In this document: positions 1 through 64,000 of the stretch, one piece after another | Numbering within the stretch: the first letter of the stretch is position 1 | How the letters are laid out: every line of letters starts with the position of its first letter | Source: an uncultured Oscillospiraceae bacterium | GTDB taxonomy: Bacteria > Bacillota > Clostridia > Oscillospirales > Ruminococcaceae | Assembly (NCBI GenBank): GCA_964536085.1 | Contig: CAZHWR010000003.1 | Span: 1,540-65,539, forward strand | Length of the DNA stretch: 64,000 bases | Direction of reading: 5' to 3' | Program-made: the position numbers and the translations under genes | Notes under the pieces: generated by a model | What the model saw: the letters and a program-made list of their open reading frames with translations, nothing else | Database searches by the model: none | Told to the model about the DNA's origin: nothing

Positions 1-14
1 GATGCGGCGGAAGT

Positions 15-662
15 ATGAATAAAACTTCGCAGGGAAATGAAGGTCCGAATATGTACGGCGGATTTTCGCAGCGTGCGGCAGGCTTCGGAGCAGGCTTTTC
101 AGCAGGGGCACAGGTTGATCCGAACGAGGAAATAGCGGGCGTAAAAGCAAAGGACATTTCTAAATTTGCCGGTGAAAACAGCGCGTATTTTATTCCGCGT
201 TTCAAGGATATCGAAAACAAGACTAAGCATTATTCAAAATTCAATCTTGCGGCGTTAATCTTTGAATATTGGTATTTTTTGTATAGAAAAATGTGGGGCG
301 AGGCGGTGCTTGCGTTTCTGATAACATTTGCCCTGAGCATTCCAAGCGCAGTGGTTACGCTTAACACGAACGGACTCATAAGCCTTAACATTGATTCAAA
401 CCTCTTGCTCATGGTAAATTCGGTATTCTATATTCTGTCGATCGCTTTCAGAGCCTTTTTGAGCTATTATGCCAATAGGATGTACATGCGTAAAGCGGTA
501 AAAAATATAAAAAAGCTGAAAAACGACAGTCTTGATCCGCAGGATTACGACCGTGCGCTGGTAAGCCGCGGTTCGACCTCAAGAGTCGCGGTCATCATAT
601 TCGCGGCAGTATATTTTGTGGCTATGATGTTTGCAACAGCTGCGCTTGCAATGCATGCTTAA
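15..662 (+). CDS. Integral membrane protein (DUF2628-like), Gly/Ala-rich N-terminus
   Basis: 215-aa ORF. A G/A/F-rich soluble head is followed by about 3 hydrophobic helices (LIFEYWYFLY, LLLMVNSVFYILSIAF, VAVIIFAAVYFVAMMFATAALA). No catalytic motif recognised. Confidence 0.5.
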   Translation: MNKTSQGNEGPNMYGGFSQRAAGFGAGFSAGAQVDPNEEIAGVKAKDISKFAGENSAYFIPRFKDIENKTKHYSKFNLAALIFEYWYFLYRKMWGEAVLAFLITFALSIPSAVVTLNTNGLISLNIDSNLLLMVNSVFYILSIAFRAFLSYYANRMYMRKAVKNIKKLKNDSLDPQDYDRALVSRGSTSRVAVIIFAAVYFVAMMFATAALAMHA

Positions 663-704
663 AGCAGACATAAAAAGGAGTTTAATAAATTGAGGAGAGG
701 TAGT

Positions 705-1580
705 ATGGGAATTAAAATCAAGAAAGCAGTCATTCCGGCGGCGGGTCTGGGGACAAGGGTTTTGCCTGCGTCAAAGGCTATGCCGAAGGAAATGATTCCG
801 ATAGTTGATAAGCCTGCGATTCAGTATATCGTTGAGGAAGCGGCTAAAAGCGGTATCGAGGATATTCTGATAATCACTAACCGCGGCAAATCAATTATGG
901 AGGATCACTTTGACCGCACGCCCGAGCTTGAACAAAGATTGCTGGCATCCGGCAGGCAGAGCGCTTATGAAAGCATGGCGGAAATATCAAAGCTTGCGAA
1001 TATCACCTATATCCGCCAGCAGGAAACCAAAGGGCTCGGTCACGCGGTTTACAGGGCAAAGTCGTTTGTTGGGGACGAGCCGTTTGCCGTTTTGTACGGC
1101 GACGATGTTATAATAAGCGACAATCCCGCCTGCGGACAGCTTATAAGCGCGTATGAAAATTACGGACTGGGTACCGTCGGCATCAAGCCCGTGTCGTATG
1201 AGGACATTTCAAAATACTGTTCTTTAAAGGTGGACAAGCTTTCGGGAAACTGCTTTAAGGTCACCGATATGGTGGAAAAGCCGAAGCCCGAACAAATAAT
1301 GTCCAACTATTCTATTTTGGGCAGGTGCGTTCTGCCGAGCAAAATTTTTGATTTTCTCGAAAACACGGCTCCCGGAGCGGGCGGAGAGATCCAGCTTACC
1401 GACGCTATGCGCGAGCTCGCGGTGAGCGACGGCATGGTCGGCGTGGATTACGAGGGCGTTCGGTACGACATGGGAAATAAATTCGGAATAATGAAAGCGG
1501 CTATCGAAGTCGGGCTTGAACATCCCGAGATTAAAGACGAGTTGCGCGAATACATAAAACAACTCTCCGCAAGGCTGTAA
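705..1580 (+). CDS. galU: UTP--glucose-1-phosphate uridylyltransferase
   Basis: N-terminal KAVIPAAGLGTRVLPASKAMPKEMIPIVDKP matches the GalU nucleotidyltransferase signature. The ATG at 705 follows the RBS GAGGAGAGG, so the ORF-track start at 690 is probably too early. Confidence 0.9.
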   Translation: MGIKIKKAVIPAAGLGTRVLPASKAMPKEMIPIVDKPAIQYIVEEAAKSGIEDILIITNRGKSIMEDHFDRTPELEQRLLASGRQSAYESMAEISKLANITYIRQQETKGLGHAVYRAKSFVGDEPFAVLYGDDVIISDNPACGQLISAYENYGLGTVGIKPVSYEDISKYCSLKVDKLSGNCFKVTDMVEKPKPEQIMSNYSILGRCVLPSKIFDFLENTAPGAGGEIQLTDAMRELAVSDGMVGVDYEGVRYDMGNKFGIMKAAIEVGLEHPEIKDELREYIKQLSARL

Positions 1581-1704
1581 ATTAAAATTGCGCGGAATCC
1601 GAAGAAAAATCCTTGACTTTGACATTAAAATAAGTTATAATTCTTTCGTTATCCTTGCTTTGCAGAATTTTGCAAAGCCTTAAGTCCAGAAGGAGGTGCT
1701 TTAA

Positions 1705-2004
1705 ATGGCAAAAGTATCGGAGAAATACGAGTCTGTTCTCGTATTAAGTACAAAATCAGGTGAAGATGCGGTCAAAGCGGCGGTTGAAAAATTCACTGCT
1801 TTGATAACCAAACATGCGACCCTTGATTCGGTTGACGAGTGGGGCAAGCGCAGACTTGCGTATGCTATAAACTACGAAACCGAAGGGTATTATGTGCTGT
1901 TCAACTTTACATCCGCTCCCGATTTTCCGGCGGAGCTTGACCGTGTGTATAAAATTACCGACGGTGTTCTGCGCTCTTTGATCGTTAAAAAGGAAGAGGA
2001 ATAG
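1705..2004 (+). CDS. rpsF: 30S ribosomal protein S6
   Basis: 99 aa (YESVLVL...WGKRRLAYAI) in the conserved rpsF-ssb-rpsR order, with RBS AGGAGG upstream. Confidence 0.95.
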   Translation: MAKVSEKYESVLVLSTKSGEDAVKAAVEKFTALITKHATLDSVDEWGKRRLAYAINYETEGYYVLFNFTSAPDFPAELDRVYKITDGVLRSLIVKKEEE

Positions 2005-2036
2005 TCGTTTTATTTTCACAAAAGAGGTAATGTCGT

Positions 2037-2489
2037 ATGAATAGAGCAATTATCATGGGAAGACTTGTTGCAACACCGGAGCTTCGCAAAACTCCATCGG
2101 GAGTATCGGTGACTTCGTTTACGGTTGCCGTAAACAGAAGATATACCCCGAAGGACGGGTCTGACAGGCAGGCGGATTTCATCGATGTTGTGGCATGGCG
2201 CCAAACAGCCGAGTTCGTTACAAGATATTTCCAAAAAGGAAACATGATTGCGCTTGAGGGTTCCATTCAAACAAGAATGTATACCGATAAAAACGGAAAC
2301 AACCGCAAGGCTGTTGAAATTGTTGCTGATCAGGTCGACTTTTGTGAAAGCAAAAACAGCGCTGCAAACAGCGCACAGTCGGCGGCAGCCCCCGGGTTTA
2401 ACGAGCCTGAGAAGGGCGCGAGCTTTTCTATCGGCGATTTCGGCGAGTTTGAAGAGGTCGACACTGACGACAGCGAATTGCCGTTTTAA
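2037..2489 (+). CDS. ssb: Single-stranded DNA-binding protein
   Basis: OB-fold N-terminus MNRAIIMGRLV..PELR.T..G, a low-complexity linker and the acidic C-terminal tip DDSELPF. Confidence 0.95.
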   Translation: MNRAIIMGRLVATPELRKTPSGVSVTSFTVAVNRRYTPKDGSDRQADFIDVVAWRQTAEFVTRYFQKGNMIALEGSIQTRMYTDKNGNNRKAVEIVADQVDFCESKNSAANSAQSAAAPGFNEPEKGASFSIGDFGEFEEVDTDDSELPF

Positions 2490-2522
2490 CGTTTAACTTG
2501 ATTTTGTAAGGAGGTAAATTTC

Positions 2523-2765
2523 ATGGCTTACGACAGAAACCGCCAGGGCGCAAGAAGATCGCGTAAAAAGGTTTGTTCTTTTTGTGTAGAAAAAGTTGCG
2601 AACATTGATTATAAAGATGTTTCAAAGCTTAGAAAATATACAACCGAAAGAGCTAAAATCGTTCCGAGAAGAGTTACCGGAACCTGTGCGCGCCATCAGC
2701 GTCAGCTTACTACGGCGATTAAACGCGCGCGTCATCTTGCTATGATGCCTTATGTCAGCGACTAA
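2523..2765 (+). CDS. rpsR: 30S ribosomal protein S18
   Basis: 80 aa (CSFC..IDYKDV..LRKY.TERAKI.PRR.TG.CA.HQR.L..AIKRAR) in the conserved gene order. Confidence 0.95.
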
Positions 2766-2788
2766 GCTGATTTTATCTATTGATTGAA

Positions 2789-2823
2789 ACACCCGCGCTG
2801 TTATACGGCGCGGGTGTTTTTTA
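2789..2823 (+). terminator. Rho-independent terminator after rpsR
   Basis: Stem CACCCGCGC / GCGCGGGTG followed by a T-run. Confidence 0.8.
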
Positions 2824-2966
2824 TGCGGCGTTTTGCTTTGAACTTCGCGCAGACGAAATGTTGAATATCTGATAAAATTGTGGTATGCTGTTACTGTCGG
2901 CGCATAAGTATTTACAGTCGGCGCTTAAAGCTGGCATGCGAAAAAATGAAAAGGAGGGCGGTATAA

Positions 2967-3446
2967 ATGATAAAAATGCAGAGCATGAAATATCACTGGA
3001 TTTTCCTGCTTGTGTGCGTTTGTATTTTGTATCTGATTCTGCCCAAGCTTTTTCCTCAGGTGTTTGAGCGTTACAGCGCGGACGGTGAAATATCCAGCGT
3101 GGTTATATACGACGGCAGGATAGACGGCAAGGATTTTCAGGTAAGGGTCGTGAACGACAGCGATATCGAGATTCTCCATGAATCCGGAAGATCTACCGTG
3201 AGCCTTTCGTCGCTCGGATACACAGAGCTTGACGGATGCTTTACTTACGACGGAAACAATGATAACGATAAAACATATTGGTATGACATCCGCCAGACCG
3301 ACGGCAAATATACATATGTGGGCGGAAACAGGGCGAAGACAGTACATTTGTATTTTGAAACAGCGGATAAGCAGCATGTTTATAACTTTGATTTTTGGTG
3401 TTCTGCGGTGATGAAGGGCGTTAAGCCTTTAATAGAGGTTAAATGA
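2967..3446 (+). CDS. Hypothetical membrane-anchored protein
   Basis: 159-aa ORF with RBS AAGGAGGG and one N-terminal TM or signal anchor (HWIFLLVCVCILYLILP). No recognisable domain. Confidence 0.45.
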   Translation: MIKMQSMKYHWIFLLVCVCILYLILPKLFPQVFERYSADGEISSVVIYDGRIDGKDFQVRVVNDSDIEILHESGRSTVSLSSLGYTELDGCFTYDGNNDNDKTYWYDIRQTDGKYTYVGGNRAKTVHLYFETADKQHVYNFDFWCSAVMKGVKPLIEVK

Positions 3447-3694
3447 TTATGGGCTGAGATTTTCCAAGTCCGTTTTTTATACTGATTTGTAGTTTTTGAA
3501 GCTGCGCCCGATTTTTTATAAGACGGAAAGCACGGCTATTAATAAAAAATTAATTGTAAAAAAATGGCGACGTATTTAAATATCAATAAGTAAATATTTA
3601 CATAATAGATATTTTATTATCTATATATGATTTAAAAATATTTGTATTGTTAAAATATCGAAAATTGGAATTTCTACAACAGGGAGGCTATTTT

Positions 3695-6397
3695 ATGAAG
3701 CTGGCAAAAAAACTCGCGCTTTTTATGGCGGTGGTTATGATTGTAAGTATGCTGCCCACAGCCCTTTCAGGCTCGCTTGCAGCGGGTTTCAAGGTTCTGA
3801 ACGTCACGTCCAACAAGGTGACGGTTTATGCAGGGAGCGTTTATCAAATCAAAACCAACGGCTCGAATGTGACGTACAAGTCAAACAAAAAGAGCGTTGC
3901 AAAGGTGAGCGACAGCGGTCTTGTTACGGCGAAGAAAAAGGGCACGGCGACAATCAGAGTGACTAACGCTTCGACCGGAAAAGCCGTTAAGCTGAAAATC
4001 CGCGTAAAAAAGCCCGTGGGTTATACCGTAAGCAAAAAAAGCGGAAGCTACACCAGAACCATAAAGGTAAAAATCAAAGCTAAAAAAGGATATACGGTTT
4101 ATTACACCGTGAACGGAAAATTCAAGCTTTCAAAGAAGATTAAAAGCAGAAAATCCAAGACCATCACTGTTAAGAAAAACACTACGCTGAATCTGTACAT
4201 TAAGAAAAATTCGGATAAAGTCACTGCAAAGCAGATGAAGAAAGCAAAGGGCAAGGCGGTAAACTGCCCCGAATATCAGTATATAATCAACAGTTCAGCC
4301 GCTTCGTTGTCCGGCGTTGCGCAAAGCAGCACAAGCTCGCCTGATACCGACATAGATATTGTCGATTCGACCGAGCTTGATAATCCTGTTGTGCCAAGCG
4401 CGGATGAAGCCGATTCTTCCGGCGCCAACACTGCGGACTGGGCTCAAGACGACGCACAGGGCGCGGATACCGACGAGCTGTGGTTTGCAATCGATTCGGT
4501 TAAATATGTTGCGCTTTCGGACGATGGCGTGACCGTAACCGATGAAAACGGCGAAGAATCTACTGACTCGGGAGTGAGCATGAAGTCCGGAGTGGTTAAA
4601 ATCACCGTGCCGGGGGTTTATGTGCTCAGCGGTACTCTTACAGACGCGAGCGTTCAGGTTAAAAGCGGAGAGGGAGAATATACGCTGATTTTAAACGGAG
4701 TGGATATTTCCTGTAGTTCGACCGCGGCGTTGTATGCTACCAAAAAAGCAACAAAATTGACCGTGACGCTTGCAAATGAAACTCAAAACAGCCTTAAAGG
4801 ACCCGAGGAGTACACATTTGAGGACGGAGAGGACGAGCCGGACGCCGCTATGTTTGTTAAAAAAGAGCTGGTTATAAACGGACGCGGCTCGCTTAGCGTT
4901 ACCGACCCGAATGGTGACGCGATCAAGTGCAAGGATGCATTGAAGGTCGCACAGGCGAGTATCACAGTAAACGCAGGCGACGACGGAATAACCGGAAAGG
5001 ATTCGTTTGCCGCGAGCAATACCGCGCTTAACATAACCTCTATCGGAGACGGAATTAAAACAAATATTCAAACCGACGAATCACTCGGATATGTTGATAT
5101 AAGCGATTCGAGCGTTACGATAAATTCCTCAGGTGACGGAATACAGGCGGATACCACGGCGAAGTTTGAAAACTCCGACATTATCATCACCACTAACTAT
5201 ACTGACGCTAACGACAGCTTTAAAGGCATAAAAGCGGGCGGAGAGCTTACACTTGACGATGGTTCTGCGGTTTTGGCGGGCTTTGTGTATATAGCGAGCG
5301 GGACGTTTAAGATAAACTCGGTGGAGGACGCTATACAAAGCAAAAAGGATATGCTTATTGCAGGTGGAAAAATTACCGTTGATTCGTACAACGACGGGAT
5401 TCAGGCAAAATACAATCTTACGATTTCGGGCGACGAGACCGTAATTGACGTTACGACCCACAAAAACTCCGCATATACGTTTATAGACAGCTACAAGGGC
5501 ATTAAAGCGGGTATAAGCTCAGATGACGGGACAGTCGAGTCTGACGGTACGCTTTTGATAACCGGCGGAACGATTACGGTAGATACTACCGCAGCGGGAA
5601 TAACGAATGACAGCGGCTCTGAAAAGGGCGATGACGCTATACATTGTAACAATATTATGCGTATCGACGGCGGCACTATGACGCTGGCCGCTGGCGATGA
5701 TGCGCTTCATTCGGACAGCGAGCTTGTTATAAACGGCGGGACTATCACTGTCACTGCCTGCTATGAGGGCATCGAGAGTTATGAGATATATTTAGAGGGC
5801 GGCGAGGTCAATGTAACCTCCAGAGACGATGGCGTTAACGCGGCGGGCGGAAACGACAGTTCAGGAAGCACGGGCGAAACTAATCCGTGGCGTCCGGGCG
5901 GAACAAATCCGTCAATGTCGTCCGAGAGCAGCGGAACGCTTTATATAAACGGAGGAACGTATTATATTAACGCTTCCGGCGACGGACTTGATTCGAACGG
6001 AAGTATTTACATGACGGGCGGAAATGTTTATGTTTACGGTCCGACCTCAGGCGGAAACGGAATATTTGACTACGGCGACTCAGACAGCGTGTTCAAAAAA
6101 AGCGGCGGTCTGCTTATAGGAACCGGCACGTCTGATATGGCGGTGTACCCCACCTGTACAAACGGCGCCATGTGCAGATATACGGTAAACGGCACGGCGG
6201 GAAAACAGTGTTCAATTACCGATTCGTCGGGAACATATACCTTCACGCCGCCCAAGTCGTATTCGCTTGTTATTGTTTCCGCTCCGGGAATGACGGCGAA
6301 TTCAAGCTATACGCTCACATATAACGGTTCTTCTTCGTCAACAGCGAAAGCCGTGCAATCGGTTTCAGGAAATTCGGGCGCAAATTCCAGACGATAA
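3695..6397 (+). CDS. Secreted multidomain protein: Big_2 Ig-like domain, Fn3-associated/CHB_HEX_C-like domain, Cthe_2159-type beta-helix carbohydrate-binding region
   Basis: Signal peptide MKLAKKLALFMAVVMIVSMLP after RBS AGGGAGG. Big_2 signature SNKKSVAKVSDSGLVTAKKKGTATIRV. Repeated GDDGI/GDGIK/GDGIQ/NDGIQ/DDAIH/DDALH/YEGIE/GDGLD turns are typical of the Cthe_2159 parallel beta-helix family. Confidence 0.75.
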   Translation: MKLAKKLALFMAVVMIVSMLPTALSGSLAAGFKVLNVTSNKVTVYAGSVYQIKTNGSNVTYKSNKKSVAKVSDSGLVTAKKKGTATIRVTNASTGKAVKLKIRVKKPVGYTVSKKSGSYTRTIKVKIKAKKGYTVYYTVNGKFKLSKKIKSRKSKTITVKKNTTLNLYIKKNSDKVTAKQMKKAKGKAVNCPEYQYIINSSAASLSGVAQSSTSSPDTDIDIVDSTELDNPVVPSADEADSSGANTADWAQDDAQGADTDELWFAIDSVKYVALSDDGVTVTDENGEESTDSGVSMKSGVVKITVPGVYVLSGTLTDASVQVKSGEGEYTLILNGVDISCSSTAALYATKKATKLTVTLANETQNSLKGPEEYTFEDGEDEPDAAMFVKKELVINGRGSLSVTDPNGDAIKCKDALKVAQASITVNAGDDGITGKDSFAASNTALNITSIGDGIKTNIQTDESLGYVDISDSSVTINSSGDGIQADTTAKFENSDIIITTNYTDANDSFKGIKAGGELTLDDGSAVLAGFVYIASGTFKINSVEDAIQSKKDMLIAGGKITVDSYNDGIQAKYNLTISGDETVIDVTTHKNSAYTFIDSYKGIKAGISSDDGTVESDGTLLITGGTITVDTTAAGITNDSGSEKGDDAIHCNNIMRIDGGTMTLAAGDDALHSDSELVINGGTITVTACYEGIESYEIYLEGGEVNVTSRDDGVNAAGGNDSSGSTGETNPWRPGGTNPSMSSESSGTLYINGGTYYINASGDGLDSNGSIYMTGGNVYVYGPTSGGNGIFDYGDSDSVFKKSGGLLIGTGTSDMAVYPTCTNGAMCRYTVNGTAGKQCSITDSSGTYTFTPPKSYSLVIVSAPGMTANSSYTLTYNGSSSSTAKAVQSVSGNSGANSRR

Positions 6398-6558
6398 TTC
6401 TGTTGACACAGCCGATAAAAGCTGTATAATAAAATAAAGAAAAATAAAGACTATAGAAAATATCGGCGGGGGCTATGACGTTGTTACACAGAAAGTCATA
6501 TAATATTAAAAATCGGCGCAGAGCGGATATATCCGGCGGCGCGGTCAAAAGATGCATA

Positions 6559-7704
6559 ATGTCATTTTTATCGGCTGTGTGCGCGGGATTGCTGCTCTGT
6601 GCTTTTGTATTTACAGCCGCGGCGCAGGACTGCTCTGAAACGAGACAGGTTGAGGAGCTTGTTCCCGTGACAAAATCAGTGGGAGATGAAAAAGACGCTC
6701 AGCGGCTTTATTCGTATAATCAAAACACGGCGGTTGCCGATCCTTCGCGCAGGGGAATAGTTATTCCGGTTACGGTAAACGAGCCCGGCAGCATTAAAAT
6801 AAGCTTTTCTTCCATCAGCCTAGACCGGGCGATGAGCGTTTATATGTATATGGATTGCGAGTGTACAAACAGGCTTGCGGACAATCTGTATATCACAACT
6901 GATTCGATGGGTGAGGAAATTCACTTTTCCGCCGAAACCGCGGGGACGTATTATCTTTCATGCAGCTCGTACGCAGGGTATAGCAGGGACAGCAAATTTA
7001 TAAACGAATTTAAAATAGGCGCTGCGCTTTATCCGAGCGGGATAAAACAGGCTCCTGACGGCATTCGCGTTACATATTACCGAACAAGCCCGGACGAAAA
7101 GCATCTTTTTGAATTCAAAGCGGCAAAAACAGGCGTCGTAAGGGTTTATCTGCCATATCAAAACGGCAGTTATGTTAAAATGCTCAACGCATCTAAAAAG
7201 GCAATATCACAAACAGAGTATGTATCCGCCAACAGTGACTACAGCTTCAGGCAGGAGTTTTATGTAAAAAAAGGGAATACCTATTATCTGGAGGTAACCT
7301 CCAACGGTATTTCAGAGCATCTTCAGTCGATAAAGGTATCGTATAGGTCAGTAAAGGCGAGAGGCGGCGCGAAAAGATCCTCCGCTTCGTTGATCAGAAC
7401 GAGGAAAAAAGCAATGGGAATGCTGGTAAACGGAGGAAAACGCACCGTTTGGTACAAGGCCAAAATTCCTGTCGGGAAAAAGCTCAGATTAACTGTGAAA
7501 GGTAAAATAAACGGCGGTTTAACGGTCAGCGTTTACGATAAAAACGGAAAAAACGTTACAAAAGGAAAGAAAGCTTCGGTCAGCCGACGCGCCGTTGTAA
7601 AGACAAAAAGAGCCATGGACAAAAAGTCTGTTTATTACATAAAGGTTGAAAAAGCAAACCGATACAGCTCCGGGGAATTTACATTACGGGTAAGGGCAGC
7701 GTGA
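6559..7704 (+). CDS. Secreted protein with three PPC-like beta-sandwich repeats and a basic C-terminal region
   Basis: Signal peptide MSFLSAVCAGLLLCAFVFTAAAQ. Recurring GTYYLSCSS / GNTYYLEVTS / SVYYIKVEK motifs resemble pre-peptidase C-terminal domains. The start is uncertain: the ORF is open from 6475. Confidence 0.5.
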   Translation: MSFLSAVCAGLLLCAFVFTAAAQDCSETRQVEELVPVTKSVGDEKDAQRLYSYNQNTAVADPSRRGIVIPVTVNEPGSIKISFSSISLDRAMSVYMYMDCECTNRLADNLYITTDSMGEEIHFSAETAGTYYLSCSSYAGYSRDSKFINEFKIGAALYPSGIKQAPDGIRVTYYRTSPDEKHLFEFKAAKTGVVRVYLPYQNGSYVKMLNASKKAISQTEYVSANSDYSFRQEFYVKKGNTYYLEVTSNGISEHLQSIKVSYRSVKARGGAKRSSASLIRTRKKAMGMLVNGGKRTVWYKAKIPVGKKLRLTVKGKINGGLTVSVYDKNGKNVTKGKKASVSRRAVVKTKRAMDKKSVYYIKVEKANRYSSGEFTLRVRAA

Positions 7705-7713
7705 CGGCAAAAT

Positions 7714-7748
7714 AAAAAACAGCGGACGACCGGCCGCTGTTTTTTTAT
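7714..7748. terminator. Bidirectional terminator between convergent genes
   Basis: Stem ACAGCGG / CCGCTGT flanked by an A-run and a T-run. Confidence 0.75.
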
Positions 7749-7752
7749 TTAT

Positions 7753-9156
7753 CTATTTTCTTTTTCTTTTTATCGGTTTTGAAGCCGAACGGCTTTTCGG
7801 CCTTGAAAGCTGTTTGCGTTTTTGCGGGCGGCGCAAGCGGGTTTTTTTGAGCTTTTTGTTGTACAGTATGACAAACGCAAAATACAAAATCACAAGCAAA
7901 ATGACGACCGCGATGATTATTATGAATATCGTTGAGGTAAGAACGTTTTTAACCGAATTCAGAGCCATTAAAAATATGTTTGAATCAACATCTTCCGAGG
8001 CCACCAGGTCGACTGTCCCTATCACCTCATCGGCAAGCTTTAATGTGAGCGTTCCCACCTTGTCGCCCGCTTTTACGGGGGCGTCTATGCTGTCTGGAAT
8101 ATCGGCGATCTGCTGAACGCTTGTCGGGTCTGCATCGGTTGGTAGCAGTGCGGAAACATCATTCGCGGGAACCAAAAGCAGATGGTCGGTGTCGGATGAA
8201 AGGTTGACCTTAATATCCGAAACTGAGTTTTTCTTTTCGACCACGGTCTGAACCGAGTAATTGTCAAACGCCCAGTCATAAAGATTCTGAGTGTCTATAA
8301 AGCACAAATTATCGGAAATAGTGGCGCCGTTTTCATAAACGGTCGGCGCGCCCATGGTTATCAGTATATAGTTATAGCCGTTTTTTGAGCCGAGCGAAAC
8401 AAGATTTTTTCCCGATTCATCTGTAGTGCCGGTTTTTATGCCCTTGATATACGGGTAATAATAGCTGCTGCTGCTCGTCATCATCGTATTGGTGTGATAA
8501 ATATACCTTGCTTCGCTGTGCTTGTTGGTTTTTGACATTTTATATTCGCGGGTAGTCGATATTTTTTTGAACAGCGGAAGCGTCAGCGCATATTCTGTTA
8601 TCAAATACATATCGTAAGCGCTTGTTACCTGTTCGGGATCGTGCAGTCCGTGAGCGTTGACGTAGTTCGTATGGGTGCAGCCGAGTTCCTTGGCTTTTTC
8701 ATTCATCTGTTCCACAAAATCGGGGATGCTGCCGTTACCCATATAATCCGCAACGATACTGGCCGCTTCGCATGCGCTCGGAAGCAGCATTGCGTAAAGC
8801 AGGTCGAGCATGTTGACCTTTTCACCTACCATGATACCCGCGTTTGAAGCGGTACCTCCGCTTTCTTCATAAAGCTCATCGAAAATATACTGCGGGGCTG
8901 TCACAGTGATGCTTTTGGGATCGGAATATTTCTCCAAGACCAAAATGGCCACCATTATTTTGACAAAAGAGGCCGGATAAAGCTCTTTGTTTTCGTTTTG
9001 CTTGTAAACCACCGTGCCAGTATCGGTGTTTACCATATATACCGCCTGGCTGTTTACTGTGCTTTTGCTGGGCTTGAAAGCGGCGGATACCGAAAATGAG
9101 CTTCCAAAAACCGCGGCGGCGGCGAAAATACAAATGATATTCCTTAATTTTCTCAT
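7753..9156 (-). CDS. D-alanyl-D-alanine carboxypeptidase (S11 penicillin-binding protein) with C-terminal TM anchor and basic tail
   Basis: Signal peptide, SxxK motif (ASFVKIM) and KTG motif (IKTGTT). C-terminal helix IFIIIIAVVILLVILYFAFVILY followed by a K/R-rich tail. Confidence 0.85.
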   Translation of the reverse strand: MRKLRNIICIFAAAAVFGSSFSVSAAFKPSKSTVNSQAVYMVNTDTGTVVYKQNENKELYPASFVKIMVAILVLEKYSDPKSITVTAPQYIFDELYEESGGTASNAGIMVGEKVNMLDLLYAMLLPSACEAASIVADYMGNGSIPDFVEQMNEKAKELGCTHTNYVNAHGLHDPEQVTSAYDMYLITEYALTLPLFKKISTTREYKMSKTNKHSEARYIYHTNTMMTSSSSYYYPYIKGIKTGTTDESGKNLVSLGSKNGYNYILITMGAPTVYENGATISDNLCFIDTQNLYDWAFDNYSVQTVVEKKNSVSDIKVNLSSDTDHLLLVPANDVSALLPTDADPTSVQQIADIPDSIDAPVKAGDKVGTLTLKLADEVIGTVDLVASEDVDSNIFLMALNSVKNVLTSTIFIIIIAVVILLVILYFAFVILYNKKLKKTRLRRPQKRKQLSRPKSRSASKPIKRKRK

Positions 9157-9460
9157 GCCGTTTACTCCTATGTATGTAATGATATATGATTTTCACTGTA
9201 ATTCACATATAGACTTAACTCAGATAGGGATAAATCGCCTGAAAACCGTTTTCTCCCTATCGGGGCTAAGTCTAGTATAACAAATCGGCGGGAAAATATA
9301 AAGGGTGTGTCGGGAAAAATCTGAAATTTATATTTTACGTGGCGTAAGATTTTCGTGTACAGACGCTTTTTGCAATTTTATTTCGTACAAATATTTACGT
9401 TTCGCCGGATTTATGGTACAATATATCCATTAATTTCTGATATAACAAAGGAGAACTCAA

Positions 9461-10153
9461 GTGGTTTATATTACAGGGGACCTGCACGGCGATATAGAAA
9501 GGCTCAAGCAGCCTGAGCTGGGAAAGCTCAAAAAGGGCGACACGCTTATTGTCTGCGGTGATTTCGGCTTTTTGTGGGACGGCTCAAAGCAGGAGGAAAA
9601 GATTTTAAAATGGATAGGCAAGCGCAGATACAATGTTGCGTTTGTTGAAGGCTGTCACGACAATTACGAGCTTTTGCAAAAATATGAAATATCCGAATGG
9701 CGCTCCGGAAGAGTGCGGAACATTTCGGGGAATCTTTACCAGCTTGTAAGAGGAAGCGTTTACGATATCGACGGCGAAACATATTTTGTATTCGGCGGCG
9801 GCGAGAGCGACGATTACGATGAACGCATAGCCGAGGGAAAATGGTGGCAGCAGGAGCAGCCGTCCAAGGAAGAGGTCACGGGCGCCGTTGAAAATATAAC
9901 CGCTCACGATTCGAAGGTGGACTACATTATAACGCACGACGCTCCGCGCGCTTTAAACGGCGTTGTAGATATCGACGCGGACAAGCAGAGCTACATACAT
10001 ATTTTTTTGGATATCGTTTGCAAACAGTGCGAGTTTAAACGCTGGTTTTTTGGAAAATATCATATGGATAAGATGATACCGCCGAAATACAGAGCCCTGT
10101 TCAGGGACGTTGTAAATGTTAAAACAGGGAAAAATATCATCAAAAATCACTGA
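9461..10153 (+). CDS. Metallophosphoesterase (calcineurin-like)
   Basis: Motifs ITGDLHGD, CGDFGF, GCHDN and ITHDAP. GTG start preceded by AAGGAG. Confidence 0.8.
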   Translation: MVYITGDLHGDIERLKQPELGKLKKGDTLIVCGDFGFLWDGSKQEEKILKWIGKRRYNVAFVEGCHDNYELLQKYEISEWRSGRVRNISGNLYQLVRGSVYDIDGETYFVFGGGESDDYDERIAEGKWWQQEQPSKEEVTGAVENITAHDSKVDYIITHDAPRALNGVVDIDADKQSYIHIFLDIVCKQCEFKRWFFGKYHMDKMIPPKYRALFRDVVNVKTGKNIIKNH

Positions 10154-10204
10154 ACGGTTTTGTAATACGAATCAAATTCCGAAAATTGGAGATGAATAAT
10201 TGAA

Positions 10205-11851
10205 ATGGACTGTAAAAAATTAGCGGAGCTTTTATTTCCAAATGTTGTTAAGACCCCGCAGGAGGTCATTGCACAGTATCCGAAGCGCGAGCTGCCGGAG
10301 GGTGCCAAGGTCACGAGGATGGGTCCGAGCCCGACGGGATTTATGCATCTGGGCAATCTTTACGGAGCACTGGTCGATGAACGTGTCGCGCATCAGTCGG
10401 GCGGAGTGTTTTATTTAAGAATAGAGGACACCGACAAAAAGCGTGAAGTCGAGGGCGGAGTGCAGACGATTATCGATTCTTTCACTCGGTTCGGGCTTAG
10501 CTTCGACGAGGGCGTTACCGAATCGGGCGAAAAGGGCGAATACGGCCCGTACAGACAAAGCATGCGCGCGGACATATACGCCGTGTTTGTCAAAAGCCTT
10601 GTCGAGCGGGGAATGGCTTATCCCTGCTTCTGCACCGAGGAGGAACTGAAATCCGCTCATGAGCAGCAGGAAAAGAATAAGGAAAACTTTGGATATTATG
10701 GAAAATACGCCGTGTGGCGCGATAGGTCTGTAGAAGAAATAGAAAAAAAGCTCGCTGAAGGCGTGCCGTATGTCGTCCGCTTTCGCTCCGAGGGCAGTAT
10801 TGAAAATAAGATACGCCACGAGGATCTTATCAAAGGCAAAATGAAACTGACTGAAAACGATCAGGACGTTGTTATAATGAAGTCGGACGGTATTCCGACC
10901 TATCATTTCGCCCATGTTATCGACGATTATCTGATGGGAACGACGGTCGTCGTGCGCGGAGAGGAATGGCTCGCGACGCTTCCCGTGCATTTGCAGCTTT
11001 ACAGGGCGCTTGGCTTCAAGCCTCCGAAATACGCTCACACGCCTCAGCTTATGAAGCTGGACGGCGGCTCAAAAAGAAAGCTGAGCAAGCGGCTTGACCC
11101 CGAGCTTGCGCTTTCGTATTACTACAAGGCGGGATATCCCGTTGCGAGCGTTATGGAATATCTGATGACGCTTTTAAATTCAAACTACGAGGAATGGCGC
11201 AGGGCAAATCCCGATAAGCCGATGAACGATTTTCCTTTTTCAATCAAGAAAATGGGCGTTTCCGGCGCGCTGTTTGACATCGAAAAACTCAACGACGTTT
11301 CCAAAAACGTCGTATCCAGGATGACGGCGGACGAGCTTTATGAGCTCGCAGCCGATTGGAGTCGCGAAAACGACCCCGAATTTCACAGCCTGTTCACCCG
11401 CGACCCTCAGCTTTCCAAGGCGTTTTTGGCAATCGGACGCGGCGGCAAAAAGCCGAGAAAGGATATCGCGCTGTTTTCAGACGTCAAGCCGTATATCGAC
11501 TTTATGTTCGACGAGCTTTTTTTGCCCGACTACACGCTTCCCGAAAATGTTTCGTCCGAGGACGCAAAAGGGATTTTGAACGATTTTGCGAATCTGTTCG
11601 ATGAAAACGACACTCCCGATGAATTTTTTGAAAAGATAAAAACGCTCGCGGAAAAATACGACTACGCCACCGAAACAAAGCTGTACAAGCAAAATCCCGA
11701 GGCATATAAGGGTCCCGTCGGGGATGTTTCGATGGTTGTAAGAATCGCGGTCGCAGGGCGGCAGAACGCCCCCGATTTGCAGAGCGTTATGAAGATTATG
11801 GGAAAAGAAAGCGTAATAAAACGGCTTGCACAGGCGGCAGACGCTGTATAG
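10205..11851 (+). CDS. gltX: Glutamate--tRNA ligase
   Basis: Class I aaRS HIGH-type motif PSPTGFMHLGN and KMSKS-type motif KLSKR. At 548 aa the size fits the long clostridial GluRS form. Confidence 0.9.
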   Translation: MDCKKLAELLFPNVVKTPQEVIAQYPKRELPEGAKVTRMGPSPTGFMHLGNLYGALVDERVAHQSGGVFYLRIEDTDKKREVEGGVQTIIDSFTRFGLSFDEGVTESGEKGEYGPYRQSMRADIYAVFVKSLVERGMAYPCFCTEEELKSAHEQQEKNKENFGYYGKYAVWRDRSVEEIEKKLAEGVPYVVRFRSEGSIENKIRHEDLIKGKMKLTENDQDVVIMKSDGIPTYHFAHVIDDYLMGTTVVVRGEEWLATLPVHLQLYRALGFKPPKYAHTPQLMKLDGGSKRKLSKRLDPELALSYYYKAGYPVASVMEYLMTLLNSNYEEWRRANPDKPMNDFPFSIKKMGVSGALFDIEKLNDVSKNVVSRMTADELYELAADWSRENDPEFHSLFTRDPQLSKAFLAIGRGGKKPRKDIALFSDVKPYIDFMFDELFLPDYTLPENVSSEDAKGILNDFANLFDENDTPDEFFEKIKTLAEKYDYATETKLYKQNPEAYKGPVGDVSMVVRIAVAGRQNAPDLQSVMKIMGKESVIKRLAQAADAV

Positions 11852-11883
11852 CGACATAAATCCCAAAGGAAAGGCATGATAAA

Positions 11884-13536
11884 ATGGAAGAGGTTTCAAA
11901 TTTCATCACCGATATTGTAGACAAGGATATAGCCGAGGGCTTTAAGGAGGAAATTCACACGCGGTTTCCGCCGGAGCCCAACGGATATCTGCATATAGGC
12001 TCGGCGAAGGCGATATATATTAACTGGTCCACCGCGAAAAAATACGGCGGAAAGTTCAATCTGCGCTTTGACGACACCAACCCTGTGCGCGAGGACGACG
12101 AGTATGTGAAGTCGATATACGAGGACATTAAGTGGCTGATAGGGGAAGACCCGAACGGCGGAGTGTTTTACGGCTCGGATTATTTCGACAAATGCTACGA
12201 GTGCGCCGTGCAGCTTATTAAAGACGGCAAGGCGTATGTCTGCGACCTTTCGCAGGAGCAGATGCGGGAGTATCGCGGAACGCTCACGCAGGGCGGGAAA
12301 AACAGCCCTTACAGGGACAGAACGGTTGAAGAAAACCTCGACTTGTTCGAGCGGATGAAGGCGGGTGAGTTTGCGGACGGCTCAAAGACGCTGCGCGCGA
12401 AAATCGATATGTCGTCTCCGAATTTCAATATGCGTGACCCGGCTATCTACAGGATCGTGAGAGCACATCATCACCGTCAGGGGGATAAGTGGTGCATCTA
12501 TCCGCTTTACGACTTTGCCCATCCGATTCAGGACGCGGTGGAGGGAATAACCCACTCGCTGTGTTCGATAGAGTTTGAAAACCACCGCCCGCTTTACGAT
12601 TGGGTGGTCGAAAACTGTCCGCTTGACTGCCGTCCGCACCAGTATGAATTTGCGCGGCTGAATGTTACCAACACGGTTATGTCAAAGCGGTATCTGCGCC
12701 GTTTGGTGTTTGAAAAATATGTCGACGGCTGGGACGACCCCCGCATGCCCACACTTTGCGGACTGCGCCGCCGCGGGTTTACGCCCGAGTCGGTTCTGGA
12801 CTTTGTAAAAAGATCGGGAATCGCCAAGGCGAATTCGCTTTCGGATATCAGGCTGCTTGAACACTGTATACGCGAAGAATTAAACGAAACCGCCGACCGC
12901 AAAATGGCGGTTACCGAGCCTATAAAGCTGACTGTTATAAACTACCCGGAGGATAAAGCCGAGTATTTTGAAATACCGAACAACCCGCGTGACGAATCGG
13001 CGGGAACAAGAAGCGTTCCGTTCACTAAGGAGCTGTACATCGAAAAAGCCGATTTTGCTGTTGTTCCTCCGCCCAAGTTTCAAAGACTTAAGCCGGGCGG
13101 TGAGGTGCGCCTGATGGGCGCGTATATCGTGCGGTGCGACGAGGTTATAACTGATGACGACGGAAACGTCAAAGAGCTTTTGTGCTCGGCGGATTTAGAG
13201 ACTGCGAACGGCATGCCGAAAGACGGACGCAAAGTTCGCGGCACCATTCACTGGGTTAGCGCAAAGCATGCGGTTTCAGCGGACGTATATCTTTACGACA
13301 AGCTGTTTTCAATCGAAAACACAGCGGATATTCCCGAGGATGAGGATTATGTGGATTATCTGAATCCGGAATCGCTCGTGGTGCAAAAGGACTGCAAATT
13401 AGAGCCTTCCGCAGCGGATGTTCCGACTGGCACGCGTATGCAGTTTGTCCGTTTGGGATATTTTATAAAGGATTCAGACGGTCGTTTTAACAGAATTGTG
13501 ACGCTTAAGGACAGCTTTTCAAAAACGCTGAAATAG
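11884..13536 (+). CDS. glnS: Glutamine--tRNA ligase
   Basis: FPPEPNGYLHIGSAKA (HIGH), VMSKR (KMSKS) and the C-terminal anticodon-binding beta-barrel region typical of GlnRS. Confidence 0.9.
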   Translation: MEEVSNFITDIVDKDIAEGFKEEIHTRFPPEPNGYLHIGSAKAIYINWSTAKKYGGKFNLRFDDTNPVREDDEYVKSIYEDIKWLIGEDPNGGVFYGSDYFDKCYECAVQLIKDGKAYVCDLSQEQMREYRGTLTQGGKNSPYRDRTVEENLDLFERMKAGEFADGSKTLRAKIDMSSPNFNMRDPAIYRIVRAHHHRQGDKWCIYPLYDFAHPIQDAVEGITHSLCSIEFENHRPLYDWVVENCPLDCRPHQYEFARLNVTNTVMSKRYLRRLVFEKYVDGWDDPRMPTLCGLRRRGFTPESVLDFVKRSGIAKANSLSDIRLLEHCIREELNETADRKMAVTEPIKLTVINYPEDKAEYFEIPNNPRDESAGTRSVPFTKELYIEKADFAVVPPPKFQRLKPGGEVRLMGAYIVRCDEVITDDDGNVKELLCSADLETANGMPKDGRKVRGTIHWVSAKHAVSADVYLYDKLFSIENTADIPEDEDYVDYLNPESLVVQKDCKLEPSAADVPTGTRMQFVRLGYFIKDSDGRFNRIVTLKDSFSKTLK

Positions 13537-13642
13537 TTCTGCATATTTTGTGTTAAACCGCGAAAAATGCAAAAATTAAGTGTATTATGTAGCTTGTTTA
13601 TACATTTTATATATTTTATCTAAGAGAAAACAGGTGTGAACT

Positions 13643-14086
13643 GTGAACATTAAATACTATAAATGCCCCAAAAGGTCGATTTTACTGCCGGAGATCACCG
13701 TTGCGGCGCTTTACGCGGCGCTGATGGTGGTCATGTGCGTTATTTTCACGCCGTTTTCGATAGTGTTTAATTGTATATTCTTTCCGATTACGGCGATAGC
13801 TGTTTTTTATGACGCCGTCTACTTTCCGCTTTATTTCAGATCCATAAAATTCAGCGTAGGCGAAAATGAGATCGGATATCAAAGCGGAGTGTTTGCCAAC
13901 CGGCGCAGATTTATGAGCCGCGAGCGGGTTGTTTTCATTTCGCTTATAAAAACTCCCTTTACACCGATTTTGAGAATAGTTATTTTGAGAATTATGGCGA
14001 CGGGAAGCATGATATCCATACCGTTTGTCGGCAAATCAGACGCTGAAGAGATCATTTCCGTTTTATCGCCGGAGCTTAAACAGTAA
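13643..14086 (+). CDS. Membrane PH-domain protein (YdbS-like, bPH_2)
   Basis: Two N-terminal TM helices followed by a short soluble domain. Paired with the downstream YdbT-like gene as in Bacillus ydbST. Confidence 0.65.
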   Translation: MNIKYYKCPKRSILLPEITVAALYAALMVVMCVIFTPFSIVFNCIFFPITAIAVFYDAVYFPLYFRSIKFSVGENEIGYQSGVFANRRRFMSRERVVFISLIKTPFTPILRIVILRIMATGSMISIPFVGKSDAEEIISVLSPELKQ

Positions 14087-14107
14087 TCAAAAAGGGGCAA
14101 AAGCAAA

Positions 14108-15649
14108 ATGGAGTACAAACGTCCGCATCCGATAAATATTGTTGAAAGCACAAGCAGATTTTGGGCGCTGCTGCTTTTGCCTGTTCTGCGCGGCCTTTTG
14201 TTTTCGGGCGGTGCGTTTTCCCAGTGGGCGTCCGGCGCGTGGTTTGATATTCTGGTTTTAACGGGGATAATTTCGCTCGGCGTTGTTTCGTGGTATTTTA
14301 ACACCTATGCTTTTGACGAAAAGGGGATTTATGTTAGCCGCGGTATCGTGGTAAAGCGAAAGCTGTTTATCCCGTATTCGCGTCTTGCGACGATGTCGGT
14401 GGAGTATCCGTTTTATCTTGCTCCGTTTAAAGCCGTCCATCTTTGTGCAGACACCGACGCGGGTTTTTCCAACATTTCTGATTTTAAACTGACGATGCGC
14501 AAATCCGAAGCGCAAAAGCTGTGCAGTTTTAGGAAACAGCCGTATAAAATGAACGACAAGCTTAAAAGGGTTTACCGCCCGAAGGGCTTATATGTAGCTA
14601 TTCTTTCGGTGCTTACATCGAATACCTTAACGGGAGTTTTGTTCTTTTCCGCACTTATATCCCAGTTCGGCAATCTTCTGGGTCAGGAATTTGAAGACAG
14701 GGTGTTTGAATCGCTGACGGCGCTTGCGCGCGTACTTGCGTTCGGGATTCCTCCGGTTGCGGCGATAATCGCATATGTTTTGCTGGGCGGCTGGCTTGTT
14801 TCTTTTTTGATGAATTTAATACGCAACAAGGATTTTGAAGTTATAAGACAAGGCGGGATTTTGGAAATATCGGCGGGGATAATAACTTCGCGGTATTATT
14901 CGATAACTACAAAGCGAGTGAATCTTATAGAAGTACACCAAAGCCTGCTCACAAAGCTGTTTGGATTTTTCACGGTATACATTCATTCCTCCGGTTACGG
15001 AAAACAGAAATATTCCCGTTCGGTTTTGATTCCCGCAGCGGACAAATTTGAAGCAAGGCGCAATCTCGGCGTTTTGCTTCCCGAAATCACCATGGGAAAA
15101 AGGCAGATAAGACCTTCGTTTAAAACATTGACGCGGTTTTTGATTCCGCCGTGCGGGTTTATGCTGGCGTTTTTCGCTATGTATTTGGTGCTGAGTTGGT
15201 TGTTTCCAAGCTTCGGCGATATAATTCTATTTTTGAGTATAATGGCAGAGCTGCCGGCGGTTTGGTGGCTGTTTGTTAAAATTGCCTCGTTTACTCACAC
15301 GGGGATAGGTCTTCAAAACGGGGTCTACACGTTTAGCTGTACCTACGCATACGGGTTTTATATAACCTCAGTGCCGAAAAGAAGGATCACGCAGGTGATA
15401 ATCCGCCAAAGCCTGTTTCAGAAGATATCAAACTGCTGCGATATTATCGTATATGCTTATTCCGAAGGAAGAAAAAGGCGCGTTGTGAACAATATCCCGA
15501 TTGTGGCGGCGTATGATATATTTGGGTTTAAAATGGATCCGAACGAGCGGGAAAAGGTATTGGCAAAAGAGAGAAAGCAGGCTAATCAGTATAAGCTGAT
15601 CAGGAAAATATTGGCTAAAATAAGGCAGAAAAAAGCTTCGGAGCAGTAA
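14108..15649 (+). CDS. Membrane protein with triplicated bPH_2 domains (YdbT-like)
   Basis: 513 aa with three repeats, each a TM hairpin plus a soluble module (for example GIYVSRGIVVKRKLFIPYSRL, GILEISAGIITSRYYSITTKRVNLIE). Confidence 0.65.
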   Translation: MEYKRPHPINIVESTSRFWALLLLPVLRGLLFSGGAFSQWASGAWFDILVLTGIISLGVVSWYFNTYAFDEKGIYVSRGIVVKRKLFIPYSRLATMSVEYPFYLAPFKAVHLCADTDAGFSNISDFKLTMRKSEAQKLCSFRKQPYKMNDKLKRVYRPKGLYVAILSVLTSNTLTGVLFFSALISQFGNLLGQEFEDRVFESLTALARVLAFGIPPVAAIIAYVLLGGWLVSFLMNLIRNKDFEVIRQGGILEISAGIITSRYYSITTKRVNLIEVHQSLLTKLFGFFTVYIHSSGYGKQKYSRSVLIPAADKFEARRNLGVLLPEITMGKRQIRPSFKTLTRFLIPPCGFMLAFFAMYLVLSWLFPSFGDIILFLSIMAELPAVWWLFVKIASFTHTGIGLQNGVYTFSCTYAYGFYITSVPKRRITQVIIRQSLFQKISNCCDIIVYAYSEGRKRRVVNNIPIVAAYDIFGFKMDPNEREKVLAKERKQANQYKLIRKILAKIRQKKASEQ

Positions 15650-15679
15650 AGCTGTTCCGAAGCTTTTTGGGTTATTTCA

Positions 15680-16531
15680 TTATTGTTTTTTTCTGTATTC
15701 CTCCGGCATGGCAGTTTCGCAGGTGCGGATATAATGAAATATGTACTGCTGGGCAATGCCGCCGTACGGCTTTGCAAAATCAGGGAAGCCGTCCTTGTAA
15801 AAGTAATCGAGCGCGCGCTTCATCCAAACGTCTATCGGGAACGCTTCGATTCGGTGGAATCCGAAAAGCAAAACGCATGCTGAGACCTTCGGTCCAACGC
15901 CGCGTATCGACTGCAAAAGCTCGTCTGCCTGTTCGATAGGCATTGATTGTATCGCTTTGATATCCACCTTGCCGGAGGCGATTTTCTGCGCTGCGTCGAT
16001 GATATATTTATTGCGAAAGCCCGCGCGCAGCGGAGCGAGATCGTCAGGAGAAAGGCGGGCTATGACCTCGGCTGTCGGGAACGAATAGGCGGTTTCGGAT
16101 ATCCGCTCTCCGAATTGCTCGCACAGCCGCTCGACTATCGAGCGTATGCGGGGGATATTGTTGTTTTGCGATATTATAAACGAGCAGACGGCTTCCCATG
16201 GGTCTTGTTTTAATATCCGAATGCCATGCGCATAACGGCAGGCTTTGCTTAAAACATCGTCCTTTGATAGCAGAGCTTTGATTTTTGAATAATCTGTGCC
16301 GAAATCGAAATAGTCGTTCCAGATATTTTCAAAGTCCTCGGCGGACGTATTGTAAAAGACCACCTCATCTTGCTTTGAGCCGATCGTCAGCTCACGGCCG
16401 AAAGCGACGCCGTGAAAGCTGTTGTCTTCAAGCTTCGTCCAGCGGAAGCACTGACCGCAGTCAAATGTCTGCTGAGGGTCAAAATCTTTTGCGGTGATGT
16501 ATAGGTCGTTTCCTGAGATGCGTGTTTTCAT
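15680..16531 (-). CDS. 8-oxoguanine DNA glycosylase / HhH-GPD family N-glycosylase-lyase (Ogg-type)
   Basis: Helix-hairpin-helix GVGPKVSACVLLFG with the Lys, followed by the conserved Asp (FPIDVW). N-terminal OGG_N-like region (GQCFRW). Confidence 0.8.
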   Translation of the reverse strand: MKTRISGNDLYITAKDFDPQQTFDCGQCFRWTKLEDNSFHGVAFGRELTIGSKQDEVVFYNTSAEDFENIWNDYFDFGTDYSKIKALLSKDDVLSKACRYAHGIRILKQDPWEAVCSFIISQNNNIPRIRSIVERLCEQFGERISETAYSFPTAEVIARLSPDDLAPLRAGFRNKYIIDAAQKIASGKVDIKAIQSMPIEQADELLQSIRGVGPKVSACVLLFGFHRIEAFPIDVWMKRALDYFYKDGFPDFAKPYGGIAQQYIFHYIRTCETAMPEEYRKKQ

Positions 16532-16752
16532 TGTAAAAACCTTTCTTTAAGCCGTAAAATATGGTAAACTGTAATTGTATATACAATCTGCGGGCTTTGA
16601 AGCTTTGGCTGAATATGAATAAGACGCTTGAATTTTTGCAATTGCTGCAAAAAGAAAAGACCGACGCATATTAAAGCCTTTCTTTTATTTGTTATTATAC
16701 CAATTTTCATGGTTTTTCACAACTGAAATTATATATTTTACGGAGGTATCGC

Positions 16753-17439
16753 ATGAAAGAAAGCATTTATACAATCCCGATAAACGAAATTTTTGAAAAA
16801 AAATGCGGCTGTCCTATTTGCAGCATGCAGACGATATTTGAACAGCGCTCGGTCGAGTATATTTTGGGTGCTGCGATGATGGAGCCGGATATAAGAATAG
16901 AAACCAACGAGCTTGGCTTCTGTGAGCGTCACTATGTTCAGATGCTGGGCAAAAAAGACAGGCTGTCGATGGCGCTAACACTTGAGTCTCATCTTGATCA
17001 TATCAAAAAGGATATTTTAAAGGGAAAGGTCGGTATAATCAAAACAGCCCCGGCGAAAAAAGCCGAAAAGCTTTCCAACACCTGTTTTGTATGCGATCAT
17101 GTTCATGGGGCGATGGAGTCGGCCTTGAACAACACGCTTGATATGTACGCCGAAAAGGATGCATTCCGCGAGCTTTTTTCCGAACAGGAGGCGTTTTGCC
17201 TGCCGCACTATCAGCTTTTGTGCAACGCCGCTGAAAAAAGACTGCCGAAGGAGCATAAAAACACACTTATCAAAGCGGCTACAAGGATAGCGTCCGAGTA
17301 TCTTGATAAGCTTTCGCAGGATGTTTCAAAGTTCTGCCGCATGTTTGATTACAGAAATTCCGGTGCGGACACAGACTGGGGTACGTCCAGGGATTCCATC
17401 GAGCGGGCAGTGTGGTTTTTGACCTCTCATAAAGAGTAA
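16753..17439 (+). CDS. Cys-rich hypothetical protein (DUF6062-like)
   Basis: 228 aa with paired CxxC/CxxH motifs (CGCPICS, CERHY, CFVCDH, CLPHY) suggesting zinc binding. The family assignment is from memory only. Confidence 0.5.
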   Translation: MKESIYTIPINEIFEKKCGCPICSMQTIFEQRSVEYILGAAMMEPDIRIETNELGFCERHYVQMLGKKDRLSMALTLESHLDHIKKDILKGKVGIIKTAPAKKAEKLSNTCFVCDHVHGAMESALNNTLDMYAEKDAFRELFSEQEAFCLPHYQLLCNAAEKRLPKEHKNTLIKAATRIASEYLDKLSQDVSKFCRMFDYRNSGADTDWGTSRDSIERAVWFLTSHKE

Positions 17440-17526
17440 CGGAATGTATACAGATAGTATGACGGAGTTTTCAACGTAGAACATACATTTTCTCTCAACA
17501 ATTTTACATTGAAATAATGGGACTTT

Positions 17527-17597
17527 TCAACTTTTTCAACAGAATTATCAACATAATTTTGAGGATGTTTTCAACTCTTTCAACAGAGTTTTCAACA
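17527..17597 (+). repeat. Phased TCAAC(A) direct-repeat array (two units of about 30 bp, three motifs each)
   Basis: TCAAC at 17527, 17536, 17548, 17571, 17580 and 17592, mostly as TTTTCAACA. Further copies at 17471, 17505 and 17664. Confidence 0.8.
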
Positions 17598-17749
17598 GTC
17601 CATAATCGGATTTTGATTACAATTTGTATAAAAACAGGGTATAGAGAGGCTTTTTGGCAATAATCAACAATAGTTTTCCTGTTTTGGAATTAATTTCCGG
17701 CGAACGGTCAATGCTGTATATAAAATCCAAAATGAGAGGAAATCAGAGG

Positions 17750-18010
17750 ATGAAAAACGGCGTAAACAAACAGATAATTGAGGTCAAAAAAACCGATAAT
17801 CCTTATTTTGAACGGGTTATTTTTATTGTCAATCCGGAGAAAAGTCATGTTAACAACAGGGAAAAACGATTTCAGGCAACGAGATTTTTAAACAGCTTCT
17901 GTTCAAAAGGCGAGAGGAAAAGCAGAATTAAAAATATTGTTTTTTCGGTGATAAAAATATCGTCTGCGGCGGCGGCAGGAGCCGCGGCGGCGTGCCTTAT
18001 AAAAATGTAG
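17750..18010 (+). CDS. Small hypothetical protein with C-terminal hydrophobic Ala-rich tail
   Basis: The ATG at 17750 follows GAGAGGA. 86 aa (MKNGVNKQIIEVKKTDNPYFERVIFIV...). No known motif. The ORF-track start at 17654 is probably too early. Confidence 0.35.
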   Translation: MKNGVNKQIIEVKKTDNPYFERVIFIVNPEKSHVNNREKRFQATRFLNSFCSKGERKSRIKNIVFSVIKISSAAAAGAAAACLIKM

Positions 18011-18263
18011 CGGATAATTTGTCGGATAATGTTAATTTTAAGTTTCGCGCACGTGATATTTGTGTTATAATAAATCTCAGAGAGGTCATTATACTTGTTT
18101 ATTCTTATTGGCGTGCGCCTCGCCGCATATATCGGCAAGCGGTGCAATTGCCGATAATATAATATAGTTTGCATTTATCGGATGATTGCATTTAAGAGTA
18201 AGATTGAGCAAAGCTGCGCATATGCGCTTTTATTGAATTTAGACGGACGGGGTGATGAGTTAG

Positions 18264-19025
18264 ATGCAGGAGGAATATTCGGCTGTTGCCGTGGGGAGAA
18301 ATGCGGCCGCCGAAATGTTAAAAAGCGACGTCACGCCCGACACGTTGTATATTTTACAGGGCAGTGAATCATCAGCGCTCAGAAAGCTAGTTTATGAGGC
18401 AAAGAAAAAGGGCGCTGTTATTAAGCGGGTAAACTCGGCCAAGCTGAAAGCGCTTTCGGGCGGCGTCAATCATCAGGGCGTTGTGTGTGTCGCTTCGGCG
18501 GCTCAGTACGCGACGGTCGACGATATTTTTGAATCGGCGCAGAAAAAGGGAACGCCGCCGTTTATAATACTGGCGGACGAAATTGAAGATCCGCATAATC
18601 TCGGCGCGATAATAAGAACTGCCGAAGCCGCGGGAGCGGACGGCGTTATCATACCTAAGCGCAGGAGCGTGTCGCTCACGGCGGCGGTGTTTAAGACGAG
18701 TGCTGGGGCGCTCAGCCATATGCCTGTGGCAAGGGTGTCGAATTTGGCGGCCACTGCGGACGAGCTTAAAAAACGCGGGGTTTGGCTTTACGCCGCCGAT
18801 ATGGACGGCTCCGACTGGTGCGGCACCGATTATTCGGGCGCTGTCGGGCTTGTTATCGGCTCGGAGGGCAGAGGGGTGTCGCATCTATTAAAGCAAAAGT
18901 GTGATTTTGTGGTCAGCCTTAAAATGTGCGGCATGGTCAATTCGCTCAACGCCTCGGTGGCCGGAGGAATCATAATGTACGAAATCTGCCGCCAGCGAAA
19001 CGGAATAACGGCGCGCAACAAATAA
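18264..19025 (+). CDS. rlmB: 23S rRNA (guanosine-2'-O)-methyltransferase, SpoU/TrmH family
   Basis: SpoU_sub_bind N-terminal region plus TrmH motifs (ILADEIEDPHNLGAIIRTAEAAG, LVIGSEGRGVS, SLNASVAGGI). Confidence 0.88.
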   Translation: MQEEYSAVAVGRNAAAEMLKSDVTPDTLYILQGSESSALRKLVYEAKKKGAVIKRVNSAKLKALSGGVNHQGVVCVASAAQYATVDDIFESAQKKGTPPFIILADEIEDPHNLGAIIRTAEAAGADGVIIPKRRSVSLTAAVFKTSAGALSHMPVARVSNLAATADELKKRGVWLYAADMDGSDWCGTDYSGAVGLVIGSEGRGVSHLLKQKCDFVVSLKMCGMVNSLNASVAGGIIMYEICRQRNGITARNK

Positions 19026-19052
19026 CTAAGAATTGAACGGGTGGGAAAGCGT

Positions 19053-21284
19053 ATGAAGGATAACGACGAATTTTTCTCGGTTGAAGAAATACTCGCCGAG
19101 GTCGCCGCGGCAGCTGACGGAGACAACAGCGCTTTGTACGGCGACGGGGATTCCGACGTCATTGTCGATGACATTTTAGGCAGTGCGGATAAAATATCCG
19201 CGCCGGATATAATCGGCGCAGATGCTCCGCTTGATGCAGATAAGTCGCTTCTGAACGACGATTTTTTCGACCCGGTGCGTAAAAGCCATTTTTTTAACGA
19301 ATGGTCAGCGAACAGCAGGGACGATGTGCCTCAGGAGGACGGCTTTGAAGCCAAAATCGAGTCTGTGGGAAAAAGTGCTGAAAGCGATGCTGTGCAAACG
19401 CAGTCTAAGCCTGTTAAAGCATCGAAAGAAAAAAAGCCCGCAGTTCAAAGCCGTGCTGAGGCGTTAAAGCAAGAAAAACCGTTGGCTGAAGAAGCAAAGC
19501 ATTACGGCGAAGCCATCCATGGCGACGATTATGCCGAAGATCTGTCTGACGATTTGGATTGCCCGCATGACAATGCGGATCTGACAAATGAAGAAATATC
19601 GCAGATGCTCGCGAAACGGCAGAAATCGGCAAAATCGGGCTGTGTGTTGTCCGGACTGCTGGCTGCCGCGGCAGTAGTTATAGAGATTTTGAATCACTTT
19701 AAATCGGTTACGCCCGATATTATAAGCGCGGCGGCTTCACCCACCATATACTGCGCAGTCAATTTGATTCTTTTGGCGCTCGGAGCAGCGGCGGCGTATA
19801 AGCCGCTGATATATGGTATCAGCTGTTTGCTCAGAATGAAGGCGAATAAGTACTCTTTGAGCGCACTGGCCGCGGCGGGTTGTATTATTCAAGGCGCAGT
19901 ATTTATCGTGTTTCCGCCGGACGGATTCGGAATCGGAAATATCCATCTTTACGCGCCTGTTGCATTGGTTTCTCTTGCGTTTGCGTGCTTCGGATACAAA
20001 ACTCAAGCGGACAATGCGGTGTTGAACTTAAAAGTCGTTTCCAGCAAGTACGATAAGTACGGTGTTATGATAATGAAAGACAGCTTTGCCGCTCCTTTCA
20101 CAAAGGGCGTGGTGTACGATGTTCCCGTGCTTGCATTCAGAAAAGAGACTGACGGGGTGGACAACTTCGCAGGGAGGGCTTTCTCGCGCGATGCAGTGGA
20201 TTCAGTCAGCCGCGTTTTAGCTCCGTTTGTGGCGGCAGCTGCGGTAATACTCGGTGCGGCTGTGGGATTCACCATGAACAGCGTCGGCACGGGGCTCACC
20301 GTGTTCGCCGCTATTGTGACGGTCAGCGCGCCGTTTACATATGTGCTTGGCTCTGCACTCACTATGAAAAAAGCTGTGAAGCGGCTGGTAAAATTAGGCG
20401 GTACCATCGTTGGCAGCGGAGGAACTGATTTTTACAGCTACACCAACTCTATCGTTTTAAACGCGCGCTCTCTTTTCCCGCAGGACACTGTCGTTCTGCA
20501 CGGAATCAAGACATTTGGCGGAGCCAGAATCGACGATGCGATATTGTCCGCCGCGTCGGTCGCGTGCGCGTGCGACAGTGTGCTCAGGGATATGTTCATG
20601 CAGATAATTTCGGGGAAAAAGGACATGCTCAGCCATGCGGAAGGATTGCAGTATGAAGACGGTTACGGAGTTTCGGCGTGGGTCAATAAAAAGCGAGTGT
20701 TGATCGGCACAAGGGAGCATATGCTCAACTACGGAGTGGACGCGCCGTCTAAGGACTACGAAGAAAAATACGCGGACGGAAAAAACGAGCTTGTCTATCT
20801 TTCGGTTTCAGGCGAGCTTTCAGCGGTTTTTGTCGTTGAGCTTTTGGCGGACAGTTCGGTGGTGCATGCGCTCAGAATGCTGGAATACAAAGATGTAGCA
20901 GTCGTTATCGATACGTCGGACGCAATCATAACTCAGGAAAAGATGGAAAAGCTTTTCGGGATAGACAGACAGTCGGTAAAAATACTGCCGTCGCGCTTAA
21001 AGTCGGATCACGAGCAGGCGCAGGAATACATCCCAAAGATAGAAAGCGGCATTATAGTCAACAATACCGCCGCTTCGTTTGCCGCGGCGGTGTGTGAGGC
21101 GAAAAAGCTGAAATCGTCGTTTATGCTCCAGATTATTTTGCATTTGGCGTCGGTTTTGGCGGGATTTCTGATGATAGCGGCGTTTGCATTTATACGGGAT
21201 TTTTCCCAGCTTACGACTCCGATGCTGATGGTTTATCAGGCGATGTGGGCGGTAATATGCATCATTGCTGCAAAAATCAAATAA
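19053..21284 (+). CDS. Polytopic membrane protein, degenerate P-type ATPase homolog with acidic disordered N-terminus
   Basis: About 190 aa of acidic low-complexity sequence, then TM helices and a cytoplasmic block collinear with P-type ATPase P/N domains (..WVNKKRVLIGTREHMLNYGV.., ..LVYLSVSGELSAVFVVELLAD..). DKTGT is replaced by LNARS, and no TGES or GDGxND motif is present. Confidence 0.55.
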   Translation: MKDNDEFFSVEEILAEVAAAADGDNSALYGDGDSDVIVDDILGSADKISAPDIIGADAPLDADKSLLNDDFFDPVRKSHFFNEWSANSRDDVPQEDGFEAKIESVGKSAESDAVQTQSKPVKASKEKKPAVQSRAEALKQEKPLAEEAKHYGEAIHGDDYAEDLSDDLDCPHDNADLTNEEISQMLAKRQKSAKSGCVLSGLLAAAAVVIEILNHFKSVTPDIISAAASPTIYCAVNLILLALGAAAAYKPLIYGISCLLRMKANKYSLSALAAAGCIIQGAVFIVFPPDGFGIGNIHLYAPVALVSLAFACFGYKTQADNAVLNLKVVSSKYDKYGVMIMKDSFAAPFTKGVVYDVPVLAFRKETDGVDNFAGRAFSRDAVDSVSRVLAPFVAAAAVILGAAVGFTMNSVGTGLTVFAAIVTVSAPFTYVLGSALTMKKAVKRLVKLGGTIVGSGGTDFYSYTNSIVLNARSLFPQDTVVLHGIKTFGGARIDDAILSAASVACACDSVLRDMFMQIISGKKDMLSHAEGLQYEDGYGVSAWVNKKRVLIGTREHMLNYGVDAPSKDYEEKYADGKNELVYLSVSGELSAVFVVELLADSSVVHALRMLEYKDVAVVIDTSDAIITQEKMEKLFGIDRQSVKILPSRLKSDHEQAQEYIPKIESGIIVNNTAASFAAAVCEAKKLKSSFMLQIILHLASVLAGFLMIAAFAFIRDFSQLTTPMLMVYQAMWAVICIIAAKIK

Positions 21285-21300
21285 ATAAACAGACGTTATT

Positions 21301-21335
21301 AAAAAACCGGCGCAAATATTTTGCGCCGGTTTTTA
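21301..21335 (+). terminator. Rho-independent terminator
   Basis: Stem CCGGCGCAA / TTGCGCCGG followed by TTTTT. Confidence 0.85.
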
Positions 21336-21583
21336 TTGTGCAAGATTACTACATAATAAACGGTATTTTCTACACTTTATTTGTGTGGTTTTCTTTTTTT
21401 ATATAGAAATGATTCAACATATATGATATAATTACTTGTATAATTAGAAAAAAATTATTGTAATTGCACATATGGCGGCGGCGAGAATAACTCGTCCTCA
21501 GCAGTCATATGATGTAAATGGCGCTGTGCGAAGTCTGACGGTGAAACCGCGCACAGAGTCAAAGAAAGGAATGGTCACGAGTT

Positions 21584-23638
21584 ATGGGACAACAAAAAGC
21601 TGACAGGATTATCAATATCGCGGTATGCGGTCACGGCGGGTGCGGAAAGACAACCTTAGCCGAGAGTATTTTATATATTGCAGGCAAGCTTGACAAGCCG
21701 GGAAAGGTCGCTTCGGGAAATACCGTACTCGACTTTGACCCTGAGGAAATCAAAAGGACCGCCTCTGTTTCGACCGCTATGGCGTGCTTTGAATACAAGG
21801 ACTACAAAATAAATCTTTTGGACACTCCCGGAATGTTCGATTTTGTCGCGGGAGTTCACGAGGGCTTGTCCGCTGCAGACAGTGTTTTGATAGCGCTTTC
21901 CGGAAAATCAGGCGTAACGGTCGGGGCAAAGTCCGCGTATAAGCTTGCAAAGGAAGCGTTAAAGCCCCGCGCGTTTTTCGTCTCAAAGCTGGACGCTGAC
22001 AACGCGAGCTTTTTCAAAGTGCTTGAGGAATTAAAAACCGAGTTCGGGCCGTCGGTCTGCCCGCTTTCCGTGCCGTTTTACGACAATTTCCACGAAGGCG
22101 TAATGGGCTATGTTGATTTGATAGAGATGAAAGCATATAAATACTCGGACGACGGCAAGGCTCAGCCGACCGATATGCCCGAGTCTGAACACAGGCTTGA
22201 GGGTCTTGTGACTGCAATAAGCGAGGCGGTTGCAGAGACTGACGAGGATATGTTCAACAAGTATTTTTCGGGTGAAACGTTCACTCCCGACGAAATTAAA
22301 AAAGGCGTTAAAAAAGGCGTCAAGGAAGGAACGATATCCCCTGTTTTCTGCGGTTCAGGTATGATGTGCACAGGTGTGGATATGTTGCTGAACGGTATCG
22401 TCAACCTTTTCCCTGCGGCAAGCGAAGCTCCCGCCGCGCTGACGGACGAGATGGAGGATATTCCGTGTGACGAAGCCGCTCCCGTTTGCGCGCAGGTGTT
22501 CAAAACCGTGGCGGATCCGTTTGTCGGCAAGCTGTCATACATAAAGGTTTTGTCGGGCGTTTTAAAGCCGGAGGCAGTTTTGGTCAATTCGTCGGACGGC
22601 TCGCAGGAGAAAATCGGAAAGCTGTCAGCGGCATTCGGCAAAAAGCTTACCGAGGTGAAGCAGGCCGCGGCGGGGGACATCGTCGTTGCCTCAAAACTGT
22701 CGGCTAAGACGGGTGACACGCTTTGCGAATCGTCGCGCGTGGTAAAGCTGATGAAGACCGAATACCCCAAGCCCTGTTATAATATGGCTATAGTGATGAA
22801 TTCAAAGGGCGACGAAAGCAAAATTTCGCAGGGTATCCACCGTCTTTTGGAGGAGGACCTGACGCTTGGCTTCACAGTAAACGATGAGACTCACGAGCAG
22901 GTCATCAGCGGATTGGGCGATCAACATCTGGATGTTTCGCTTTCGAAGCTCAAATCGAAATTCGGCGTTGATATTTCACTCAAAGAGCCGAAGGTTCCAT
23001 ACAGGGAAACGATTCGCAAAAGCGTTAAGGCGGAAGGTAAGCACAAAAAGCAAACCGGAGGTCACGGTCAGTTCGGTCATGTGGTCATGGAGTTTGAGCC
23101 GTGCGATGGCGATGAAATATTGTTTGAAGAAAAGGTATTCGGCGGAGCGGTTCCGAAGAGCTATTTCCCCGCTGTAGAAAAGGGAATACGCGAAGCGGCG
23201 CTCACAGGCGTTATAGCGGGATATCCGATGGTCGGCATGAAAGCCACGCTGCTCGACGGCTCGTATCACCCGGTGGATTCGTCCGAAATGGCGTTCAAAA
23301 TGGCGGCCAATATCGCCTACCGCGAGGGTATTCCCAATGCGACTCCCGTTTTGCTCGAACCGATAGGATATGTCAAGGCGTATATCCCCGATTCGTGTAC
23401 CGGCGACATGATGGGCGAGCTCAATAAACGCCGCGGCAGGGTGTTGGGAATGAATCCGCAGGGCGAGGGAATAACGCTGGTCGAGGCGGAGGCTCCCGTG
23501 AGCGAGATGCATGATTTTGCAATGGTTGTCCGCCAGATGACGCAGGGCGCGGGCTGGTTTACATTCAATTTTGTCCGCTATGAACAGCTTCCGAGCCATT
23601 TGGAGGCAAAGGTAATAGAACAGGCTAAAGAAGATTAA
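21584..23638 (+). CDS. Elongation factor G paralog (EF-G family GTPase)
   Basis: G1 GHGGCGKTT, G3 DTPG, G4 SKLD, and C-terminal EF-G domains III-V (GGHGQFGHV, AFKMAA). It is not in the str operon, so it is a second EF-G-like copy. Confidence 0.88.
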   Translation: MGQQKADRIINIAVCGHGGCGKTTLAESILYIAGKLDKPGKVASGNTVLDFDPEEIKRTASVSTAMACFEYKDYKINLLDTPGMFDFVAGVHEGLSAADSVLIALSGKSGVTVGAKSAYKLAKEALKPRAFFVSKLDADNASFFKVLEELKTEFGPSVCPLSVPFYDNFHEGVMGYVDLIEMKAYKYSDDGKAQPTDMPESEHRLEGLVTAISEAVAETDEDMFNKYFSGETFTPDEIKKGVKKGVKEGTISPVFCGSGMMCTGVDMLLNGIVNLFPAASEAPAALTDEMEDIPCDEAAPVCAQVFKTVADPFVGKLSYIKVLSGVLKPEAVLVNSSDGSQEKIGKLSAAFGKKLTEVKQAAAGDIVVASKLSAKTGDTLCESSRVVKLMKTEYPKPCYNMAIVMNSKGDESKISQGIHRLLEEDLTLGFTVNDETHEQVISGLGDQHLDVSLSKLKSKFGVDISLKEPKVPYRETIRKSVKAEGKHKKQTGGHGQFGHVVMEFEPCDGDEILFEEKVFGGAVPKSYFPAVEKGIREAALTGVIAGYPMVGMKATLLDGSYHPVDSSEMAFKMAANIAYREGIPNATPVLLEPIGYVKAYIPDSCTGDMMGELNKRRGRVLGMNPQGEGITLVEAEAPVSEMHDFAMVVRQMTQGAGWFTFNFVRYEQLPSHLEAKVIEQAKED

Positions 23639-23652
23639 AAGAAATATAGAAT

Positions 23653-23684
23653 AAAAAAGGCGCTTTTTAAAAGCGCCTTTTTTA
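23653..23684 (+). terminator. Rho-independent terminator
   Basis: Stem AAGGCGCTTT / AAGCGCCTT followed by a T-run. Confidence 0.85.
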
Positions 23685-24058
23685 TGCACAAACGGGGTTA
23701 TGTTTTTTTGTGAATAAAGACGGCGTATGGGGCTTTCTAAGTGCAGCGTTGAGATGGTTGATTTGGGCGCTGTCTTTGGCGGATATTGCTGTAGTGATTA
23801 TGCAATGATTATGGCATCATGCGTGGGGAACATGAGCATTGCAGCGAATTTACAGTCGTGATTTAGGGGGGAAAGTTTTGTACGATATAATCTGCGTTTA
23901 TGTTTATAAGGTGTATAAAACCGATCCGATGTTATACTGCAAGCGAAGGAAATAGCAGAAATGGTAAACAATTAAAGCCCCTGCAAAACTTGTTCCAGAT
24001 CAGTTGACTTTTTGGATAAAATGCGGCATGACTATTATGTGTTGTTGTACGATTTTCG

Positions 24059-24365
24059 TTGAAGCGCGAAGAGGGGAAGGATAACATAAAGAAAAATAAA
24101 CTTGTGACTCCTGTTCTAAAATGGGTGGGAGGAAAAAGACAGCTTTTAGAAACTTTCAAGCCGTTGTTGCCGAGCAGGATAACAACATACTTTGAACCAT
24201 TTGTCGGCGGTGGAGCGTTGCTGTTCTATCTTAAGCCGAACACAGCCTAAATAAACGATATAAATTCAGATCTAATATGCGTATATACTGTCATAAAAAA
24301 CGATGTAGAATCACTTATTGCCGAGTTGGGAAAATACGAAAACACCCAAGAATGCTTTTATGTGC
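24059..24365 (+). pseudogene. Dam-family N6-adenine DNA methyltransferase, N-terminal fragment with in-frame stop
   Basis: PVLKWVGGKRQLL and YFEPFVGGGALLF (SAM-binding FxGxG) are present. A TAA at 24248-24250 is followed in the same frame by INDINSDLICVY. Homology ends near residue 100, and no DPPY catalytic motif is present anywhere downstream. Confidence 0.75.
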
Positions 24366-24380
24366 AAGGAGTGGATGTAT

Positions 24381-24707
24381 ATGCGGCTTAACCTCAGCAG
24401 TAATATAGCCGAAAAATATAATTCGGGTTCACAGGCAGCCATAGTTATGACGGAAAATTGGGTTAGTGAAAATATGTACTGCCCAAGATATGGGAATATA
24501 CATCTTAAACACTTTGAAAATAACCGTCCGGTTGCCGATCCCTTTTGTTCCGAATGTAATAGTGAATATGAGTTGAAAAGTAAGAATGGGGCATTTGGTC
24601 GAAAAATCAGACAACAACTTCAACTTTTGAGGGATAACGGCTTTATTGAATTTTTAGGAAATGGACAATACAGAAAATATTATGAGGTTATCATTGCCGG
24701 AGCTTAA
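24381..24707 (+). pseudogene. DpnI-like methyl-directed restriction endonuclease with large in-frame internal deletion
   Basis: The N-terminus ..SQAAIVMTENWVSENMYCPRYGNIHLKHFENNRPVADPFCSECNSEYELKSKNGAF is joined directly to KIRQQLQLLRDNGFIEFLGNGQYRKY. These correspond to the first ~80 and last ~28 residues of S. pneumoniae DpnI as I recall it. CPNCG has also degenerated to CPRYG. Confidence 0.7.
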
Positions 24708-25975
24708 ATGATACTGCGTGGGAATTGCTGTTTAATAAATATGATATTTTGAAGCATATTGATGAGACAGGACGGTTTTAAATATCCGCCCGACAAACTA
24801 AAGAAGTGCGCGAACCGCGCTTAATTACCAAGTTTGACCACATTATCAATCTGCCGCGGATATTTTCGGATAACGGACTTTCTATTCTTCCCGTAACCTG
24901 CGGAGAATATGTTATTTCCCATTTTGATGCGTATCACAAATTTGAGCCGGACAACGCCCCTATTACCAGAGCGCCGCTGCCCTCATACATACAGAGTTTA
25001 GACAGTAACAACATACCAAGCGAAGCGATTGCACTAAACTGTGCTGTTGCGTCGGGTATTATCGCGGACTTTTTGGGTGACGAAGAAATTGTCTCAACAG
25101 TTTCCGGCAGAATGGGTTCGGGTTCGTTCGATTTTCATATCAATAACCTGAAAAGTAAATCGTCTTGTTGCGTTACCGTAAGTAATTCACAGATTGAAAT
25201 TGATGCGGCATATGAGGGTATACGCAGTCTTGCTTTATTTGAAGCAAAGCGCGATCTTTCCGAGGATTTTTTGGTGCGGCAGCTTTATTATCCGTACAGA
25301 GTATGGCAGAGCCGTATAACAAAACCTGTCAGACCGCTGTTTATGATTTACTCAAACGGTATCTATCATATTTATGAGTATGAGTTTCAGGAACCAAACA
25401 ATTATAATTCTATTGCCATTATACAACAACGCAACTATACAGTTGAAGACACTGCCATTACAGCGGATGATATACAACAGGTTTTGTATTCAGTTGTTTG
25501 CAAAGGTGAACCCAGTTTGCCGTTTCCGCAGGCTGACAAATTTGAACGTGTTATTAACATTTGTGAATTGCTTAATGTTCAAGATTTAAGTCGTAATGAA
25601 GTGACTGAGCGTTATGCTTTTGACGCACGACAGACAAATTATTATACTGATGCAGCGCAGTATTTAGGGCTTATAGAAAAAGAGCGGGAAAATGGCAGCC
25701 CACTATATAAACTTTCTGACAAGGGGCGTACAATCCTAAATATGGGATATAAGCAAAGACAACTAGCATTCTGCGCTTGTATTTTGGCGCATAGCGCATT
25801 TTCTGACACGCTAAAAAAATATTTTGAAACAGGTGTTATGCCGCTCAAAAATGAAATTATACAGACTATGAAAAAATCCAACCTATATAATGTCAATAGC
25901 GATAGCACCTTTGAGCGGCGTTCTTCTACCATAAAAGGTTGGGTAAACTGGATTGTCGAGTTGATTAACGAATAG
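24682..25975 (+). pseudogene. PD-(D/E)XK nuclease-like protein with C-terminal winged-helix region, N-terminus disrupted (frameshift plus in-frame TAA)
   Basis: MRLSLPELK (frame 1) shifts in an A-run near 24706 to NDTAWELLFNKYDILKHIDETGRF, then a TAA at 24779-24781, then ISARQTKEVREPRLITKFDH... in the long ORF 24806-25975. A candidate nuclease motif is IEID...(n)...FEAK. A GTG at 24806 could still give a truncated product. Confidence 0.5.
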
Positions 25976-26097
25976 TTTTTCAGTTAAACGCTTGCTATCG
26001 TGCAGCATCTGCTTATAGATTTAAGCGACAAACAAGCGACAAACCGAAATTACGGCGCATAAAAATTCGCACAAAAGCATAATTAAATAATCCGCAG

Positions 26098-26142
26098 AAA
26101 CACGCTATATGCACATTATATGCAGCATAGCGTGTTTTTTTT
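26098..26142 (+). terminator. Rho-independent terminator
   Basis: Stem CACGCTAT...ATAGCGTG followed by T8. Confidence 0.75.
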
Positions 26143-26307
26143 ACGCTATGGGGAAAGGTTTGGAATTTATAGGATAGCTGATTTTATGATATAGTAGCAC
26201 AAAGGTCTTTTTTATAAGGAGAATCGTTGCCTTTTATGGTACTTTAATTTCTCCGCAGGAATATTCGTTTATTTGTGCGCATAAAATAATTTGTTGCGGG
26301 CATTATT

Positions 26308-26340
26308 TTGACATAATTTTCGCACGGCAGTTTTTATAAT
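26308..26340 (+). promoter_or_regulatory. Candidate spoIIE promoter, TTGACA-N21-TATAAT
   Basis: TTGACA at 26308-26313 and TATAAT at 26335-26340, separated by 21 nt, about 65 nt upstream of the spoIIE start. Confidence 0.35.
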
Positions 26341-26406
26341 GGTTTCATGGCGCTGATTTGCAGCAAGAACGGCGCGTTAGAACTAACCGGGATTATCTTT
26401 TAAGGC

Positions 26407-28743
26407 ATGGTGATAAATGTGAAAACTGTCAAGGCGATTATAAAGGAAAGGAATATTACTCCGACACTGGAACGCAAAGCGTATTATCCCATCGTATTCT
26501 TGCTTTCGTTTGTTGCGTCAAACGGGCAGGTTTTAGGAACGTTGTCGCCGTTTACCTCGGCGATAATAGCGGCGCTTCCTTACGGCTTGAGCATAACGGC
26601 GTTTTTTGGCAGTATGGTGGGTTATGTGCTGTTCGGAGGAATGATAAACAATCTTTCCTGTTTTATCGCAACTATTTTAGTGCTGACAGTAAAGTTCTGC
26701 CTTCAGGCATTTTCGGGAGCGATATCAAAAAGAGGACTGGAGGCTACGGTAAACTGTATAGTATGTACGATTGCGGTTTTGGGAACGGGACTCATATGGA
26801 CGCTTTTGATAAACAATAATACGGTCAATATAATTATAGCCGTTGCGCAAAGCTTTATGGCGGGAAGCATGACATATTTCTGTTGGCTTGCATTTAAAAC
26901 TGTGAGCGGGAAAAAACCGATTGATTCATACGCCCAAATAAGCAGTCTGCTGGTGGTGCTGGCAGTGCTTATACTTTCACTCTTTTCTATAGATACGGGG
27001 TATGTTAATGTAGGGCGTATATTGGGCGTGTTGTTAACGCTTGTTTTGATGGACGCCCGCGGAGTAACGGGCGCTGTGACAGGCGGTTCAATCGCCGGAG
27101 TTTGCTCTATACTTTACAGCGCTGAGTTTGCAGCTCCAGCGGGGATATTAACGCTTGCTTCATTTTTCGGCGGAGTTATAAAGCCGATTGGAAAAACCGC
27201 GCAGACGGCTATGTTTATCGTCGCTGCTACTGCGTTTACGGTGGTATCTGGCGCGTCGCAGGTTCAGATATATCAAATGCTGGATATTTTTATCGCCTCG
27301 GTTCTGTTTACGGCAATTCCCAAGAGAGCCACCCAAAAGCTGAGTGTTTTAACCGTGGGCTATTCGGAGGCAAAAAAGCAGGCGGACTCACCGGCTTCGG
27401 TCAACAGGGCGGTGGCGGCGAAGCTTCAGATGGCTTCGGGCGCTATAGACGATTTGAGCGATTCGGTAAAAAAGGTTTCAAAGCAGATGGAAAGCGTTTC
27501 AGCGCAGGACATATCAACGGTTTATACAAACGCGGCGGATAAGGTATGCACAAAATGCGGTTTCAGACTTTTGTGCTGGGAGGATTCATATAACGACACT
27601 ATGAGCGCATTAAATTCATTCACAAAAAAACTCAGGACAAGCGGAAAGGTCAGGCAGGAGGATATGCCAAAAGGACTTTCCGACCGTTGCTGCAAACCAA
27701 AAGAGCTAATAAATGCTGTGAACAGTTATTACGGAGTTTATCTGGACAAAAAACGGCTTGCGAGGAACATAAGCCAGTCGAGAAGCATAGCGATAGAACA
27801 GTTTGAGGGCATTGCTGATATGCTATGTGAAATAAGCGGAGAGTTATCCGATATAGTAAAGCTTGATCCAAAATCCGCGGTAAAGGCAAAAAGAGTACTG
27901 GACGAAATGCAGATAAGCACGACGCAGGTGAGCGCATTCATCGACAAATATTCGAGGATGAGCCTGGATGTTTATACGCCCGACACACTCGCCTGTTCAG
28001 CGCAAATTCTGGCGGATAAGCTGTCCGACACGCTCGGGAGGGAATTTGAGGTACCGAGTGTTGTCGCCGCGGGAGGCGTTACAAAGCTTTCGTTTTTTGA
28101 GCAGGCCAACTACACGCTAGATTTTTACACAGCTCAGTCGTCCGTCAGCGGCGGTACATGCGGGGATTCATATGAATTTTTTGTGGACGCAAAGGGCTAT
28201 GCCCATCTGATTTTAAGTGACGGTATGGGAAGCGGCAAACGCGCGGCCGTAGATTCGGTGATGACCTGTTCGCTGATACTAAAGCTGATAAAGGCGGGCT
28301 TCGGGCTTGCGTCGGCGTTAAAGCTCATAAACGCGTCGCTCATAGTAAAATCGGACGACGAATCCTTAGCAACGCTGGACATAGCAAAATTCGACCTTTA
28401 CATGGGCACGGTTTCGCTGTATAAAGCGGGCGCGGCGGCTACATTCATCAAAAAGGGTTCCGAGGTGTTCTGCGTGGATTCGGACTCGCTCCCTATAGGA
28501 ATACTGCGAAATATAACGTTCGACTGCTCGACCTATAAGCTTTCGGGCGGCGACGTGGTGGTGATGGTGTCCGATGGGGTCTTGTCAGGAGGAGAGGAAT
28601 GGCTTGAAGCGGAAATAGAATTGTCGGCTCATAGACCTACCGAGGAGCTTGCAGCCAGGATATTAAGAGAGGCAAAAAGGCGTTCACCTGAGCATGCGGA
28701 CGACATGACGGTCATTGCGGCAAGGTTAAAAAAAGCGGTATAG
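26407..28743 (+). CDS. spoIIE: Stage II sporulation protein E (PP2C-type phosphatase with N-terminal polytopic membrane domain)
   Basis: About 320 aa with multiple TM helices, a central regulatory region and a C-terminal PP2C domain (GDSYEFF, LSDGMGSG, VVMVSDGV, DDMTVIAARL). The exact start is uncertain: ATG 26407 or GTG 26419. Confidence 0.9.
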   Translation: MVINVKTVKAIIKERNITPTLERKAYYPIVFLLSFVASNGQVLGTLSPFTSAIIAALPYGLSITAFFGSMVGYVLFGGMINNLSCFIATILVLTVKFCLQAFSGAISKRGLEATVNCIVCTIAVLGTGLIWTLLINNNTVNIIIAVAQSFMAGSMTYFCWLAFKTVSGKKPIDSYAQISSLLVVLAVLILSLFSIDTGYVNVGRILGVLLTLVLMDARGVTGAVTGGSIAGVCSILYSAEFAAPAGILTLASFFGGVIKPIGKTAQTAMFIVAATAFTVVSGASQVQIYQMLDIFIASVLFTAIPKRATQKLSVLTVGYSEAKKQADSPASVNRAVAAKLQMASGAIDDLSDSVKKVSKQMESVSAQDISTVYTNAADKVCTKCGFRLLCWEDSYNDTMSALNSFTKKLRTSGKVRQEDMPKGLSDRCCKPKELINAVNSYYGVYLDKKRLARNISQSRSIAIEQFEGIADMLCEISGELSDIVKLDPKSAVKAKRVLDEMQISTTQVSAFIDKYSRMSLDVYTPDTLACSAQILADKLSDTLGREFEVPSVVAAGGVTKLSFFEQANYTLDFYTAQSSVSGGTCGDSYEFFVDAKGYAHLILSDGMGSGKRAAVDSVMTCSLILKLIKAGFGLASALKLINASLIVKSDDESLATLDIAKFDLYMGTVSLYKAGAAATFIKKGSEVFCVDSDSLPIGILRNITFDCSTYKLSGGDVVVMVSDGVLSGGEEWLEAEIELSAHRPTEELAARILREAKRRSPEHADDMTVIAARLKKAV

Positions 28744-28871
28744 CAGCGATAAAACGGCCCGGTTGAAAATACATTTCAATCGGGCTATAATAGTTTTATC
28801 GGAATCATGCTCCGCCGTGATTGCCTGAAAGGCATCCGGCAGGTTATTAATATACAGAAAGCTGGTTAAAA

Positions 28872-30074
28872 ATGAATATATCTTTTTCACCGCCGGACAT
28901 ATCCGGGCTTGAAATAGACGAGGTGGCAAAAGCTCTGCGCTCGGGCTGGATAACAACGGGCGCGCGCACAAAGGATTTTGAAAGAAAGATTGCGGAGTAT
29001 ATCGGCGCGCCGCGCGCGGTGTGCTTAAGCTCCGCGACCGCGGCGCTTGAAACCACGCTCAGGATATTTGGAATAGGCGAGGGCGACGAGGTTATTACCA
29101 CGGCGTACACATATACGGCGTCCGCCAGCGTTATCGCGCATGTCGGCGCGAAAATAGTGCTTTGCGACACTTATCCCGATTCGTTTGAAATGAATTACGA
29201 ACGTATGGCGGAGCTTATTACCGAAAGGACAAAGGCGGTGATACCCGTTGATATCGGAGGAAAGCTGTGCTGCTATGACAAGATTTTCAGTGCGGTCAGC
29301 AGCAAAAAGGCACTTTTCAAGCCTGATACAGAACTGCAAAAGCTTTTTTCACGCGCTGTAGTGATCGCGGATTCGGCGCACGGCTTCGGCGCTCAAAAAA
29401 ACGGCTTGAAAAGCGGGAGTTTTGCCGATTTTACGGTGTTCAGCTTTCACGCTGTGAAAAATCTCACAACCGGCGAGGGCGGCGCGGTGGTGTGGAAGTC
29501 CCGTGAGGAGCTTGACGACGATATGCTTTATAAAGAATATATGCTCTATTCGCTCCACGGTCAGAGCAAGGATGCGTTTTCCAAGGACAAGCCCGGAGCG
29601 TGGGAGTATGATATAATTCATCTCGGTTATAAATGCAATATGACTGATATCGCCGCCGCGATAGGGTTAAAACAGCTTGAACGGTACGGCGATATGCTTG
29701 CGCGCCGAAAAGAATTGATAAATCGGTATGACCGTGCGTTTTTACGCGGCGGGGTCGTGAGTCTGGAGCATTTTCCCGATTCCGATTCAAGTTCGAGCGG
29801 ACATTTGTATATGCTGAGGATATTAAAGGCTGATGAATGCGGGCGAAATGCTGTCATAGAACGTTTGGCTGAAAAGGGAATAGCGGCTAATGTGCACTAT
29901 AAGCCGCTTCCGATGCTCACGGCGTATAGGAAGCTTGGATTTGATATTTCTGATTTTCCGAATGCGTACGGCTTATATAAAAATGAGATATCGCTTCCGC
30001 TTAACACTGTTTTGACAGATGAACAGGCGGATTATATTATTGAGACTGTGAGCGGAGAACTGAAAAAATTTTAA
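28872..30074 (+). CDS. DegT/DnrJ/EryC1/StrS-family PLP-dependent sugar aminotransferase
   Basis: WITTGARTKDFE, DSAHGFGA, and FSFHAVKNLTTGEGG containing the PLP lysine. Confidence 0.88.
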   Translation: MNISFSPPDISGLEIDEVAKALRSGWITTGARTKDFERKIAEYIGAPRAVCLSSATAALETTLRIFGIGEGDEVITTAYTYTASASVIAHVGAKIVLCDTYPDSFEMNYERMAELITERTKAVIPVDIGGKLCCYDKIFSAVSSKKALFKPDTELQKLFSRAVVIADSAHGFGAQKNGLKSGSFADFTVFSFHAVKNLTTGEGGAVVWKSREELDDDMLYKEYMLYSLHGQSKDAFSKDKPGAWEYDIIHLGYKCNMTDIAAAIGLKQLERYGDMLARRKELINRYDRAFLRGGVVSLEHFPDSDSSSSGHLYMLRILKADECGRNAVIERLAEKGIAANVHYKPLPMLTAYRKLGFDISDFPNAYGLYKNEISLPLNTVLTDEQADYIIETVSGELKKF

Positions 30075-30087
30075 GTACAGTTCAAAA

Positions 30088-30146
30088 AACACATAAACCA
30101 AAAGCGCCGTGAAAATAAATCAACACGGCGCTTTTGGTTTATGTTA
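30088..30146. terminator. Bidirectional terminator, 21-bp perfect stem
   Basis: ACATAAACCAAAAGCGCCGTG (30091-30111) pairs with CACGGCGCTTTTGGTTTATGT (30124-30144), between convergent genes. Confidence 0.85.
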
Positions 30147-30177
30147 TTTAATTATGAAAGGCGTTTTATTGTGCCGC

Positions 30178-30876
30178 TCATACGGCGGTCTGGCTATCGG
30201 AACCGTTGTGCTGATTGTTCGGTTCATCGGCGTTTCTGCTGATTTCGAGCACCTCATCTGACATGCCCGCGACATTGGGCGAGTGGGTGACGATTATTAT
30301 GCATTTGTTGTCATTATGGGCGAGATTTTTGAAAATGTCCATTATGGCGTTTTGGGTCTCGCCGTCGAGATTGCCTGTGGGTTCGTCCGCGAGGATGATT
30401 TTGGGGTCGTAGGAAAGTGTTCTTGCGATTGCAACTCTCTGCTGCTGACCGCCCGAAAGAGTCAAAACGCGGCGGTTTGCTTCCTCGGGGCTCAGTCCGA
30501 CCTTTTCCAGAAGCTGAAGCGCGTATTCTTTTTTGTTTTTGAATTTTCTGCGTGAAATGTCCATAGAGAGGATTACGTTTTCCGCCGCGGTGAGCTTGGG
30601 GAGCAGGTTGAAGCTTTGGAAAACAACTCCGATGTATTTGCTTCGGTATTTATATTTGTCAAGCTTGGTTATTTCTTTGTTGTTTAATAAAATCCTGCCG
30701 TCGGTGGGATTTGCAAGCCCCGAAAGCAAAGACAAAAGCGTGGTTTTCCCCGCGCCGGACTTGCCTACTACGGCATAGATTTTTCCTTCGTTGAAGCTAA
30801 AGCTCAAATCATTTATTACTTTTATTGAATTTTTATTGTATGAAAACGTAAGATTTTCCATTGACAGTATGCTCAT
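30178..30876 (-). CDS. ABC transporter ATP-binding protein (MacB/FtsE-like)
   Basis: Walker A GKSGAGKTT, signature LSGGQQQR, Walker B ILADEPT, H-loop VTHS. Confidence 0.9.
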   Translation of the reverse strand: MSILSMENLTFSYNKNSIKVINDLSFSFNEGKIYAVVGKSGAGKTTLLSLLSGLANPTDGRILLNNKEITKLDKYKYRSKYIGVVFQSFNLLPKLTAAENVILSMDISRRKFKNKKEYALQLLEKVGLSPEEANRRVLTLSGGQQQRVAIARTLSYDPKIILADEPTGNLDGETQNAIMDIFKNLAHNDNKCIIIVTHSPNVAGMSDEVLEISRNADEPNNQHNGSDSQTAV

Positions 30877-30985
30877 TTATTTGACCGCTCCTTTTTTAAA
30901 TTGTTTTATGGATGAATTGAATGGATATACGAAATTTTTTACCTTGCCGGCGGTATTTTTGCTTTAACATAAACTCGGTAATCTA

Positions 30986-31078
30986 AAATCTTTCACTATG
31001 CCGCGAGTTTAACGTTTCGCAAAGCGAATTTTGCGCCAATGCCTTTCGGCGCAAAAAGTCAAACTCGGCACGGAAGCC
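30986..31078. repeat. Structured intergenic repeat, copy A (79-nt core 31000-31078)
   Basis: The core differs from copy B at 1 of 79 positions. Internal hairpins TTGCGCC/GGCGCAA and TTCGC/GCGAA are closed by CGAGTTT/AAACTCG. Confidence 0.85.
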
Positions 31079-31141
31079 TGAAGTATCGGTTAATCGATGA
31101 GTGAAATATGCTTTTGCATTTTAGCAAGACTCTATAATATC

Positions 31142-31234
31142 AAATCTTTTGCTACGCCGCGAGTTTAACGGTTCGCAAAGCGAATTTTGCGCCAATGCCT
31201 TTCGGCGCAAAAAGTCAAACTCGGCACGGAAGCC
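31142..31234. repeat. Structured intergenic repeat, copy B (79-nt core 31156-31234)
   Basis: Same as copy A, 156 bp away. It abuts an 8-bp hairpin CGGAAGCC/GGCTTCCG (31227-31245) next to the permease stop codon. Confidence 0.85.
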
Positions 31235-31245
31235 GAAGGCTTCCG

Positions 31246-33282
31246 TTAATCTCTCATCGTCAATATCTTAAGCGGGTCGTACCGCAGGACAGATATTATC
31301 GCAACGCATCCCGCGGCGAGCGTCAATATAACGCCCACGAGCATAAGCTGTGCCACCACCTTGAAGTTGGTCGCCGAGGTAACGGAGGTTATGTAATCAG
31401 CTTGCTGATTTCCGAAGCCTCCTTTTGAAAAACCGCTTTCAGAGCCTCCGCGTCCAAAGTTTCGTTCCTGATTTTCCTGTGTGGTTTGGGAGGTGGAGAT
31501 TTGATTTTCAAGCAGGGCGTTGGTTATCGGCACCGAAGCAGTCGCACCGATTCCGGTTCCTATTATAATAGCGATAAATGTTACGATGAAGATCTCGCTT
31601 AAAAACTGAAGCGAGATTTTGCACTTTTTCATTCCGATAGCGGCGAGCACGCCTATTTCGTATTTGCGTTCACGAATATTGAATATATTCAGAACAATAA
31701 GTACTATAGCGCCTATACCTAAAACAATAAGCAAAAAGTATGTTGCAAATGTTCCGAGTGTTTCGAGCGGAGCTATTTTGCTGTCGAACGAGGAAACATC
31801 GGTCGATGAGATGGTGTAGTCGTCCGTAAGACCGAGCTCTGTCGCCTGTTCTTCAAATTTCTCGTAGTCGTCAAGACCCGCAAACACATATGTGCCGCTT
31901 TCCTGCTCACGAAGCGCGGTAGAGGATGTTCTTCCTGTGTCCTCTTCGGTTTCAACAGTTTCGTTTTTGATAGACGCATTTGTAATCTTTTTTAGCGCAG
32001 GATAGCTCATATAAATCTGGTTAGCGGAATCCTGCGAGGTGGAAAAGCCCTGCATTTGGGTGCTGTCGGTTGCGGACGCTTCGGAGTCGGTGTAGATGCC
32101 GACGATCTCGAGCTTGATTACTTCGTCCTCATCATTTGGGTTTACAAGCTTTATGGCTTTTCCCACCTTGAGATTGTTATATGTGGCAAGCTCGCTGCTT
32201 ATGATGCAGACCTTATCTTTGGATTCTACGTCGAAAACCTCTCCGTCGGTAATTGTTTTTGTACCTTCGGTGAAGTCGGTCATTGCGGAAAGAGAGCTGT
32301 ATCCGACAACGGTAAAGTCGCCTTGCATTCCCATAATACCGGCCGCAAAAGCGCTGCGATCAATGTTCCCTCCGCCTATGTCGCCGACAATTGCACCGTC
32401 TGTAATGCCTGTGTCTGGAGTTGTGCCGTTTGCACTGCCGCCGAAGCCCGAGCCGCCGTTACTTGCACCGCCGCTTTTGCCGTTACCGCTGCCGCCGCTT
32501 CTGCCGTTGCCGCCTGCAAAGCCGTCTGAGCCGTCGGACGGCGGCGTATTGCCGCCTGAATTACCGGGAGCGGACGGTCTGCCGCTTCCGGACGAGTTTC
32601 TTTCGGATGACGTGCTTTCGGAGGATGTGTTTGCTTCAGAGGAAGCGGTTTCCTCCGACTGCGTCTGTTCGCTTGATGTTTCACTTTCTGACGATACCGA
32701 TTCCTCAGAGCTTGCGGCCTCATCGGCTGTTTCGGTGCGGAGAACAGCTCCTGCGGCAGTTTCGGTGTTTGTTGCCATATTTGTGACGGAAACTCCTCCG
32801 TATGCCGATGTGGACGCTTTACTTGCAGTGTTCGAAGAGCTTGAGCCGGAGCCGCTTGAAGATGAACTCGACGAGCTTGTGCCGTCATCGTCATCGCTGT
32901 CTTGTTCGATTCCGGTTGTATCGACCGGTTCAAGCTTGCCGCCGGCGTTCATAGCGGTGGTGAGGGTGTAGTAAAAATCCTCTACGCATTCCGCTTCGGC
33001 GTATTTTTGTAAATCGTCGATAGTGAGCGATTCAATGTTCTGCATGTTTTCCATCATTTCAGAACGGTCGGAAGCGTTGTTCATTATTTTTTCTCTGTTC
33101 ACCGATATCTGGGCGGTGATTTTAATGCCTGAAAGCGCCTGTTCGCGCGCGGTAGCCGATGCCTGTTTAATCGAAAGCGCAACGCAGCTCGACGTTGCTA
33201 TTGCAAGCACGATTATGCCGATTAAAATATTCCGCCCTTTTGACCGAATAATGTTTCGCAGTGCATTTTTTAAAATATACAT
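31246..33282 (-). CDS. ABC transporter permease, FtsX/MacB type, with ~165-aa Ser/Gly/Thr/Glu-rich low-complexity insert in the extracytoplasmic domain
   Basis: N-terminal TM (RNILIGIIVLAIATSSCVAL), a large extracytoplasmic domain and a C-terminal FtsX 3-TM bundle. Low-complexity run roughly at residues 127-290. Confidence 0.85.
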   Translation of the reverse strand: MYILKNALRNIIRSKGRNILIGIIVLAIATSSCVALSIKQASATAREQALSGIKITAQISVNREKIMNNASDRSEMMENMQNIESLTIDDLQKYAEAECVEDFYYTLTTAMNAGGKLEPVDTTGIEQDSDDDDGTSSSSSSSSGSGSSSSNTASKASTSAYGGVSVTNMATNTETAAGAVLRTETADEAASSEESVSSESETSSEQTQSEETASSEANTSSESTSSERNSSGSGRPSAPGNSGGNTPPSDGSDGFAGGNGRSGGSGNGKSGGASNGGSGFGGSANGTTPDTGITDGAIVGDIGGGNIDRSAFAAGIMGMQGDFTVVGYSSLSAMTDFTEGTKTITDGEVFDVESKDKVCIISSELATYNNLKVGKAIKLVNPNDEDEVIKLEIVGIYTDSEASATDSTQMQGFSTSQDSANQIYMSYPALKKITNASIKNETVETEEDTGRTSSTALREQESGTYVFAGLDDYEKFEEQATELGLTDDYTISSTDVSSFDSKIAPLETLGTFATYFLLIVLGIGAIVLIVLNIFNIRERKYEIGVLAAIGMKKCKISLQFLSEIFIVTFIAIIIGTGIGATASVPITNALLENQISTSQTTQENQERNFGRGGSESGFSKGGFGNQQADYITSVTSATNFKVVAQLMLVGVILTLAAGCVAIISVLRYDPLKILTMRD

Positions 33283-33429
33283 ACTAATCCTCCGAATGTG
33301 AAATTTGTTAAATCAATAATACACGTTATTTGTAACGATAATTTTAACTGTTCTTTGAATTTCTGTGGGGAGTTCGTTAAAAAATTGTTTTAGAATTAAC
33401 CAAACTAGGTGAAAACGGTTTTTCCGCCA

Positions 33430-33983
33430 AACGTTTATGCAATGCAAAATGGGAGTCAGAAGAGGGATGCCGGATATCAGCAATTTAAAACAGCTGTCCG
33501 AGCCGCTCAATATCGGCGTGGACTATCTTCTGGACGACGGGGAAAGCTTGATTTATCGGTGACCAGAGAAAAAATTGACCTTAACGCTTACAAATATGAC
33601 CGCAAATTCAGCGGCAGGCTGGTTAAGAAAACAGGGAAAAAATACATGATTGTTTGTGAAAAACATCCGAAGCAGAAGTACATTATCTTTTCGGCAAACA
33701 AATTTTGACAAAGAAAGAAAAAATAATAGACTACGCAATCGGAATTTTATTTGAAGCGCCGTTTGAAATTCCGAAAATTATCAACAGCATAAAAAATACG
33801 GATAAGGATTTTTATTTAGTCAGTCAGAAAAGTAAGCAGTATTTTGTGATTGTAACCGATGAATTTATCGAGTGCAGACAGCTTGTGAAGAAAATCACGG
33901 AAAAGAAATTCAGCATCGGTGATTTTTCATTTATTGGCTGCGGTGTGATTGGCAGGGGCAAAATCAAATTACAGACTTGTTAA
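33430..33983 (+). pseudogene. Decayed XRE-family HTH protein gene (multiple frameshifts, N-terminus missing)
   Basis: An HTH tail, MPDISNLKQLSEPLNIGVDYLLDDGESL, is followed by a stop. The sequence continues in a second frame (DLSVTREKIDLNAYKYDRKFSGRLVKK...IIFSANKF) and a third (LTKKEKIIDYAIGILFE...). Confidence 0.55.
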
Positions 33984-34105
33984 ATCGGTTTGCTCTGACA
34001 ATTATAAAGCGGAGTCCGGCAAAGAGTTTGTTTATATAATGTAACCTAATGAACAGCCCCGTCATAAAATAATGTGTACGCAAACCATCGCGTTTGGAGG
34101 AAAGT

Positions 34106-34498
34106 ATGATGGATACGACTGTTTTGATTGCCGGAGGGGATAAACGGCAGATTTATGTGGCGAGACTGCTTGCGGCGGATTATAAGGTTTATGCAATCGG
34201 TCTTGAGGATTCTTTCGGCGACGTTATCAATATAAATTCTCTTTGCGAGCTTAGCGTTAAGCCCGACATTATCATTTTCCCGATTTTGTCGAGCGTGGAT
34301 AATGAGCATGTAAACATGCCGCTGTCGGATATCACGCTCAGAATAGAGGACGTTTTGGAATACGCAAAGCATTCTGCCGTTGTTTTAGCCGGGAAGCCGT
34401 GCGCAACGCTTTGCGAGCTTTGCGGAAGAAAAAATCTTAAGCTTATAGATTATTTTGAGCGTGAAGAACTCGCGGTTTTAAACGCAGTACCTACTGCG
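34106..34498 (+). CDS. dpaA: Dipicolinate synthase subunit A, 5' segment (gene split by intervening element)
   Basis: MMDTTVLIAGGDKRQIYVARLL...FEREELAVLNAVPTA matches the DpaA/SpoVFA N-terminal domain. RBS GGAGG sits 5 nt upstream. Beyond 34498 the ORF runs into unrelated element sequence. Confidence 0.9.
34482..34498 (+). repeat. Left copy of 17-bp direct repeat (attL core) ACGCAGTACCTACTGCG
   Basis: Identical to 37127-37143. Internally an inverted repeat, CGCAGTA-CC-TACTGCG. Confidence 0.9.
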
Positions 34499-35360
34499 TT
34501 CGTTTTTTTGCATGTGCCGTGCGGGTTTGAGCCTGTAAAAAAAGCTTTCTTGACACTATCGCCTCATGATGATTATTTATAATTATCCTGTTTTGAGTAT
34601 TTGTGCGGCGTGTATGGTTTAAATAGTCCACTGTTTCCTGTTTTCGGCAGACAAGGTCGCCGCAGTATTTTTCATTTTTCAGCATTTTGCGTATGGTTTC
34701 GGTTTTCCATTCACGTTCCGGGCGGCTGATGCGTTCGGCTATCTGACGCGGATTTAAGCCTTCGTAAACGCGCAGTCTGAAAATTTCCTTAACGGTCTTC
34801 GCCTGCTCTTCGTTGACTGTGAGCACGCCGTTTTTAAGGTCATAGCCGTATACGCCGTTTCCAAAGACAACGCCGCGCTTCATGCTTTGAAGCTGACCCC
34901 ATTTAACCCGCTCGGAGGTTTTACGGCTCTCCTCCTGAGCTATGGTAGAGAGTATGGAAAGCCTCAGCTCGCCGTCTGAGCTTAAGGTATTGATACCGTC
35001 GGACAAAAACAGCACACCGACGCCATGCTGCTTTAAAAGCCGTGTGTATGTAAGCGCGTCCACGGTGTTTCGGGCAAAGCGCGAGACCTCCTTTGTTATG
35101 ATAAGGTCGATTTCACCGCTGAGAGCGCAACCTATCATCTTTTTGAACGCCGTACGTTTTTTGATACTGGTTCCGGTTATTCCGCTGTCGGCGAATATTT
35201 CCGTCAGCCGCCAGTCGGGATTTTTACTAATGCAGTCGTAAAAATATCTTTTCTGCGCCTCAAGCGAATTTGCCTGGTCGGATTTGTCGGTCGAAACGCG
35301 GCAGTAGGCGCAAACGTTAAGCATGGGCGCACAGTCCGATCGGTTTTTCACATAGATCAC
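34491..35360 (-). CDS. Serine recombinase (resolvase catalytic domain plus 'recombinase' domain, with no zinc-ribbon/coiled-coil domain)
   Basis: YCRVSTDKSDQANSLEAQ (catalytic Ser), DSGITGTS, VSRFARN and AQEESRKTSERVKWG. The recombinase domain is ..YGYDL..VNEEQAKTVKEIF...W..ETIRKMLKNEKYCGD...HHEAIVSRKLFLQAQ. The stop TAG lies inside the 17-bp core. The start may instead be at 35351 or 35324. Confidence 0.85.
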   Translation of the reverse strand: MIYVKNRSDCAPMLNVCAYCRVSTDKSDQANSLEAQKRYFYDCISKNPDWRLTEIFADSGITGTSIKKRTAFKKMIGCALSGEIDLIITKEVSRFARNTVDALTYTRLLKQHGVGVLFLSDGINTLSSDGELRLSILSTIAQEESRKTSERVKWGQLQSMKRGVVFGNGVYGYDLKNGVLTVNEEQAKTVKEIFRLRVYEGLNPRQIAERISRPEREWKTETIRKMLKNEKYCGDLVCRKQETVDYLNHTRRTNTQNRIIINNHHEAIVSRKLFLQAQTRTAHAKKRTQ

Positions 35361-35445
35361 CTTTTTGCACGCGCCGACAACGCGCTTTTTGATAAATTTA
35401 TATTTTTTTTAAACGCTTTATATTCGCCCGCCGCGTATTTTGTAT

Positions 35446-35474
35446 TTGACATATGCGCGCTATGATTATAAAAT
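35446..35474 (+). promoter_or_regulatory. SigA-type promoter for the flippase gene, TTGACA-N17-TAAAAT
   Basis: TTGACA at 35446-35451, a 17-nt spacer and TAAAAT at 35469-35474, about 38 nt upstream of the ATG at 35512. Confidence 0.5.
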
Positions 35475-35511
35475 ATATGCAGTATTTACGGCAAAGGACG
35501 GCGGCGTTGAT

Positions 35512-37023
35512 ATGAGATTCAGAAGAAGCGCTTATAATTTAATAGTCGGCGTTTTGTGCCAGCTTGTTATTCTTGCGCTGGGGCTTGTTATTCCGCGGCT
35601 GTTTTTGGTGAACTTCGGCTCGGAAACAAACGGTCTTATTACGTCGATAAACGATATATTCGTTTATATAGCCCTGCTGGAAGCGGGAATCGGCGCGGCG
35701 ACTGTGCAGGCGCTTTACAAGCCTATTGTAAACGGGGATAAAAACAAGATAAACGAAATACTTTCAGCTACGTCATTTTACTATAAGCGCACGGGCGTTA
35801 TATATTTTATTGTGCTTTTGCTGTTTGCGTTTGTCTACCCGCTTATGCTGGATACGTCGATAGATTATAAAACCGTTGTGCTGGTCATCTTTTTCACCGG
35901 TATAGGAAACGTTATCAATTTTTTCTTTCAGGGCAAGTATAAGCAGCTGCTTTTGGCGGAGGGAAAGGCTTATATCATAACGATAATATCCTCCGCGGCT
36001 AATATTATTGCCAGCGTTTCAAAAATCGTTCTTATACTTTCGGGATTTGATATAGTTGCGGTGCAGACGGTGTATTTTGTACTGTCGATGTTTCAGATGG
36101 CGTTTTTTGAAGCGTACATCAGGCGCAACTACAAATGGCTCAATTTAAAGGCGACCCCGGATTACGGCGCAATATCCCAGAAAAACGCGGTCCTTGTTCA
36201 TCAAATCAGCGGAATCGTTTTCAAGAACACCGACGTTGTTATACTTTCTCTTGTCTATGATTTGAAGATGGCGAGCGTATATATAATGTACAACCTTATC
36301 TTCAATGTCATGGAAAATTTTATTACAACGATCAACGACAGTGTTGTAGCGGCGCTTGGACAGGAGTATAACAGGGATAAAAACAGCTATGCGAAGCTTT
36401 ACGATTTTTACGAGCTGGGTTATTTTGCAATGTGTTTTATTATATGTACGGTCGTTTATGCGATAATAATCCCGTTTATGCGGCTTTACACGGCGGGAGT
36501 CACCGATATCAACTATTTTATCGACTATCTGCCGCTTGCATTTGTCATAATGAAATTCTTAAATTGGTGCAGGACTCCGTCTGCATACACAATAAATTTT
36601 GCGGGTAAATTTATCGAAACAAGAAAAAAGGCGCTCACGGAAGCGGTCATCAACATAGCCGTTTCGCTCGTTTTAGTAAAGCCTCTTGGTATTTTCGGCG
36701 TTGTGGCTGGGTCGGCGGCGGCGTTTTTATACAGCGCGGTTTATTCGATATGGTATGTTAACGCAAAGCTTATTGACTTAAACTATAAAAAAACCGTGTT
36801 CAGATGGGTTGTTTTTATTGCGGCGTTTTTCGCGTTTTCATTCGTGCTGTCGCATATAAGCGTGGAAATAAGCGGTTATTTTACGCTTGTTTTGTTTGCG
36901 GCGGCGGTCGGTGTAGCGGCTGTGATTTACTACGCCGCGGTGTGCATGATATTCAGCCGCAAAACTTGTGTAAACTCCGTTAAAGCGGCGTTACAGATTT
37001 TAAAAAATCGAAAATATAGATAA
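35512..37023 (+). CDS. Oligosaccharide/polysaccharide flippase (Wzx-like, MOP superfamily)
   Basis: 503 aa with about 12-14 TM helices. The N-terminal block IPRLFLVNFGSETNGLITSINDIFVYIALLEAGIGAATVQALYKP is typical of EPS/teichoic Wzx flippases. Confidence 0.75.
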   Translation: MRFRRSAYNLIVGVLCQLVILALGLVIPRLFLVNFGSETNGLITSINDIFVYIALLEAGIGAATVQALYKPIVNGDKNKINEILSATSFYYKRTGVIYFIVLLLFAFVYPLMLDTSIDYKTVVLVIFFTGIGNVINFFFQGKYKQLLLAEGKAYIITIISSAANIIASVSKIVLILSGFDIVAVQTVYFVLSMFQMAFFEAYIRRNYKWLNLKATPDYGAISQKNAVLVHQISGIVFKNTDVVILSLVYDLKMASVYIMYNLIFNVMENFITTINDSVVAALGQEYNRDKNSYAKLYDFYELGYFAMCFIICTVVYAIIIPFMRLYTAGVTDINYFIDYLPLAFVIMKFLNWCRTPSAYTINFAGKFIETRKKALTEAVINIAVSLVLVKPLGIFGVVAGSAAAFLYSAVYSIWYVNAKLIDLNYKKTVFRWVVFIAAFFAFSFVLSHISVEISGYFTLVLFAAAVGVAAVIYYAAVCMIFSRKTCVNSVKAALQILKNRKYR

Positions 37024-37058
37024 AAGCCTTATTTTGATGACATAAAATTGAATATTTT

Positions 37059-37101
37059 GCGCCCGCCGCGAATCAAATTTTGATTCGCGGCGGGCTTTTT
37101 G
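37059..37101 (+). terminator. Rho-independent terminator of the flippase cassette (15-bp stem)
   Basis: GCCCGCCGCGAATCA / TGATTCGCGGCGGGC followed by TTTTT, 26 bp before the right repeat. Confidence 0.85.
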
Positions 37102-37126
37102 CATATAAGACTGTTTGACTTTTCTG

Positions 37127-37143
37127 ACGCAGTACCTACTGCG
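37127..37143 (+). repeat. Right copy of 17-bp direct repeat (attR core) ACGCAGTACCTACTGCG
   Basis: Identical to 34482-34498. Confidence 0.9.
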
Positions 37144-37623
37144 GAGGGAGCGATCGCGATAGCCGTAGATCGTTTGCCCTTCACATTGTATGGTTCGGAA
37201 TGCATAGTCACCGGATTTGGAAGGATAGCCAAGGTGCTTGTTAGGCTTTTGACCGCGTTCGGCGCGCATGTAACGGTTTCGGTCAGAAAGCAGAGCGATC
37301 TTGCATGGGCGAAAATTTACGGCGCGGATGCGGTTAAAATATCGGGGCTTCCGAAAGCCGCAAAAAACGCGGACGTTATCTTCAACACCGTTCCCGCGGT
37401 ATTGTTTGACAAGCGCACTCTGCAGGTTTTAAAGAAAGACTGTCTTGTTATCGATCTTGCCTCGAAGCCGGGAGGAGTGGATTTCGACGCGGCCAAGGAG
37501 CTTTCGTTAAACACGGTGTGGGCGTTGTCGCTCCCCGGAAAATCCGCTCCTGTCAGCGCGGGCGCGATTATAAAAGACACGATCGGCAATATATTGTCGG
37601 AGTTGGATGAAGAAGAAATCTAA
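37144..37623 (+). CDS. dpaA: Dipicolinate synthase subunit A, 3' segment
   Basis: EGAIAIAVDRLPFTLYGSECIVTGFGRIAKVLVRLL (NAD-binding GxGxxA) ...IDLASKPGGVDF. In frame with the 5' segment across the repeat. No start codon or RBS of its own at the homology boundary. Confidence 0.9.
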   Translation, partial: EGAIAIAVDRLPFTLYGSECIVTGFGRIAKVLVRLLTAFGAHVTVSVRKQSDLAWAKIYGADAVKISGLPKAAKNADVIFNTVPAVLFDKRTLQVLKKDCLVIDLASKPGGVDFDAAKELSLNTVWALSLPGKSAPVSAGAIIKDTIGNILSELDEEEI

Positions 37624-37788
37624 AAAACAGGTCGAACACAGACGGACTTTGGCTTGCCCGTTGGCGGGGCTGTTCTGTGCTTTTAAGCTTTCGTCCGCGC
37701 GATTTGTTGTCTGCGGCGACGTTTGACCCAACTGCTCGGCGCAGGCCGCATTTGCGTTATTTGTGAAAGAAGGGAATGGTTATACAAA

Positions 37789-38358
37789 ATGGCAAAAACA
37801 AGGCTTGGATTTGCACTTTGCGGCTCGTTTTGCACCTTCAGCCGGGCAATATCTGAAATGGAGAAGCTGAGCGAGCGGTATGATATATATCCGATAATGT
37901 CGCAAAACGCGGCACAGACCGATACCCGTTTCGGAAAGGCGCACGAGCATATAGACAGGATAGAATCCATATGCGGTAAAAAAATAATAAGCGATATCTG
38001 CTCAGCGGAGCCTATAGGTCCGAAGGATATGATAGATATCCTTTTAATAGCACCCTGCACGGGAAATACTCTTGCAAAGCTTGCAAATTCTGTGACAGAC
38101 ACATCGGTAACGATGGCGGCAAAATCGCATTTAAGAGTTCAAAAGCCGGTCGTAGTCGCGCTTGCGAGCAACGACAGCCTTGCCGGAACAGCCAAAAATT
38201 TAGGGAATCTTTTGAATTATAAAAATTATTTCTTTGTTCCGTTTGGGCAGGATAATCCGGTTAAAAAACCGTTTTCTATTGTGGCGGATTTTGAAAAAAT
38301 TGATGAAACTTTGCAATTTGCGCTAAAAAAAGAACAAATTCAACCGATATTAATATGA
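37789..38358 (+). CDS. dpaB: Dipicolinate synthase subunit B (flavoprotein)
   Basis: MAKTRLGFALCGSFCTF...LLIAPCTGNTLAKLANSVTDTSVTMAAKSHLR matches DpaB/SpoVFB. Confidence 0.88.
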   Translation: MAKTRLGFALCGSFCTFSRAISEMEKLSERYDIYPIMSQNAAQTDTRFGKAHEHIDRIESICGKKIISDICSAEPIGPKDMIDILLIAPCTGNTLAKLANSVTDTSVTMAAKSHLRVQKPVVVALASNDSLAGTAKNLGNLLNYKNYFFVPFGQDNPVKKPFSIVADFEKIDETLQFALKKEQIQPILI

Positions 38359-38496
38359 TTTTGCGAACTGTATTAAAAACAATTTACAATTTATTCATCG
38401 ATTGCTTTTGAAAATTTGGTAATATTATTTTAGCAAAATGATTTAAGGATGGGTCAAAATGATGGGGGTAAAAATCTCACCAAGGGAGTTTTGAAA

Positions 38497-39729
38497 ATGG
38501 ACAATTTCGGAATCAGTAAGCTTGATTTGAAGCGAAGGAACAGAACGCAGGTTTTAAATATTTTAAGACAGTGCGGGTCTACATCGAGAATCGATATTGC
38601 TTCAGAACTTGATATCACCCGAGCTGCGGTTACTATAATAACCAACGAAATGATTGAGCAGGGCGTTATTTATGAAAAAGGCGAAGCTAATTACATGGGC
38701 AAGAAGCTTACCCGCGGAAGAAAAAAGATCCTTATTGACATTAACCCGAATTATAAATTTGTTTTCGGACTGACTGTGGACGGCGGCTTTATTTCTATAG
38801 GTCTTACAAATCTTGCGGGAGAAACGCTTGAAAAAATCCTTTTGGAGCTTGATCGCGAGTTGTCGCTCGAAGAGATGTTTTTAAAAATAGTTAAAAATAT
38901 CGAAATTATTAAACAAAACAATTGTCTGACGGACGACATGATACTCGGAATGGGTGTTTGCGTTTCTAAAGATCACTACAGAGATTTGAATATAAAAACA
39001 AACGGTCTGATTCCTGATTTTGCGTCGGTTAAGGCTTCGTTTGAAAAGCTGGTCGCATTTCCCGTAGTCGTTTCGGATACGGTCAATTCAATGGCTCAGG
39101 CGGAAATCGACTTCAATATGGACGGCGTTAAGCCGGACAATGTTATGTTTATAAGGTTCGGAAACGAAATCGACGCTTCCGTTCTCATCGATAACAAGCC
39201 ATACCGCGGATCCGGCAACAATGCAGTGAACATCGCTCATACCTCGATCAAGATGCAGGGCATAAAATGCCCCGAATGCGGTAAAGTCGGTTGTTTGGAT
39301 ACTGTTTGCAGCAAAAAAGCCATTCTCGAAAGAGTGCGCGAGGTTTATTCGGAAGAAGAGACCCCTGCGCTGTACGAAGCGACGGGCGGAAATGTTAACA
39401 ACTGCAATGTCATATTCACAAACTTGGAGCTTATGTATAAAGACAAAGAGGTCGCTAAAATATGCAAAGAAGCCGCTGAGTATTTTGTTATTGCAGTAAA
39501 TAACGCGATAACGCTTTTTGACCCTCAGCAGGTTGTGCTGTTCGGTAAGATATTTGATAACGATATGTTCTTTGATTTTATAAAAAAACACGTATGCGTA
39601 AGCGCAAAGTCATCGTCCGAAAGAAAACTGTACGTCAGCAGGTTTGACCTTAAAATCGGGTATCTTGCCGGCTGTTCGATAGCTATAAGAGAACTTTTTG
39701 TTAAAAAGGGCGGCTTTGACAGAGCATAA
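38497..39729 (+). CDS. ROK-family transcriptional regulator
   Basis: N-terminal wHTH (NRTQVLNILRQCGSTSRIDIASELDITRAAVTIITNEMI), then a sugar-kinase-like fold with the ROK Zn motif CPECGKVGCLD. RBS AAGGGAG. Confidence 0.8.
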   Translation: MDNFGISKLDLKRRNRTQVLNILRQCGSTSRIDIASELDITRAAVTIITNEMIEQGVIYEKGEANYMGKKLTRGRKKILIDINPNYKFVFGLTVDGGFISIGLTNLAGETLEKILLELDRELSLEEMFLKIVKNIEIIKQNNCLTDDMILGMGVCVSKDHYRDLNIKTNGLIPDFASVKASFEKLVAFPVVVSDTVNSMAQAEIDFNMDGVKPDNVMFIRFGNEIDASVLIDNKPYRGSGNNAVNIAHTSIKMQGIKCPECGKVGCLDTVCSKKAILERVREVYSEEETPALYEATGGNVNNCNVIFTNLELMYKDKEVAKICKEAAEYFVIAVNNAITLFDPQQVVLFGKIFDNDMFFDFIKKHVCVSAKSSSERKLYVSRFDLKIGYLAGCSIAIRELFVKKGGFDRA

Positions 39730-39767
39730 ACTGTGCAGAATAAAACGAAAAATCAATTTATATTTTA

Positions 39768-39798
39768 TAAAAAAGAGCGCCTACGGCGCTCTTTTTTG
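39768..39798 (+). terminator. Rho-independent terminator
   Basis: Stem AGAGCGCC / GGCGCTCT followed by a T-run. Confidence 0.85.
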
Positions 39799-40021
39799 CG
39801 GATCTAATTATATTGATAAAGACAAATCTGTTTGCCAATATATTTTCTGAATTATCTGTTTAATATTTAATCGTATATCTATACAAAAAATTCACAAACA
39901 ATAAATATAAAGAATATAAAAAACAGCCTGCGTTCGTTTGACTTTTTATGGAAAAAAGCATATAATCATGGGTAATGTATGTTTCGATTTTATTGGGAAG
40001 CAGTAATTGCAGGAGTGCCGG

Positions 40022-40407
40022 ATGTTATACTTTAAACGCGAAATAAAAACGGTTTGCATAGGTATACTCATAACAGATGTAATCGTTTTGGCGGCGTCGG
40101 TGTTTATGGGGGCGTTTAGCTTCAGCGTTATAATCGGCGCGGTTTTCGGGTCGGTTTTTTCCTGCCTGAAATTTATGCTGCTGATAACCGCGGTCATAAA
40201 CGCGGTATTAAGGCAGCCCGAGAAGGCAAAGTCGTATATGACTTTGCAGTATTTTATACGTTTTATTCTGACAGCGGCGGCGCTGGCGATTGCGGCGAGC
40301 GCCGATTATATTAATTTTATCGCGGCAGCGGCTCCGATGATTTCCGTCAGGATATCGGTTTCGTTTCTGCCGCTTGTGTATAAGAATGAAAAAGGGGGTG
40401 CAGACGA

Positions 40408-40411
<4 letters not shown>
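40022..40411 (+). CDS. atpI: ATP synthase subunit I-like small membrane protein
   Basis: Four hydrophobic helices, first gene of the atp operon, with a stop overlapping the atpB GTG. Confidence 0.65.
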
Positions 40412-41465
<1,054 letters not shown>

Positions 41466-41553
41466 TATCGTAGTGAAATCGGGAGGCGTTGTTTGGCGGC
41501 TTGCTTTCCCGGTAAAAGCGTTATTTTCGGCAAAATTGCAGTAGGAGAAATTT

Positions 41554-42066
41554 ATGAACGAAGCGTTTATAGATATAAATTGGTGGACGTGGATATTCAC
41601 CATTGCCAATCTTATTATACTTATGCTTATAATGCGAAAGCTTCTGTATAATCCTGTGAAAAAAATGCTCAATGAACGCCGCGAGGAGGTCGAACAGACC
41701 TATCAGGACGCGGATGATGCAAAAAAAGAGGCGGACGCGCTCAAATCAGAATATGAACAGCATTTGTTCAAAACCAAGCAGGAGGCAAACGAGCTTTTAG
41801 GAGCCGCTTCCAAAAAAGCGCAGGCGCGTTCGGATGAAATAATTTCCGAGGCGGAGCTTCGCGCCGCACAAATCATCGATAAGGCATCCGAGCGCACCGA
41901 ACGCGACAAAAAGCTTGCGGTAGCCGCCGCCAAGGACGAAATTGCCGATATGGCTATGATGGCGGCGGAAAAAATCGTGCGTTCGAGCCTTGATGAGGAA
42001 AAGCAGAGGCAGATGGTCGAGGATTTTATAAACGACCTTGACAATGTTGACCCGAAGGTTTGGTGA
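41554..42066 (+). CDS. atpF: F0F1 ATP synthase subunit b
   Basis: N-terminal TM helix followed by a long charged coiled coil, in the operon position. Confidence 0.88.
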   Translation: MNEAFIDINWWTWIFTIANLIILMLIMRKLLYNPVKKMLNERREEVEQTYQDADDAKKEADALKSEYEQHLFKTKQEANELLGAASKKAQARSDEIISEAELRAAQIIDKASERTERDKKLAVAAAKDEIADMAMMAAEKIVRSSLDEEKQRQMVEDFINDLDNVDPKVW

Positions 42067-42072
42067 TAAAGC

Positions 42073-44162
<2,090 letters not shown>

Positions 44163-44182
44163 TTATAAAGGAGTGAGACGAA

Positions 44183-45043
44183 GTGGCGGGAACAGGCACC
44201 AAAGAGATAAAGCACAGAATAAAGAGCGTTGAAAGCACAAGTCAGATAACGAAGGCCATGGAGCTCGTTGCGTCGTCCAAGCTCAAAAAGGCGAAGGAGC
44301 GGGCGGGAAAAAGTGCTCCTTATTTTGAGATTCTTAAAAGTACGATACGGGATATCGGCGCCATGAACAGCGAATTTGATTCGGTTTACACCGAGCAACG
44401 CGAAATAAAAAGCTCGCTTTTTATTGTTATCGCGGGCGACAGGGGGCTTGCCGGAGGATACAACGCCAATGTTTTTCGCGCGGCGAACGAGCTGTTTGAC
44501 GGCAAAAACGTCTCGGTGATACCGATAGGGAAAAAGGCGTGTGAATATTATTCAAAGCGCGGATTTCCAATAGTTAGTTCGTTCGAGGGAATAGGCGAGT
44601 ATATAGATTTCGAGCTTTCGGCGGATATCGCAAAGGCGGCTTTGGACGAATATCTGGCGGGTCGTGCGGACGAAATATATGTTATTTACACAAAGTTTGT
44701 TTCACCTCTTACGCAGAAAACCGAGTATGAAAAGCTGATTCCGTTTTCAGACGGTTCAGACGGCAAGGGCAAAGCTCCTTCTCAGCTGACGCTTTACGAG
44801 CCGAGCGCGCAGGCGGTTTTTGACAGCATAATTCCCGATTATGTGAGCGGATTTGTTCTTGGCGCAGTGATAGAGTCGTTTGCCTCGGAGCAGGGCGCAA
44901 GAAGGACGGCTATGGAATCCGCAAACGACAACGCCGAGCAGATGATCGAGGAACTGAAGCTCAGCTTCAACCGTGCAAGGCAGGGCGCGATAACGCAGGA
45001 GCTCACCGAAATTGTCTCGGGCGCGGCTTCGAGCAAGAGCTAA
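44183..45043 (+). CDS. atpG: F0F1 ATP synthase subunit gamma
   Basis: IKSVESTSQITKAMELVASSKL N-terminus and ITQELTEIVSGA C-terminus. GTG start. Confidence 0.93.
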   Translation: MAGTGTKEIKHRIKSVESTSQITKAMELVASSKLKKAKERAGKSAPYFEILKSTIRDIGAMNSEFDSVYTEQREIKSSLFIVIAGDRGLAGGYNANVFRAANELFDGKNVSVIPIGKKACEYYSKRGFPIVSSFEGIGEYIDFELSADIAKAALDEYLAGRADEIYVIYTKFVSPLTQKTEYEKLIPFSDGSDGKGKAPSQLTLYEPSAQAVFDSIIPDYVSGFVLGAVIESFASEQGARRTAMESANDNAEQMIEELKLSFNRARQGAITQELTEIVSGAASSKS

Positions 45044-45052
45044 ACCTATTAA

Positions 45053-46465
<1,413 letters not shown>

Positions 46466-46540
46466 AATCGGGCGTCTGTGTGAAAGCAGCGCTTTATTAA
46501 GTCCACGCCTGCAAATCAACGCAAAGGAATGGTGCTTACA

Positions 46541-46948
46541 ATGGCGGAAGCAACGTCGGTATATCATTTGAAAATCGTAACGCCGGACAGATTGTTTTTC
46601 GACGGCGAGGTTGAGAATATCATCGTCCCCGCCGTGGACGGCGACGTCGGAATTTTAAAGGGGCATATAAATTACGTCACTCCGCTTTCCACCGGCGCGC
46701 TAAAAATCCTTGCGGACGGTGAATGGAAGCTCGCCGCGCTTTCGGGCGGATTTCTGAAGGTGGAAAAAAGCGGTGCGGTTATCGTGGCGAACACCTGTGA
46801 GTGGAAAGACGAAATCGACGTTGAGCGCGCGCGGCGCGCAGAGCAAAAGGCGCGCAGCATTCTTGACGCAAAAGAGTCAGACAAGCGTGCGCAGTACGCC
46901 GAGCAAAAGCTGAAAAAGGCGCTAAACAGAATAAACATCGCAACATAG
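46541..46948 (+). CDS. atpC: F0F1 ATP synthase subunit epsilon
   Basis: A beta-sandwich plus a helical hairpin (..ERARRAEQKARSIL..). The ATG at 46541 is better spaced from AAAGGA than the one at 46529. Confidence 0.88.
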   Translation: MAEATSVYHLKIVTPDRLFFDGEVENIIVPAVDGDVGILKGHINYVTPLSTGALKILADGEWKLAALSGGFLKVEKSGAVIVANTCEWKDEIDVERARRAEQKARSILDAKESDKRAQYAEQKLKKALNRINIAT

Positions 46949-46965
46949 GTATAATTCTATTGCAA

Positions 46966-47000
46966 ACTCCCGCGGCAAAATTATCTGCCGCGGGAATTTG
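46966..47000 (+). terminator. atp operon terminator
   Basis: Stem TCCCGCGGCA / TGCCGCGGGA. Confidence 0.75.
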
Positions 47001-47061
47001 AATATCTAAAACAGCTTGCCGAGATAAAAATATTTTATATTCAATATATCGAATAAATGTG

Positions 47062-47090
47062 TTGACAACGATTGGTAAAACGAGTATAAT
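47062..47090 (+). promoter_or_regulatory. Consensus SigA promoter TTGACA-N17-TATAAT
   Basis: TTGACA at 47062-47067 and TATAAT at 47085-47090, with a 17-nt spacer. Confidence 0.7.
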
Positions 47091-47120
47091 ACGTTTAGTT
47101 AGCCGAAGCTAACTAAACGT
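47091..47120. promoter_or_regulatory. Operator 1: 30-bp perfect palindrome ACGTTTAGTTAGC-CGAA-GCTAACTAAACGT
   Basis: Begins immediately after the -10 hexamer. Shares the half-site TAGTTAGC-N4-GCTAACTA with operator 2. Confidence 0.65.
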
Positions 47121-47204
47121 ATTATAGCGCCTTGACAGCTTTTTCGGTAAATGCACTTAAAATGATTCTCAAATGCACGGCAGGAGGATTTTTATTTTTG
47201 CAGG

Positions 47205-47228
47205 TCTAGTTAGCATATGCTAACTAGA
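47205..47228. promoter_or_regulatory. Operator 2: 24-bp perfect palindrome TCTAGTTAGC-ATAT-GCTAACTAGA
   Basis: Its centre lies 111 bp from the centre of operator 1, about 66 nt upstream of the flavodoxin ATG. Confidence 0.65.
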
Positions 47229-47293
47229 TTCGACTGATAAAGCGGACGGCGGTTTGAACCAATCAAAATTTATCCGGGAAGGAAGATGCATTT

Positions 47294-47716
47294 ATGAGTA
47301 AGGTTGCTGTTGTTTATTGGAGTTCAACAGGAAACACAGAGGCGATGGCTTATGCCGTAGCCAAGGGAGTTGAGGAAAAAGGAGGAGAAGCGGTTTTAAA
47401 AACAGCGGCTGAGTTTGACGCTTCAATGATGGACGAATATTCCGCGGTTGCGTTCGGGTGCCCGTCGATGGGCTCGGAGCAGCTGGAGGAAAGCGAATTT
47501 GAGCCGATGTTTACCGCATGCGAAGCAAAGCTTAACGGCAAAAAAATAGCGCTGTTCGGCTCTTACGGCTGGGGCGACGGCGAATGGATGAGAAATTGGG
47601 AGGAGCTTTGCACAAGCGACGGCGCGCAGCTTGCCGCACCATGCGTTATATGCAACGAATCGCCGGATGACGATGCGGTTGCCGAGTGCAAGGCGCTGGG
47701 AGCGGCTCTCGTATAA
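47294..47716 (+). CDS. Short-chain flavodoxin
   Basis: FMN-binding loop VAVVYWSSTGNTE and FGSYGWGDGEWM. 140 aa. Confidence 0.9.
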   Translation: MSKVAVVYWSSTGNTEAMAYAVAKGVEEKGGEAVLKTAAEFDASMMDEYSAVAFGCPSMGSEQLEESEFEPMFTACEAKLNGKKIALFGSYGWGDGEWMRNWEELCTSDGAQLAAPCVICNESPDDDAVAECKALGAALV

Positions 47717-47805
47717 GAATTTAGCAGTCAGTTTATAAAGGATAAGGGAAAATCCGCCTCAGGCAGCGGCTTTCAGGGGATTGTGTATACATATTTATAA
47801 ATAAA

Positions 47806-47850
47806 AAAGACAAAAATGCTCGTAATCCGTTAGGATTACGAGCATTTTTA
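47806..47850. terminator. Bidirectional terminator
   Basis: Stem AAAATGCTCGTAATCC / GGATTACGAGCATTTT between convergent genes. Confidence 0.85.
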
Positions 47851-47933
47851 ATGAGATTACGAGTCAAATCAACAAATACGGGCAGCTATTCTTTACATGA
47901 GACTGCCCTCATTCCGTTTTTTGCTTACGGTAA

Positions 47934-49331
47934 TTATTTGCTTTCCGATTTGCCTTTGATATATTCGTCGATAGCCTTTGCTGCGGTTTTTCCTGCGCCC
48001 ATAGCCAGAATGACCGTGGCTGCGCCGGTTACGGCGTCCCCTCCGGCGAAAACTCCCTCGCGGGAGGTGGCTCCCGACTCATCTGCTATGATACCGCCCC
48101 ATTTTTGAGTTTCAAGTCCTTCAGTGGTGGATTTTATAAGCGGATTTGGCGACGTTCCGATTGCCATGATAACGCAGTCGAGACCGATTGTAAATTCGGA
48201 GTTTTCCTTTACTACAGGGCGGCGTCGTCCGGAAGCGTCCGGCTCGCCGAGCTCCATTTCCACGCATTTTATCCCGCCCACGGATTTGTTTTCATCCGCT
48301 AAAATCTCGGTGGGATTTGTCAGGATTTTGAAGATGATTCCTTCCTCTTTTGCGTGCTCGACTTCCTCCGCGCGGGCGGGAAGCTCCGCTTCACTGCGGC
48401 GGTAAACGACATATACCTCATCTGCGCCGAGACGTTTTGCGCTGCGCGCCGCGTCCATAGCGACGTTTCCTCCGCCTACGACGGCGACTTTTTTAGCGTG
48501 CATAATGGGAGTATGAGAATCGTCCTTATACGATTTCATAAGATTTACGCGGGTCAAAAATTCATTTGCGGAGTAAACACCTTTGAGATTTTCGCCGGGG
48601 ATGTTCATAAACCGCGGAAGTCCTGCGCCGGAGCCAATGTAGACCGATTCAAAGCCCATTTCAAAAAGCTCGTCTATCGATAAAATCTTTCCGATGACCA
48701 TGTTGGTTTCGACCTTGACTCCGAGTTGTTTAAGCGTGTCGATTTCCTTTTGGACGATCGCCTTCGGAAGTCTGAATTCCGGGATTCCGTAAACCAGTAC
48801 TCCGCCTGCAAGGTGAAGCGCTTCGAATACGGTTACATCGTAACCGAGCTTTGCAAGGTCGCCCGCACAGGTGAGTCCCGATGGTCCCGAGCCGATTATC
48901 GCCACCTTGTGACCGTTTTTTTCTGGAATCTCGGGGGCTTCGGATGAGTTTGCATTGTGCCAGTCGGCGACAAAGCGTTCGAGCCTGCCTATAGCCACGG
49001 GCTCGCTTTTGATTCCTCTAACGCATTTTTGCTCGCACTGTGACTCCTGCGGACATACTCTTCCGCAAACGGCGGGCAAAGAGGAGGATTTTGAAATTAT
49101 CTGGTAAGCTTTTTCAAAGTTGCGGTTTGCGACTTCAGATATAAATTTCGGAATATCAATGCAAACGGGGCATCCGTTTTGGCAGGGCTTGTGCTTGCAG
49201 TTCAAGCAGCGGTTTGCTTCGCTGACAGCGTCTTCTTCGGAATAGCCCAAAGCGACCTCAAGGAAGTTTTTGTTTCTGACGTCGGGTGCCTGAGATGGCA
49301 TTTCATGCCTCGGTGTTTTCATGTCCGGCAA
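47934..49331 (-). CDS. nfnB: NADH-dependent reduced ferredoxin:NADP+ oxidoreductase large subunit (GltD-like)
   Basis: N-terminal Cys clusters (CLNCKHKPCQNGCPV), FAD/NAD(P) folds (KVAIIGSGPSGLTCAGDL, KVAVVGGGNVAMDAAR), and pairing with the PyrK-like subunit. Confidence 0.85.
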   Translation of the reverse strand: MPDMKTPRHEMPSQAPDVRNKNFLEVALGYSEEDAVSEANRCLNCKHKPCQNGCPVCIDIPKFISEVANRNFEKAYQIISKSSSLPAVCGRVCPQESQCEQKCVRGIKSEPVAIGRLERFVADWHNANSSEAPEIPEKNGHKVAIIGSGPSGLTCAGDLAKLGYDVTVFEALHLAGGVLVYGIPEFRLPKAIVQKEIDTLKQLGVKVETNMVIGKILSIDELFEMGFESVYIGSGAGLPRFMNIPGENLKGVYSANEFLTRVNLMKSYKDDSHTPIMHAKKVAVVGGGNVAMDAARSAKRLGADEVYVVYRRSEAELPARAEEVEHAKEEGIIFKILTNPTEILADENKSVGGIKCVEMELGEPDASGRRRPVVKENSEFTIGLDCVIMAIGTSPNPLIKSTTEGLETQKWGGIIADESGATSREGVFAGGDAVTGAATVILAMGAGKTAAKAIDEYIKGKSESK

Positions 49332-50174
49332 TTATAAAACCTCCTTTTTATACAGATTACAAGTTTTTTCACGCGCATTTTTTTCAAATTCCGCATACAT
49401 TCTGGAGCGTTCGATAGCTTCGTCAAAGTCGACCTTATGACCGTCAAAATCCGGACCGTCAACGCAGGCAAACTTGGTTTCGCCGCCGACAGTAAGGCGG
49501 CAGCCGCCGCACATACCTGTTCCGTCTATCATAATTGGGTTCATGCTTACTACGGTTTTAACATTGTATTCTTTTGTAAGCGCGCAGACGAATTTCATCA
49601 TAATTAAAGGACCGATTGTAATAACCTCGTCGTACTGCTCGCCGCTTTCGATAAGCTTGCGCAAAGCGTCGGTCACCAGACCCTTTTCGCCGCGGCTTCC
49701 GTCGTCTGTCATCAAAACGAACTTTTCGGACGACGTTTTAAATTCATCCTCTAAAATTACGAGATCCTTATTTCTGAATCCGACTACGGAATGAACCTCA
49801 CAACCCAGCGCATTGAGCTTTTTGGCTATAGGATATGCTATCGCGCAGCCGACTCCGCCGCCCACGACGGCGACTTTTTTAAGACCGTCGGTTTCGGAGG
49901 CAACGCCTAAGGGACCTACAAAGTCGGTAATATATTCGCCTTCGTTTTTATGGTTGAGAATTTCGGTTGTTGCGCCTACTATCTGGAAGATTATTGTAAC
50001 CGTTCCTTTGTCGCGGTCAAAATCAGCGATCGTAAGGGGGATTCTTTCGCCGTCGTCAGTTACCCTTAAAATAATGAACTGACCGGGCTCGGCTTTTTTT
50101 GCGATAAACGGAGCTTCAATTTCCATTAAAGTAACAGTGGGATTGAGCTCGCGTTTTTTAACGATTTTGTACAT
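49332..50174 (-). CDS. nfnA: NADH-dependent reduced ferredoxin:NADP+ oxidoreductase small subunit (PyrK-like FAD/[2Fe-2S])
   Basis: Ferredoxin-reductase fold (GQFIILR, VVGGGVGCA) and C-terminal CGGCRL...C. Directly abuts nfnB. Confidence 0.85.
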   Translation of the reverse strand: MYKIVKKRELNPTVTLMEIEAPFIAKKAEPGQFIILRVTDDGERIPLTIADFDRDKGTVTIIFQIVGATTEILNHKNEGEYITDFVGPLGVASETDGLKKVAVVGGGVGCAIAYPIAKKLNALGCEVHSVVGFRNKDLVILEDEFKTSSEKFVLMTDDGSRGEKGLVTDALRKLIESGEQYDEVITIGPLIMMKFVCALTKEYNVKTVVSMNPIMIDGTGMCGGCRLTVGGETKFACVDGPDFDGHKVDFDEAIERSRMYAEFEKNAREKTCNLYKKEVL

Positions 50175-50370
50175 TGCGTGTTCACTCTCTTTAATACATT
50201 AAAAATACATCCCGCCAAAGGCAGACATATATATTATATATTTAATTTGCAAATCTGTAAAGAAGATTTGCGCACAGCGTCAAAAAAATATGATTTTGGC
50301 GGGTTATGGGAAAACATGCAGTATAAGAAAGCTATTAATATCCCCCAGGCTTTGTTTCCTGTTTTTTCAG

Positions 50371-50399
50371 TTGACTTTGCATTGTAAAAGTTATATACT
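50371..50399 (+). promoter_or_regulatory. dinB promoter TTGACT-N17-TATACT
   Basis: TTGACT at 50371-50376 and TATACT at 50394-50399. Confidence 0.55.
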
Positions 50400-50407
50400 A
50401 TTTTCGA

Positions 50408-50419
50408 GAACAAATGTTT
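50408..50419. promoter_or_regulatory. LexA (Cheo/SOS) box GAACAAATGTTT
   Basis: GAAC-N4-GTTT lies immediately downstream of the -10 hexamer and 15 nt upstream of the dinB GTG. One mismatch to the Firmicute consensus GAAC-N4-GTTC. Confidence 0.6.
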
Positions 50420-50433
50420 GTAAGGTGAACGCT

Positions 50434-51675
50434 GTGGAAAGAATAATTTTTCATATCGACTGCGACAGCTTTTATGCTTCTGTAGAGGAGTTGTATCATC
50501 CTGAGCTTCGCGGCAAGCCGATAGCTGTAGGCGGCTCGCCCGAAGCACGTCACGGGATAATACTTGCAAAAACACAGCCCGCAAAGGAGCTCGGAGTAAA
50601 AACAGGCGAGCCGCTTTGGGAGGCTTTGAGAAAATGTCCCAACCTTGTGATTCTGCCGCCCGATTTTAAAAAATATATGCGGTTTTCGGGTCTGGTGCGA
50701 AGCATATGCTTACGGTACACAGATTTTGTCGAGCCGTTCGGGCTGGATGAAAGCTGGCTGGATGTTACGGACTGCGCCGAAAAATACGGCGGCGGCCGCG
50801 CGCTTGCAAGGCGCATACAGCAGACGGTATTAGAAGAGGTCGGTATAACCGTGAGCATTGGGATTTCGTTTAACAAGATTTTCGCAAAGCTCGGAAGCGA
50901 CTATAAAAAGCCGTTTGGAATAACCGAGATAACCCGCGAGAACTACAGAAAAAAGGTGTGGGAGCTGCCGGTGAGCGACCTGCTTATGATAGGGCGGGCA
51001 ACAAAGGCTAAGCTTAACAAAAAGGGAATACTTACGATAGGACAGCTTGCGAACACCGAAATTGAAAATCTTAAAAGATGGTTTGGAAAAAACGGATATA
51101 TGCTTTATGCGTTCGCAAACGGCGAGGATCGTTCGCCCGTTGCAAAATATTCCGACGCAAGGGCGATAAAATCCATCGGTAATTCGGCGACTCTGCCGCG
51201 TGATGCAAAGACGCCGGACGAGGTAAAAGAGGTCATATTTGTTCTGGCGGATGCGGTGGCGAGAAGACTGAGGGCTAAAAGACTAAAGGGCAGAGTGATA
51301 TCAGTGAGCATGAAAAACTCGGCGCTTTATTCTTTTACAAGACAGCGGCGGATAGAGTATTATACAAATATCACCTCGGAAATTGCAAAAACGGCGTTTG
51401 AGCTTTTTAGCCAAAATTATAGCTGGGAGCTTGACGTCAGGAGCTTGGGAGTCTGTGTGAGTGATTTGGAAAATGATGGGATATCCGAGCAGATATGCAT
51501 GTTTTCCGCTGCGGTAAAAAGAGAAAAGCTGGAAAGTCTTGATAAAACGGTCGATGAAATAAAAAGGAGGTTCGGAAATTACAGCGTGCAAAGAGCCTGT
51601 CTGCTTTCCGACGAGGACATAACGAGGTTTAATCCGCATGACGATCATATAGTGTTTCCTAAAGCCATGCAGTAG
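50434..51675 (+). CDS. dinB: DNA polymerase IV (Y-family)
   Basis: IIFHIDCDSFYASVE, VGGS..RHGIILAKT, and the SIGISFNKIFAKLGSD motif. The GTG at 50434 follows AAGGTG, so the ORF-track start at 50290 is too early. Confidence 0.88.
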   Translation: MERIIFHIDCDSFYASVEELYHPELRGKPIAVGGSPEARHGIILAKTQPAKELGVKTGEPLWEALRKCPNLVILPPDFKKYMRFSGLVRSICLRYTDFVEPFGLDESWLDVTDCAEKYGGGRALARRIQQTVLEEVGITVSIGISFNKIFAKLGSDYKKPFGITEITRENYRKKVWELPVSDLLMIGRATKAKLNKKGILTIGQLANTEIENLKRWFGKNGYMLYAFANGEDRSPVAKYSDARAIKSIGNSATLPRDAKTPDEVKEVIFVLADAVARRLRAKRLKGRVISVSMKNSALYSFTRQRRIEYYTNITSEIAKTAFELFSQNYSWELDVRSLGVCVSDLENDGISEQICMFSAAVKREKLESLDKTVDEIKRRFGNYSVQRACLLSDEDITRFNPHDDHIVFPKAMQ

Positions 51676-51776
51676 TTGAAAATCAGCTTGGGCAAGAGAC
51701 AGGGACAAAACATATACTCACCTTGTTTGTCCGCCTTTTATGATCTTGCCTATAAGAGAAAGGAATTGATTTAAAA

Positions 51777-52022
51777 ATGAACAGAAAAAAGAGATATGTT
51801 TCTGTTATAACAGAGTTTAAGCCGGACGGCGAAATTCGTCCGAAAGAGATCATATGGTCAGACGCAGAAAAATTTGAGATAGACAGGATATTGGATATCC
51901 GGCCTTGCGCTTCACTTAAGGTCGGAGGCGCGGGAATACGCTATACCTGCCGCATACAAAACACAGTGACATATCTTTTTTTGGAGGAAAACCGTTGGTT
52001 TGTTGAGGCAAAAGAGCAGTAA
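51777..52022 (+). CDS. Hypothetical small protein downstream of dinB
   Basis: 81-aa ORF with no recognised motif. Confidence 0.4.
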   Translation: MNRKKRYVSVITEFKPDGEIRPKEIIWSDAEKFEIDRILDIRPCASLKVGGAGIRYTCRIQNTVTYLFLEENRWFVEAKEQ

Positions 52023-52205
52023 AAATATACCAATAATAATATTTTGCACGAAAAATACAAAAAAAGCCGGGAGCTTTATACCCGAATTGCAGAAATAAAC
52101 TGCGTTTTGACTGCGCTTGTAAATAAGCGGGGTTTAGTGTAAAATAAGCGGTAAGCACAAAATATACCGAACGGTTATTCGATTAACGGAAAAGAGCGGA
52201 TAAAA

Positions 52206-52955
52206 ATGCAGAAGATACTCGGATATATGCGAAAGGCGATTGAAGAATACTCTCTTATTGAAAACGGTGACAGCGTTGCCGTTGGAGTTTCGGGTGGAAA
52301 GGATTCGGTAGTTCTGCTCGAAGGGCTGTGCAGGCTGCGTCGGTTTATCGGGATAGACTACAGTGTCACCGCGATAACGCTCGACCCGCAGTTCGGCGGC
52401 ATACAGGGGGATTATTCCGCGATATCCGAGCTTTGCGGGCGGCTCGGAATCAAATATGTTTTAAAGCGCACGCAAATAGGCGAAATCGTTTTTGACATAA
52501 AAAAAGAAGAGCATCCGTGCAGTCTTTGCGCCAGAATGAGGCGGGGCGCGCTGCACGACGCGGCAAAGGAAGCGGGCTGCAACAAAATAGCGCTCGGACA
52601 CCATTTTGACGACGCGGTAGAGACGTTTATCATGAATCTGTTTGTTGAGGGCCGCGTCGGCTGTTTTTCGCCCATAAGCTATCTTTCCAGAAAGGATTTA
52701 ACGCTCATCCGGCCTTTGGTGTTCGCGCCCGAGAAAGACATTAAAAGCGCGGTGAAAAAATCCGGGCTTCCGGTGGTAAAAAGCGTATGTCCTGCGGACG
52801 GCACGACAAAGCGGCAGGAGATAAAGGAGTTTTTATCCGAGCGGGAAAAATCAGACCGCGGATTTAAAGACAGGCTGTTCGGAGCAATGCGGCGCGCCGA
52901 CGTAGACGGTTTTGCAGGCAAAAGCTTCATAGGATATAAAAGCAACATAAAGTGA
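52206..52955 (+). CDS. PP-loop ATPase, tRNA 2-thiocytidine synthetase TtcA-like
   Basis: PP-loop VGVSGGKDS, CSLCARMRRG and LGHHFDD. Confidence 0.82.
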   Translation: MQKILGYMRKAIEEYSLIENGDSVAVGVSGGKDSVVLLEGLCRLRRFIGIDYSVTAITLDPQFGGIQGDYSAISELCGRLGIKYVLKRTQIGEIVFDIKKEEHPCSLCARMRRGALHDAAKEAGCNKIALGHHFDDAVETFIMNLFVEGRVGCFSPISYLSRKDLTLIRPLVFAPEKDIKSAVKKSGLPVVKSVCPADGTTKRQEIKEFLSEREKSDRGFKDRLFGAMRRADVDGFAGKSFIGYKSNIK

Positions 52956-53000
52956 CATAGTACGTCTGAATTTACATAAATAAAGCATATAATTTGTTTA

Positions 53001-53034
53001 AGCGGAGAAAAGTTTTATACTTTTCTCCGCTTTA
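53001..53034 (+). terminator. Rho-independent terminator
   Basis: Stem GCGGAGAAAAG / CTTTTCTCCGC followed by TTTATT. Confidence 0.8.
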
Positions 53035-53233
53035 TTCAATATAAAAATACTTTTTACACTAAAAAACGACTTCAAAATTCCCGATCAATCTTTATATTAT
53101 CAGCAAATACACCTTGATTTTGTAATAAGTACAAGGCTGCGACTTTGTTCGACAGATTTCAATTGAAACCGCTTACATACGGATATTATTATCATAACAA
53201 ATAATTACGACAAAATATCCGAGGTGAAAGCTG

Positions 53234-53626
53234 ATGAGAATTGACGTTAAAGAAAGCTTGGAGTGTTACAGATTTAAGCTTTTGGAGTCAGAAAGAACAT
53301 GGGAGGAGTCAAATCGTCTTGTGAGACTTGAACGCCGAATGCAGTATTTTAAAGATCCCGCGGGGCGGACGAATATCGCGGCGCTGAGAAAAGCGCTTGT
53401 AAAAACGGCGGAAAGGCAGTGTAAAGAATGTAACGATACGGTAAGGCTGATAAACTCCATCAAAGACGAACAAATAAGATATATGTTTCATTTAAGATAT
53501 ATAGACGGCGAAAAGTGGGATGATATAGCTCAGATACTTAATTATGACATCGATTCAAAGGCTGTGTATAAGATACATAAAAGAGCGTTAAAAACGCTGT
53601 GTGATAAATACGGCGGAGCAAATTGA
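53234..53626 (+). CDS. Phage late-gene transcriptional regulator (sigma-70 region-4-like, RinA/ArpU-type)
   Basis: 130 aa. The C-terminal HTH-like segment MFHLRYIDGEKWDDIAQILNYDIDSKAVYKIHKRALKTL sits immediately upstream of the terminase genes. Confidence 0.5.
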   Translation: MRIDVKESLECYRFKLLESERTWEESNRLVRLERRMQYFKDPAGRTNIAALRKALVKTAERQCKECNDTVRLINSIKDEQIRYMFHLRYIDGEKWDDIAQILNYDIDSKAVYKIHKRALKTLCDKYGGAN

Positions 53627-53647
53627 TAAAAACAAAAAATGCTCAAA

Positions 53648-53690
53648 GGCGTGCAAACCGGGTTATAGCTTGGTTTGCACGCCTTTTTTG
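53648..53690 (+). terminator. Intrinsic terminator between late regulator and terminase small subunit
   Basis: 12-bp stem GGCGTGCAAACC / GGTTTGCACGCC followed by T6. Confidence 0.75.
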
Positions 53691-53766
53691 CATTGTGAAA
53701 ACGGACACTGAATCACACCCGGGGTTTGTGATAGAGTTTTATCAGAAAAACAAAGGAGGTTTGCGA

Positions 53767-54099
53767 TTGGCTGGTAAAAAGGAGGATCGCGAAACACAGA
53801 TAACCGAAAGGATTATCGACGAATACGCAAAAGCGGCGTTTTGCAACGTCTGTGATTTTTATGAAATAACGGACGGAGCCTTGACGGTAAAGCCGCTCGA
53901 CCGTATTCCGAAATTTGCCGCAGGGGCAATTTCGGGTCTTAAACAGACAAAGGAGGGAATAGAGCTTAAATTTTACGACAAATACAAGGCGCTGGAGGCG
54001 ATAGCGAAGATAATGGGAATAGCGTCAGACGATTCGGACGACTGCGCACAGATAACGGTAAATCATAATGTTCCGCGCCCAAAGGATGAAAATCCTTGA
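53767..54099 (+). CDS. Terminase small subunit
   Basis: The TTG at 53767 lies 7 nt after AAAGGAGG. The pattern ..IDEYAKAAF.N..DF.........L..L.......I..............K..DK.KALE...K.MG is typical of the Terminase_2 family. The ORF-track start at 53623 spans the terminator and is rejected. Confidence 0.6.
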   Translation: MAGKKEDRETQITERIIDEYAKAAFCNVCDFYEITDGALTVKPLDRIPKFAAGAISGLKQTKEGIELKFYDKYKALEAIAKIMGIASDDSDDCAQITVNHNVPRPKDENP

Positions 54100-54173
54100 T
54101 TTTCATCCTTGATGAGTTTCGCTTTTACGCGCGAAATTGCTGCAAATTCTGAATAAGGAAAGGAGGCGTGTAT

Positions 54174-55640
54174 ATGACGATAACATTGGATTACGAGCCG
54201 ACTGAAAAGCAGAAGCTTTTTCACGAATCATGCGCGGACGAGGTACTTTACGGAGGCGCCGCGGGCGGAGGAAAATCAAAAGCGATAGTAATGGAGGCGT
54301 TTATCGACGCGCTTGAGCATCCCGGCGTTCACAGCTATCTGTTCAGAAAAACCTATCCTGAGCTCCGCGACACGCTTATAAAGCTGGCACTTGAATCTAT
54401 CCCGAAGCAGCTTGGAAGCTACAACGCTTCGTCGCACGATTTCACGCTGAAAAACGGTTCCGTTCTGCACTTTCGCAATTGCAGGAATTTGCAGGACGCA
54501 TACACTTATCAGGGCGCTGAAATGCATCGGCTTTATATCGACGAGCTCACGCATTTTACACAGGAAGTTTACAACTACCTGAGAACGAGGGTCAGAGCGG
54601 TCAAAAGTCTCGGAGTCACGCCGCGTATACGCTGCGCAACAAATCCGGGCGGCGTCGGTCACGGCTGGGTGAAAGCGAGGTATATCGACGGCAAGGAACC
54701 ATTCAGGGTACATAAAACGCACATAAAATCGCAGGTGAGCGATGCTCAAAAAACCGTCACGGTGCAGTATATTCCCGCTTATGCCACCGACAATCCGCAC
54801 CTGACGAGCGATTACATAATAGAGCTTGAACAAAAGCCGGACGCACTGAAAAAGGCGTTGCTTTACGGCGACTGGGACGTTTTTGAGGGGCAGGTATTCA
54901 CCGAATTTACCGACAATGCAAAGGGCTATAAGACCCGAAAGAACACGCATGTTATCGAGCCGTTTAAGATTCCTAAATCGTGGCGGCGGTTTCGGAGCTT
55001 CGACTGGGGTTACTCAAAACCGTTTTCGGTGGGATACTGGGCGCTTGACAACGACGGCAGGCTTTACAGATACGCTGAGATTTACGGCACAAAGAAGGAC
55101 AAATACACAGGGCTTACCCTGAGACCGAACGAAGGGCTCATGTACGATCCGCAAAAGGTCGCGCAGCTTATAACTAAATACGAAAACAAATATGAAAAAG
55201 GCAATAAGATAATCGGGATAGCAGACCCGTCTATTTTTGACGAAAGCCGCGGTTCGGACGGCTCGGTGGCGAAGATATTCGAGCGCAGCAAGCTGTATTT
55301 CGAGCCCGCCGACAACTCGCGCAAAGCGGGGAAAATGCAGGTCCATTACAGAATGAGGTTTGATTCCGACGGATATCCGATGATGTATGTTTTTTCGACC
55401 TGCAAGGACTTTATAAGGACGATGAAAACGTTGGTTTACGACATACACGACGTTGAGGATATCGACACCCAGTGCGAGGACCACATATATGACGAAACGC
55501 GGTATGTGTGCATGCGGCTGCCGATAATCGGCAAGGAGGAGTCCGCGGAGGATAAAGCTCCGCAGGGTGAGGATCCGCTGAATATGTTTGAACGTCCGAA
55601 ACCTGAAAATCCATATGGATTCTCTATCAAATACATTTAA
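54174..55640 (+). CDS. Terminase large subunit
   Basis: Walker A YGGAAGGGKSKA, Walker B LYIDELTH, a C-terminal nuclease region (IADPS, CEDHIYDETRY). RBS AGGAGG. Confidence 0.88.
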   Translation: MTITLDYEPTEKQKLFHESCADEVLYGGAAGGGKSKAIVMEAFIDALEHPGVHSYLFRKTYPELRDTLIKLALESIPKQLGSYNASSHDFTLKNGSVLHFRNCRNLQDAYTYQGAEMHRLYIDELTHFTQEVYNYLRTRVRAVKSLGVTPRIRCATNPGGVGHGWVKARYIDGKEPFRVHKTHIKSQVSDAQKTVTVQYIPAYATDNPHLTSDYIIELEQKPDALKKALLYGDWDVFEGQVFTEFTDNAKGYKTRKNTHVIEPFKIPKSWRRFRSFDWGYSKPFSVGYWALDNDGRLYRYAEIYGTKKDKYTGLTLRPNEGLMYDPQKVAQLITKYENKYEKGNKIIGIADPSIFDESRGSDGSVAKIFERSKLYFEPADNSRKAGKMQVHYRMRFDSDGYPMMYVFSTCKDFIRTMKTLVYDIHDVEDIDTQCEDHIYDETRYVCMRLPIIGKEESAEDKAPQGEDPLNMFERPKPENPYGFSIKYI

Positions 55641-55655
55641 ACACAGAAAGGAACG

Positions 55656-57314
55656 GTGAACAAAATGGGAAAGCTGTTTTCCATGCCCGGCAAGCAAAGG
55701 CAGAGCGAGGCAAAAAAAATGCTCGACGCGCTCGCAAAATATAAATCAATGCGGGTTGCGCTCGATGCGAAAATTATTGAAAACGAAAACTGGTTCAAGG
55801 GGAACTATTGGCAGTACATAAAAGAAAGCGGCGCGTCCGGGCGGGAGCCGAGCACTCCGTTTTTATTTAACGCCTGCTGGAACAGGCATGCGGACGCGAT
55901 GGACAATTACCCCGAGGCGGTGTTTTTGGAAAGAGAGCAAAACGATAAGCGCGAGGCGGAGATACTTTCGGGCATTATGCCGCTGATTTTGGAGAAGAAC
56001 AACTTCGAGCAGGTGTATTCTGACGTGTGGTGGTACAAGCTCAAGCAAGGAACGGGCATATACGCCGTTTTGTGGGACCAGTCCAAGGAAAACGGTATGG
56101 GAGATATAGCCGTTAAAAAGGTGGATATGCTGAGATTTTATTCCGAGCCGGGAATAGACGACATCCAAAATTCAAAATACATATTCGTTATTTCACTTGA
56201 GGATACCGACTATCTGCGCGATTACTACAACGACGAAAACATTCCCGACGACGCGGCGGCGAACGTTTCAAGCGACTACTTCGGCGACGTTTCTCCGGCG
56301 TATTTAGAGGGTAAGAGCTGTGTTGTAGACTGTTATGAAAAAACGGTGAACAAGGATAAAAAGACAGTCGTGCATATGACAAAGATCATCGGGAACAAGG
56401 CGGTTTATTCAACAAAGGACGACAAAAATCTTTCCGAGAGCGGACTTTACAATCACGGCTTGTATCCGTTTGTTACAGACAGCTTTATTCCTGTTGAAAA
56501 CTCCGCGTTCGGGCTTGGCATGGTGGATATCGCCAAGGGTACGCAGGCGTATATCGACAAGCTTGATTATATTATAGAACGCAACTGCCTTGTGGCGGGA
56601 AAACAGCGCTGGCTTGTTAAAAATTCTTCGGGAATCAACAGGGAAGCGCTGCTGGATATGTCAAACGACGTTATACCCTGCGATATAACGGTGGATGAAA
56701 GCGTTATCCGTCCGATTCAGGCGCAGGCGGTGCCGTACAACATCATGGAACACCGCCAGAGCAAGATAAACGAGCTCAAGGAGGTCATCGGAAACCGCGA
56801 CTTCACGCAGGGAGGCACGGCAATGGGCGTTACCGCATACAGCGCAATCAACGCTTTACAGGAAACGGGCAACAAGCTTTCGCGGGACGTTATAAAGGCG
56901 AGCTACAGGGCGTTTCACGACGTGGTTTATCTTTGCGTCGAGCTGATACGACAATTTTACTCGGATTCCCGTATGTTCAGGATTCTGGGCAAGGACGGTC
57001 AGCATAAATATGTGGCGTTTGACAACAAAAACCTCGGCGGAGAGGGGCTCAGTTCCTCGGTGTTCGATATAAGGATAATACCGCAGAAGAAAAATCCGTT
57101 CAGTACAGCAACGCACAACCAGCTTATTTTGGACCTTTATAAGATAGGAGCGTTCAATCCTCAGACTGCTAAAAGCGCGCAGGCGGCCGTCGATTCGATG
57201 ATTATCGACAACAAGGATGAAATAGTCGAAAAGATAAAAGATATCGCGGACGATTACGAGCTTAAAATGGAAAAGCAACAGGAACTCATGATGCAGCAGA
57301 GCAAAACAGAATAA
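55656..57314 (+). CDS. Portal protein
   Basis: 552 aa directly after the large terminase. Size and position fit, and the C-terminus is acidic. The start could be the ATG at 55665. Confidence 0.7.
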   Translation: MNKMGKLFSMPGKQRQSEAKKMLDALAKYKSMRVALDAKIIENENWFKGNYWQYIKESGASGREPSTPFLFNACWNRHADAMDNYPEAVFLEREQNDKREAEILSGIMPLILEKNNFEQVYSDVWWYKLKQGTGIYAVLWDQSKENGMGDIAVKKVDMLRFYSEPGIDDIQNSKYIFVISLEDTDYLRDYYNDENIPDDAAANVSSDYFGDVSPAYLEGKSCVVDCYEKTVNKDKKTVVHMTKIIGNKAVYSTKDDKNLSESGLYNHGLYPFVTDSFIPVENSAFGLGMVDIAKGTQAYIDKLDYIIERNCLVAGKQRWLVKNSSGINREALLDMSNDVIPCDITVDESVIRPIQAQAVPYNIMEHRQSKINELKEVIGNRDFTQGGTAMGVTAYSAINALQETGNKLSRDVIKASYRAFHDVVYLCVELIRQFYSDSRMFRILGKDGQHKYVAFDNKNLGGEGLSSSVFDIRIIPQKKNPFSTATHNQLILDLYKIGAFNPQTAKSAQAAVDSMIIDNKDEIVEKIKDIADDYELKMEKQQELMMQQSKTE

Positions 57315-57328
57315 AGGGAAGGGATAAA

Positions 57329-58408
57329 ATGATAGATATATCCGTAAAAAACTTGAAGTCCGATATCACGCTTGATTTTAAAGGCCACGCGGGATACGCG
57401 GAACACGGCTTTGACATCGTCTGCGCGGGAATATCGGCGCTTTACTGCACGCTGATACTGGCGCTGGCGAATATAGGGGAAGATATAAAGACCCGCGGAG
57501 GCTTAGTAACGGTCAAGTCCGCGGGGAAAAAGGCGAAAATCATAATCGACACCATTCTTGTCGGGATAAAAGGTATACAGCGGGCATATCCCGATTATGT
57601 TAATTTAGCTGTTGACACACGGGAAAAGACCGCGCAGAGAAAGCATTTCGGTATGACGCCGAAAAACACGTTTGGAAACATGGCGCTTTTGCAGTTGTTT
57701 TCAAACAAGGGTGCAAAGAATGCCGGCTTCACCGACCGGCGCAAAAAAGGGGACTCCGAGCGGGATACCGGTGCCCGTTCGGAGAATCCCGAAAAACCGA
57801 ACGACGAACAAAAGGAGGTGTTCAAGGTGTTCAACACAAAGGAGGATTATCAGTCGCACATTGATTCGATAATCGGAAGCAGGCTCAAGGACGACAGGGA
57901 GCAAAAGAGCAGGCTGGAAAAGCTTCAGGGGCTTATTGAAAAGCTGCTGGCGGTTTTCGGGGCCAAGGACGAGGACGAGCTTATCGATACGCTGTCCCCG
58001 GCGATCGACGAGGTCGTTAAAAACGGAGAAGAGGAAAAGGACTATAACGATTTTGTGAGCATGCTTGAAAGTGAGCTTAAAAATGCTCAAGGAGGGCTTT
58101 ATGCCGGTCAGGACGCGCGCACGCTTGCGCTGGACGAGGATTTTTTGAATCTTTTATCGTGCGGACTGGACGTCGGCGAGGCGCTTGAAATTATGGGCGA
58201 AGTGAGAAATCGTGAAGATAATATCGGCGAATCCGCATCTGAGGTCCGCAGCGCTCAAGATCAGAGCGGCGCGGCGGCGCGCCCTGCGGAAAACGCGCTT
58301 TCCGCCACCGGCGCGGCGCGTATTTCCAAAAACGCAGGGTATTTAACGGACGAGGAACTCGCAGACATTGTCAAGCGGGTCTCAAAAGGGGAAAAGATAA
58401 GATTTTAA
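57329..58408 (+). CDS. Prp-like cysteine protease fused in frame to a scaffolding protein
   Basis: The N-terminal ~100 aa carry the Prp (DUF464) His/Cys dyad context KGHAGYAEHGFDIVCAGISAL. The remainder is charged and helical (EQKSRLEKLQGLIEKLL...), typical of scaffolds. Confidence 0.7.
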   Translation: MIDISVKNLKSDITLDFKGHAGYAEHGFDIVCAGISALYCTLILALANIGEDIKTRGGLVTVKSAGKKAKIIIDTILVGIKGIQRAYPDYVNLAVDTREKTAQRKHFGMTPKNTFGNMALLQLFSNKGAKNAGFTDRRKKGDSERDTGARSENPEKPNDEQKEVFKVFNTKEDYQSHIDSIIGSRLKDDREQKSRLEKLQGLIEKLLAVFGAKDEDELIDTLSPAIDEVVKNGEEEKDYNDFVSMLESELKNAQGGLYAGQDARTLALDEDFLNLLSCGLDVGEALEIMGEVRNREDNIGESASEVRSAQDQSGAAARPAENALSATGAARISKNAGYLTDEELADIVKRVSKGEKIRF

Positions 58409-58420
58409 AGGAGAGCATAT

Positions 58421-59395
58421 ATGATAATTTTTGATTTGCAGATGTTTGCGGACGCAAACATAAACCTGACGACTTCTGCTACCACAGGCAACAATATGTC
58501 TGTTCAGATGAAGACGTTTTACGACAAAAACATCATCAGAAACGCCCAGCCGCTTCTGATACACGACCAGTTCGGTCAAAAACGCCCGATTCCGAAAAAT
58601 TCGGGTAAAACCATCGAGTTCAGAAAGCTCAATCCGTTTGCAAAGGCTACAACTCCTTTGACTGAGGGCGTTACGCCCGACGGCAAAAAGCTCGATTGGG
58701 CGAAGGTAGAAGCGGAGGTCAAGCAGTACGGAGATTATGTCACCACCTCCGACCTGCTCAATTTAACAGCGGTCGACAACACAATCCTGGAAGCGCAGCG
58801 CGTGCTGGGCGAACAGGCGGGAGCCACGCTCGACACAATAACGCGCGAGATTTTGAACTCGGGAACCAACGTACAGTATGTAGACGGCGCCAAAACGTCA
58901 AGGAGCACGATTGCCAAAACCGACGTGCTCACAGTAAATGCGGTCAAAAAAGCCGTGAATACGCTCAAAAAGATGAACGCAAGAAAAATCGACGGCGATT
59001 ACATAGCGATCATCCATCCTGACGTCGCTTATAATCTTACCAATGACGAAAACTGGCTCAACATCAATATGTACAACCCGCAGAACTGGTATGAGGGCGA
59101 AATCGGCAAGATTTACGGCGTAAGATTTATCGAAACGTCGGAGGCCAAGGTGTTCGAGGGCGAGGGCGCCTCGGGCGCGGACGTTTATTCCACGCTTATT
59201 ATCGGAGCGGACGCATACGGAGTTACCGAGCTTGAAGGCGGCGGACTTGAAACCATCATCAAGGCAAAAGGCTCCGGCGGAACCTCAGATCCGCTCGAAC
59301 AGCGTTCGACAATCGGCTGGAAAGCCGCCAAGACCGCCGAAATTTTGACGCAAGCGTTCATGGTGCGCGTTGAAACCGGCGCGAACGTTGCCTAA
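58421..59395 (+). CDS. Major capsid protein with L27-like N-terminal propeptide
   Basis: 324 aa after the scaffold gene. The N-terminus MIIFDLQMFADANI mimics the ribosomal L27 propeptide (M..LDLQFFA) that Prp cleaves. Confidence 0.8.
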   Translation: MIIFDLQMFADANINLTTSATTGNNMSVQMKTFYDKNIIRNAQPLLIHDQFGQKRPIPKNSGKTIEFRKLNPFAKATTPLTEGVTPDGKKLDWAKVEAEVKQYGDYVTTSDLLNLTAVDNTILEAQRVLGEQAGATLDTITREILNSGTNVQYVDGAKTSRSTIAKTDVLTVNAVKKAVNTLKKMNARKIDGDYIAIIHPDVAYNLTNDENWLNINMYNPQNWYEGEIGKIYGVRFIETSEAKVFEGEGASGADVYSTLIIGADAYGVTELEGGGLETIIKAKGSGGTSDPLEQRSTIGWKAAKTAEILTQAFMVRVETGANVA

Positions 59396-59450
59396 ACGAT
59401 AAATAATTATCCGTTGACGTAAAAGCTTATATTTATTATTTTGTATGTTT

Positions 59451-59481
59451 GCGGGGCGGAGAATCCGTCCCGCATTTTTTA
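59451..59481 (+). terminator. Terminator or attenuator after the capsid gene
   Basis: Stem GCGGGGCGGA / TCCGTCCCGC followed by T6. Confidence 0.65.
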
Positions 59482-59509
59482 TAAAAAGACAAGAAAGGAA
59501 TGATTATTA

Positions 59510-59713
59510 ATGGCAAATACACAGACAAAGGAAAAGAAAGTCGCCGTTAAGCTTTTTAAAGGCGCAGGGGCGTACGGGGACGACGTTCAGGTAATTGTGA
59601 ACGGTAAGGCATTTTTGATAAAAAGAGGCGAAGAAGTCGAAGTGCCTGAATATGTTGCTGAAATTTTGAAGCAGCAGGAAGCGCAGCTTAATCTGGCGTC
59701 TGAAATATCCTAA
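59510..59713 (+). CDS. Phage hypothetical protein (67 aa)
   Basis: RBS AAAGGAA. Called from its position in the structural module. Confidence 0.5.
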   Translation: MANTQTKEKKVAVKLFKGAGAYGDDVQVIVNGKAFLIKRGEEVEVPEYVAEILKQQEAQLNLASEIS

Positions 59714-59725
59714 AGGCGGCGGCGT

Positions 59726-60046
59726 ATGAACATTGATAAAATACTGGAACGGGCAAAACAAATAACATCCACACAGCTTTCGGATGACGAATTGAAGGAG
59801 ATCGTCAACGACGGTTTTTTGATTGCGACCCGCGGACTCATGCCGACTGATATCCGTGATATTTATATCGATGATATGCTCGGATATTATCTTCTTTCAC
59901 AGATAAACCTTATAAACGGCGATTTTGCGCTTTACAACAATTATTCGGCGATGTTCAACAGCGCGCTCACCGAGTTTCGCATGATAGTTTCCGAGGTGGC
60001 GCCGACGTATCCGGACGAGCTGCAATACAAAAATCTGCTTTATTAA
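59726..60046 (+). CDS. Phage hypothetical protein (possible head-tail connector)
   Basis: 106 aa, tightly packed after the previous gene. Function inferred from position only. Confidence 0.45.
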   Translation: MNIDKILERAKQITSTQLSDDELKEIVNDGFLIATRGLMPTDIRDIYIDDMLGYYLLSQINLINGDFALYNNYSAMFNSALTEFRMIVSEVAPTYPDELQYKNLLY

Positions 60047-60058
60047 GGGGGTGCTGAT

Positions 60059-61462
60059 GTGGGATATTTGCCTATGCTCGACGTCGGCAACACAGGAAGC
60101 ATATTAAAAAAGCAAACGTCGGGCTTTTACGGGCTTAATATGACCGGAAACGCTCAGGACAGCCAGCTTACCGACTGCAAAAATATAATGACGTCGGACA
60201 TTCCCGCGCTCACTGTCAGAGGGCAGACAAAGCTTGCTAAACAGTATACCAGTTCAAAGGATTTTGACATTAAGGTATTTCACTTTGACGATTCCATTTT
60301 CACGGTTGTTACGGATTATTCCACCTTTGCCGACGGCTGTGAATACACCTTTGACGGACAAACGTACGAATGCGTCATGGGAGGTCGTGTGGGAAGATAT
60401 CTTAAAAGCGACTTTTCAGCGGTGAAATTCAAGGATTGTATCTTTGTGCCGTACTATAACAGCGATGACAAGAGCGTTTGTATGTATATGATGACAGGTT
60501 CGCCCTCAACGTCGGCTGTGGTAATGATAGCAAGCGATGTGGAAAAACAAAACGACAACATTCATATAGTGGCGTTTAACAACCGATTGATGTGCGTGTA
60601 TTCAGATGCCGTGTGGATATGCTATGAGGACAACTTCCTTGTTTGGGACAAGTTTTATGTTGAGGGCTCAGAGCAGGGCTCGACAGATGTAAACGCGGCG
60701 GCGTGCCAGAACATACCTCTTGCAGCCGGAGGACATTTCACCGCCTGCGCGTATTATAAGGATAAGCCGCTGATATTCAAGGAGCATGCGATGTATGCGC
60801 TGTACGGTAGCTATACGCCGTTTTCGATAGTGAAAATAGCGGACATAGGATGCATTTCGCACGCGTCAATACAGATAATTGGCGACGATTTGCTGTTTTT
60901 GTCCGAAAACGGGCTTATGAAGTATTCGGGAGGGACTCCGTACTGTATTTCATCAGAGATCCCCGAACTGCAATATCAGGAGGTGTCCGGCTGCTGTGCG
61001 ACGGACAAGTATTATTTTATCAACGAATACATGTACGACGTTAATAAAAAATGCTTTACCAAGCTGGAAGAGCGGCTTATACCGATTTGCGCGTATCAAG
61101 ACAGGGTGTTTTTTTACGACCGTTCCGAAAAGCAGACGCTTGAAATGGTTTACGACGATGATGAAGCGGACGAAGTCGTTGCATGGAGCTTTACAACGAG
61201 GGTTTACCATGAAAATTACGCTGAGAAAAAGCGGTATTCCAAGCTTAAAATCCGCATAGAGGCGTTGGAGAAAGCGGACGTTTCGGTCAGATACTCCATC
61301 GACGGCTCGGATTTCATAACTGCGGCGCAGCAGACGTTTTCAAAGCCCGAGGGTAAGATAATAAGCCTTAATATTCCTCTGTGCGACAGCTTTCAATTCA
61401 ATGTGAGCGGAACGGGCAGAGTGAAGGTGCCGTTTATCGAGCGGGAATACAGGGTGGTTTAA
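60059..61462 (+). CDS. Phage structural protein, unknown function (467 aa)
   Basis: The GTG lies 7 nt after AAGGGGG. No recognised motif. Confidence 0.55.
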   Translation: MGYLPMLDVGNTGSILKKQTSGFYGLNMTGNAQDSQLTDCKNIMTSDIPALTVRGQTKLAKQYTSSKDFDIKVFHFDDSIFTVVTDYSTFADGCEYTFDGQTYECVMGGRVGRYLKSDFSAVKFKDCIFVPYYNSDDKSVCMYMMTGSPSTSAVVMIASDVEKQNDNIHIVAFNNRLMCVYSDAVWICYEDNFLVWDKFYVEGSEQGSTDVNAAACQNIPLAAGGHFTACAYYKDKPLIFKEHAMYALYGSYTPFSIVKIADIGCISHASIQIIGDDLLFLSENGLMKYSGGTPYCISSEIPELQYQEVSGCCATDKYYFINEYMYDVNKKCFTKLEERLIPICAYQDRVFFYDRSEKQTLEMVYDDDEADEVVAWSFTTRVYHENYAEKKRYSKLKIRIEALEKADVSVRYSIDGSDFITAAQQTFSKPEGKIISLNIPLCDSFQFNVSGTGRVKVPFIEREYRVV

Positions 61463-61521
61463 TAAAAACCGCCCTGTATCCGGTCGGGCTGTAAACGGTT
61501 ATTGCGGATTGAAAAAAGGAT

Positions 61522-61743
61522 GTGAATAAATTAATGAGTTACGACGTAAACAACACGTTTTCGGGCGTTTCAACAGTGGATCGCTTCGAAAACTCGGATG
61601 AAAAGGTGCAGTGTCTGCAAACGCAGGTCACCTCGCTGAAAAGGGATTTGGAATATCTGCTTTACAATATAGACACGGGCAATTTTTCTCAAAGACTTCA
61701 GAACGTTATTGCGTCATTGGAAGGAGGAGAAAGCGATGGCTAG
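61522..61743 (+). CDS. Phage small protein (73 aa)
   Basis: GTG start after AAAGGA. Overlaps the next gene's start. Confidence 0.4.
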   Translation: MNKLMSYDVNNTFSGVSTVDRFENSDEKVQCLQTQVTSLKRDLEYLLYNIDTGNFSQRLQNVIASLEGGESDG

Positions 61744-62458
61744 TTCAAAATTCAGCTATTCAGGCTATACGAACAAATACAAAGACATTTTAAACAGCTT
61801 AAATGCGCAAAGGGAGAGCATACAAAGCTCATACGACCCTTATAAGGACGCGGATTTTGCGGTTGCGGCAAAGGAGCTTGAACGCAGGCAGAAATACGCA
61901 ACGGAGGATGCCAGAGCAAAAATGAACGCCTCTGTGGGCGGAACCGGCTCGGGCACCGCCACGGCGACCGCTATGGCGCAGGTCAACAACGATTATATCA
62001 TGCGTATCAACGATCTTATCCCCGTTTACAAGCAAAAGGCACTCGACAATATTGACGCGCAAATATCGGCGTATACTCAGGCGGAAAGCGAAGATTACGA
62101 GAGATATAAAGACGAACGGCAGTTTGCTTACAACAACTATGTGGGCAACCGTGATTATCAGTATCAAAAGCAAAAGGCGGCGAAGGACTACGCGCTTCAG
62201 CTTAAAAGCTACAATCTTAAAAAGGCGGCTCAAAATGCTTCGACGGATTCGCAGAAGTATAAAAACACGGTTGCGAGCGCAACGCTTTATGCAAAGCAGC
62301 TTTGGAGCAGAAGCAGCTCGTCCGCGGTCAAGCAGACGTTCAACTATATTACTTCGCTGGGACTTACCAAAAAGGAAACCTTGTCGATAGTTTCCAAGCT
62401 GCCGAGCAGAAACGGAAAGAAAGCGCTTGCTTTGTATTCCAGCTACAGTTCTAAATAA
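61736..62458 (+). CDS. Phage structural protein, K/Q/Y-rich helical (240 aa)
   Basis: The ATG at 61736 follows GGAAGGAGG. Confidence 0.55.
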   Translation: MASSKFSYSGYTNKYKDILNSLNAQRESIQSSYDPYKDADFAVAAKELERRQKYATEDARAKMNASVGGTGSGTATATAMAQVNNDYIMRINDLIPVYKQKALDNIDAQISAYTQAESEDYERYKDERQFAYNNYVGNRDYQYQKQKAAKDYALQLKSYNLKKAAQNASTDSQKYKNTVASATLYAKQLWSRSSSSAVKQTFNYITSLGLTKKETLSIVSKLPSRNGKKALALYSSYSSK

Positions 62459-62476
62459 CGACGGCGGTGAAGTGTG

Positions 62477-62815
62477 ATGAATTATAAAAATATTATTGCA
62501 GTAACGCGCGGCGACAGCATGAGCTTTATCGTAACGCTGGAAAAAAACGGGAACGCAGTCGCGTTTGAACAGGGCGACACAGTTTATTTTACGGTAAAAA
62601 AACGTGCGGGCGCTTCAAAAAAGGAGTTGTACAAAGCGGTTTCGGAATTTGATGAAAACGGCGCGGCGGTGTTTGAATTAACCGCCGAAGAAACAAAGGG
62701 ACTTAGACCCGGGAGTTACGTTTACGATGTTCAGTACACCGATGCGGCGGGAAACGTTATAACAATTATAAGACCGAGCTGTTTTCATGTTACAAAGGAG
62801 GTAACGGATGATTAG
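62477..62815 (+). CDS. Phage hypothetical protein (112 aa, beta-rich)
   Basis: The ATG at 62477 is 6 nt after GGTGA. The stop overlaps the next gene's ATG. Confidence 0.5.
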   Translation: MNYKNIIAVTRGDSMSFIVTLEKNGNAVAFEQGDTVYFTVKKRAGASKKELYKAVSEFDENGAAVFELTAEETKGLRPGSYVYDVQYTDAAGNVITIIRPSCFHVTKEVTDD

Positions 62816-64000
62816 TCTTAACGGCGAAACCGGCGGCTGCGTTCATATCAGCGGAACGATAATGCAGACAGGTCCGCGCGGAGCACAAGGAGAAAAAGGC
62901 GAAAAGGGTGACGGGGCGACGGCGGTATCGGCGCCGCTGCCGACGGCGTTTTCAAACGATTGTCTCAATGAGCGGCTTAAAAAATATGAGCCGGGGCGGT
63001 CAATAACCCCGAAAGCAGGGGACAAGCTTATAAATCCCGACGGCAACGCCGTTTACGGCTACCGCGAGTTTCCCGATTCGGCAAGCGCAAGGGTGTATGT
63101 GTACCAGTGCCGCAGGGACGGTGAAACTCTCGCGGGAAACGGGGAATACATAGGGCAGATTATCGGCAATTATACGGGATATGCTTCAAACGCCGCTATG
63201 AAAACAGGCGCGGGCTATACGTTGTCGGATATCGGGAGCGATAATTTTTACAACGAAAGCAACGCGCTTTTAAAAAACACGGCGTTGCAGATGGTGGCGG
63301 AATTTACGGCGGACGAGCCTTTTCAGGAGGGCTCGATGGCAAATATCCTCGAATATATCGTCGGTAACGCAAATTTGTTTCCCAAGCTTAAGCTTGCGGA
63401 CGGCGGGCTGAACGACGCTTTGATCATGGTGAGATTCAAAGGAGCGAACGTCGGTGAGCGCACGGTTGAAAATTATCCGTTCCTGGCGAGCGACTTTATC
63501 GACAACGCGCTCGCGGTAGAGGTAAACGGCAATAAGTATTTCGAGTACTGGGCGGCGGACTGCTGGTACGAGACAACAGGTTCGTATGTTACAGGTTCTT
63601 TTCTTGACGCATCGGTCAACAAAGCGACGGGCGAAGAGAACGACTACACAATATATTACTGCGAGCAGGGAGGCGGCGAAGGAGCGAGACTTGCGTTTAC
63701 AAACAGCGAATCGGCAAACAGCGGCACGGTGTACCCGTTTGACAGCATGGTAGCGGTGCAGAGCGAATCCGGCGGCGAGTGGGTGTATGAAGGGCCGATA
63801 GTCGAGACTGCATTTTCAAGGAGCATAGAAGCGTCAGGCGATTCGATAACGACCGTTTCGGGCAATTCAAGCTTGAGTTACCAAACGCTTGACGTGAACG
63901 CAAAGCCGGGGGACATACATATAAAAACGCCGTCGAGCATACTGAGCCTTACAAGCGCGCAGATATGGCAGTGCAAATATGCAATAAAAGACCTGCAAAA
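62808..64000 (+). CDS. Phage tail fibre / receptor-binding protein with short collagen-like segment (partial, runs off the window)
   Basis: The ATG at 62808 follows AAAGGAGG. I translated it by eye and found it open to the window end, and it is absent from the ORF track because it has no stop. It contains GPRGAQGEKGEKGDG (five G-X-Y triplets). Confidence 0.65.
   Translation, partial: MISLNGETGGCVHISGTIMQTGPRGAQGEKGEKGDGATAVSAPLPTAFSNDCLNERLKKYEPGRSITPKAGDKLINPDGNAVYGYREFPDSASARVYVYQCRRDGETLAGNGEYIGQIIGNYTGYASNAAMKTGAGYTLSDIGSDNFYNESNALLKNTALQMVAEFTADEPFQEGSMANILEYIVGNANLFPKLKLADGGLNDALIMVRFKGANVGERTVENYPFLASDFIDNALAVEVNGNKYFEYWAADCWYETTGSYVTGSFLDASVNKATGEENDYTIYYCEQGGGEGARLAFTNSESANSGTVYPFDSMVAVQSESGGEWVYEGPIVETAFSRSIEASGDSITTVSGNSSLSYQTLDVNAKPGDIHIKTPSSILSLTSAQIWQCKYAIKDLQ

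Follow-up and report, generated by a model that had tools for sequence, protein, structure and literature searches.

The window (the whole 64-kb stretch of DNA analysed) comes from a gut-type clostridial spore former. Its dipicolinate synthase gene dpaA is interrupted by an insert, and the question that this raises is whether the gene has been lost or whether it would be rebuilt by excision. The reading that we favor, with a probability of roughly two in three, is that dpaA harbors a gene-intervening element, domesticated and no longer mobile, that would be excised in the mother cell by its own short recombinase.

Organization of the dpaA locus

The 5′ segment of dpaA (34106–34498, + strand) corresponds to codons 1–131 with the DpaA_N domain and ends in ...NAVPTA, and the 3′ segment (37144–37623, + strand) corresponds to codons 132–290 with the NAD-binding domain and starts with EGAIAIAV. 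An exact 17-bp direct repeat, ACGCAGTACCTACTGCG, is present at 34482–34498 and 37127–37143 and flanks the 2,628-bp insert; beyond either end of the repeat copies the identity stops. Allowing up to three mismatches, ACGCAGTACCTACTGCG has four matches in the 64 kb, namely the two sites and, on the reverse strand, their own near-palindromic images; the chance expectation is 0.10, and four matches were reached in 0 of 100 shuffles. In silico removal of 2,645 bp (one repeat plus the 2,628 bp) yields a DpaA of 290 aa. A single stretch of this protein aligns with the NCBIfam model NF006162 (DpsA), with residues 2–286 corresponding to model positions 3–292 of 297, at a score of 282 bits (cut-off 261); its Pfam matches are DpaA_N and an NAD domain of the 2-Hacid_dh_C type. 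Downstream is dpaB (37789–38358, + strand; NF006161, 255 bits with a cut-off of 156), which codes for dipicolinate synthase subunit B and is intact; in two related loci, L001 and L003, it directly adjoins the dpaA stop codon. A sequence-only reading of this DNA had proposed that a 2.6-kb element splits dpaA in frame, that deletion of one repeat restores a continuous 290-codon gene, and that an intact dpaB follows; its coordinates are exact, and each of these points holds. Its observation that both dpaA halves and dpaB lack stop codons is true not only of the window but also of L001 and L003.

Conservation of the insert in related lineages

The same insert is at the same dpaA codon in three lineages (the window, L001/L002, and L003), and the window's own version of the element was found again in an independent run (L044). 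As the sources are assemblies of metagenome type, the split could in principle be an assembly artefact or chimera, although nothing further favors this. It is scarcely credible given that the same junctions recur in five independent assemblies (four read sets) and the NCBI record, and that the sequence divergence is evolutionarily coherent.

Synonymous sites (dS) are saturated among the three diverged carrier lineages on which the comparison rests, yet dN/dS is 0.15 for the dpaA 5′ segment (versus L001), 0.12 for the 3′ segment, 0.07 for dpaB, 0.14 for the recombinase gene and 0.08 for the cargo gene described below. Recombinase identity between lineages (74, 66 and 66%) parallels that of flanking host genes (ROK; 72, 61 and 59%), and with the low dN/dS values this indicates an ancient, vertically inherited insert that has co-diverged with its hosts under purifying selection. 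Uninterrupted dpaA does exist (L045), yet none of 5.8 billion proteins is an uninterrupted DpaA closer than 56% identity, while the carriers are 60–75% identical, and the entire clade therefore appears to carry the split gene. No rejoined DpaA was found in the same collection, and no attB or attP junction was found in viral contigs.

A second explanation is that this is a decaying insertion, with dpaA a pseudogene and the recombinase a relic, in an organism that either does not sporulate or obtains DPA by another route (e.g. EtfA). The recombinase is truncated at its C-terminus, more so in L001, the 3′ half of dpaA is frameshifted in L002, and some clostridia can dispense with dpaAB (10.1101/2022.02.25.481979). 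However, L002 is a 5.9-kb raw-read assembly and its near-identical sister contig L001 is intact. The low dN/dS (0.07–0.15) of dpaA, dpaB and the recombinase, the reading frames free of stop codons, the conserved att cores and sigmaK-type promoter (see below), and the intact SpoIIE gene nearby make decay very improbable.

A short serine recombinase

The insert contains a minus-strand serine recombinase gene (34491–35351, or 35360), as had been reported, with Resolvase and Recombinase domains (Pfam PF00239 and PF07508 only). The product is about 286 aa from a GTG at 35351 (with an RBS, AGGTGA, upstream) or 277 aa from an ATG at 35324, and consists of the catalytic and recombinase domains. Assignment of the element to the skin class stands, but the enzyme departs from the usual large serine recombinase (LSR) in that the zinc-ribbon/coiled-coil half (ZD) is missing; this was overlooked in the sequence-only reading, as was the position of the TAG stop codon within attL. 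The protein is phylogenetically nested inside the LSRs and aligns with positions 1–287 of LSR models of 465–558 aa, and its similarity to full-length relatives stops at 34530. An AF2 model (pLDDT 86.7) matches about 290 of the 535 residues in LSR–att complexes, corresponding to the N-terminal ~290 residues of LSR–DNA complexes. Residues R18 and S20 and the RFARN motif, all catalytic, are invariant in 72 relatives. The C-terminus is progressively eroded across the lineages: the L003 protein has 368 aa and retains a 4-Cys remnant, that of the window has 289 aa and that of L001 272 aa, and the shortening never reaches into the recombinase domain. Other relatives, some of them as short, split cotJC in other Clostridia; those without ZD have a dN/dS of 0.16, and in these cotJC elements ZD loss arose independently in unrelated hosts. 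Selection on the recombinase is an indication of some function, without telling which. There is no candidate for a directionality factor (RDF) in the element.

The recombinase reads as a domesticated, excision-only, resolvase-like derivative of an LSR, in agreement with the published behavior of a deltaCC integrase. The LI integrase deltaCC recombines every intramolecular pair of sites, attL x attR included, with no RDF, carries out no intermolecular integration, and has been called an 'unregulated resolvase' (PMC3783163; PMC10754689). An enzyme without the zinc-ribbon/coiled-coil module should behave similarly, which would explain the absent RDF gene, the identical attB/attP cores and the strictly vertical inheritance. 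We infer that the short enzyme alone would be sufficient for excision. This sufficiency is open to doubt, because the only tested LI integrase cut before the zinc ribbon (residues 1–264) binds att sites ~25-fold more weakly (PMC3783163) and phiC31 integrase minus its coiled coil is inactive (PMC10754689). Excision could be real with the short recombinase insufficient for it, such that a full-length LSR paralog or host factor encoded elsewhere aids binding or synapsis, perhaps in a mixed tetramer, and the short protein is only one subunit or a regulator. The weak DNA binding of the LI truncation fits this, as does the presence of many COG1961 recombinases in Firmicute genomes (10.1101/2022.02.25.481979), and the visible portion of the genome is 64 kb; within that window, however, we found no other serine recombinase or zinc-ribbon fragment. 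Moreover, purifying selection on the short gene equals that on host genes, with every catalytic residue kept, and the sites are compact, identical, inner-arm palindromes such as would suit a binder with a recombinase domain only. A need for a specific partner each time is also hard to explain given the recurrent loss of ZD in unrelated hosts, and we regard a required helper as unlikely.

The att cores and the crossover point

The 17-bp repeat is itself a 7+CC+7 palindrome, which had also been overlooked. The attL core (34482–34498), ACGCAGTA-CC-TACTGCG, has 7-bp inverted arms around a non-palindromic CC and is identical in L001 and L002; the attR core (37127–37143) is the second copy. Both junctions have conserved cores, including the halves that are not part of dpaA. 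In L003 the two cores have only TACCTACTG in common, so that the crossover maps to the CC or close to it, and the conserved PTAEGA motif is restored in L003 only by a crossover within TACCTACTG. The four 4-fold-degenerate codons of the core (GCA GTA CCT ACT) are identical in all three carrier lineages, so that third positions are conserved in 4/4 core codons versus 8/32 flanking codons, and all four differ (GCT GTT CCC ACG) in L045, the nearest uninterrupted ortholog. The predicted junctions are ...TTTTAAACGCAGTACCTACTGCGGAGGGAGC... for the rejoined dpaA and ...TTCTGACGCAGTACCTACTGCGTTCG... for the circle. As a separate observation, the attL core and the T-run following it also resemble an intrinsic terminator.

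Cargo gene and expression signals

Description of the insert as recombinase-bearing was correct but left unnoticed a flippase-like cargo gene under selection (35512–37023, + strand), whose product, of 503 aa, spans the membrane several times and belongs to the oligosaccharide flippase (Wzx/MOP) family. The protein has no match in Pfam or NCBIfam, and the family is assigned from 643 homologs; those named in their sources are oligosaccharide flippases, LPS biosynthesis proteins or O-antigen export proteins, and some of the 643 carry PF01943. The gene has a predicted sigmaA-type promoter, TTGACA-17-TAAAAT (35446–35474, + strand), with an 11/12 consensus match that is conserved in L001 (11/12) and L003 (TTTACA-17-TATAAT, 11/12). 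It is followed by a strong intrinsic terminator (37061–37095, + strand; 16-bp stem plus T-run) that would insulate the dpaA 3′ segment, and L003 has an equivalent one.

A candidate sigmaK-type promoter of the dpaA-dpaB operon, AC-N17-CATAAAATA, is located at 34044–34071 (+ strand). The pattern AC-N17-CATANNNTA has only two matches in the 64-kb window, one of which is upstream of dpaA, and the motif is also present 60–70 nt 5′ of dpaA in L001, L003 and the uninterrupted L045; as the basis is a consensus match, its function is putative. For the recombinase gene there is a candidate sigmaE-like promoter, GAATA-N17-ATATAAAT (35396–35425, − strand), the single match in the window. The pattern is at the equivalent position in L001, L002 and L044, and in 0/42 unrelated loci, and L003 fits imperfectly (7/8 in the −10 element); because it was defined post hoc, this is weak evidence for a recombinase promoter.

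If the split were permanent, two DpaA polypeptides (N and NAD domains) would assemble with DpaB and the recombinase would be kept for some other reason. The break does fall between the DpaA_N (residues 6–117) and NAD-binding (144–237) domains, both halves are under purifying selection, and gene callers assign ORFs to the 3′ half. However, a start codon coupled to a Shine-Dalgarno motif is missing from the 3′ half in every lineage, the only starts ahead of it being TTG codons within terminator stems, and upstream of it are a strong terminator and no promoter, while the 5′ half continues into non-conserved tails of 7–43 aa. The in-frame junction, the att cores on the non-coding sides and the constrained synonymous sites would also be left unexplained, and we consider a permanent split improbable. 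Regulated reconstitution of dpaA, for which the sequence-only reading had argued from continued selection, is well supported by the shared codon, purifying selection, conserved cores, sigmaK-type promoter and missing 3′-half start.

A model for excision

The unusually short recombinase has been kept by selection and most likely would excise the insert during sporulation, rebuilding dpaA. In vegetative cells and the forespore the insert would part the sigmaK-type promoter and codons 1–131 from codons 132–290 and dpaB, so that dipicolinate synthase would not be made in the germ line; transcription of the cargo flippase gene would meanwhile proceed from the sigmaA-type promoter in front of it. 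Expression of the short recombinase would take place in the mother cell, probably from the sigmaE-like promoter, a timing that we infer from the sequence. The enzyme would bind the half-sites (xCGCAGTA), four in all and nearly identical, that make up the two palindromic 17-bp cores, and would exchange strands at the CC dinucleotide in the center of each core. The insert would be lost as a circle and dpaA joined in frame (...NAVPT/AEGA...), with the promoter upstream and dpaB downstream. Acting like the engineered deltaCC Listeria integrase, an unregulated resolvase that needs no directionality factor, the recombinase would delete between any pair of sites in cis, and integration in trans would be impossible. 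Selection for the flippase may hold the element in place, and the need for DPA may keep the recombinase and its sites functional.

Comparison with known systems

We found no report in the literature of an element splitting dpaA. Sporulation gene-intervening elements include skin/SpoIVCA in sigK, SPbeta/SprA-SprB in spsM, vrin in spoVR, gin/GirC-GirX in gerE and yin in yabG, and vfbin of Bacillus weihenstephanensis KBAB4 is in spoVFB (dpaB), a target in the same operon as dpaA. As in this class, the insert interrupts the coding sequence of a sporulation gene that acts late in the mother cell (PMC4191935, PMC5595907, PMC5025042), with a serine recombinase gene at one edge and short shared flanking cores, and precise excision is predicted to restore the reading frame. 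There are several departures: the target is dpaA; the zinc-ribbon/coiled-coil half is gone, unlike in all characterized members (GirC is 58 kDa; PMC5595907); the cores are identical 17-bp palindromes, whereas gin has a 9-bp consensus (PMC5595907); there is no RDF candidate and there are no phage genes; and inheritance is ancient and vertical, not strain-specific. The small size has a precedent in the minimal skin elements of 2.6 kb with two proteins reported by Galperin et al. (bioRxiv 10.1101/2022.02.25.481979), which have a comparable size and gene count and the same recombinase family (COG1961, SpoIVCA-like). That survey also lists elements resembling skin in cotJC (of Laceyella sacchari) and in spoIIID, and cotJC is also split by the closest relatives of this recombinase; it reports no truncation of its SpoIVCA-like recombinases and lists no dpaA case.

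Like gamma-delta/Tn3 resolvase and Hin/Gin, the recombinase has a catalytic and one compact DNA-binding domain and short dyad-symmetric sites in cis, and the fold of its N-terminal domain matches small serine recombinases. Unlike them, its DNA-binding part is the ~100-aa LSR recombinase domain (PF07508) rather than a ~40-aa HTH, it has no evident accessory sites or enhancer, and it nests inside the LSRs. The engineered deltaCC Listeria innocua (LI/A118-type) integrase is likewise an LSR from which the directionality module has been removed (Rutherford et al. 2013, PMC3783163; Chen et al. 2023, PMC10754689), and its RDF-free attL x attR deletion in cis with no integration in trans is the behavior proposed here. 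It retains the zinc ribbon, whereas the window recombinase has lost all of ZD and L003 keeps the 4-Cys remnant; for the LI deltaZD construct, with its 25-fold weaker DNA binding, recombination is unreported. Finally, although the phylum and developmental program differ and XisF is a full-length serine recombinase (465 aa; the NCBIfam XisF model gives 82 bits with the window recombinase, far under the cut-off of 375), the fdxN element and other cyanobacterial heterocyst elements are similar in that they are removed during development from genes whose products only a terminally differentiated cell requires.

Organization of the split dpaA locus

The dpaA gene, encoding subunit A of dipicolinate (DPA) synthase, is interrupted at codon 131/132. 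A 5′ segment (34106-34498) encodes DpaA residues 1-131, ending ...REELAVLNAVPTA, and a 3′ segment (37144-37623) resumes with EGAIAIAVDRLPF... and runs to the stop codon. The sequence-only reading had described a 17-bp direct repeat at the junctions, a 290-codon dpaA recoverable by deletion, and an intact dpaB downstream, and all of these hold. The repeat, ACGCAGTACCTACTGCG, is exact and is present at 34482-34498 (attL) and 37127-37143 (attR) with identity stopping at both ends, removal of one copy plus the intervening 2,628 bp gives a 290-aa protein, and dpaB lies at 37789-38358. Searching with the repeat pattern and up to three mismatches gives four matches in 64 kb: attL and attR, and each of them again on the reverse strand, the repeat being nearly palindromic. 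Chance alone would give 0.10, and none of the shuffles reached four. The joined protein aligns in one unbroken stretch (residues 2-286 against model positions 3-292 of 297) with the NCBIfam equivalog NF006162 (dipicolinate synthase subunit DpsA), scoring 282.2 bits against a cut-off of 261 that only the joined sequence exceeds; against TIGR02853 it scores 222.5 bits, below that model's cut-off of 319.65. It contains a Pfam DpaA_N domain followed by a Rossmann-type NAD domain. The join restores the reading frame equally in L001 and L003, two other loci with the same insert.

The predicted empty site (attB, the rejoined dpaA) is TTTTAAACGCAGTACCTACTGCGGAGGGAGCG and the predicted circle junction (attP) is CTTTTCTGACGCAGTACCTACTGCGTTCGTTTTT. 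We found no rejoined DpaA in a collection of 5.8 billion proteins, and neither junction in viral contigs. Rfam and tRNA scans of the window gave no matches; the insertion is not tRNA-associated. Loci of this kind are liable to be annotated as two dpaA fragments or as pseudogenes, and the organisms could be misclassified as unable to make DPA.

Recombination sites

An identical 17-mer is present at both junctions in the window and in L001 and its near-identical contig L002, where the adjoining insert DNA has diverged beyond alignment. The two L003 copies are ATGCAGTACCTACTGTG and CTGCAATACCTACTGCA, having only TACCTACTG in common, and the conserved PTAEGA motif of DpaA is restored only by crossover within TACCTACTG, consistent with exchange at a central CC. 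Four 4-fold-degenerate codons within the core (GCA GTA CCT ACT) are identical in all three carriers, whereas the third position is conserved in 8 of 32 flanking codons. In the nearest uninterrupted ortholog (L045), which shares the dpaA-dpaB-ROK synteny, this peptide is written GCT GTT CCC ACG, and the palindrome is missing. The core is dyad-symmetric, with 7-bp arms around the non-palindromic CC, extending to 8+2+8 (18 bp) in the reconstructed attP. Such geometry would suit a dimeric serine recombinase whose crossover has a defined polarity. The conservation of the sites indicates that they are under selection.

Read on the dpaA sense strand (34481-34510), the attL palindrome together with CGTTTTTTTG directly after it is scored as an intrinsic terminator with an 8-bp stem, which would stop the truncated dpaA transcript at the junction. 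L001 and L003 lack the T-run, so that the terminator may be incidental.

Distribution, age and selection

The known carriers are the window's source and four Logan read-set assemblies (SRR10165008, SRR23925011, SRR23925000 and SRR17244099). The insertion codon is identical in all of them, and the window's version was found again in an independent read set. That the split is an artefact of assembly is excluded by these five independent assemblies. The closest recombinase homologs, P0002 (75% identical, 272 aa) and P0003 (68%, 368 aa), are found in an identical architecture in other assemblies, and the shared gene order is DpaA_N, recombinase, a ~503-aa protein, the DpaA C-terminal half, DpaB, a ROK regulator and the ATP synthase operon. 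The names of the nearest DpaA homologs place the clade in Oscillospiraceae-type Clostridia, and an intact SpoIIE is encoded near the element. Between an EF-G-like gene and spoIIE there is a 389-aa protein (24806-25975) consisting entirely of DUF6996, DUF6997 and DUF7226. We also note an FtsX-family ABC permease of 678 aa (31246-33282, minus strand) whose extracellular loop contains ~200 aa of inserted low-complexity sequence rich in Ser, Gly, Thr and Glu, a region with long spurious ORFs on the opposite strand; a 681-aa ortholog with identical N- and C-terminal residues lies beside dpaA in L003.

Synonymous sites are saturated among the three lineages (pS 0.59-0.90, Nei-Gojobori). For the window against L001, Nei-Gojobori dN/dS is 0.14 for the recombinase, 0.08 for the cargo gene (the ~503-aa protein, see below), 0.12-0.15 for the dpaA halves and 0.07 for dpaB. 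These values contradict pseudogenisation of the locus, by which the split gene would be simply decaying, and we consider that explanation very improbable. Recombinase identity among the lineages (74/66/66%) parallels that of the flanking host ROK gene (72/61/59%), and the element thus entered before the lineages split and has co-diverged with the chromosome. A comparison with orthologs, which the sequence-only reading had called for, shows that the nearest uninterrupted DpaA in the 5.8-billion-protein collection is at most 56% identical, against 60-75% between carriers; within the present sampling, the split appears common to the whole clade. Neither GTDB species genomes nor JGI metagenomes, searched with the cargo protein or an alignment of it, gave further carriers; the only matches were ordinary flippase genes at 26-49% identity, none of them beside dpaA or a recombinase. 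The element is almost certainly real, ancient and selected, and the comparative evidence (dN/dS and conserved sites) supports the earlier proposal that dpaA is reconstituted in a regulated manner under continued selection. Over family-level divergence, an element of this kind can remain integrated in its host, vertically inherited as part of a developmental programme, and need not be a recent prophage remnant.

The dpaA 3′ half of L002 has a frameshift near codon 110 of that half (~982-985) that L001 does not share. The probable cause is misassembly of this low-coverage read set, but real decay in one population could also account for it.

Expression signals

A candidate sigmaK-type promoter (AC-N17-CATAAAATA) lies upstream of dpaA at 34044-34071. 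The motif is conserved in L001, L003 and the uninterrupted ortholog, and its full pattern has two matches in the window. When the gene is interrupted, the opposed recombinase gene, the attL hairpin with its T-run and the cargo terminator all lie between this promoter and the dpaA 3′ half and dpaB. In L001 and L003 dpaB abuts the dpaA stop codon, and so has no promoter of its own. The window has a 165-bp gap between the two genes (37624-37788) with a small GC hairpin at 37653-37668, and this spacer could hold a secondary dpaB promoter in the window lineage.

Independent translation of the dpaA 3′ half was considered and rejected, as no start codon with a Shine-Dalgarno motif precedes it in any of the three lineages. 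A permanently split DpaA working as two polypeptides would be compatible with the position of the break at a domain boundary, yet translation signals are lacking, a terminator intervenes, the tails are not conserved and the in-frame cores are, all of which speaks against it, and we regard it as very improbable.

No sigmaK-type promoter was found for the recombinase. A sequence at 35396-35425 (GAATA-N17-ATAYAWWT) is common to the window and L001 and resembles sigmaE promoters; L003 fits the sigmaE-like -10 element at seven of eight positions, and neither the rest of the window nor any of 42 unrelated loci contains the pattern. Because the pattern was defined post hoc, it is only suggestive of a sigmaE-like promoter driving the recombinase.

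Cargo gene

The second conserved gene of the element (35512-37023, plus strand) encodes a 503-aa multi-pass membrane protein with no Pfam or NCBIfam match at E<0.01. Homologs at 41-49% identity are named in their source as oligosaccharide flippases or O-antigen export proteins, some of them with PF01943. A near-consensus sigmaA-type promoter (TTGACA-17-TAAAAT) precedes it at 35446-35474, and a strong terminator follows at 37061-37095, just before attR. Retention of the element seems best explained by selection on this putative flippase, the element gene with the lowest dN/dS, and a working excision system must then be retained for DPA synthesis. A DegT/DnrJ/EryC1-type sugar aminotransferase (28872-30074) is encoded ~4 kb upstream of dpaA and is conserved beside dpaA in L001, L002 and L003. 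It may serve the same surface-polysaccharide pathway as the flippase-like cargo protein, which would explain the strong selection on the cargo.

A recombinase without the zinc-ribbon domain

The serine recombinase noticed in the insert from sequence alone is confirmed, on the minus strand at 34491-35351 or 35360 (277-289 aa), with Resolvase and Recombinase Pfam domains. The catalytic domain matches PF00239 at 104 bits, with invariant YCRVST and SRFARN motifs (the Ser nucleophile and Arg residues are present), and the Recombinase domain matches PF07508 at 69.9 bits over positions 1-98 of 102. There is no match in this protein to PF13408, the zinc-ribbon domain (ZD) with its embedded coiled-coil motif, and alignment with the CcrA/B/C and XisF models (442-558 residues) covers their first ~280 positions only. 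Most of the 7,805 relatives detected are 450-505 aa long with PF13408. Homology to the full-length relatives stops at 34530, and 13 unrelated codons follow before a TAG inside the 17-bp repeat, such that the gene terminates within attL. Completion of the recombinase across attP on the excised circle was considered and rejected: the in-frame TAG is within the repeat and so persists whether the element is integrated or excised, and the far end of the element is occupied by a terminator and the cargo gene. An AlphaFold model (pLDDT 86.7) can be superposed, through its catalytic domain, helix E and recombinase domain, on complexes of large serine recombinases (LSRs) with att DNA such as 9dxd and 9dxh, over ~290 of 535 residues. 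The protein is an LSR by descent and an incomplete LSR by architecture. Small serine recombinases have a short C-terminal helix-turn-helix right after helix E and total ~180-200 aa; the window enzyme lacks this, has PF07508 as its C-terminal domain, is 277-289 aa long and nests among LSRs in the tree.

The C-terminus is eroded to different extents within the dpaA clade, from 368 aa in L003 (four cysteines, no coiled coil) to 289 aa in the window and 272 aa in L001, where 70 bp of non-coding DNA follow, and the erosion never reaches into the recombinase domain. We read this series as deletional streamlining that selection may have halted at the minimal functional unit. If the predicted catalytic and recombinase domains do constitute a self-sufficient recombinase, this locus would be its cleanest natural example.

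Relatives at cotJC

The recombinase family is mostly associated with cotJC, another late mother-cell gene, encoding a Mn-catalase-type spore coat protein. In several unrelated Clostridia cotJC is interrupted, always at one DIGTEE codon, by elements with short recombinases of 287-306 aa: P0007 (L004, 4788-9081), its ortholog P0115 (L046, 5162-6224), P0040 (L005/L006, 4808-10324) and P0060 (L007, 7301-10174). Each of these recombinase genes has its end at the att junction. The elements with both ends in view (L004, L005/L006 and L007) measure ~2.1-4.9 kb and differ in cargo: L004 has ADH-YaaD-SpoU methylase, L005 a 1025-aa protein and an FHA protein, and L007 two small ORFs. No long exact repeats are present at the cotJC junctions, only cores of 5-10 bp, and the 17-bp identity is thus special to the dpaA element. 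The ZD-less recombinases of L004 and L046 have a dN/dS of 0.16 at dS 0.8.

Full-length forms (P0016 and P0067; 489 and 496 aa) adjoin a cotJC C-terminal fragment in larger elements (L017 9200-11470, L018 5213-7483 and L019 8383-11491). Directly upstream of each is an ORF of 56-67 aa (L017 9693-9896, L019 9834-10004), and the two small ORFs have a common ...E(Q/E)C..(I/L)EK(R/Q)N motif; these could be recombination directionality factors (RDFs). None of the short-recombinase loci has a tblastn match to them. The short recombinases do not form one clade in a neighbour-joining tree and are scattered among full-length forms, so that the ZD was lost repeatedly. Some short database entries are probably contig-end truncations (e.g. 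P0099 beside P0031) and were left out. A tentative reading, to which we give somewhat less than an even chance, is that ZD-less LSR derivatives of ~270-305 aa are a recurrent, selected 'excision-only' class, arisen repeatedly as intervening elements in dpaA and cotJC were domesticated. They would need neither coiled coil nor RDF and would serve development as minimal resolvases, recombining compact sites (the 18-bp palindrome in this case), with their elements eroded to a minimal functional unit.

The element-side junction halves of L007 form a perfect 14-bp inverted repeat, agtatttccgatgc ... gcatcggaaatact, ~9-22 bp from a GGGAC core. These are the outer-arm positions that the ZD would normally contact, in an element whose recombinase is without that domain, and they may reflect a recent truncation or a recombinase domain that reaches further than assumed.

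A model for excision

The zinc-ribbon/coiled-coil module normally gives serine integrases discrimination between attP and attB, synapsis in trans and RDF-dependent directionality. Once its coiled coil is removed, the Listeria innocua (LI) integrase recombines every intramolecular pair of sites, attL x attR among them, with no RDF, and performs no intermolecular integration; in the authors' words it functions 'as an unregulated resolvase' (Rutherford et al., PMC3783163). When the protein is cut short before the ZD (residues 1-264), its binding to att sites is ~25-fold weaker (PMC3783163). The promiscuity of the coiled-coil deletion (deltaCC) enzyme was confirmed, at low efficiency, and phiC31 integrase needs its coiled coil (Chen et al., PMC10754689). 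By analogy, a natural ZD-less enzyme would be excision-only, which fits the lack of an RDF-like ORF, the identical attB and attP cores, the strictly vertical inheritance and the confinement to one clade. Only two genes of the element are conserved; none of its small ORFs is shared by the three lineages, and none corresponds to the small ORFs beside full-length relatives. An enzyme without the coiled coil may not require an RDF (PMC3783163).

In the mechanism we propose, the short recombinase would be expressed in the mother cell, bind four near-identical half-sites, exchange strands at the CC and delete the 2,645-bp segment, fusing the promoter and dpaA 5′ half to the dpaA 3′ half and dpaB. 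That excision would be confined to sporulating mother cells is backed indirectly, by the signs of selection and by the promoter motifs. We estimate a probability of 0.75-0.85 that the element is excised to rebuild dpaA during sporulation, with or without a helper; that the short enzyme does so on its own is about an even bet. The main alternative, a full-length helper recombinase acting in trans, seems rather unlikely on the 64 kb of source sequence in view; by tblastn neither a zinc-ribbon fragment nor a second recombinase is present elsewhere in the window. Selection has kept an LSR that lacks the very domain to which site discrimination, synapsis and directionality are ascribed, a natural truncation experiment. 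Should the 286-aa protein work alone on 17-18-bp sites, it would confirm in nature the 'unregulated resolvase' behaviour of the engineered deltaCC integrase and provide a very compact excision tool with no need of a directionality factor.

Comparison with known sporulation intervening elements

The established class comprises skin in sigK, SPbeta in spsM, vfbin in spoVFB, vrin in spoVR, gin in gerE and yin in yabG (PMC4191935, PMC5595907, PMC5025042, PMC10747680). Two-gene skin elements of as little as 2.6 kb have been described, as have skin-like insertions in cotJC and spoIIID (Galperin et al., 10.1101/2022.02.25.481979), and thus neither small size nor cotJC targeting is new. In a literature search that had most subscription-journal papers outside its scope, we found no report of an element splitting dpaA (spoVFA), nor of a natural ZD-less recombinase in such elements. 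Membership in the skin/SPbeta/vfbin class, as first suggested from the sequence, is supported by the insertion in a sporulation gene with a sigmaK-type promoter, the common core, the frame-restoring join and the recombinase gene ending in attL. This would add dpaA to the sporulation genes under programmed DNA excision, and both dipicolinate synthase subunits would then be targets, dpaB being split by vfbin. An element-encoded RDF, expected of the skin, SPbeta, vfbin and gin type, was not found in the dpaA element. The dpaA element thus has the same logic and the same recombinase lineage as the known sporulation intervening elements, and differs from them in its target, its truncated enzyme without an RDF, its identical palindromic sites and its apparent vertical persistence at the family level.

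Follow-up and report, generated by a model that had tools for sequence, protein, structure and literature searches.

The two identical 17-mers of the window (the whole stretch of DNA analysed, 64,000 nucleotides in length) are, with a probability of roughly 70%, the attL and attR sites of a 2.6-kb domesticated intervening element inserted in the dpaA gene, with the crossover at their central CC dinucleotide. The repeated sequence, ACGCAGTACCTACTGCG, was located on the + strand at 34482-34498 and 37127-37143 with no mismatches between the copies, which delimit an element of 2645 bp and diverge immediately outside the 17-mer at both edges. The number of such duplications expected from 100 dinucleotide-preserving shuffles was 0, and the whole 1.95-Mb genome contained exactly two copies. 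A search of the assembly for a contig carrying an attB or attP junction yielded none, only these two cores. Around the CC (34490-34491 and 37135-37136) the arm CGCAGTA is matched by its exact reverse complement TACTGCG, which confirms, in both copies and with their coordinates, the inverted repeat with a CC centre described in a previous sequence-only reading. The absence of symmetry outside the core, also noted there, must be amended by one base, given that an A...T pair extends the arms to 8 bp in the reconstructed attP; beyond it no further symmetry was found in this genome. The sites are organized as follows:

34482..34498, + strand: attL core (17-mer), dpaA supplying the left half (B arm) and the element the right half (P' arm); exact copy, aligned with nine related elements
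34490..34491, + strand: central CC of attL, first two bases of the Pro codon; putative crossover dinucleotide (2 bp)
34499..34503, + strand: TTCGT, outermost element bases of the P' arm still in common with the sister element L056 (DNA alignment)
37127..37143, + strand: attR core (17-mer), the element supplying the left half (P arm) and dpaA the right half (B' arm); exact copy, likewise aligned
37135..37136, + strand: central CC of attR, putative crossover dinucleotide; same comparative evidence as the CC of attL

The gene interrupted by the element is expressed in the mother cell, and precise removal of the element restores the reading frame. Joining 34094-34498 to 37144-37623 gives an intact DpaA of 290 aa, composed of DpaA_N and a NAD-binding domain. 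In the dpaA frame the core is translated as (N)-A-V-P-T-A; the sequence-only reading was therefore correct in assigning these residues to DpaA, which is uninterrupted once the flanks are joined. The host genes involved are:

34094..34498, + strand: dpaA (spoVFA) 5' segment, to ...L-N-A-V-P-T-A; likely start ATG at 34106; Pfam DpaA_N, E 2.7e-23
37127..37623, + strand: dpaA 3' segment, reading A-V-P-T-A-E-G... as far as the stop; NAD-binding families of Pfam, 2-Hacid_dh_C among them
37723..38358, + strand: dpaB (spoVFB), intact and directly downstream; Pfam Flavoprotein, E 2.1e-24

No intact DpaA, that is, no empty site, was found above 56% identity among 5.8 billion proteins, and the split state is therefore fixed in this clade. 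Split dpaA genes of this kind should not be annotated as pseudogenes.

The element encodes only two proteins, a recombinase and a 503-aa membrane protein, and no candidate for a directionality factor was found in it. The first gene is:

34491..35360, − strand: short serine recombinase, with a length of 289 aa if started at the first GTG and 277 aa at ATG; Pfam and alignment

Its only Pfam domains are PF00239 Resolvase (E 6.9e-30) and PF07508 Recombinase, and it aligns to positions 8-287 of the 542-position CcrB model. The catalytic motifs YCRVSTD, SRFARN and QEESRKTSERV are retained in the alignment, while the zinc ribbon and the coiled coil, the domains that define large serine recombinases, are absent. 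Judging from these features, the enzyme descends from the large serine recombinases and would work like them, although it is an incomplete one. Its close homologues in relatives are mostly open frames of 520-620 aa, and those of G012, L062 and L058 match the zinc-ribbon family PF13408. The 3' end of the gene shortens stepwise, from 479 aa in L062 to 368 aa in L058 (in which the zinc ribbon is kept and the coiled coil lost) and 272-289 aa in the present case; the recombinase of L056 carries the same truncation. Other recombinases of approximately 300 aa without a zinc ribbon were found at the edges of elements that split cotJC. It must be noted that the lengths of database homologues provide no firm basis for defining a short class, given that contig ends and score bias affect their distribution.

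In L056, L058 and L062 no more than 70 bp separate the end of the open reading frame from the core; in the window the frame ends inside attL, where its TAG stop (34491-34493) forms part of the core. The stop of L056 lies 68 bp earlier and that of L058 just before the core. According to the DNA alignment of the window with L056, the P' arm past 34503 (beyond +13) was removed by a lineage-specific deletion of 58 bp, and the stop within the core is specific to this lineage because of that deletion. The possibility that the frame runs on across the junction of the circle was rejected, since the TAG belongs to the shared core, so that the integrated and the circular form encode an identical product. 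No convincing motif of a mother-cell promoter was detected upstream of the recombinase gene, only a weak sigma-70-like match.

The proposed mechanism is as follows. Recombinase subunits would bind the inverted half-sites (A)CGCAGTA on either side, cut at the central CC with a 2-bp stagger and exchange the half-sites, after which the element would leave as a circle and dpaA would be rejoined in frame. A single joining orientation would be possible because CC is not self-complementary. The short enzyme would act in excision only, on half-sites of about 13 bp, with neither the zinc-ribbon/coiled-coil directionality apparatus nor a directionality factor. On balance, the comparisons incline us to the view that this copy may still excise by means of its own short enzyme. 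More tentatively, and at somewhat less than even odds, the 289-aa protein could be a natural, functional and minimal descendant of large serine recombinases, which through inner half-sites of about 13 bp would carry out excision-only recombination between attL and attR within the mother cell independently of a directionality factor; together with the enzymes of about 300 aa at the cotJC edges it might then represent a recurrent class of domesticated excisionases. To our knowledge, recombination of att sites has not been demonstrated for any serine recombinase devoid of a zinc ribbon, and this counts against the explanation that we favour. The lack of attB or attP junction contigs in the assembly and of a convincing mother-cell promoter motif weighs in the same direction.

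The alternative that best survives, although we regard it as rather unlikely, is that the sites are fossils. According to it, an old integration at CC was followed by the death of the recombinase upon loss of its zinc ribbon and coiled coil, so that the 17-mers are relics and the split of dpaA is permanent, the gene having either lost its function or come to work as two polypeptides. The match of the recombinase to full-length models stops after their first half, this genome has lost the P' arm beyond +13, and the progressive 3' erosion of the recombinase gene across species fits decay as well. Additionally, one base is missing from the dpaA 3' segment of the sister contig L057; this indel, however, affects a G6 run in an automatically made assembly and may be erroneous. 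Against decay, the truncated gene and both dpaA halves remain open, with dN/dS values relative to L056 of 0.13 for the recombinase (at a dS of 1.55), 0.14 for the dpaA 5' segment and 0.115 for the 3' segment (0.12-0.14 overall), compared with 0.065 for dpaB, all of them rough because dS is saturated. The half-cores that do not derive from dpaA are perfectly kept between the two species (8/8 and 12/12 bases) beside a spacer in which only 42/96 positions (44%) are identical, and the genome has an intact SpoIVA as well as intact SpoVAC/SpoVAEB, the latter being the DPA import genes. The conservation of the short gene, the dpaA halves and the half-cores across species thus suggests a domesticated mini-element that is still excising.

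It is improbable that the sites are instead recombined in trans by a full-length serine recombinase, with the short protein as an accessory or a remnant. The genome does encode two other recombinases with zinc ribbons, on contigs C21 and C68, with open frames that span 537 and 610 aa. Nevertheless, the short enzyme shares only 29% identity with the C21 protein, the C68 protein gave no match to it at E<=1e-5, and the purifying selection acting on the catalytic domain of the short gene requires that it has a function of its own. In this regard, the genome was searched for an orphan zinc-ribbon/coiled-coil partner, and none with a relationship to the dpaA clade came up.

With respect to the position of the crossover, nine further elements that split dpaA were found (L056/L057, L058, L062, G012, G003, G161, G347, G193 and G302), with sizes of 2.7-17 kb. 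All ten elements occupy the same dpaA codon within A-V-P-T-A, and the comparison establishes that the CC is invariant, both C's of the Pro codon matching between attL and attR in 10/10 elements. The length of the attL/attR identity ranges from 2 to 20 bp across these related elements and is 17 bp in the window. In G161 the CC is bordered by attL/attR mismatches and is the sole shared central dinucleotide that restores NAVPTAEG; its alternative shared dinucleotides would yield NAPPTAEG or NAVPGAEG. The sequence-only reading had placed a serine-recombinase crossover at the CC, and the invariance of this dinucleotide, the product predicted for G161 and the attP axis support it; all the sequence-level predictions of such a crossover that were tested held. 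We therefore regard CC as very probably the crossover of the element family, and cleavage at CC and excision in this organism are what we infer from the comparison. The comparison alone would thus pin the crossover to one dinucleotide.

A crossover within the core but off the CC is very improbable, whether placed at the adjacent AC or CT or at the CA/CG dinucleotide that lies five bases further left. The 17-bp identity in this genome cannot by itself locate the cut, and in 10/10 elements attL and attR also agree at positions -5 and -4. However, L058 and G003 exclude the positions left of -2, while G012, L062 and G302 exclude those right of +1, and G161 leaves CC alone among the shared dinucleotides if DpaA is to be rebuilt. 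In addition, the dyad axis falls between the two C's, and a cut at TA, which is palindromic, would entail the loss of polarity.

The position of this axis was established by comparing the reconstructed attP sequences, which gave 125 symmetric matches about the CC versus 56±8 (maximum 72) at other axes. The outer arms alone gave 73 matches versus 37.5±5; their symmetry owes nothing to dpaA coding, and the dyad axis between the C's therefore holds independently of the codons. The number of symmetric attP positions reached 22/26 in G347 and 19/26 in G161, and the attP of these elements is an imperfect inverted repeat centred on the CC, of which arms of only 8 bp remain in this genome.

The case of attB is different, since its palindrome is mostly imposed by the protein sequence. 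The codons GCN GTN CCN ACN GCN are self-complementary around CC at 4/7 arm pairs. These four forced pairs were present in 15/15 empty A-V-P-T-A sites, and three A-I-P-T-A sites lose one of them. Consequently, only the three wobble pairs are informative. The complete seven-pair palindrome appeared in 0/18 empty sites versus 5/10 occupied ones (Fisher p=0.0026). The symmetry of attB was discarded as independent support, given that the 95 matches at the CC compare with a maximum of 89 elsewhere and that coding periodicity scores high at other axes.

Target-site duplications left by transposition have a fixed length, an arbitrary target sequence and copies at several sites. The explanation of the repeat as one of them, with the palindrome as a mere by-product of the A-V-P-T-A codons (which alone account for 4/7 arm pairs), can practically be dismissed: there is a single element copy per genome, ten elements of several families share one insertion point, the shared stretch of 2-20 bp is not fixed in length, the element-side arms mirror those of the gene, the enzyme is a serine recombinase and not a DDE transposase, and complementarity at the three free wobble pairs is much commoner in occupied than in empty sites. 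This origin, which the sequence-only reading had named as the outcome that would overturn it, is thus ruled out, and the comparison establishes the repeat as site-specific.

As for known systems, the logic of the att core is that of textbook serine recombinases, and a cut at a central CC is ordinary for this enzyme family. SprA of SPbeta cleaves the centre of a short inverted repeat within a 16-bp core (Abe et al., 2017, PMC5499854), and the size of about 16 bp attributed to this core in the sequence-only reading was accurate. Like the dpaA element, SPbeta, inserted in spsM of Bacillus subtilis, is a serine-recombinase element that splits a mother-cell sporulation gene. In both cases attP, attB, attL and attR share an inverted-repeat core of 16-17 bp with a non-palindromic centre inside a codon (PMC5499854), and exact excision restores the reading frame, the dpaA case being known from sequence alone. 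SprA, however, is full length and has the directionality factor SprB, whereas the dpaA enzyme lacks the zinc ribbon and coiled coil and has no factor candidate. Moreover, SPbeta is an active phage of 134 kb with attP arms of about 25 bp and an AA centre, in contrast to the CC, the 2.6 kb and the single cargo gene of the dpaA element.

The skin elements of sigK, recombined by SpoIVCA or, in C. difficile, by CD1231 with the directionality factor CD1234, also resemble the dpaA elements. Two-gene skin elements of 2.6 kb have been listed (Galperin et al., 2022, bioRxiv 10.1101/2022.02.25.481979), and the likeness extends to their variable size (2.6-48 kb), the recombinase gene at the edge, the recombinase as the only gene in common and inheritance with the host (Galperin et al., 2022). 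They differ in the target, sigK instead of dpaA, and in that the recombinase of the dpaA element is truncated. Two further intervening elements that are not prophages and lie in late mother-cell genes are gin, in gerE of Bacillus cereus ATCC 10987, with a 9-bp shared sequence within an imperfect inverted repeat of 27 bp, and a predicted central dinucleotide (PMC5595907), and vfbin, named in PMC5499854 as located in spoVFB/dpaB of B. weihenstephanensis, whose target is the partner subunit of DpaA's enzyme. Both differ from the present element in target gene, core, host class (Bacilli versus Clostridia) and in having full-length recombinases. The comparison shows that dpaA is hit recurrently in gut Clostridia, a target that no paper retrieved in a literature search mentions.

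Regarding the truncated enzyme, the LI (Listeria) integrase from which the coiled coil has been deleted recombines attL with attR, at low efficiency, when no directionality factor is present, while phiC31 integrase is inactive once the coiled coil alone is removed (PMC10754689). Among laboratory constructs, the LI deletion comes closest to a truncated enzyme capable of excision. It is engineered and retains the zinc ribbon, whereas the dpaA short enzyme is natural and has also lost the zinc ribbon; the 368-aa enzyme of L058 is a closer match. Here the enzyme and its sites have been conserved despite the loss of domains thought essential for att recognition and direction control. If active, they would constitute the smallest natural site/enzyme pair of the family (about 28 bp and 289 aa), with an enzyme that would need no accessory factor and work in one direction only, which would bear on the evolution of directionality and on the design of recombinase tools.

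The remaining features of the element concern its cargo:

35446..35474, + strand: sigma-70-like promoter TTGACA-17-TAAAAT, upstream of the cargo gene; consensus scan
35494-35465, − strand: weaker sigma-70-like site facing the recombinase gene, overlapping the cargo promoter
35512..37023, + strand: cargo gene, 503-aa multi-pass membrane protein, kept in sister elements
37061..37100, + strand: terminator-like hairpin, 16 pairs and a T-run, which ends the cargo gene 26 bp before attR

The cargo protein gave zero matches to Pfam and NCBIfam even at E<=10. It is probably a polysaccharide flippase or polymerase, as judged from gene neighbourhood only, given that a homologue with 44% identity is located in a glycosyltransferase/sugar-transferase cluster. 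The dN/dS of the cargo gene was 0.08, again a rough value owing to the saturation of dS, and the TTATAAT block of its promoter region is conserved in three species.

Two exact copies of the 17-mer ACGCAGTACCTACTGCG were found by scanning the window, at 34482-34498 (attL core) and 37127-37143 (attR core), with 0 expected in 100 shuffles, and they are the only copies in the genome (1.95 Mb, 94 contigs). As the sequence-only reading had claimed, the arms CGCAGTA and TACTGCG are reverse complements flanking CC; identity between attL and attR is confined to these 17 bp, both edges of the 17-mer being exact limits. The 5' segment of the sporulation gene dpaA (Pfam DpaA_N) terminates at the left copy, and the 3' segment (NAD-binding fold) starts at the right copy, with dpaB next. 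Fusing the flanks across one core gave an open 290-aa DpaA that reads ...ELAVLNAVPTAEGAIAIA.... The element bounded by the copies is 2645 bp long and holds two genes:

Minus strand, 289-aa serine recombinase, whose sole domains are Resolvase and Recombinase
35512-37023, plus strand, cargo gene, 503-aa multi-pass membrane protein

A sigma-70-like promoter precedes the cargo gene and a strong terminator follows it; the product had no Pfam or NCBIfam match. Homologues (41-46%) occur in Ruminococcaceae, Oscillospiraceae and one Bacillus species. Since the homologue of Bacillus sp. MRMR6 (44%; locus L150, 4001-5548) lies inside a polysaccharide gene cluster, with GT2 and GT4 glycosyltransferases, an epimerase, a sugar transferase (Bac_transf) and an aminotransferase (DegT), a role as polysaccharide flippase or polymerase is plausible, on gene context only.

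Besides that of the window, nine further interruptions of dpaA hit the identical codon:

L056/L057 and L058, Logan contigs, two-gene mini-element as in the window, 2715 and 2788 bp
L062, 3440 bp, 479-aa recombinase and L,D-transpeptidase
G012 and G003, genomes of the same family as the window organism, 7.9 kb and 13.2 kb
G161, G347, G193 and G302, genomes of other families of the same order, 7.4-17.3 kb

Because these nine elements share the codon, the 17-mer is a site-specific integration footprint, and the recombinase clade is dedicated to this dpaA spot. A target-site duplication, which the sequence-only reading had set against a recombinase site, is ruled out by the same fact, one dpaA codon being hit throughout the ten elements. 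The 17-mer is an att site of a known type and dpaA is a new target relative to the literature searched, in which it was not found as the target of a recombinase element. The recombinases of L056/L057 and L058 are 75% and 68% identical to that of the window. The sole cargo of L062 (4088-5710 in locus coordinates, uncultured Clostridia MAG) is a 540-aa L,D-transpeptidase (YkuD and PG_binding_4); cargo thus differs between the window-type and L062 mini-elements, being a cell-envelope gene in both cases. In G347, G193 and G302 (loci L142, L144 and L145) the recombinase gene adjoins attL in the dpaA orientation, with its 5' end at the junction, and in the window's group it runs antisense to dpaA, with its 3' end at attL; target codon and CC polarity are common to both architectures.

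The ten attL/attR pairs were aligned on the Pro codon. Uninterrupted identity between attL and attR extended over 17-18 bp in the window and L056, 20 bp in G347, 16 in G193, 12 in L062 and G302, 10 in G003, 9 in L058, 8 in G012 and 2 at the centre, the CC itself, in G161. Both C's match in 10/10 pairs, and positions -1 and +1 in nine. In G161, crossover at CC alone yields the conserved NAVPTAEG, other shared dinucleotides giving NAPPTAEG or NAVPGAEG. We also rebuilt attP for each element from the left arm of attR and the right arm of attL, and scanned nine independent elements for symmetry axes. On the axis between the two C's, symmetric matches totalled 125; 32 other axes gave 56±8, with 72 as the highest count. 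For positions 10-25, outside the shared core and without dpaA coding, the figures were 73 and 37.5±5. Symmetric positions numbered 22/26 in G347 and 19/26 in G161. The CC invariance, the G161 product and the attP dyad axis support the earlier proposal of a serine-recombinase crossover site with CC at its centre. Serine recombinases produce 2-bp overhangs and their polarity is fixed by a non-palindromic centre (PMC5499854; also established knowledge), and in the dpaA system cleavage would be at CC. The core is alike in anatomy to that of SPbeta SprA, which comprises 16 bp (ACAGATAA/AGCTGTAT), close to the size given in the sequence-only reading, and is cut experimentally at the centre of its short inverted repeat (PMC5499854), whereas here the cut is placed by sequence comparison.

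It must be noted that the inverted repeat described in the sequence-only reading is less improbable than it appears, as the codons GCN-GTN-CCN-ACN-GCN make four of the seven arm pairs self-complementary about CC. These four are present in 15/15 empty A-V-P-T-A sites of relatives, and the three A-I-P-T-A sites lose one. All seven pairs occur in 0/18 empty sites (six pairs in 2/18), and complementarity at every one of the three wobble pairs is seen in five of the ten occupied sites (window, L056, L058, L062 and G347; occupied vs empty, Fisher p = 0.0026, or 0.007 with window and L056 counted once). This excess implies that the arms are recognized by something additional to the protein code.

Of the 542 positions of the CcrB model, the window recombinase covers 8-287, and the open frames of its close homologues (53-58% identical, 60 related genomes) are mostly of 520-620 aa; on both counts, zinc-ribbon domain and coiled coil are absent from it. 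The missing domains serve to recognize the outer half-sites and to control synapsis. Their loss would fit a fossil, with sites no longer in use in the window genome, as would the stepwise shortening of the recombinase 3' part (479 aa in L062; 368 in L058, with zinc ribbon kept and coiled coil gone; 272 in L056; 289 in the window) and an extra 58-bp deletion in the window, which removed the P' arm (the element-derived half at attL) beyond +13 and thereby placed a TAG stop in the core. A sporulation-type promoter was sought for the recombinase gene and none was identified. Two further serine recombinase genes of the genome (G000:C21:28272-29333 and G000:C68:567-728) are full-length, with zinc ribbons; their open frames measure 537 and 610 aa.

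However, we consider a fossil rather unlikely. The window and L056 recombinases share their truncation point within a few codons, and despite a later divergence of dS≈1.55 the 268 shared codons contain no stop and show a dN/dS of 0.13, on par with the dpaA halves (0.14 and 0.115; cargo gene 0.08, dpaB 0.065), these values being rough given saturated dS. The element-derived half-cores (ACGCAGTA in attR, TACTGCGTTCGT in attL) are identical between the two species, beside a spacer identical at 42/96 positions. The catalytic motifs are intact, SpoIVA and the SpoVAC/SpoVAEB DPA channel are retained in the genome, and no intact DpaA >56% identical was found among 5.8 billion proteins; therefore, the gene is split in every known member of the window's clade. 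In addition, removal of its coiled coil enables LI integrase to recombine attL x attR without directionality factor, at ~2% efficiency (PMC10754689), and other recombinases of ~300 aa without zinc ribbon exist at the edges of elements splitting the spore-coat gene cotJC. Because of the conservation of recombinase, half-cores and spore genes, together with the LI and cotJC parallels, we favour, at roughly 55-60%, a domesticated mini-element that would be capable of excision only. Its unusual part is a recombinase conserved although devoid of the zinc ribbon.

The cotJC recombinases (loci L160/L161 and L162, 5001-5909 in each) are of 302 aa and 54-56% identical to that of the window. Mn_catalase fragments lie on either side of these elements, with cotJA/cotJB adjoining. 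The attP rebuilt for L160, ATGTACACGATGTA-GG-TATGTCGTGTACAT, has 14-bp arms symmetric at 12/14 positions and begins 5 bp beyond the recombinase stop codon.

While the element is integrated, the attL palindrome with its T-run (CGTTTTTTTG, window 34481-34500) has the score of a hairpin resembling an intrinsic terminator, on the sense strand of dpaA. The T-run is a product of the lineage-specific 58-bp deletion and is absent there from L056; at this hairpin, transcription of the truncated dpaA 5' fragment could end. L057 and L056, from different samples of the same species, are distinguished in 5.9 kb by a single mismatch and a single 1-bp deletion. The latter, in a G6 run of L057 at about 980-990 (CCGGGGGGAG to CCGGGGGAG), causes a frameshift in the dpaA 3' segment, and is due to faulty assembly or else to genuine decay or phase variation. 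Finally, another genome, G036, carries, 18 kb upstream of its intact dpaA, a 44-codon fragment (G036:C1:76725-76856) 64% identical to DpaA residues 201-244.

Follow-up and report, generated by a model that had tools for sequence, protein, structure and literature searches.

A small insert that splits the sporulation gene dpaA encodes a conserved large serine recombinase truncated before its zinc ribbon

In the large serine recombinases studied so far, a zinc ribbon and a coiled coil recognise the att sites, join them and control the direction of the reaction. All natural large serine integrases that have been characterised have this zinc-ribbon domain (ZD) and the coiled coil, and they read about 25 bp of each half-site (PMC3783163). 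The closest described relatives of the locus presented here are the skin element of Bacillus subtilis sigK, with its recombinase SpoIVCA, and skinCd of Clostridium difficile, with CD1231. They too are inserts in a mother-cell sporulation gene with short direct repeats; unlike skin, however, the target here is dpaA rather than sigK. In the legend to Figure 2 of one preprint, spoIVCA takes up about 1.5 kb of each skin element, which corresponds to about 500 aa (bioRxiv 10.1101/2022.02.25.481979). The skin systems studied rely on a directionality factor (CD1234 in skinCd) or on sporulation-specific expression, whereas here no such factor was recognised and there is no ZD or coiled coil. A second element, vfbin, lies in spoVFB (dpaB) of Bacillus weihenstephanensis KBAB4, in the same operon and the same pathway, dipicolinate synthase. 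Secondary accounts describe it as prophage-like, with phage-related genes, and as excised during sporulation (Abe et al. 2013, via PMC4191935, PMC10747680). It occupies the gene of the B subunit, while the present element is 2.6 kb long, occupies the gene of the A subunit in a member of the Clostridia, and carries only a recombinase and one membrane-protein gene. The gin element (GirC, GirX) in gerE of B. cereus ATCC 10987 is likewise a non-prophage intervening element and is excised by a serine recombinase; it has a 9-bp core within an inverted repeat, spans 28.6 kb with three recombinase genes, and has its directionality set by GirX (PMC5595907). We found no literature on dpaA elements or on ZD-less enzymes of this kind, and the literature on cotJC elements consists of one remark, on Laceyella sacchari.

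We analysed a 64-kb stretch of DNA (the window) from an uncultured Oscillospiraceae bacterium, in which a 2,645-bp insert with a 17-bp direct repeat at both ends interrupts the spore gene dpaA (Table 1). As in skin-like elements, the insertion interrupts the coding part of a mother-cell sporulation gene, direct-repeat att cores bound it, the interrupted ORF can be restored in silico, and the recombinase gene adjoins attL, an arrangement common to three further loci with the insert (L001-L003). The open frame of the 5' part of dpaA has a TTG start at 34094 and continues inside the element up to 34582; the 3' part shows neither an evident ribosome-binding site nor a conserved start. In-silico excision yields an intact DpaA of 289 aa that aligns colinearly over 97-100% of the length of intact DpaA proteins of 290-294 aa, and the dpaA frame across the junction is exactly kept in all three lineages that carry the insert (the window, L001/L002 and L003). 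The split site is close to the boundary between the DpaA_N and NAD-binding domains as placed by Pfam. The order dpaA-dpaB is also found in L001-L003 and at two element-free loci (L104 and L105). Only two genes in the element are credible, those of the recombinase and of its cargo, and among its small ORFs no candidate for a directionality factor was recognised. The junctions predicted after excision are ...TTTTAAACGCAGTACCTACTGCGGAGGGAGC... for attB and ...TTCTGACGCAGTACCTACTGCGTTCGT... for attP. Searches found neither junction, the attP junction also having no match in IMG/VR, nor a close relative whose dpaA is intact, as an empty site or an excised form, the best intact match being 56% identical. 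The DpaA matches point to Oscillospiraceae-like Clostridia.

Table 1. Features of the dpaA insert and its surroundings (positions in the window).
Feature	Position	Strand	Evidence
dpaA (spoVFA), 5' part, ending ...ELAVLNAVPTA	34109..34498	+	Pfam DpaA_N PF16924, E 2.7e-23
attL core ACGCAGTACCTACTGCG, perfect palindrome CGCAGTA-CC-TACTGCG	34482..34498		exact 17-bp repeat of 37127-37143
Truncated large serine recombinase: catalytic domain, helix E, recombinase domain	34491..35360	-	Pfam, alignment, AlphaFold/Foldseek, dN/dS
Divergent intergenic region between recombinase and cargo	35325..35511		alignment of window, L001 and L003; promoter scan
Cargo, multi-pass membrane protein of ~503 aa, putative Wzx-like polysaccharide flippase	35512..37023	+	conservation, genomic context
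Intrinsic-terminator-like hairpin and T run downstream of cargo	37061..37100	+	terminator scan; 16 pairs, 11 G-C
attR core ACGCAGTACCTACTGCG	37127..37143		exact 17-bp repeat of 34482-34498
dpaA, 3' part, EGAIAIAVD...ELDEEEI*, NAD-binding domain	37144..37623	+	Pfam 2-Hacid_dh_C and related families
dpaB (spoVFB), intact, downstream of split dpaA	37789..38358	+	Pfam Flavoprotein PF02441, E 1.5e-24; context

A sequence-only reading that preceded this work had claimed a catalytic and a recombinase domain followed by a TAG inside the core. Pfam searches and the 17-bp repeat bear this out: Resolvase (PF00239) matches residues 17-164 of the recombinase ORF (E 7e-30), Recombinase (PF07508) matches residues 184-280 (E 2.5e-19), and the TAG stop is the complement of 34491-34493, within the repeat. 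The ORF therefore ends alike whether the element is integrated or circular, as had been proposed. That the protein ends where the zinc ribbon starts in its relatives is confirmed by alignment, in which it stops 11 residues past the LFLQAQ helix while the relatives go on with RYxFSGKIKCGxCG; a Pfam search of the ORF gave no match to Zn_ribbon_recom (PF13408). The proposed length of 289 aa holds when counted from the GTG start. Homologues, however, start at the position of M13 (MLNVCAYCRVS), and the product is therefore probably 277 aa long, starting at the ATG at 35324. The absence of a ZD-coding sequence on either side was also upheld, since none turned up in tblastn searches of the 64-kb window that used C-terminal parts from 87 full-length relatives; the same 87 parts together with 4 full-length enzymes found no second serine recombinase there. 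The catalytic Ser and Arg motifs are intact, and the YCRVSTD and SRFARN residues belong to the positions that do not vary in an alignment of 18 relatives.

The AlphaFold model of the recombinase resembles the first ~290 residues of SprA (9dxd/9dxh) in Foldseek searches and also superposes on the catalytic and recombinase domains of phiC31 integrase and on Bxb1, and the catalytic domain matches 3g13, gamma-delta resolvase and TP901-1. The best NCBIfam matches, CcrB, CcrA and XisF, extend over the first ~280 residues of those families. The protein shares its fold and the order of catalytic domain, helix E and recombinase domain with SPbeta SprA and the phiC31, Bxb1 and A118/LI integrases, and its site, like theirs, is a palindrome about a non-palindromic central dinucleotide. 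Compared with the canonical enzymes, the protein is shorter by about 200 residues, and only ~8-12 bp per half-site are conserved. Gamma-delta and Tn3 resolvases and the Hin and Gin invertases are of similar size (183-190 aa vs 277 aa), and these small serine recombinases also combine a catalytic domain with one compact DNA-binding domain beside the crossover and act on direct repeats in cis. They differ in having a helix-turn-helix of ~40 aa and accessory sites or an enhancer, whereas here the DNA-binding domain is the ~100-aa PF07508 domain and no accessory repeats are apparent. The ~40-aa HTH_7-type domain after helix E and the length of ~180-210 aa that mark the small enzymes are lacking, and helix-turn-helix matches in the protein were weak, sub-threshold and inside PF07508. 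Of the marks of the large enzymes, the catalytic domain and a PF07508 domain after helix E are present and the ZD with coiled coil is absent. As its nearest relatives are enzymes of 445-570 aa, the protein is a large serine recombinase by descent, though one without the defining ZD.

The same dpaA insert, with a recombinase and the ~503-aa membrane-protein cargo, occurs in two other organisms (L001/L002 and L003). The L001/L002 recombinase has 272 aa, lacks a zinc ribbon and is 75% identical to that of the window; that of L003 has 368 aa, is 68% identical and retains a vestigial zinc ribbon, with Cys4 and a sub-threshold match to Zn_ribbon_recom (22.8 bits). About 75 bp of non-coding remnant persist in L001, and none are left in the window. 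A further locus, L049, has a full-length enzyme of at least 508 aa at the same dpaA site, with different cargo. This series shows a stepwise deletion of the ZD region, with the window as its end point. The stop lies ~69 nt before the core in L001 and, as a TAA, 2 nt before it in L003. A stop inside the core is specific to the window lineage, and the weight that had been placed on it was overstated. Comparison of the window with L001 gives dN/dS values of 0.14 (recombinase), 0.08 (cargo), and 0.15 and 0.12 (the two dpaA halves), with synonymous sites near saturation; these values indicate purifying selection on all four. Purifying selection means that the protein does something; it is not proof of unaided DNA recombination.

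All four cores of the window and L001 are identical at 17 of 17 positions, and L002 has the identical core as well, while the element-side flanks are identical at only 9/30 and 12/30 positions. With the cores identical and the flanks diverged, conservation reaches only ~8-12 bp from the centre, and a site this short fits the footprint of the recombinase domain alone. The element-side half of the core codes for no DpaA residue (it is non-coding in L001), yet it is 100% conserved where synonymous sites are saturated.

The recombinase has its nearest relatives in the large serine recombinases encoded by elements that interrupt cotJC or dpaA. In related cotJC elements, ZD-less forms of 279-293 aa recur; the nearest neighbour of each is a long protein, there is no ZD remnant downstream, and dN/dS inside the short clades is 0.06-0.23 with dS unsaturated. 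Such forms arose repeatedly and are under purifying selection, the loss having occurred in different organisms and in two target genes (dpaA and cotJC). ZD-less forms occur in the smallest elements measured. In gut Clostridia, inserts in cotJC prove to be common. Several candidates were rejected. L017 seemed to be a 1-kb element consisting of a recombinase only, but the gene beyond its recombinase encodes a chemotaxis receptor, not cotJC. L101 is not a short form, since its gene is a frameshifted full-length one with the ZD coding sequence present in another frame. Two 'Bacteriophage sp.' records, MT839280 and MT837874, are not excised circles; both are linear pieces of chromosome that include cotJC.

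The cargo, whose maximal ORF starts at TTG 35440, is conserved in L001-L003 with 68-78% identity. It had no match in Pfam, NCBIfam or PDB profile searches, and at one genome per species only distant homologues were found, with 38-48% identity and in other contexts. One from Bacillus marasmi (46% identical) lies within a cluster of the order glycosyltransferase (GT4)-Wzy-GT4-GT2-X-GT2. This genomic context, the only basis for the assignment, suggests that the cargo is a flippase. The intergenic region holds a partly conserved block, TTATAAT...TATGTCAA, in the alignment of window, L001 and L003, and on its minus strand a sigma-70-like match, TTGCCG-18-TATAAT. A sigma-E or sigma-K promoter 5' of the recombinase was unconvincing, there being only a loosely CATA-like block besides the sigma-70-like match.

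We propose, with a probability of about 0.6, that the insert is a domesticated skin-like element in dpaA with a minimal, ZD-less excisionase that still works. The truncated recombinase has been kept intact by evolution and is therefore probably a working minimal excision enzyme; the catalytic activity, timing and helper independence of the 277-aa protein are what we infer here. The ancestor would have been a dpaA-targeting large serine recombinase that lost the coiled coil and most of its zinc ribbon and then the whole ZD, together with the stretch of DNA that had separated the recombinase domain from the att core. Dimers would bind the core palindromes by the recombinase domain alone, a tetramer of catalytic domains would synapse attL and attR, and strands would be exchanged at the central CC (presumed crossover at 34490-34491). 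The element would be released as a circle and dpaA restored in frame upstream of dpaB. The presumed place is the sporulating mother cell, to which excision must be confined if the element is to be retained in the long term. Without a coiled coil, attL x attR would be unblocked, and an element-encoded directionality factor would be unneeded. This part of the proposal has a counterpart in the coiled-coil-less LI integrase of Listeria innocua, in which removal of the motif lifts the attL x attR block: in vitro, with no directionality factor present, it yields some deletion product from attL x attR, and the wild type yields none (PMC5499577). More tentatively, and at rather less than even odds, ZD-less descendants of ~275-300 aa may in general excise autonomously and without a directionality factor, use only a palindromic site of ~20-25 bp, and form a recurrent end state of domesticated elements in sporulation genes (dpaA, and cotJC in many gut Clostridia).

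Several observations count against autonomous excision. Truncated TnpX and phiC31 integrases without the ZD region bind DNA poorly. The coiled-coil-less LI integrase is inefficient (PMC5499577), and the zinc ribbon of characterised enzymes contacts about half of each 25-bp half-site (PMC3783163). Excision itself lacks a detected attB or attP junction and a sporulation-type promoter assigned 5' of the recombinase. It is conceivable, although on balance unlikely, that the recombinase is functional but non-autonomous and that excision needs a partner encoded outside the window: a full-length paralogue forming mixed tetramers, a host protein that binds or bends DNA, or an unlinked sporulation-specific activator that sets the timing. 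In the enzymes that have been studied the ZD is important to DNA binding and synapsis, which would favour such a partner, as would the lack of a visible sporulation promoter or regulator within the element. GirC/GirX and XisF are precedents for enzymes requiring extra factors, and COG1961 paralogues are often many in clostridial genomes, up to 26 (bioRxiv 10.1101/2022.02.25.481979). However, the 64 kb hold neither a second recombinase nor a ZD-like ORF, and at the att sites only the short inner palindrome is conserved, with nothing further out that a ZD-bearing partner would read. The same loss is moreover repeated across organisms and two target genes, so that a suitable helper would have to be available every time.

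It is improbable that the element no longer excises, its recombinase being retained for a different function (DNA binding or regulation, for instance) and DpaA being either made as two polypeptides or dispensable through another route to dipicolinic acid. Some clostridia do make dipicolinic acid without DpaAB, the split lies close to a domain boundary, gene callers report ORFs for both dpaA halves, and the excision product was not seen. Such a reading leaves unexplained the complete conservation of the element-side core half beside diverged DNA, the intact catalytic motifs and the exact reading frame at the junction in three lineages; the 3' half, as noted, also shows neither a clear ribosome-binding site nor a conserved start. 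The sequence-only reading had offered an immobilised element with a dead dpaA as one outcome; this is not supported, in view of the dN/dS of 0.12-0.15 in the dpaA halves, the perfectly kept cores and the colinear joined protein. Its other outcome, a naturally minimal recombinase, gains support from the conservation of the truncated gene in three lineages, from purifying selection and from the recurrent truncations. It had also allowed for a sequencing or assembly error hiding a longer ORF. Such errors do occur in the family, as in the L101 frameshift and in a 1-nt homopolymer indel in dpaA between L001 and L002. Here, however, an artefactual frameshift or a recent nonsense mutation of a full-length gene is effectively refuted: the DNA past the stop is the antisense strand of dpaA, leaving no room for 200 more codons, ZD-like sequence is present in no frame, and independent assemblies from other samples have the same short architecture.

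On the reading that we prefer, a domesticated element with a minimal excisionase, dpaA joins those sporulation genes that excisable inserts are known to control, and the locus gives a clear picture of how a mobile element may become a host developmental switch by reductive evolution. A natural lineage that has shed the ZD and has remained under selection would define the minimal functional core of the large serine recombinases, would back the structural model of a coiled coil that serves mainly to block excision, and would offer compact enzymes of ~280 aa with short sites as possible tools for genome engineering. If these enzymes are indeed autonomous, zinc ribbon and coiled coil would be dispensable for catalysis and would serve mainly integration and directionality.

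In the window dpaA, which encodes a dipicolinate synthase subunit, is interrupted by an insert of 2,645 bp with four features, bounded by two core copies, attL and attR (see table). When the two dpaA halves are fused at the core, the resulting 289-aa product covers 97-100% of the length of intact DpaA proteins (290-294 aa), mostly from metagenome-assembled Oscillospiraceae and Clostridiales genomes; the best intact match is 56% identical. The cargo protein has no family match in Pfam, NCBIfam or PDB. A homologue in Bacillus marasmi (46% identical) lies within a glycosyltransferase (GT4)-Wzy-GT4-GT2-X-GT2 cluster, a gene context which suggests that the cargo belongs to an unrecognised Wzx-like flippase family. 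A promoter scan and alignment of the region upstream of the recombinase yielded a sigma-70-like match and a block of partial conservation, but nothing assignable as a sporulation promoter.

Features of the dpaA insert (window positions) and examples of cotJC elements
Feature	Position	Strand	Remarks
5' part of dpaA	left of first repeat copy		DpaA_N, PF16924
Direct repeat ACGCAGTACCTACTGCG	34482-34498 and 37127-37143		17-bp att cores
Recombinase ORF	34491..35360	minus	289 aa counted from GTG start; first insert feature, adjoins attL
Divergent intergenic region	between recombinase and cargo		187 bp
Cargo gene	35512-37023	+	~503-aa multi-pass membrane protein
Terminator-like hairpin, strong	within insert		terminator scan
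3' part of dpaA	right of second repeat copy		NAD-binding (Pfam)
dpaB	after dpaA 3' part
cotJC elements	L018:3755-5985, L015:3702-5983, L051:5718-10492
cotJC ORF overruns	L022:2923-2965, L024:7581-7692, L056:2702-2822

Two further observations concern the insert and its surroundings. Read along the sense strand of dpaA, the palindrome at attL and the TTCGTTTTTTT that follows it (34481-34510, +) score as an intrinsic terminator, which could halt transcripts from the dpaA promoter before they run antisense through the recombinase gene; the T run lies opposite Lys-Lys codons near the recombinase C-terminus and does not occur in L001, a locus elsewhere with the same insert. Nearby, an FtsX-type ABC permease of 678 aa (31246-33282, -) carries an extracellular low-complexity insert of ~190 residues rich in Ser, Gly, Thr and Glu. 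An ABC transporter pair between dpaA and an aminotransferase gene is present in L003, another such locus, and absent from L001; the window was examined for the permease only.

In Pfam the recombinase matches a catalytic domain (Resolvase) at residues 17-164 and a Recombinase domain (RD, PF07508) at residues 184-280, with no zinc ribbon detected. Homologues align from M13 onwards, which makes a 277-aa product translated from the ATG at 35324 more likely. The ORF ends at a TAG complementary to 34491-34493, which places the stop within the direct repeat. The ORF coordinates, Pfam domains and 17-bp repeat thus bear out the sequence-only reading in its description of the ORF, its domains and a stop within the core. 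The top structural matches of an AlphaFold model are to SprA, the SPbeta integrase (its first ~290 residues; 9dxd, 9dxh), to a phiC31 fragment of catalytic plus recombinase domain (4bqq) and to Bxb1 (9iu2). The C-terminus coincides with the boundary between the RD and the zinc-ribbon domain with embedded coiled coil (ZD) of large serine recombinases. The antisense strand of dpaA begins just 3' of the stop, leaving no space for the ~200 absent codons. As that reading had also noted, no ZD coding sequence lies nearby: a tblastn search using the C-terminal portions of 87 full-length relatives found nothing ZD-like in the 64-kb window, nor does the window hold a second serine recombinase.

The two closest homologues are P0002 (272 aa, 75% identical; loci L001 and L002) and P0003 (368 aa, 68% identical; L003), each encoded alongside a ~500-aa homologue of the cargo, in an insert flanked by DpaA_N and the 3' half of dpaA. 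Beyond the RD, the L003 enzyme continues with YFLSGKIKCEECKK...GWRCKC and ends 2 nt short of the core; this stretch scores 22.8 bits against Zn_ribbon_recom, below the Pfam threshold of 25.3. The L001 enzyme terminates directly after the RD, and ~75 bp of non-coding DNA precede the core. In the window there is no DNA at all between the end of the RD and the core. These loci form a deletion series, from a vestigial zinc ribbon through a non-coding remnant to nothing, of which the stop inside the core is the final step and not a conserved design feature. L002 is 99.97% identical to L001 but lacks one C of a C6 run (L002:981 vs L001:3841), which frameshifts its dpaA 3' half, probably through an assembly error, although a genuine inactivating variant is conceivable.

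The core is a perfect palindrome about a non-palindromic CC (CGCAGTA-CC-TACTGCG), the layout expected of a serine-recombinase crossover site. All four cores of the window and L001 are identical (17/17); flanks compared between the two match at 9/30 and 12/30 positions on the element side and at 26/30 and 21/30 on the dpaA side. The element-side core halves have no role in coding DpaA and in L001 code for nothing; that they are conserved suggests that they serve as recombination sites. Conservation of the element arm reaches just ~8-12 bp from the core centre. In the structure of LI integrase bound to attP, the RD and zinc ribbon jointly contact an entire 25-bp half-site (PMC3783163), and the short arm seen here is in keeping with recognition by the RD alone. 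The palindrome is embedded in the codons of a conserved N-A-V-P-T-A motif (34484-34498), whose wobble bases complete it: A,A,T,T in the window and G,G,C,C in L090, a high-GC carrier with GCGGTG-CC-CACCGC at the equivalent position (about 385-410). Two element-free dpaA genes (L104 and L105, with NAVPTAEG codons), a very small sample, have imperfect palindromes only. The perfect palindromes of carriers may reflect co-adaptation of host site and recombinase, but are only suggestive.

Scanning metagenome contigs identified 80 loci with recombinase relatives 49-59% identical to the window enzyme. At most of them the recombinase adjoins part of cotJC, a gene interrupted at DIGTEE|LGHLEM, and the majority of the enzymes are 445-570 aa long. 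The few dpaA-linked relatives, L049 (at least 508 aa, running off the contig end), L090 (464 aa) and L091, cluster together in a neighbour-joining tree. L049 occupies the same dpaA site as the window with a different cargo, surface proteins; full-length dpaA-targeting elements therefore exist, and the window enzyme is a reduced derivative of this kind.

Intervening elements in cotJC, a spore coat gene of Mn-catalase type, are very common in metagenomic Clostridia from gut and other sources (metagenome and Logan loci L011-L101), with cores of ~10 bp, e.g. GGTACAGAAG. Many full-length recombinase ORFs (543-569 aa) extend 40-110 bp beyond the junction into cotJC antisense, so that their last residues are host-encoded and would change upon excision, which recalls phage systems with attP inside a gene. 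Two unverified 'Bacteriophage sp.' faecal-virome records, MT839280.1 and MT837874.1, each contain a full-length recombinase and part of cotJC; both are linear pieces of bacterial chromosome, and we rejected them as excised circles or genomes of phages.

Short forms of 279-293 aa that lack the ZD also occur in cotJC elements (P0040, P0007, P0060, P0097, P0117, P0095 and relatives). They end 56-70 residues past an NEKYCGD motif, beyond which full-length relatives (at least 437 aa) run on for at least 215 residues. Over the shared region the nearest neighbour of each short lineage is a long protein, by margins that are clear in some (87.6% vs 79.7%, 70% vs 64%, 76% vs 70%) and small in others. 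No ZD remnant was found downstream of the short forms save in L101, which proved to be a frameshifted full-length gene and was excluded. Among members of short clades dN/dS ranges over 0.06-0.23, with dS unsaturated (0.13-0.69), and selection therefore persisted after truncation. Short-form elements with both junctions visible span 2.2-4.95 kb; those with long enzymes span 4.6-4.8 kb or >7.5 kb, as lower bounds. ZD loss has therefore recurred, accompanied by shrinkage of the element. About eight lineages of loss were verified, an approximate count because the tree has no bootstrap support.

By the Nei-Gojobori method, dN/dS between the window and L001 is 0.14 for the recombinase, 0.08 for the cargo, and 0.15 and 0.12 for the dpaA 5' and 3' halves, with synonymous sites near saturation (pS 0.59-0.70) and fully saturated against L003. 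These low values indicate that purifying selection has acted on all of them throughout a long shared history, and the similar non-synonymous divergences of recombinase, cargo and dpaA halves match the expectation of co-inheritance. With all four parts under constraint and the catalytic motifs (YCRVSTD, SRFARN) among the invariant columns in an alignment of 18 relatives, we reject the earlier suggestion of an immobilised element and a dead dpaA. The idea that the element does not excise and that DpaA works in two pieces is likewise contradicted, since both cores and catalytic residues are conserved. Assembly artefact is excluded as the source of the short ORF by the dpaA antisense past its stop and the lack of anything ZD-like in 64 kb. 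A trans-acting partner encoded elsewhere might assist excision, but this is less economical, given that the ZD was lost independently and repeatedly, in different hosts and two target genes. The other possibility raised from the sequence, a naturally minimal recombinase, is supported by the comparative and selection evidence.

In the accepted model, coiled coils aid pairing of attP and attB dimers, and on attL/attR dimers lock an inhibited state until a directionality factor acts (PMC3783163, PMC5499577). LI integrase without its coiled coil gives some factor-free attL x attR deletion product, whereas the wild type gives none (PMC5499577). An element that has only to exit the chromosome of a cell in terminal differentiation would need neither integration nor this lock, and without the coiled coil its excision would no longer depend on a directionality factor. 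Loss of the remaining ZD would be tolerable if the RD binds the symmetric core adequately and the sites are close (2.6 kb, in cis). The L003 intermediate, with a zinc ribbon and no room for a coiled coil, is consistent with the coiled coil having been lost first. Long-term inheritance of the element requires that excision be confined to the mother cell.

Documented targets of intervening elements are sigK, spsM, spoVFB, spoVR, gerE and yabG; skin elements span 2.6-48 kb, and skin-like inserts have been reported in spoIIID and in cotJC of Laceyella sacchari, the latter the one remark on cotJC elements that we found. We found no report of an element in dpaA (spoVFA), or of a naturally occurring family member without a ZD in elements of this sort, in a literature where subscription papers were thinly covered and absence is not proof. 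The dpaA insert would belong with the skin-like developmental excision elements, differing in its recombinase without a ZD. The surprise is that a domain considered essential for recognising sites and setting directionality was dropped repeatedly in these elements, with no loss of selective constraint.
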